A stretch of 14,929 nucleotides of DNA from Chthonomonadales bacterium. GTDB taxonomy: Bacteria; Armatimonadota; Chthonomonadetes; Chthonomonadales; Chthonomonadaceae. The notes under the pieces were generated by a model. The model worked only from the letters and a program-made list of their open reading frames with translations, was not told where the DNA came from and searched no databases. Made by a program: the position numbers and the translations under genes. The stretch covers positions 1-14,929 of the forward strand of contig JBBQPO010000152.1 in the NCBI GenBank assembly GCA_038217285.1, read 5' to 3'. How positions within the stretch are numbered: the first letter of the stretch is position 1; each line of letters starts with the position of its first letter. Shown piece after piece: positions 1 through 14,929 of the stretch.

Positions 1-2
1 TC

Positions 3-758
3 GACTGCGAGCTTATGCCCGGGAACGCAAAGGCGCAGGGCCTATTGCGCGAGCAGTACGCGCCGGTCGGGGCGGCAGCGCAGGCATCGCTCACCGCGGC
101 CATCGCCGTCATGGAGCAGGCGGCGGCGCGGGGACTGGATGTGGCGGAGCGCCTGATCCATCTGCGGCGGCGTCTCGACGATGTCACCCGCTACCGTGCC
201 GCCTATGCGCACTACTGCTGGGAGGTGCAGGGGCTGGAGGGGATCCGTCTCGCGCCGTTCCACCTCATGGCGACGGAAGGCAAGACCTACTTCGACCGCG
301 ACCACCTCTGGCACATGACGACGCTGGCCCGCCTCGCGGAACAGAGCGATCTGCTGATGGCGACGGACTATCTGCGTGTCGAAACCGGCGACGAAGAGTC
401 CGTCGCGGCCGGAACCCGCTGGTGGGAGGAGATGACGGCTGCCGGCGGCGAGGGCATGGTCGTCAAGCCATTCGCGTTCGTGGTGCGCGGCCCGAAGGGG
501 CTGGTACAACCTGCCGTCAAGGTGCGGGGCCGCGAGTATCTGCGCATCATCTATGGGCCGGAGTACACGGCTCCTGAGAATATCGAACGGCTCCGAAAGC
601 GCGGTCTGGGCGCGAAACGCAGTCTCGCGCTGCGCGAGTTCGCGCTGGGCGTGGAGGGATTGGAGCGGTTCGTGCGGAAAGAACCCCTGCGCCGTGTCCA
701 CGAATGCGCGTTCGCTGTTCTCGCGCTCGAAAGCGAACCCATCGACCCGCGCCTGTAA
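3..758 (+). CDS. pnkp: Polynucleotide kinase-phosphatase (bacterial Pnkp, RNA repair), C-terminal ligase domain; 5'-truncated by window edge
   Basis: Frame is open from nt 3 (DCELMPGNAKAQ). Contains LAPFHLMATEG, EGMVVKP, KVRGREYLRIIYGPEY, REFALGVEGLERF and the C-terminal ALESEPIDPRL typical of Pnkp ligase domains. Confidence 0.93.
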   Translation, partial: DCELMPGNAKAQGLLREQYAPVGAAAQASLTAAIAVMEQAAARGLDVAERLIHLRRRLDDVTRYRAAYAHYCWEVQGLEGIRLAPFHLMATEGKTYFDRDHLWHMTTLARLAEQSDLLMATDYLRVETGDEESVAAGTRWWEEMTAAGGEGMVVKPFAFVVRGPKGLVQPAVKVRGREYLRIIYGPEYTAPENIERLRKRGLGAKRSLALREFALGVEGLERFVRKEPLRRVHECAFAVLALESEPIDPRL

Positions 759-771
759 ATCACGCCTCCGG

Positions 772-777
772 TACAAT
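772..777 (+). promoter_or_regulatory. Putative sigma70 -10 element (TACAAT) for the glcF-like gene
   Basis: GGTACAAT ends 9 nt before ATG787; no convincing -35. Confidence 0.35.
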
Positions 778-786
778 AGAGACATA

Positions 787-2052
787 ATGATGAACAACAC
801 AATCGACGATAAGACAGCCAAGTGCATACGGTGCGGATTTTGTCTGGACGCCTGCCCGACGTTTCGACTGACCGGTCAGGAGACGCGCGGGCCGCGCGGG
901 CGCATCTATCTGGTGCGCTCCTGGCGAGAAAAGGTGATCCCATTCGACAGCGACGTGATCGAAGCGCTGGACACCTGCCTGGGCTGCCGCGCCTGCGAGA
1001 CGGCCTGCCCGTCCGGCGTGGAGTATGGGTCGATCCTGGAGATGGCGCGCACCCATATCGAGGAGAACCACCTGCGGCCCGCCGCGCAGAGCTTCACCCG
1101 CAAGCAGTTGATCGGAACCCTGACCAACCCTGGACTGCTGGCGGCGTCACTGAAAGCGGCAGGGCTGTTCGGCAAGCTGACACACGGCAAGATGCCCGGC
1201 TTCGCGGCAAAACTGCTCTCGGGCTCCTCCGACCACGCGCTGTCGCTGCCGGTGGCGCAGGGCGAGGCGAAGGTGCATAACCTGCCGGAACGGTCGCCTG
1301 CCATCGGTACGAAACGGCACACGGTCGGAATTCTAGAGGGCTGCGTGATGCGGGTGCTGTTCGGCGGCACGAACTCCGCGACGGTGCGCGTCCTCCAGGC
1401 CAACGGCTGCGAGGTCGTCGCTCCCAAGGCAGCGGGCTGCTGCGGTGCGCTGCATATCCACACCGGCTTCCATGCCGACGCCCTCACACGGATGCGCGCC
1501 CTCATCGATGCCTTCGCACCGCTGATGAACGAGTTGGACGCGATCATCCTCAACTCCGCCGGGTGCGGATCCACCATGAAAGAGTACGGCGACCTCTTCG
1601 CGGACGATCCGGCCTACCGCGACAAGGCCCGCGCCTTCTCGGCCAAAGTCAAAGACATTACCGAGTGGCTGAGCGAGATCGGCCTGACTCCGCCGCCGAA
1701 GCCGATCAACGCGGTCGTCTCCTACCACGACGCCTGTCACCTCGCGCATGGCCAGAAGGTGCGGATTCAGCCGCGCCAACTGCTCCAGCAGATTCCCGGC
1801 CTGAAGCTGGTCGAGATGGAGGAGGCCGACACCTGCTGCGGCAGTGCGGGCGTCTACAACGTCACGGAGCCCGAGATGGCACGGCAGCTTCTCGACCGCA
1901 AAATCGCCAACTTGAAGGCGACCGGCGCGAGCATCATCGCGACGGGCAATCCCGGCTGTCTGGCCTGGATCCAGCAGGGCGCCAAAGAGCAGGGAATCGA
2001 TGTCCGCATCTGTCACCCCGTCGAGCTACTGGACGAATCCTACGGAGCCTGA
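787..2052 (+). CDS. glcF: Glycolate oxidase iron-sulfur subunit-like protein (GlcF; 2x[4Fe-4S] plus two CCG domains)
   Basis: CIRCGFCLDACP and CLGCRACETACPSGV ferredoxin motifs; GCCGALH, SAGCG, YHDACHL, CCGSAGVYN and NPGC CCG-domain motifs. Start is ATG787 or ATG790, not the 553 extension, which overlaps pnkp. Confidence 0.88.
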   Translation: MMNNTIDDKTAKCIRCGFCLDACPTFRLTGQETRGPRGRIYLVRSWREKVIPFDSDVIEALDTCLGCRACETACPSGVEYGSILEMARTHIEENHLRPAAQSFTRKQLIGTLTNPGLLAASLKAAGLFGKLTHGKMPGFAAKLLSGSSDHALSLPVAQGEAKVHNLPERSPAIGTKRHTVGILEGCVMRVLFGGTNSATVRVLQANGCEVVAPKAAGCCGALHIHTGFHADALTRMRALIDAFAPLMNELDAIILNSAGCGSTMKEYGDLFADDPAYRDKARAFSAKVKDITEWLSEIGLTPPPKPINAVVSYHDACHLAHGQKVRIQPRQLLQQIPGLKLVEMEEADTCCGSAGVYNVTEPEMARQLLDRKIANLKATGASIIATGNPGCLAWIQQGAKEQGIDVRICHPVELLDESYGA

Positions 2053-2546
2053 TCCACTACGACACGCCGCTTGTCGAACTAATTGCCGAGAGACCATTGC
2101 GTACGAGTCGCGTCTCGCTACGCGTAGAGAAATCACGCTACCGATTGACGGCGCTCTATCGGGGCAAGGCGGTGAAAGCGTATCTTGTCGTGCTTGGCGC
2201 TAATCCTGTGGACGATAAGCGCTTTGAAGGCGACAACTGTACACCGGAAGGACCCTTTCGGCTCACCACCGTCCGCCCGCATCGGTCGTGGTCGCGGTTT
2301 ATGCTGTTGAGCTATCCGACGCCCGTCTCGTGGCAGCGGTTTCGAAGGGCAAAGCGAGATGGCGTCATTCCCCAGGACGCGACCATCGGCGGGGCTATCG
2401 GCATTCATGGCGTTCTGGAACGGGCAGACGGTGCGATCGATCGACGTCAGAACTGGACAACGGGCTGCATCTCCCTGAAGCGGCACGACATCGAGGAGAT
2501 CTACGCGGTCTGTCGAACGGGAACGCCTGTCACCATCGTGCACTGA
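2049..2546 (+). CDS. L,D-transpeptidase family protein (YkuD domain); start uncertain (CTG2049 or TTG2097)
   Basis: VEKSRYRL, LGANPVDDKRFEGDNCTPEG, LSYP and the catalytic IGIHG...WTTGCISL motif in the 3' half of ORF 1563..2546. Confidence 0.85.
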   Translation: MIHYDTPLVELIAERPLRTSRVSLRVEKSRYRLTALYRGKAVKAYLVVLGANPVDDKRFEGDNCTPEGPFRLTTVRPHRSWSRFMLLSYPTPVSWQRFRRAKRDGVIPQDATIGGAIGIHGVLERADGAIDRRQNWTTGCISLKRHDIEEIYAVCRTGTPVTIVH

Positions 2547-2601
2547 CGCGCGCATCCTAATCTTGGCTTCGGATTCGCTTCGGAAAGAAGGAAGGTGTTC
2601 T

Positions 2602-4092
2602 ATGCCCGTTTGCCGTGAAGAGGCCGTTCAAAGCTTACAGCGGTTTCTCCACACCTCTCTCGACCTGCTCCTGCCGCAGGGCGACCCCGTGCAGGCAGCG
2701 CTGGGTGTCTATGCTCAGACGGCCCGCACGGTTCCCGCCTATCAGGCTTTCCTCGCGGAGCACGGCCTCGTCCCGCAGAAAACGCCTTCCCACGACGATT
2801 TTCTCCGCCTTCCCCCCCTGACCAAACAAAACTACCTGCTCCGCCACTCCCTGCCCGATCTCTGCCGTAATGGACGTCTGGAGGATTGCGACATGATCGC
2901 GGTCTCCTCTGGGTCGACCGGCAGCCCCTGCTTCTGGCCGCGGTTCCTTACCGACGAACTCGCAATTGCCGTGCGGTTCGAACAGATTTTTCACGACTCC
3001 TTTCGGGCCGATGAGCGCCGCACACTGGTCGTGATCGGTTTTGCGCTGGGAACCTGGGTCGGCGGAATGTATACCGCCGCCTGCTGCCGGCACCTCGCCA
3101 CGAAGGGCTATCCCCTCATGGTGATCACGCCGGGAAACAACCGTGAAGAGATTTTCCGTGTCGTGCAGGAGCTCGGCCCGCTCTACGACCAGGTCGTGCT
3201 GTGCGGCTATCCGCCGTTCTTGAAGGACGTGGTCGATGCGGGTCGGGTGCGGGGAATCGACTGGACGCCCTACCGAATCAAGCTGGTCATGGCGGGCGAA
3301 GTGTTCAGCGAGGAGTGGCGCGCGCTGGTCGGTGAGCGCGTCGGTATGCGCGATATCTATGCCGACTCGGCCTCGCTCTATGGCACAGCGGACGCCGGTG
3401 TGCTTGGCAACGAGACGCCGCTCTCGATCTGCATCCGCCGCTATCTGGCGCAGCGCCCCGAGGCGTCCCGCGCTCTCTTCGGCGAGTCGCGTCTGCCCAC
3501 GCTCGTTCAGTACGATCCGCACAGCCGCTTCTTCGAGGCGCAGGACGGGCAGCTCCTCTTCACCGGCGACAACGGCATCCCGCTCGTTCGCTACAATATT
3601 CTTGATACCGGCGGCCTCGTCCCCTATACGCAGATGCTGGCGTTTCTCGCCTCCACCGGTTTCGACCCTCTCGCGGAATTAGGTCCGGAACGGCGCGGGA
3701 TTCGGCCCCTGCCCTTCGTCTATGTCTTCGGCCGCTCCAACTTCACGATCTCCTATTTCGGCGCGAACATCTACCCCGAGAATATTACGGTCGGCCTGGA
3801 GCAGCCTGAGATCCGCGAGTGGGTCACCGGGAAATTCGTGTTGGAAGCCCAAGAAGACACCGACAGAAACCGATCTCTCGCGATCACCATAGAACTCGCG
3901 CCGGGCCTAACGGCGGACACGAACAGAGAGCAGGCAGCCGCTGCCTCGATCCTGACCCATCTGCTGCGCCTCAATACGGAGTTCGCCAGCTACGTCCCTG
4001 CGGAATATCAACGGCCTCTGATCACTCTGCTGCCGACCGCCGACCCCGACTACTTCCCCCTCGGCGTAAAGCATCGCTATACGCGCCGCTAA
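2602..4092 (+). CDS. Phenylacetate--CoA ligase family (ANL adenylate-forming) protein
   Basis: VPAY N-terminal motif, P-loop-like SSGSTGSP, AGE, YGTADAG, PLVRYNILD and FGR. Purine-rich GAAGGAAGG upstream of ATG2602. Confidence 0.88.
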   Translation: MPVCREEAVQSLQRFLHTSLDLLLPQGDPVQAALGVYAQTARTVPAYQAFLAEHGLVPQKTPSHDDFLRLPPLTKQNYLLRHSLPDLCRNGRLEDCDMIAVSSGSTGSPCFWPRFLTDELAIAVRFEQIFHDSFRADERRTLVVIGFALGTWVGGMYTAACCRHLATKGYPLMVITPGNNREEIFRVVQELGPLYDQVVLCGYPPFLKDVVDAGRVRGIDWTPYRIKLVMAGEVFSEEWRALVGERVGMRDIYADSASLYGTADAGVLGNETPLSICIRRYLAQRPEASRALFGESRLPTLVQYDPHSRFFEAQDGQLLFTGDNGIPLVRYNILDTGGLVPYTQMLAFLASTGFDPLAELGPERRGIRPLPFVYVFGRSNFTISYFGANIYPENITVGLEQPEIREWVTGKFVLEAQEDTDRNRSLAITIELAPGLTADTNREQAAAASILTHLLRLNTEFASYVPAEYQRPLITLLPTADPDYFPLGVKHRYTRR

Positions 4093-4128
4093 CACCCACG
4101 CACATCGAAACGATTCCTTGTTCGGGCA

Positions 4129-4443
4129 CCCCCTTCCCGTGTCGGCTTATCTTGTCCCTTAAGACCGCCGCCCCTAAAGGAGCGGCCTGTTGGGGAAGGT
4201 TAAGGCCCATAAATGGGCCTGCGAGGGTTGGAATGGACAGCAAATCTCTCCACCAGGGATGGCTGACACTCTGTTTCCTTGCGCAATCGTCCCTACTCAC
4301 ATCCGACCCAGCCCTCTTTAGAGGGCTTACCGCATCAGACCGCTCCTTGAGGGGCGGGGAGCAAAGCGCGAGGCGGTCGTTCTTTGTCACATTTCCCTAC
4401 GGGACAAGATAAGCCGTGTCGGGACGGGGGACGGGGGTTAGGT
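4129..4443. repeat. Palindrome-rich REP/REPIN-like element, copy 1 (uninterrupted)
   Basis: Outer inverted repeat 4129-4158/4401-4430 (26/30, with a perfect 16-bp core CGGCTTATCTTGTCCC). Four GC-rich hairpins with 4-nt loops at 4167-4186, 4203-4220, 4310-4327 and 4340-4357. Core from 4157 to ~4400 is repeated at 9724-9865 + 10051-~10160. Confidence 0.88.
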
Positions 4444-4542
4444 TCAGCCTCGACTTACAGGGTACGTATCGAGCTTTGTTACCTCTCGGCGAGCTCTACA
4501 AGCAGGGATTTGCCTGGGCCATGTTTGAATGATATCTGTCAC

Positions 4543-4570
4543 TGCAATTCGCTTGTCGATCTGTCGTCTT
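4543..4570 (+). promoter_or_regulatory. Putative ECF-type promoter TGCAAT-N16-CGTCTT
   Basis: AAT 4546-4548, 16-nt spacer, CGTC 4565-4568, immediately before the SD (GGAGG 4575-4579). Same geometry as the motifs at 5805 and 8188. Confidence 0.45.
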
Positions 4571-4584
4571 AAAAGGAGGCATCT

Positions 4585-5739
4585 ATGGCTGTCATGACGG
4601 GGCTTTCGGGAAATGAGATCTACTGCCTGCACAAAAAAGGGTTGTCGCCGGGCGACATCGTGATCGGGAACAGCGTCTACTCGATGGGGTTTTTAGGCAG
4701 TCTGGGGGCCGGAATCAGCACCCTGACCGGGGGCGAAGTCACGCAGGTCACCGACATGGTGCACCAGGGCCGTCTCAACTCTTATACGCGTATGGTCGCC
4801 GAGGCCAACCGGCACGGCGGCGTAGGCATCACAGGCGTGACCAACGAGCTGATACAGCAGGCGGGCAACGTCGAGTTCCTCTCGATAGGCTCCTGCATCC
4901 ATCAGGACGGCGCGCGGGCCGAACAGTTGGCGTTCTCCTCCTCGGCGGACGGGCAGGAACTCTACTGCCAGATGGACGCCGGGTTCCGACCGATCAAATT
5001 CGTGTTCGGCAATGTCGCCTACTCTATCGGCGTGGGGGGCGGCATCGGCGGCATGTTCAAGAGTATGCAGCGCGGCGAAATCGAGCAGTACTCCCAGGTC
5101 TTCAATCAGACCCGGCATCTGGCCCTCCAGCGCATCACGAACGAGGCGCGCAGCGTTGGCGCAAACGCGGTCGTGGGGATCGAAACCTCCATTATTCCGT
5201 TTCAGGGCATGCAGGAGATGGTGATGATCGGCACCGCCTCCTTCCACCCCTCTTTGCCGCCCCAGCATGCCCAGGCTCCCGTCACCAGCGACTTGACGAA
5301 CGAGGAGATGTGGAACCTCGTCAATCTGGGCTATATGCCGCTGCAACTGCTGCTCGGCGTCTCCGTCTACTCTCTCGGCATTGTCGGTGGGCTGACGGCG
5401 GCGCTGAAAAGCTTCTCGCGCGGCGAGATCAACGAACTGACGACGCTGATCTACGAGGCGCGTGAAAACGCCATCGGCAAGATCAGTCGGGATGCCCAGA
5501 CCGCCGGTGCGGACGATGTCGTGGGCATCAAGACCTACGTCTATGCTCTCGGGGGCGGTATCATCGAATTCCTGGCCATCGGCACCGCCGTCAAAAAGAT
5601 ACCGGGCCTCACAACCGTCTCGGAGAACCTCCCGCCGCAGGCCGTGATGCGCGACAAGCAGACCTTCGTCAATACCGCAGAAACGGCGATCGGCACCAAC
5701 CTCAACTCCGGCAAGTCTCTCGATGGCGGGGGCGATTAG
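4585..5739 (+). CDS. Putative heavy-metal-binding protein with three tandem YbjQ/UPF0145 domains
   Basis: Three internal repeats (GNSVYSMG/GNVAYSIG/GVSVYSLG; GEVTQ/GEIEQ/GEINE; GGVGITGV/GANAVVGI/GADDVVGI; IGSC/IGTA/IGTA). Strong SD AAAGGAGG. Confidence 0.85.
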   Translation: MAVMTGLSGNEIYCLHKKGLSPGDIVIGNSVYSMGFLGSLGAGISTLTGGEVTQVTDMVHQGRLNSYTRMVAEANRHGGVGITGVTNELIQQAGNVEFLSIGSCIHQDGARAEQLAFSSSADGQELYCQMDAGFRPIKFVFGNVAYSIGVGGGIGGMFKSMQRGEIEQYSQVFNQTRHLALQRITNEARSVGANAVVGIETSIIPFQGMQEMVMIGTASFHPSLPPQHAQAPVTSDLTNEEMWNLVNLGYMPLQLLLGVSVYSLGIVGGLTAALKSFSRGEINELTTLIYEARENAIGKISRDAQTAGADDVVGIKTYVYALGGGIIEFLAIGTAVKKIPGLTTVSENLPPQAVMRDKQTFVNTAETAIGTNLNSGKSLDGGGD

Positions 5740-5804
5740 TCTCATGCACATACAGGGCGGGATACACAATGAGCAGGTATTTGGCTTCCGGATCGAGAAC
5801 TTAA

Positions 5805-5832
5805 ATGAACCTTCTTGAATTAATTCCGTCAA
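5805..5832 (+). promoter_or_regulatory. ECF-type promoter ATGAAC-N16-CGTCAA
   Basis: TGAAC 5806-5810, 16-nt spacer, CGTC 5827-5830, about 60 nt upstream of ATG5891. Near-identical -35 region to the motif at 8188-8215 (-). Confidence 0.65.
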
Positions 5833-5890
5833 GGGAGGCGTAAGACCTCTACTCATCATTTTTCACCACCTCGGAAAAGGAGACATCCTC

Positions 5891-6193
5891 ATGGCAATTC
5901 TGCGTAAATCCGCGCTTGCGCTCGCGGCAGTGTTCTGCCTCGGCGTTGCGGTCCCCGTCTTCGCTCAGGGCGGAGCAGACAAATCAAGTACCGATATCAA
6001 GGCTGCTCAAGGCACGTTGACGGAGATGCAGCAGCTCGGAGCGGACATCAAGGCTCGTCAGGCGCGCGCAATGACCGCAACCGGCACGACCCCGGTTGCG
6101 GCTCCCGTGGTCCGGAGAATGGCCACGACGGATGCCGGCACGAAGGCTCCCGCCAAAAAGAAGAAGGGTGCTAAAAAGAAAAAGACCCCGTAG
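5891..6193 (+). CDS. Small secreted hypothetical protein with Lys-rich C-terminal tail
   Basis: SD AAAGGAG; Sec signal MAILRKSALALAAVFCLGVAVPVFA|Q; ends KAPAKKKKGAKKKKTP; followed by terminator hairpins. Confidence 0.8.
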   Translation: MAILRKSALALAAVFCLGVAVPVFAQGGADKSSTDIKAAQGTLTEMQQLGADIKARQARAMTATGTTPVAAPVVRRMATTDAGTKAPAKKKKGAKKKKTP

Positions 6194-6202
6194 GTCTTTT
6201 TC
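6178..6202 (+). terminator. Hairpin overlapping the stop codon (GAAAAAGACC-ccgta-GGTCTTTTTC)
   Basis: Perfect 10-bp inverted repeat; TAG 6191-6193 spans the loop/stem junction. Confidence 0.45.
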
Positions 6203-6212
6203 CGATCCAAGC

Positions 6213-6247
6213 GAAAGGCAGGCCGTTATCGGCCTGCCTTTCATTTC
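6213..6247. terminator. Bidirectional intrinsic terminator between convergent genes
   Basis: Perfect 13-bp stem GAAAGGCAGGCCG-ttat-CGGCCTGCCTTTC (6213-6242), T-rich at the 3' end on both strands. Confidence 0.8.
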
Positions 6248-6285
6248 GTGTGGGACGACTTGCGCCCCTCGACCCGAGAGAGAAA

Positions 6286-6483
6286 TTAACCCTTGCCTTT
6301 GGGCGGGGTACCCTTGTCTCCATGCGTCTCCTGGCCGTCGGCGACCAGCATCTGCGGGATCGACTTCAGGGAGAGCGTCTTGTGCGCGGAGGTCTGGACC
6401 GGCGTCAGGCGAACCGAAGTCAGCATGGCTACGGCGACCATGCCGAGCGTCAAGAGAGAGATATGTTTCAATGTCATTTTCAT
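6286..6483 (-). CDS. 65-aa secreted propeptide, candidate signalling-peptide precursor
   Basis: ATG lies 1 nt after the TAA of the upstream gene; SD AAGGTGA 9 nt upstream. Basic N-region MKMTLKH, hydrophobic ISLLTLGMVAVAML, polar C-terminus ...MLVADGQETHGDKGTPPKGKG. Terminator follows. Confidence 0.75.
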   Translation of the reverse strand: MKMTLKHISLLTLGMVAVAMLTSVRLTPVQTSAHKTLSLKSIPQMLVADGQETHGDKGTPPKGKG

Positions 6484-6484
6484 G

Positions 6485-8038
6485 TTACTCGTTCACCTTT
6501 CCAAGCTCTCCATCCAGCCAGTTCCACCAGGCCACCAGGTCGGCGTCACGAATCTGGAATAGAGTTTGCAGAAACTTGTCGGCGGGGCATGTCGGCATGT
6601 CGGCCCGCAGCACCGTGTCCATCAGTTGTTGCGCTTCCACGTAGTAGCGATCCTTGATGTAGGCCAGAAGCAGATTGCTGGCGCGCATGGGAGCAGGCTT
6701 CTCCATGGACAGGCGGGCATAGAAGGTGGCCCGCTCGATATTGCGCTCTTTATTGCGACCGGCGTCGAACCAGGTCAGGTAGATGTCGGACGCGTTGGTC
6801 GCGGCGATATAACGATGGTCTCCGGCACGCGGGTTCTCGACGATCGTCAGATAGACTTTCAGAGCGTCCCGCAGGTTCCCGGTGCGACTGAGCATCACGC
6901 CGACTTCATTGTATGCGGCGAAGAACTGCGGATCGGTCTCGTAAGCAGTGCGATAGAGCCGCAGGGCCTCTTCTATTTTACCCGAACGCCGCACGGAAAC
7001 GGCCTGCAGGTAGAGCGTCTGCGCCTCCGCAATCTCCGACTGCGGGCTGCTGTCCAGCGTATAGGTGTCCATCACGCGCATCGCCTGCCGCATTTCGGGC
7101 GAGGGCGGGGCGGTATTGGCGCCGGTACTGACCTCGTTGATGACGGCCTCTTCCAGATTGTCGTCCGGGTTCGCAGGATTCGCGGCCCGCTCGGCCCAGG
7201 GCGAGTTCATAAGCCGCCGGAACAGGTCGTTCTGGCGTTCAGCGCTCCAGTTGGGCGAGGGCGTCGACTTCTGGCGCACGCGGCTGCTCCTCTGCTGCGC
7301 CAACAGGCGCACGAAGGGATTGTCGGCCCCACACTCACGCCGCAGGATCTCGGTGAGAGCGGCGCGGGCACGGCAGATGGTCTGGCGCTCATTGGCGCTT
7401 TCCGGGGAGACCTTGTTGCCTGACTCCCGTTCACGCTCACGGGCCATATCCCGCTGCAGCGCCGAGAGATAGTTCTTCGGAATCGACTGCAGTCCCTGCG
7501 CCAGCGCAACGCGGAAGCAGTGGCGCTCATCGCGATCGATGAGAGCCTCTTCGGGCTGATCGCCTGTCTCCTCCGTGGCGAACGTGTCGCCCAGGGTCAG
7601 CGTACTGCCCCCATCGCCACCGGCCAGCGGCTGGTCCATGGAGACGGTCGGCACATCGCGCCGTACCACACGCTCGGTATCGCTTATAACGGAACGGATG
7701 CAGCGGGCCAGATAGGCCGTCGCGTCCGGAAAAATCGTATCCAGTGCGTCCGAGAAGCTGCCGCTCTGCAGCAGAGCATCGCTCTCGAATTTGCGTACAG
7801 CGACCCGCGCCATTTTGCGACAGGCCTCTTCCAGTGCGACGTAGCCATCGTTCGCACTGAGTCGCGGCGGCAGCACACGCCCATCTTCCAGGGTACGCGG
7901 CTGCGATAGATTCGAAACGGCTCGTGCGCCAAAGCGACGAAGGATCGTCTCGGCGGCCTGCACAGGATCGCAGACAACAGGACGGACGCCTTCCGGGGCA
8001 GTGTATCGGGCGAGTCGGGCTGTGTTTTGCGTTAACAC
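6485..8038 (-). CDS. Sigma70-like N-terminal domain fused to a C-terminal TPR domain (517 aa)
   Basis: GTG8038 with SD GGAGGAGG 6 nt upstream. Sigma-like segments AVRKF...AYLARCIRSVISD (region 2), VSMDQPLAGGDGGSTLTLGD (region 3.2-like), LQSIPKNY and CRARAALTEIL (region 4-like). TPRs AQTLYLQAVSVRRSGKIEEALRLYRTAYETDPQF and FAAYNEVGVMLSRTGNLRDALKVY. The CDS and TPR calls are firm; the sigma call is by eye. Confidence 0.75.
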   Translation of the reverse strand: MLTQNTARLARYTAPEGVRPVVCDPVQAAETILRRFGARAVSNLSQPRTLEDGRVLPPRLSANDGYVALEEACRKMARVAVRKFESDALLQSGSFSDALDTIFPDATAYLARCIRSVISDTERVVRRDVPTVSMDQPLAGGDGGSTLTLGDTFATEETGDQPEEALIDRDERHCFRVALAQGLQSIPKNYLSALQRDMARERERESGNKVSPESANERQTICRARAALTEILRRECGADNPFVRLLAQQRSSRVRQKSTPSPNWSAERQNDLFRRLMNSPWAERAANPANPDDNLEEAVINEVSTGANTAPPSPEMRQAMRVMDTYTLDSSPQSEIAEAQTLYLQAVSVRRSGKIEEALRLYRTAYETDPQFFAAYNEVGVMLSRTGNLRDALKVYLTIVENPRAGDHRYIAATNASDIYLTWFDAGRNKERNIERATFYARLSMEKPAPMRASNLLLAYIKDRYYVEAQQLMDTVLRADMPTCPADKFLQTLFQIRDADLVAWWNWLDGELGKVNE

Positions 8039-8187
8039 TCTCAGCCTCCTCCAAAAGGGATTCGGAACGCACAATCTTCGGATACGTTCCGACTACGAGA
8101 ACCCGCCGATTTCGTGACACCTGCCGCAGAAATATTTTTTCTGAGGTAGATTTCGGCATATCTCCCGTTATTCCTTCTTATACTTAA

Positions 8188-8215
8188 TAGACGCCGGGAA
8201 ACGCAGAAAGTTCAT
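8188..8215 (-). promoter_or_regulatory. ECF-type promoter ATGAACTT...CGTCTA for the sigma-TPR/propeptide operon
   Basis: Minus strand reads ATGAAC-tttctgcgtttcccgg(16)-CGTCTA, which also fits GAACTT-N16-TCTA; about 150 nt upstream of GTG8038. Confidence 0.7.
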
Positions 8216-8381
8216 ATTCTTACTGGCGTCGCGACGAACTCATTTTTGGAACTGCCGTCTTGGCGCGATCCATTCGTCGCCCATTCGTTGGCGTTGGGAA
8301 GCGCGTTTTTCTTGGGGCCGTCGTTTCGGGCAGGACGTTGACCCGAACGCGCCGAAATGGAGGGCAGGAGAGAATGGCGCT

Positions 8382-9644
8382 ATGTTTATCGGTATCGTGG
8401 CAGACGATCTCACCGGGGCCGCAGACTCCGTCGCGCCGTTCGCGCAACGGGGCTATACGGCAGGCGTAGTGCTGGGAGTGGATTCCTGGACGAAAGAATT
8501 GGAGCGAAAGTGGGACGCACTGGCCTTCAATACCGAGTTGCGTGATCACGAGGATGTGAAGCCGGCGGCTATCAAGGTCCGCATCCGGCGGGCTGTTCGT
8601 CGTCTCATCGCGCGCGCACCAGAGGTCTATTTCAAGAAAATAGACAGTACATTACGCGGCCATCTGCGTCCGGAACTCGACGTCATGATGCATGAACTGC
8701 CGGGGCGGATCGCGCTGATCTGCCCCGCCTCACCCAGCCATAGACGGACGGTCGAGAACGGCGTTCTCAGCGTAAACGGCATGCCGCTTGCCCAGACCGA
8801 ATTTGCCCTGGGATCCGCGCAACCGGAAAGGTTCGCCACGGTTCGGTCCGCCTTCGACATGGCGAATGAACCGACCGCAGTAGAGATGGGCCTGACGATT
8901 CTGCACGAGGGGGTTGCAGCCGTCGAGGCAGCACTGGATCGCCACACGGCAAACGGTATCTGTACCGTCTTCTGTGATGCTATGACGCCGGAAGATTTGC
9001 ATACGCTGGCAGAAGTCACGCTGCGCCGCCCCGACCGCTATCTGCCGGTCGGCTCCGCAGGTTTTACCAGAGCCATCGCAGAGCAGCTCGATCCACCTAT
9101 CTCCGTCGACTTGCCGGCCTGGGATGAACAAAGATTTTGGCAAAGCCGGATTCTTGTCGTTGTCGGAAGCCTGCACCCGATGAGCCGCTTGCAGGCTCGC
9201 CGTCTCCTTCATGAAGCAGGCGTCAAACCCATTGTTTTGGGACACGGAGATACCTGGGACACTCCTTCCGCAATACAGGCCGTCCTTGATCGCTTCGAAG
9301 CGGAGGAAAAGCTCTACGTGCTGATGACTCCGGAGGAAAGGAACATGGCGGAAAAGAGCGATCTTGTCAAAGCGCTCAGCATGATGATTTCCATACGAGA
9401 AGATCGTAGCGCCTCTGGTATCAAGCGGCGGAGCCTGCCTCCGCAAATCGAGGGCTACGTCATTGCGGGCGGACATACGGCCCAAGCGGTCTGTAGTTCG
9501 CTTGGAGGCAGGGAACTGCAGATACTGGGGGAGAGTGAGCCCGGCATTGTCCGTGCCATACTGGATAATGCGCTTCCGATCATCCTGAAAGCGGGCGGTT
9601 TCGGCGACGAAATGACCCTGGCGCGCTGCGTCGGACTGGAGTAG
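8382..9644 (+). CDS. Four-carbon acid sugar kinase (DUF1537 / DtnK-OtnK family)
   Basis: IVADDLTGAADS, YFKKIDSTLRGHL, PASPSHRRTVENG, VGSAG, VVVGS, GGHTA and LKAGGFG motifs; adjacent to pdxA. Confidence 0.9.
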   Translation: MFIGIVADDLTGAADSVAPFAQRGYTAGVVLGVDSWTKELERKWDALAFNTELRDHEDVKPAAIKVRIRRAVRRLIARAPEVYFKKIDSTLRGHLRPELDVMMHELPGRIALICPASPSHRRTVENGVLSVNGMPLAQTEFALGSAQPERFATVRSAFDMANEPTAVEMGLTILHEGVAAVEAALDRHTANGICTVFCDAMTPEDLHTLAEVTLRRPDRYLPVGSAGFTRAIAEQLDPPISVDLPAWDEQRFWQSRILVVVGSLHPMSRLQARRLLHEAGVKPIVLGHGDTWDTPSAIQAVLDRFEAEEKLYVLMTPEERNMAEKSDLVKALSMMISIREDRSASGIKRRSLPPQIEGYVIAGGHTAQAVCSSLGGRELQILGESEPGIVRAILDNALPIILKAGGFGDEMTLARCVGLE

Positions 9645-9710
9645 GGGAAAGGAACCGGCGCTATTCCAGACATCTGCCCCGGTGCCGCCGCGTGAGCGGG
9701 TGATCTAAAG

Positions 9711-10200
9711 TCCCCGGCCCCTTCCTTAAGACCGCCGCCCCTAAAGGAGCGGCCTGAGGGGAACGTTAAGGCCCATAAATGGGCCTGTGATGGTTGAAAG
9801 GGAGAGCAAATCTCTCCACCAGGGATGGCTGACACCCTGTTTCCTTGCGCAATCGCCCCTGCTTAGGCAACGCGCAATAATTGCCGCTAAGTAGCCGTCC
9901 GGTCAATGCTCGTAGAAATTTCGCGCGCGTTGATCTCGCTGGCCTCGGAGAAATTACGAACCTTCAGCGGATGGCCGCTTAGATTTCAAACGCAGGTTTG
10001 ATCTCATCCGAGGCGAAAACTTCAGGCGATTACTGTTGCGCGTTGCCTTACGTCAGGCCCAGCCCCCTTTAGGGGGCTTACCGCCTCAGACCGCTCCTTG
10101 AGGGGTGGGGAGTAAAGTGTGAGGAGGTCGTTCTTTGCCACGACATCCCCTTCCCTATGGGACAAGAGAATCCGACACGGGAAGAAGGCCAGGGGTGAGG
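9711..10200. repeat. REP/REPIN-like element, copy 2 (interrupted by a MITE)
   Basis: 9724-9865 aligns with 4157-4299 and 10051-~10160 with 4300-~4400, with the same four hairpins. GGGACAAGAGAATCCGACACGGGAAG (10159-10184) matches the reverse complement of 4133-4158 at 24/26. Confidence 0.88.
9866..10047. mobile_element. 182-bp non-autonomous MITE with TTA target-site duplication
   Basis: TIR GGCAACGCGCAA (9866-9877) / TTGCGCGTTGCC (10036-10047), extending to 14/16. TTA on both sides (9863-9865, 10048-10050). Absent from repeat copy 1, which has a single TCA at 4297-4299. Confidence 0.85.
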
Positions 10201-10283
10201 TAACTCGGCAAAGCGATCCAAAAGCAGAAAGCCAGGACACCGGCCAATTCTCTACGAGGAGAGGCAACAGAAGAAGGGGAGCA

Positions 10284-11324
10284 ATGCAAGGTATCAAACT
10301 GCCGCGACTGGCGATCACGATGGGCGACCCGGCGGGTATCGGGCCGGAGATCGTGCTGAAAGCGTTGGCTCACCCTGCCGTGTACGACCTCTGTATTCCG
10401 ACGGTGTACGGAGACCTGGAGTGGATGCAACGCACCGCCGGTGCGCTTCGTCAAGAACAGCGTGTCGTCGCTGTCGAGACTGGCAGCATCGCCGACATTG
10501 CGACCGTTCTGGTGCGGCAGGCGACGCAGGCCGATCTTTCGGACGTGCGTGTGGGCCATCTGGCGGCAGCAGCAGGGCGGGCGGCAGCGGAGTCGGTTCT
10601 GGCGGCGGCGAAGGCGGCCCTGGCAGGCGAGACCGATGCGCTTGTCACTGCGCCGCTGAATAAGGAGGCTATCGCGCTGGGCGGCTACCCGTATCCTGGT
10701 CATACCGAGCTGTTGGCGGAGGCCACGCAGACGCCGCGTTATGGAATGCTGCTTCTGGCAGGGCCGCTCCGCGTGGTGCATGTCAGTACGCATGTCTCCC
10801 TGCGGGAGGCGATCACGCGGGTGCAGACCGCGCGCATTCTGGAGTGCATTCGGCTGGGCGACCGGGCCTGCCGCGACCTGGGAATCGCCGCCCCGCGTAT
10901 CGCCGTCGCGGGGCTGAATCCCCATGCGGGTGAGAACGGGCTTTTTGGGACCGAGGAGGTGGAACAGATCGCCCCCGCCATCGCGCAGGCGCGGCTGGAG
11001 GGCCTCGATGCCACCGGGCCGCATCCGCCGGACACCGTGTTTCAGCGCGCCGCCGCCGGAGCCTTCGATCTTGTGGTCGCCATGTACCATGACCAGGGGC
11101 ATATCCCGGTCAAACTGCATGGCTTCGATACCGGCGTCAATGTCACCATCGGACTGCCGATCCGGCGCGTCTCCGTGGATCATGGCACGGCCTTCGACAT
11201 CGCCGGGCAGGGCGTCGCCCGCGAACAGAGTCTGCTGGAGGCGATCCGCGTCGCCGCGCAGTTGGTGAGGGCGTCCCAGACGCCGATATCGCGCTTACTA
11301 TCTCATGAAGGAGTTGCTCCATGA
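10284..11324 (+). CDS. pdxA: PdxA family dehydrogenase, probably PdxA2 (D-threonate/D-erythronate 4-phosphate dehydrogenase)
   Basis: ITMGDPAGIGPEI, TAPLNKE, YPGHTELLA, GLNPHAGE, PPDT, AMYHDQGHIPVK and SVDHGTAFDIAG. SD GGGGAG before ATG10284. The PdxA2 call rests on the DUF1537 neighbour. Confidence 0.93.
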   Translation: MQGIKLPRLAITMGDPAGIGPEIVLKALAHPAVYDLCIPTVYGDLEWMQRTAGALRQEQRVVAVETGSIADIATVLVRQATQADLSDVRVGHLAAAAGRAAAESVLAAAKAALAGETDALVTAPLNKEAIALGGYPYPGHTELLAEATQTPRYGMLLLAGPLRVVHVSTHVSLREAITRVQTARILECIRLGDRACRDLGIAAPRIAVAGLNPHAGENGLFGTEEVEQIAPAIAQARLEGLDATGPHPPDTVFQRAAAGAFDLVVAMYHDQGHIPVKLHGFDTGVNVTIGLPIRRVSVDHGTAFDIAGQGVAREQSLLEAIRVAAQLVRASQTPISRLLSHEGVAP

Positions 11325-12655
11325 ACCTGCAACTGAATATACCCCTCGACATCTTTACCTATCCCGACGTGCCGCTGCCGGAGGTCTGGACGGTGGAACA
11401 GAAGTTTGACACGCCCGCTCTCACGCCGACGCAGATCGAGACACAGGTGCGGTTGGCCGTGGAGACGCTGGCGCGGGATGCACGCCTCAAGCCGGGTGCG
11501 CGAGTGGCGGTCGGATCGGGCAGTCGAGGCATCGACAACATCGTGCAGGTCATTCGCACGGTGATCGCGGAACTGCGCGCGCGCGGCATGGAGCCGTTCC
11601 TGATCCCCGCGATGGGCAGCCACGGCGGGGCCACGGCGGAGGGACAGAGATCGCTGCTGCTCGACTACGGCCTGACGCCCGAAGCGGTCGGAGCGGAGAT
11701 TCAGGCGACCATGGAAGTGGATGCGATGGGAACGCTGGAGGGCGAAGAGGCCGGGCCGTTCGGCGGGCATACCGTCTTCTTCGACCGCATTGCTCATGCC
11801 GCCGACGCCGTGCTTGTCGTCAACCGTATCAAGGCGCATACCGATTTCTCCGGGCCGCTGGAGAGCGGTATCGGCAAGATGTGCGCCATCGGCCTGGGCA
11901 AACGGCAGGGTGCGGAGGGGATCCACCGCCACGGCGCTTTCGGTCTGCGCGAGCTGATGCCCCGCGTGGCCCGCTACCTGGCCGCACATGCCAATATTGT
12001 CGGCGGTATCGCGCTGATCGAGAATGAGTTGGGCCACACCGCCGAGATTCATGCCCTTCCGGCCGCCGAGATCGGGCGTGAGCGGGAACAGGCGTTGCTG
12101 CAGCGTGCGCGCGCTATCGCACCGCATCTGCCGTTCGCGGAGCTCGACATCTTGATCATCGACGAGATGGGCAAGAACATCAGCGGGGCCGGAATGGACA
12201 CCCACGTCATCGGACGGGGCACGATGCCCAGTATTCCCGAATCGGAGTGGGGCGGCCCGAATGTGCGCCTCATTGCGGTTCTCGACCTGACGGCCCCGTC
12301 GCACGGCAACGCCACCGCGCTCGGCCTCGCCGATCTCACCACACGCCGCCTCATGGAAAAAGTGAAGTTCGAGGATATGTTCATCAATATGCGGACCAGC
12401 GGCGAGGGCGGCATACTGCGCGCCCGCCTGCCGCTCATTCTGCCCACCGGCGACGACTGTGTGCGCACGGCCTTCGCGACGTGCGGCCGGGCGGAGCCCG
12501 CCGAGGTACGGTTCGCCCGTATCCGCAACACCGCCGATACGCAGTACCTGGAGATCTCGTCGGCGCTGCTCGCCGAAGCGCGCGCGAATCCGGAGCTGCG
12601 TGTGTCGTCCGTCAGCCACCCGCTCGATCTGTGCCAGTCCGTTCGGCCCGTCTGA
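11321..12655 (+). CDS. Lactate racemase (LarA)-domain protein (DUF2088-like)
   Basis: GSRGIDN, PAMGSHGGAT, NRIKAHTDF, ESGIGKMCAIGLGK, GKNISGAGMD and HGNATALG motifs. ATGA overlap with the pdxA stop. Confidence 0.82.
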   Translation: MNLQLNIPLDIFTYPDVPLPEVWTVEQKFDTPALTPTQIETQVRLAVETLARDARLKPGARVAVGSGSRGIDNIVQVIRTVIAELRARGMEPFLIPAMGSHGGATAEGQRSLLLDYGLTPEAVGAEIQATMEVDAMGTLEGEEAGPFGGHTVFFDRIAHAADAVLVVNRIKAHTDFSGPLESGIGKMCAIGLGKRQGAEGIHRHGAFGLRELMPRVARYLAAHANIVGGIALIENELGHTAEIHALPAAEIGREREQALLQRARAIAPHLPFAELDILIIDEMGKNISGAGMDTHVIGRGTMPSIPESEWGGPNVRLIAVLDLTAPSHGNATALGLADLTTRRLMEKVKFEDMFINMRTSGEGGILRARLPLILPTGDDCVRTAFATCGRAEPAEVRFARIRNTADTQYLEISSALLAEARANPELRVSSVSHPLDLCQSVRPV

Positions 12656-12675
12656 GGCGTTTCGGAGGCTTGCCC

Positions 12676-13866
12676 ATGCCGCTCTACCCACCGGAAGAAC
12701 TGATGCTTCTCACCCTTCGCCGCAAGGTGGCCGCTCGCCTTCGGCGTCTGACGCGTCGTACCGGCATAGAGACTTCGGTACCGGAAGCGAGCGAAGGGCC
12801 GAAGACCACTACCGCCGAGGGCGTTCCACTGGTCCTGCCCTTCGATCCGGAACGTCGCCTGATACCACGCCTGCTGCGCAGACTGCGCCGTGGACGCTTT
12901 CTGCGCCACTTCCCCGGCTCTCTGACCGAATACGCTCTCCTCTCGGAAGACGCGACCTGCTACCTCATCGACAGGCTGTATCAGGTCCGCGTTGATGGGT
13001 GGAAAGAGTGTGTGATGGCCGTCTGGGCGCTTGGCCGCCTTACAGCCGACGATCCTGCCCGAAGGCAGGTGGCAGAACTCTTGACCTGGCTGGTCGGGAG
13101 GCAGAGCGAAAACATGGCTTGCATCGACGGCAAACGACTGGCAAAACGTTGGCGGGCTATTACGCGCAACCTATGCGTGGGAATCCTGCTGTGGGGATTA
13201 GTGGCGTGGTCGTCAAGCGGTAGAGTGGAGGACGTGGCTATCGTAGCAGTCGATTGCCTTCTGCTGTCGCTCCTCCTCACGATCCCCCTCACGATTCTAT
13301 CCTTCATTTGCGGCTATCCCTTAGACGCGGTGCGGATGAGCCGAATACGTTCCATGGCCATTTTGACTCTGGGCCGCTGGCGCGAACCGTGCCACATGGA
13401 TATGCTCTTACGGGAGTACGCCCAGAAATCGGGGAGGGTTCGTGATGCGGCAGAAGTAGCCCTGGCCGAGGTTCTCCCACTCCTCACGACTGAAGAACGT
13501 CTGGAGAGGTCGAGCGATTTCGTGCCGAACCTCTGTCGGGTGTTGCACCGCAAGGAGAGGCAACTCCTCGACTATACGGTCCGCGAAGAGACTCTGGAAG
13601 TCCTGCTCCTAGAAGCGCTCGGTAAAGTCGGAGACGGACGCGCGCTACCCACCGTGGAGCGTATCGCCACCCGTGGTCGGACGCCCCGCCTGCGGGAGTT
13701 GGCCCAGAGCATCCTGCCCGTCCTGTATGCCCGAAGCCGTGAAGCTACCGATCCCAAACAACTCCTGCGCGGCGCCGTCTGTCCGGACACCGCGCCCAAC
13801 ACACTGCTTCGGGCCACGCAGGAGACCTCAACCACCCCTCCCAACCAACTCCTCCGCCCCCGCTAA
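12676..13866 (+). CDS. Hypothetical membrane protein with HEAT-like repeats and C-terminal xLLR repeats
   Basis: SD GGAGG 12664-12668, ATG12676. HEAT-like AVWALGRL, AILTLGRW, VRDAAEVAL and LEALGKVGDGRALPTVERIA. Two hydrophobic helices (LCVGILLWGLVAW; VAIVAVDCLLLSLLLTIPLTILSFI). Tail QLLRG/TLLRA/QLLRP. Confidence 0.75.
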   Translation: MPLYPPEELMLLTLRRKVAARLRRLTRRTGIETSVPEASEGPKTTTAEGVPLVLPFDPERRLIPRLLRRLRRGRFLRHFPGSLTEYALLSEDATCYLIDRLYQVRVDGWKECVMAVWALGRLTADDPARRQVAELLTWLVGRQSENMACIDGKRLAKRWRAITRNLCVGILLWGLVAWSSSGRVEDVAIVAVDCLLLSLLLTIPLTILSFICGYPLDAVRMSRIRSMAILTLGRWREPCHMDMLLREYAQKSGRVRDAAEVALAEVLPLLTTEERLERSSDFVPNLCRVLHRKERQLLDYTVREETLEVLLLEALGKVGDGRALPTVERIATRGRTPRLRELAQSILPVLYARSREATDPKQLLRGAVCPDTAPNTLLRATQETSTTPPNQLLRPR

Positions 13867-13956
13867 CAGGCAGTCAACAATTGATTCGTGGAATGGAATC
13901 GGCTGGTGCGCCTGGCCGACTACGGTTGATACTGGCGGTGGAGGGAAGCGGAAGCG

Positions 13957-13964
13957 GGTATAAT
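13957..13964 (+). promoter_or_regulatory. Putative sigma70 -10 element (GGTATAAT)
   Basis: TATAAT 13959-13964, about 115 nt upstream of ATG14080; weak -35. Confidence 0.45.
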
Positions 13965-14079
13965 CTTGCAGAGACGGTGGGCGGGGCTGCCGTGCCTGTC
14001 GGGCCGAGTGCGCCGAACCAAGCGCCCTCGACGGAGAATCAAGAACCTGCACGGCTCCGGTGCGATTCAGAGGAGTGAA

Positions 14080-14929
14080 ATGGAACTGAACCTTCTGCAA
14101 GATCTGTGGGACGAGAGCGAAACGGTCGGAATGGACGAGGCGGAGCTGCTTCGGTATCGCTCCAATCTCCTCGGGCGGGACCTGCGCCTGACGAATTTCG
14201 GCGGCGGCAACACCTCGGCCAAGATTGAAATGCGCGACCCGGTGTCGGGTGAGATGACGACCGTACTCTGGGTCAAGGGCAGCGGTGGTGACCTCGGCAC
14301 GATCAAGCGCGACGGATTCGCCACGCTCAAGATGGACAGCCTCAACGCCCTGAAACGGCAGTATCGCGGTGTGGCCTTCGAAGACGAGATGGTGGATCGC
14401 TATCCGCTCTGTACGTTCGGTAACAATCCCCGCGCGGCCTCGATCGATACTCCCCTGCATGCCTTTCTGCCCTTCCGCCATGTCGACCACCTGCACCCCG
14501 ACTGGGCGATCGCCCTGGCCGCCTGCGCGAATGGACCGGCCCAACTGGAACGCCTGCGCGCCGAGACAGGTATTCATCTGGTCTGGCTGCCCTGGAAGCG
14601 TCCGGGCTTCGAACTCGGCCTCTGGCTGGAAAACGCGGTGCGCGAAAATCCCGACTACGACGGTATTCTGCTCGGCTCCCACGGCCTCTTCACCTGGGGC
14701 GACACCGGCAGGGAGAGCTATCTCAATACCCTGCGCGTGCTCGACAAGATCGGGCAGTATGTGCTGGCGCGGGAGAGTGCGCAGGGCGAGCAGTTGTTCG
14801 GCGGGCAGATCGTGACGCCGCGTGCGGATCGAGAGAGGCTGGCGCGCGCCCTGATGCCGGCGCTTCGCGGCAGCGTCGGCCCACAGATCGGCCACTTCGA
14901 TGACAGCGAGAACGTGCTGGAGTTCATCG
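14080..14929 (+). CDS. Bifunctional rhamnulose-1-phosphate aldolase/short-chain dehydrogenase (RhaEW/YuxG type), 3'-truncated by window edge
   Basis: Absent from the ORF track because it has no stop in the window. SD AGGAG, ATG14080. Translation MELNLLQDLWD...LLRYRSNLLGRDLRLTNFGGGNTSAK...LWVKGSGGDLG...SIDTPLHAFLPFRHVDHLHPD...HGLFTWG is a class II aldolase N-terminal domain. Confidence 0.9.
   Translation, partial: MELNLLQDLWDESETVGMDEAELLRYRSNLLGRDLRLTNFGGGNTSAKIEMRDPVSGEMTTVLWVKGSGGDLGTIKRDGFATLKMDSLNALKRQYRGVAFEDEMVDRYPLCTFGNNPRAASIDTPLHAFLPFRHVDHLHPDWAIALAACANGPAQLERLRAETGIHLVWLPWKRPGFELGLWLENAVRENPDYDGILLGSHGLFTWGDTGRESYLNTLRVLDKIGQYVLARESAQGEQLFGGQIVTPRADRERLARALMPALRGSVGPQIGHFDDSENVLEFI

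Follow-up and report, generated by a model that had tools for sequence, protein, structure and literature searches.

The window, that is, the whole stretch of 14,929 nucleotides that was analysed, contains a self-contained regulatory unit, in which a single promoter precedes two genes that are coupled in translation. The first gene encodes a protein with a predicted divergent ECF sigma N-terminus and a C-terminal TPR domain; the second gene encodes a small peptide, which is predicted to be exported. A sigma factor with a fused TPR sensor is an architecture known from ECF42, whereas the obligate peptide partner is new. The gene pair and the peptide motif recur in 57 of 57 orthologous loci, and the promoter recurs in 57 of 58; therefore, they are not chance features. 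Gating of the sigma factor by the peptide through the TPR domain is plausible. The unit as a whole is tentatively read as an autoregulated ECF-type sigma factor with a fused TPR domain, together with a peptide whose motif gates the sigma factor via this domain. It may represent a novel kind of transcriptional switch.

Sequence inspection confirmed the gene pair and the other described parts at 6286-8038 on the minus strand. The sigma-TPR gene (6485-8038, minus strand) encodes 517 aa from a GTG start at 8038. The Shine-Dalgarno sequence GGAGGAGG lies 5' of this GTG (8045-8052, minus strand), and GGAGG-type sequences were seen in most sigma-TPR orthologues in the upstream listing. One base separates the stop codon of the large gene (TAA, 6487-6485) from the ATG of the small gene at 6483 (6286-6483, minus strand), which encodes the 65-aa peptide. 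The original prediction of a small ORF with a signal sequence, placed 1 nt past the stop of the large gene, was borne out. Homologues do not lack it: a downstream ORF of 48-106 aa, with a start offset of -14 to +37 nt, was found in all 57 loci with downstream DNA, and a 4-nt stop-codon overlap in 22 of them. A terminator had also been predicted after the pair, and this claim stood in part. A 13-bp hairpin (6213-6242) between the convergent genes is real, with a folding z of -4.6 and none of 200 shuffles folding equally well. However, no U run directly follows it on the minus strand, and the terminator consensus scan was near expectation (2 terminator-like sites, 1.8 expected). A second hairpin, with a U run, was read off the sequence ~10-40 nt beyond the first.

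The sigma-TPR gene occurs as a single copy. Of 68 genomes from one order, which the source names identify as Chthonomonadales, 60 gave a strong match, and a search of 267 further genomes from the phylum did not recover the gene. The host belongs to the Armatimonadota and has 60% G+C, in agreement with the high-GC and probably non-Bacillota host that was originally predicted. The divergent homologue P0127 has 498 aa and 40% identity; its genomic context gave no match among the genome contigs or metagenome contigs searched. The flanking genes are not conserved, and a neighbour is shared in at most 9 of 57 loci. The small peptide gene is the sole conserved neighbour of the sigma-TPR gene. No anti-sigma-like gene was found in the window, and the flanks are variable. 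The Pfam matches of the window's genes include no DGPF/YCII or COE-type family.

Pfam and NCBIfam searches of the 517-aa protein matched no sigma domain, but only the TPRs. A scan of the genome with PF04542 gave 47 matches, none of them in this contig. The predicted sigma70-like N-terminus nevertheless gained support from remote homology, as profile, hhalign, and fold comparisons suggest that it is a divergent ECF sigma factor with sigma2 and sigma4. When 24 ECF sigmas from the genome itself were compared with it by hhalign, the match had a probability of 76% and an E-value of 2.3e-5 and spanned region 2.4, the linker, and sigma4. The N-terminal profile finds ORFs of ~200 aa elsewhere in the phylum (E 1e-5 to 2.6e-9), and all five that were checked contain Pfam sigma domains: four have both region 2 and region 4, and the fifth (L096), which lies at a contig end, has region 4 alone. 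Among PDB sequences, the same profile reached no better than E 0.19 for SigL and ~0.9 for RpoS. In a BLASTP comparison with 13 long ORFs of this genome that contain sigma domains, no match fell below E 0.09.

Structural comparison gave a similar picture. The top 50 Foldseek matches of the N-terminus are almost all sigma chains, but with E-values of 0.04-0.5. The best VIA match is the sigma4 of SigL (Z 6.5, rmsd 3.7, 72 of 80 residues), at a Z within the range common for helical models; the sigma2 matches are the RpoE sigma2 (Z 5.3) and sigmaE region 2 (Z 4.6). The sigma2-like domain covers aa ~20-127 (7658-7981, minus strand), as suggested by the AF2 N-terminal model (pLDDT 82), VIA, and the hhalign match at region 2.4. 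The sigma4-like domain covers aa ~162-236 (7331-7555, minus strand) and contains the invariant helix E-R-Q-x-x-C-R-A-R; it was assigned by VIA, hhalign, and the invariant columns. The putative recognition-helix residues (E217, R218, Q219, C222, R223, A224, and R225) are invariant in 24 aligned homologues, as are the region 2.4 residues. The invariant recognition helix parallels the nearly invariant -35 element across the loci. In the AF2 model, the sigma4 helix-turn-helix appears remodelled. Since it looks remodelled and the Pfam sigma models miss the domain, binding of DNA and RNAP is not guaranteed.

The C-terminal TPRs that had been predicted were recovered as a domain of aa 337-515 (6494-7030, minus strand), with Pfam TPR matches at aa 339-402 and a helical repeat in the AF2 model over the whole domain. 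The full-length profile matched only TPR proteins among PDB sequences, including the PTS1 receptor, and Foldseek matched the TPR domain to OGT TPRs and consensus TPR proteins. No match to the Rap, NprR, PlcR, PrgX, Rgg, or AimR families was found in Pfam/NCBIfam at E <= 1, or in the Foldseek top 50. Between sigma4 and the TPR domain lies a linker (aa 240-335; 7034-7321, minus strand), which is conserved in the alignment, of low confidence in the AF2 model, and includes A-P-P-S-P-E-M-R-Q-A-M-R-V-M-D.

The ECF-type promoter that had been predicted 5' of the pair was found to be conserved. Its -35 element, TGTCAC (8114-8119, minus strand), is followed after 16 nt by the -10 element CGTA (8094-8097, minus strand); 55 loci share this spacer length, and 2 have 17 nt instead. 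GTCAC-N16(17)-CGT lies 46-111 nt 5' of the start codon in 57 of 58 orthologous loci, and the consensus TGTCAC(G/A)-N15-CGT(A/C/T) is ECF41-like. An A/T-rich stretch just upstream of the -35 (8123-8140, minus strand) is possibly UP-element-like; by eye, A-runs are likewise placed in many loci. Two GGAAC/GAAC-N16-CGTx matches are also present (8090-8066 and 8214-8190), but the TGTCAC site is the conserved one. The promoter of the operon has the top PWM score in its own genome (31.6). One PWM match near another ECF sigma gene (C11:23829) sits inside a ThuA gene and was dropped. The same motif was found 5' of FecR/DUF6600 orthologues in 26 of 28 loci, with 0.026 expected per search window, and 5' of a second family, C57, in all 26 loci evaluated. 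Both families are exported proteins, and these regulon members are unlinked to the sigma-TPR locus. Within 700 nt of the 47 canonical sigma genes of this genome, no copy of the promoter was found. The sigma-TPR protein itself most likely reads TGTCAC(G/A)-N15-CGT. Another sigma factor reading the promoter is a possible alternative.

Both genes are covered by RNA-library contigs from relatives of ~85-95% similarity, including one that bridges their junction (6286-7268), which is compatible with the proposed unit. These contigs come from a small share of a metatranscriptome and carry no start site, strand, or level, and the stretches they leave uncovered are uninformative. Because they extend to 8141, upstream of the predicted -35, the predicted start site is unconfirmed.

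The 65-aa ORF has a K-rich n-region and an 18-residue uncharged stretch, which is followed by ADGQETHGDKGTPPKGKG. Its signal-peptide-like N-terminus covers aa 1-33 (6385-6483, minus strand). All 57 peptides have a positive n-region and a hydrophobic 12-mer (KD >= 1.88). Export and cleavage of the peptide are predicted from such sequence features alone. The motif D-G-Q-E-T-H-G (aa 49-55; 6319-6339, minus strand) is the only conserved part of the peptides from the 57 loci, and it is nearly invariant across the order. G2, E4, and G7 are invariant in all 57, yet they are encoded by 4, 2, and 4 synonymous codons, respectively, which indicates selection on the motif at the protein level. The motif forms the extreme C-terminus in 20 of the 57 peptides, a tail of 3-19 residues lies beyond it in the other 37, and it is duplicated in 5. 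Several of the tails are His/Gly-rich, such as GKGGGHSHG and GSGHWHA. The peptide gene is single-copy in this genome. In the Atlas look-up, the peptide scored 0.77 at best, which falls short of the level that counts.

Other roles of the small protein were considered and rejected. Only 5-23 residues precede the most hydrophobic 12-mer, which is too few for the domain of a classical anti-sigma factor. A RiPP precursor was rejected because no modifying enzyme is conserved nearby. A lipobox, as in a lipoprotein, is not evident in the window's peptide, the one sequence inspected.

A hint of contact between the peptide and the sigma-TPR protein comes from covariation. Three clades have replaced the motif His, and each of them also differs at columns 327 and 330 of the large protein. 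Random clade triples, 300 in all, showed 0.06 such columns on average, and 0.7% of the triples reached two. The signal consists of two columns from one of four tests, among kin that are not independent; for motif positions 3 and 5, no column was changed in all clades. One check suggested at the outset was whether the small ORF always follows the large gene and co-varies with the TPR groove. The ORF does follow in all 57 loci with downstream DNA, but the co-varying columns lie outside the groove, in the linker just before the TPR domain. In uncontrolled complex predictions that paired the TPR part (aa 325-517) with the peptide (aa 30-65), using alignments of 24 and 46 rows, respectively, the scores of 0.24 and 0.26 stayed below the mark of 0.32. 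Two genes for Opp/Dpp-type binding proteins are present in the genome, which is compatible with re-import. The peptide may contact the TPR domain.

The following mechanism might connect these features. The product of the first gene would be a cytoplasmic, highly divergent ECF-type sigma factor (sigma2-linker-sigma4, ~240 aa), followed by the conserved linker and the C-terminal TPR domain. It would recognise TGTCAC(G/A)-N15-CGT and turn on its own operon in a positive feedback, as well as a small regulon of exported proteins, namely the FecR/DUF6600 proteins and a small envelope protein family. The product of the second gene may be a pre-peptide, which is made together with the sigma factor and exported by the Sec pathway. 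The TPR domain would sense D-G-Q-E-T-H-G as its cue and, depending on whether it is occupied, would put the sigma factor into the inactive or the active state. The motif could reach the TPR domain after processing and re-import, or when the precursor stays unexported. The Armatimonadota are a diderm phylum; therefore, a released peptide would need to cross or stay within the outer membrane, which is a point against the mechanism. The more specific form of this mechanism is possible but doubtful: a DGQETHG fragment of the cell's own exported peptide, re-imported or retained, would dock on the TPR domain and directly release or lock sigma2/sigma4. If true, it would be an RRNPP-like or secretion-monitor logic in a diderm phylum, with RNA-polymerase specificity as the direct output. 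The near-invariance of the motif across the order, which is not a trait of known pheromone systems, counts against gating. To our knowledge, peptide signalling has not been described in this phylum.

The same autoregulated sigma-TPR protein could also work with a different signal. It is possible that the peptide is only the first output, acting outside the cytoplasm, and that the TPR domain senses something else. Such a peptide might bind metal via Asp, Glu, and His, or the co-regulated periplasmic FecR/DUF6600 proteins might recognise it as a ligand. The regulon identified here consists of exported proteins, several of the tails are rich in His and Gly, and an invariant motif would be expected of a fixed extracytoplasmic partner. 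In ECF41, the COE neighbours are the sole targets and have no signalling role (PMC3426412). However, the peptide gene is always downstream of the sigma-TPR gene and translationally coupled to it (57 of 57 loci), whereas the other regulon members are unlinked. Conservation of just seven residues and the covariation hint also argue against a pure output. In a variant of the gating explanation, which needs no re-import, the TPR domain would bind the C-terminal motif of the unexported precursor. When the Sec or envelope capacity drops, the precursor would accumulate in the cytoplasm, the sigma factor would be switched, and envelope proteins would be induced. This variant accounts for a motif and receptor that do not diversify and for the single-copy core status, and it agrees with a regulon of exported proteins. 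TPR clamps for C-terminal peptides are well known, such as Hop with EEVD and Pex5 with SKL, and the PTS1 receptor is among the PDB profile matches. The motif ends 20 of the 57 peptides, as a clamp would favour, but the tails after it in the other 37 do not fit. Such monitoring is entirely inferential and has no known experimental precedent for a sigma factor, and it is considered unlikely.

The nature of the large protein and the type of signalling were weighed in the same way. It is quite unlikely that the large protein is no working sigma factor, but a degenerate sigma-like scaffold or TPR adaptor, with another ECF sigma factor reading the promoter. The silence of Pfam/NCBIfam on sigma domains, the weak Foldseek E-values, a VIA Z that is common for helical models, and the 47 other sigma genes in the genome would all fit this idea. 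It is opposed by the invariant residues of region 2.4 and of the sigma4 recognition helix in the 24 aligned homologues, by the absence of the promoter from all 47 canonical sigma genes, and by the joint occurrence of promoter and gene in 57 of 58 loci. True RRNPP-type quorum sensing, with cell-cell density sensing and pheromone specificity, is very improbable. The unit does fit the operational definition of RRNPP_detector, a TPR protein beside a Sec propeptide of 10-100 aa, and the scan with that tool covered Firmicutes and viruses only (PMC10075063). The duplicated motif in five peptides is also in line with it. However, no homology to RRNPP receptors was detected by Pfam, NCBIfam, or the Foldseek top 50, and the receptor of 517 aa exceeds the 250-500 window of RRNPP_detector. 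The gene is present in one copy per genome and is core to the order, and the output domain is different (sigma-like). Since the motif is nearly invariant, there are no pherotypes.

The TPR extension of this protein comes with an obligate, genetically linked candidate ligand, the 7-residue motif. Fused C-terminal extensions are common among ECF sigma factors, and we know of no identified ligand for the TPR extension of ECF42. Synthetic peptides would thereby allow a direct test of what the TPR domain senses. If the sigma factor is gated by the peptide, this would be the first example of a peptide that acts as a cue on a sigma factor itself, and the Armatimonadota would have their first described peptide-signalling loop. 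If not, the unit is still a new order-specific ECF-like group missed by the standard models, with its promoter and a conserved envelope regulon.

The comparison with known systems places the unit outside the RRNPP family: homology was not detected, the peptides do not diverge into pherotypes, and the output differs. RRNPP systems have a patchy distribution, often occur in several copies, and diversify their pherotypes, whereas here a near-invariant peptide accompanies a core gene present once per genome. The unit shares with the RRNPP(A) systems (Rap-Phr, NprR-NprX, PlcR-PapR, and AimR-AimP) a cytoplasmic TPR protein beside a small Sec-type propeptide gene, and a conserved short motif at or near the propeptide C-terminus, which is occasionally duplicated in tandem. 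Several pheromones per propeptide are described for RRNPPA systems (PMC11343458). However, the output here is a putative sigma domain rather than an HTH or phosphatase, and the host is an armatimonadotal bacterium rather than Bacillota or their phages. The RRNPP-like cassette of the original prediction thus holds for the layout of TPR protein and propeptide, but finds no support in descent, copy number, or peptide diversity. A further likeness is with PatS/PatX-HetR of the cyanobacteria, in which a small protein with a hydrophobic N-terminus and a short conserved C-terminal motif (RGSGR-type) acts through this motif on the cytoplasmic transcription regulator HetR in a diderm bacterium. The peptide here has the same layout, and the PatX cluster ranked second in the Atlas look-up (0.76, below the level that counts). 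However, the motif differs, HetR is not a sigma factor and has no TPR, and there is no sequence relation.

The closest parallels are found among the ECF sigma factors with C-terminal extensions. The conserved neighbour in ECF42 is a DGPF/YCII-type gene, which is a target and not a regulator; this counts against a gating peptide. The original prediction knew of no described system with its combination of features, but ECF42 is a precedent for a sigma factor with TPRs: two reports describe these ECF sigmas as carrying a C-terminal TPR extension of ~200 residues, and predict regulation via protein or peptide contact with it (PMC7826278, PMC8999054). Members such as Sven_0747 (Streptomyces venezuelae) and ECF-10 (Pseudomonas putida) share with the unit an ECF core, a TPR extension, and no adjacent anti-sigma gene. 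For ECF41, the published account gives the promoter signature TGTCACA-n16(+/-1)-CGTC and describes the conserved neighbour as a target, which again counts against a gating peptide (PMC3426412). The promoter here is near-identical; its spacer falls 1 bp short of the ECF41 consensus, which is the lower limit of the range given there. ECF41 also combines a sigma factor carrying a C-terminal regulatory extension with a co-transcribed conserved neighbour; its extension is SnoaL-like and not TPR, and its neighbour is a COE enzyme and not a small exported peptide. Compared with ECF42, the core here is too divergent for the Pfam sigma models, ~95 extra conserved linker residues lie between sigma4 and the TPR domain, and the family is confined to one order. 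The promoter here is of the TGTCAC type, and the conserved partner is a small, putatively exported peptide instead of a DGPF/YCII protein.

Both ORFs of the original prediction are present on the minus strand. The sigma-TPR gene runs from a GTG start at 8038, preceded by GGAGGAGG, to a TAA stop at 6487-6485 and encodes 517 aa; the 65-aa small peptide ORF begins one base after this stop (ATG at 6483) and ends at 6286. The small peptide comprises, in order, a Lys-containing n-region, an uncharged 18-residue stretch, a variable spacer, ADGQETHG, and a Lys/Gly-rich tail. The operon is separated from a convergent gene by a region with a 13-bp hairpin (6213-6242; z-score -4.6). None of 200 shuffles folds equally well, and no U run directly follows the hairpin on the minus strand. 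A convergent 100-aa ORF (5891-6193, plus strand) has a Lys-rich tail, AKKKKGAKKKKTP; a similar ORF, with a signal-like N-terminus, is found downstream in only three loci of the same genus (L001-L003). The neighbouring genes are unrelated: a PNKP ligase, a CCG/4Fe-4S protein, YkuD, YbjQ, an SBD_N/NBD_C kinase, PdxA, DUF362, and an aldolase. The first, an RNA repair ligase domain of PNKP type (3-758, plus strand; PF16542, E 2e-113), is truncated at the window edge, with only its C-terminal part present.

Homologues of the sigma-TPR protein carry the source name 'Chthonomonadaceae bacterium' (Armatimonadota, Chthonomonadales). Matches were found in 62 of the 68 genomes of the order, and in 44 of the 45 with completeness of 90% or more and contamination of 5% or less; 60 of the 68 have one strong full-length match each (E <= 1e-132). 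An N-terminal profile matched strongly in the window's own genome and 33 sampled relatives within the order, and in none of the other 267 phylum genomes sampled. A search of 1.84 billion cluster representatives identified one full-length cluster, fragments, generic TPR proteins, and a sole divergent full-length relative (P0127; 498 aa, 40% identity). P0127 retains FWNWLEEK at its C-terminus as well as the sigma4 helix. The genome counts, profile, and cluster search together show that the sigma-TPR gene is a core gene confined to one order and present in single copy.

Pfam and NCBIfam recognized no sigma domain in the sigma-TPR protein, only TPRs (aa 339-402). A PF04542 (Sigma70_r2) scan of the whole genome (6.2 Mb) gave 47 matches, none of them in the window's contig. 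By hhalign, an alignment of 33 N-terminal regions of the family matched 24 ECF sigmas encoded in this genome with a probability of 76% (E 2.3e-5); the match takes in region 2.4, the linker, and sigma4. The N-terminal profile also gave weak matches (E 1e-5 to 2.6e-9) to ORFs of ~200 aa across 301 phylum genomes. All five such ORFs fetched contain Pfam sigma domains: Sigma70_r2 and r4_2 in four, and region 4 only in the fifth, L096, at the end of its contig. The linker motif (V/I/Y)SLD.P(L/I) of the four complete ECF ORFs is shared with the sigma-TPR family, where it reads TVSMDQPL. When aa 20-265 were modelled with AF2 (pLDDT 82), the Foldseek top 50 consisted almost exclusively of sigma chains (E 0.04-0.5). 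The best VIA match of the N-terminal model was the SigL sigma4 domain (Z 6.5, rmsd 3.7, 72/80 residues), with sigma2 matches at Z 4.6-5.3, values that, taken alone, are in a range common for helical models. On the profile, Pfam, linker-motif, and fold evidence taken together, the N-terminus is accepted as a putative, strongly divergent ECF sigma core, in agreement with the sigma70-like domain proposed originally.

A profile of 24 homologues matched only TPR proteins among PDB sequences. The AF2 model of the sigma-TPR protein (pLDDT 73) consists of a helical N-terminal part, low-confidence segments (aa 250-264 and 283-324), and a TPR superhelix (aa 337-515). In Foldseek, the matches to the TPR part were canonical peptide-binding TPRs, including OGT and consensus TPR proteins; RRNPP receptors were absent from the top 50. 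Elsewhere in the genome, a 738-aa ORF (contig C7, 36785-38998) has an N-terminal Sigma70_r2 match and weak TPR-like similarity to the TPR of the sigma-TPR protein (BLASTP E 0.095), and may represent another, unrelated fusion of a sigma domain to repeats.

For the small peptide, 59 of the 60 strong loci were examined (G037 was left out); two end at a contig edge, leaving 57 usable loci. A small ORF of 48-106 aa lies downstream of the sigma-TPR gene in all 57, starting -14 to +37 nt relative to the end of the stop codon and overlapping the stop by 4 nt in 22. The expectation that homologues keep this ORF was borne out. In all 57 peptides the n-region is positively charged and a hydrophobic 12-mer is present (mean KD at least 1.88), features consistent with the predicted Sec-type signal sequence. 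The sole conserved part is the motif [D/N/E/S]-G-[Q/V/S/T/I/N]-E-[T/S]-[H/N/T/G]-G. Its G2, E4, and G7 are invariant despite the use of 4, 2, and 4 synonymous codons, respectively, which indicates that selection acts on the protein, not the DNA. The motif forms the extreme C-terminus in 20 peptides, is followed by a tail of 3-19 residues in 37, and is duplicated in five. No second small peptide of this kind was found in the window's own genome. The flanking genes are variable, with a neighbour shared in at most 9 of the 57 loci; the conserved unit is the promoter, the sigma-TPR gene, and the small peptide gene only.

In aligned upstream regions of the 58 loci with enough upstream DNA, (T)GTCAC(G/A)-N15-CGT was found in 57, 46-111 nt 5' of the start codon, in line with the ECF-type promoter predicted ahead of the gene pair; the -10 element deviates in one locus. 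In the window, TGTCAC lies at 8119-8114 and CGTA at 8097-8094 (minus strand). Two GGAAC/GAAC-type matches, one closer to the gene than this site and one more distant, are, judged by eye, not conserved beyond the genus. The motif nearly matches the published ECF41 signature TGTCACA-n16(+/-1)-CGTC (PMC3426412). A GCGYTCCGAA-like box in the predicted 5' UTR (8061-8070, minus strand; ~25-35 nt before the start codon) recurs at the corresponding position in many loci of family f1, and could be a regulatory RNA element or a protein site. An A/T-rich, partly palindromic stretch, CAGAAAAAATATTTCTG (8123-8140, minus strand), adjoins the -35 element on its upstream side and may be UP-element-like, since A-runs occur at the equivalent position in many orthologous loci.

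A genome-wide PWM scan ranked the window's own promoter site first (31.6). The next-ranked intergenic sites sit upstream of exported-protein genes, including a pair of FecR + DUF6600 paralogues and a pair of small paralogous proteins with no Pfam match. The FecR/DUF6600 proteins (C11, 6901-9540; C9, 13008-15377) are secreted, have TGTCAC-type promoters upstream, and lack a cytoplasmic anti-sigma part; among their orthologues, the motif is upstream in 26 of 28 loci, versus 0.026 expected per region scanned. In addition to a predicted signal peptide, the small proteins (C57, 1939-2592; C119, 16526-16858) have another hydrophobic segment, GLGAAALGLLLTQKNKL, and a repetitive Asn/Asp/Arg/Tyr-rich tail. 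Thirty orthologous loci of this C57 family were fetched, four without a local match, and all 26 evaluated carry the motif upstream. The motif does not occur within 700 nt of any of the 47 canonical sigma genes in the genome. Across 24 aligned homologues the recognition-helix residues of sigma4 do not vary, and the -35 element varies hardly at all between loci. We infer that the sigma-TPR protein reads the TGTCAC-type promoter and thereby regulates both its own gene and a small envelope regulon. TGTCACG-N15-CGTA (PWM 19.5) also occurs 112 nt upstream of a CdaA-type diadenylate cyclase gene (C37, 9890-10705).

Communication between the small peptide and the TPR domain is a candidate mechanism. 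It is favoured by the obligatory translational coupling of the two genes, the epitope-like 7-residue motif with its C-terminal placement, and the canonical peptide-binding type of the TPR; however, the motif hardly varies, and the Armatimonadota are a diderm phylum, which counts against it. A covariation hint also points to communication: columns 327 and 330 of the sigma-TPR protein changed in 3/3 clades in which the motif His is replaced, and two such columns were reached by just 0.7% of 300 random clade triples. The signal comes from one of four tests and from few clades. Two Opp/Dpp-type binding-protein genes in the genome, and RNA-library contigs of relatives that cover both genes (one spanning the junction), are simply compatible with it. 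The tandem duplication of the motif is a further favourable point, likened to the multiple pheromone copies described for RRNPPA propeptides (PMC11343458). On the other hand, in ECF41 the conserved neighbour acts as a target and not as a regulator (PMC3426412).

The sigma + TPR layout is common to the sigma-TPR protein and ECF42, for which regulation via contact with another protein is predicted (PMC7826278, PMC8999054). The operational RRNPP definition of receptor plus propeptide describes the unit except for length, since RRNPP_detector, applied to Firmicutes and viruses only, uses receptors of 250-500 residues versus 517 aa here (PMC10075063). The original interpretation is partly supported: the proposed RRNPP-like cassette stands in its receptor/propeptide layout, but its output domain, copy number, and peptide diversity differ from those of RRNPP systems, and no homology to RRNPP receptors was seen in Pfam, NCBIfam, or the Foldseek top 50. 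In a literature search of main texts, the motif string occurred in no paper, and nothing relevant was returned for ECF, TPR, peptide signalling, and Armatimonadota combined. The unit is rated as a fusion of an ECF sigma to a C-terminal extension, which is a known layout, together with a new, obligate peptide partner.
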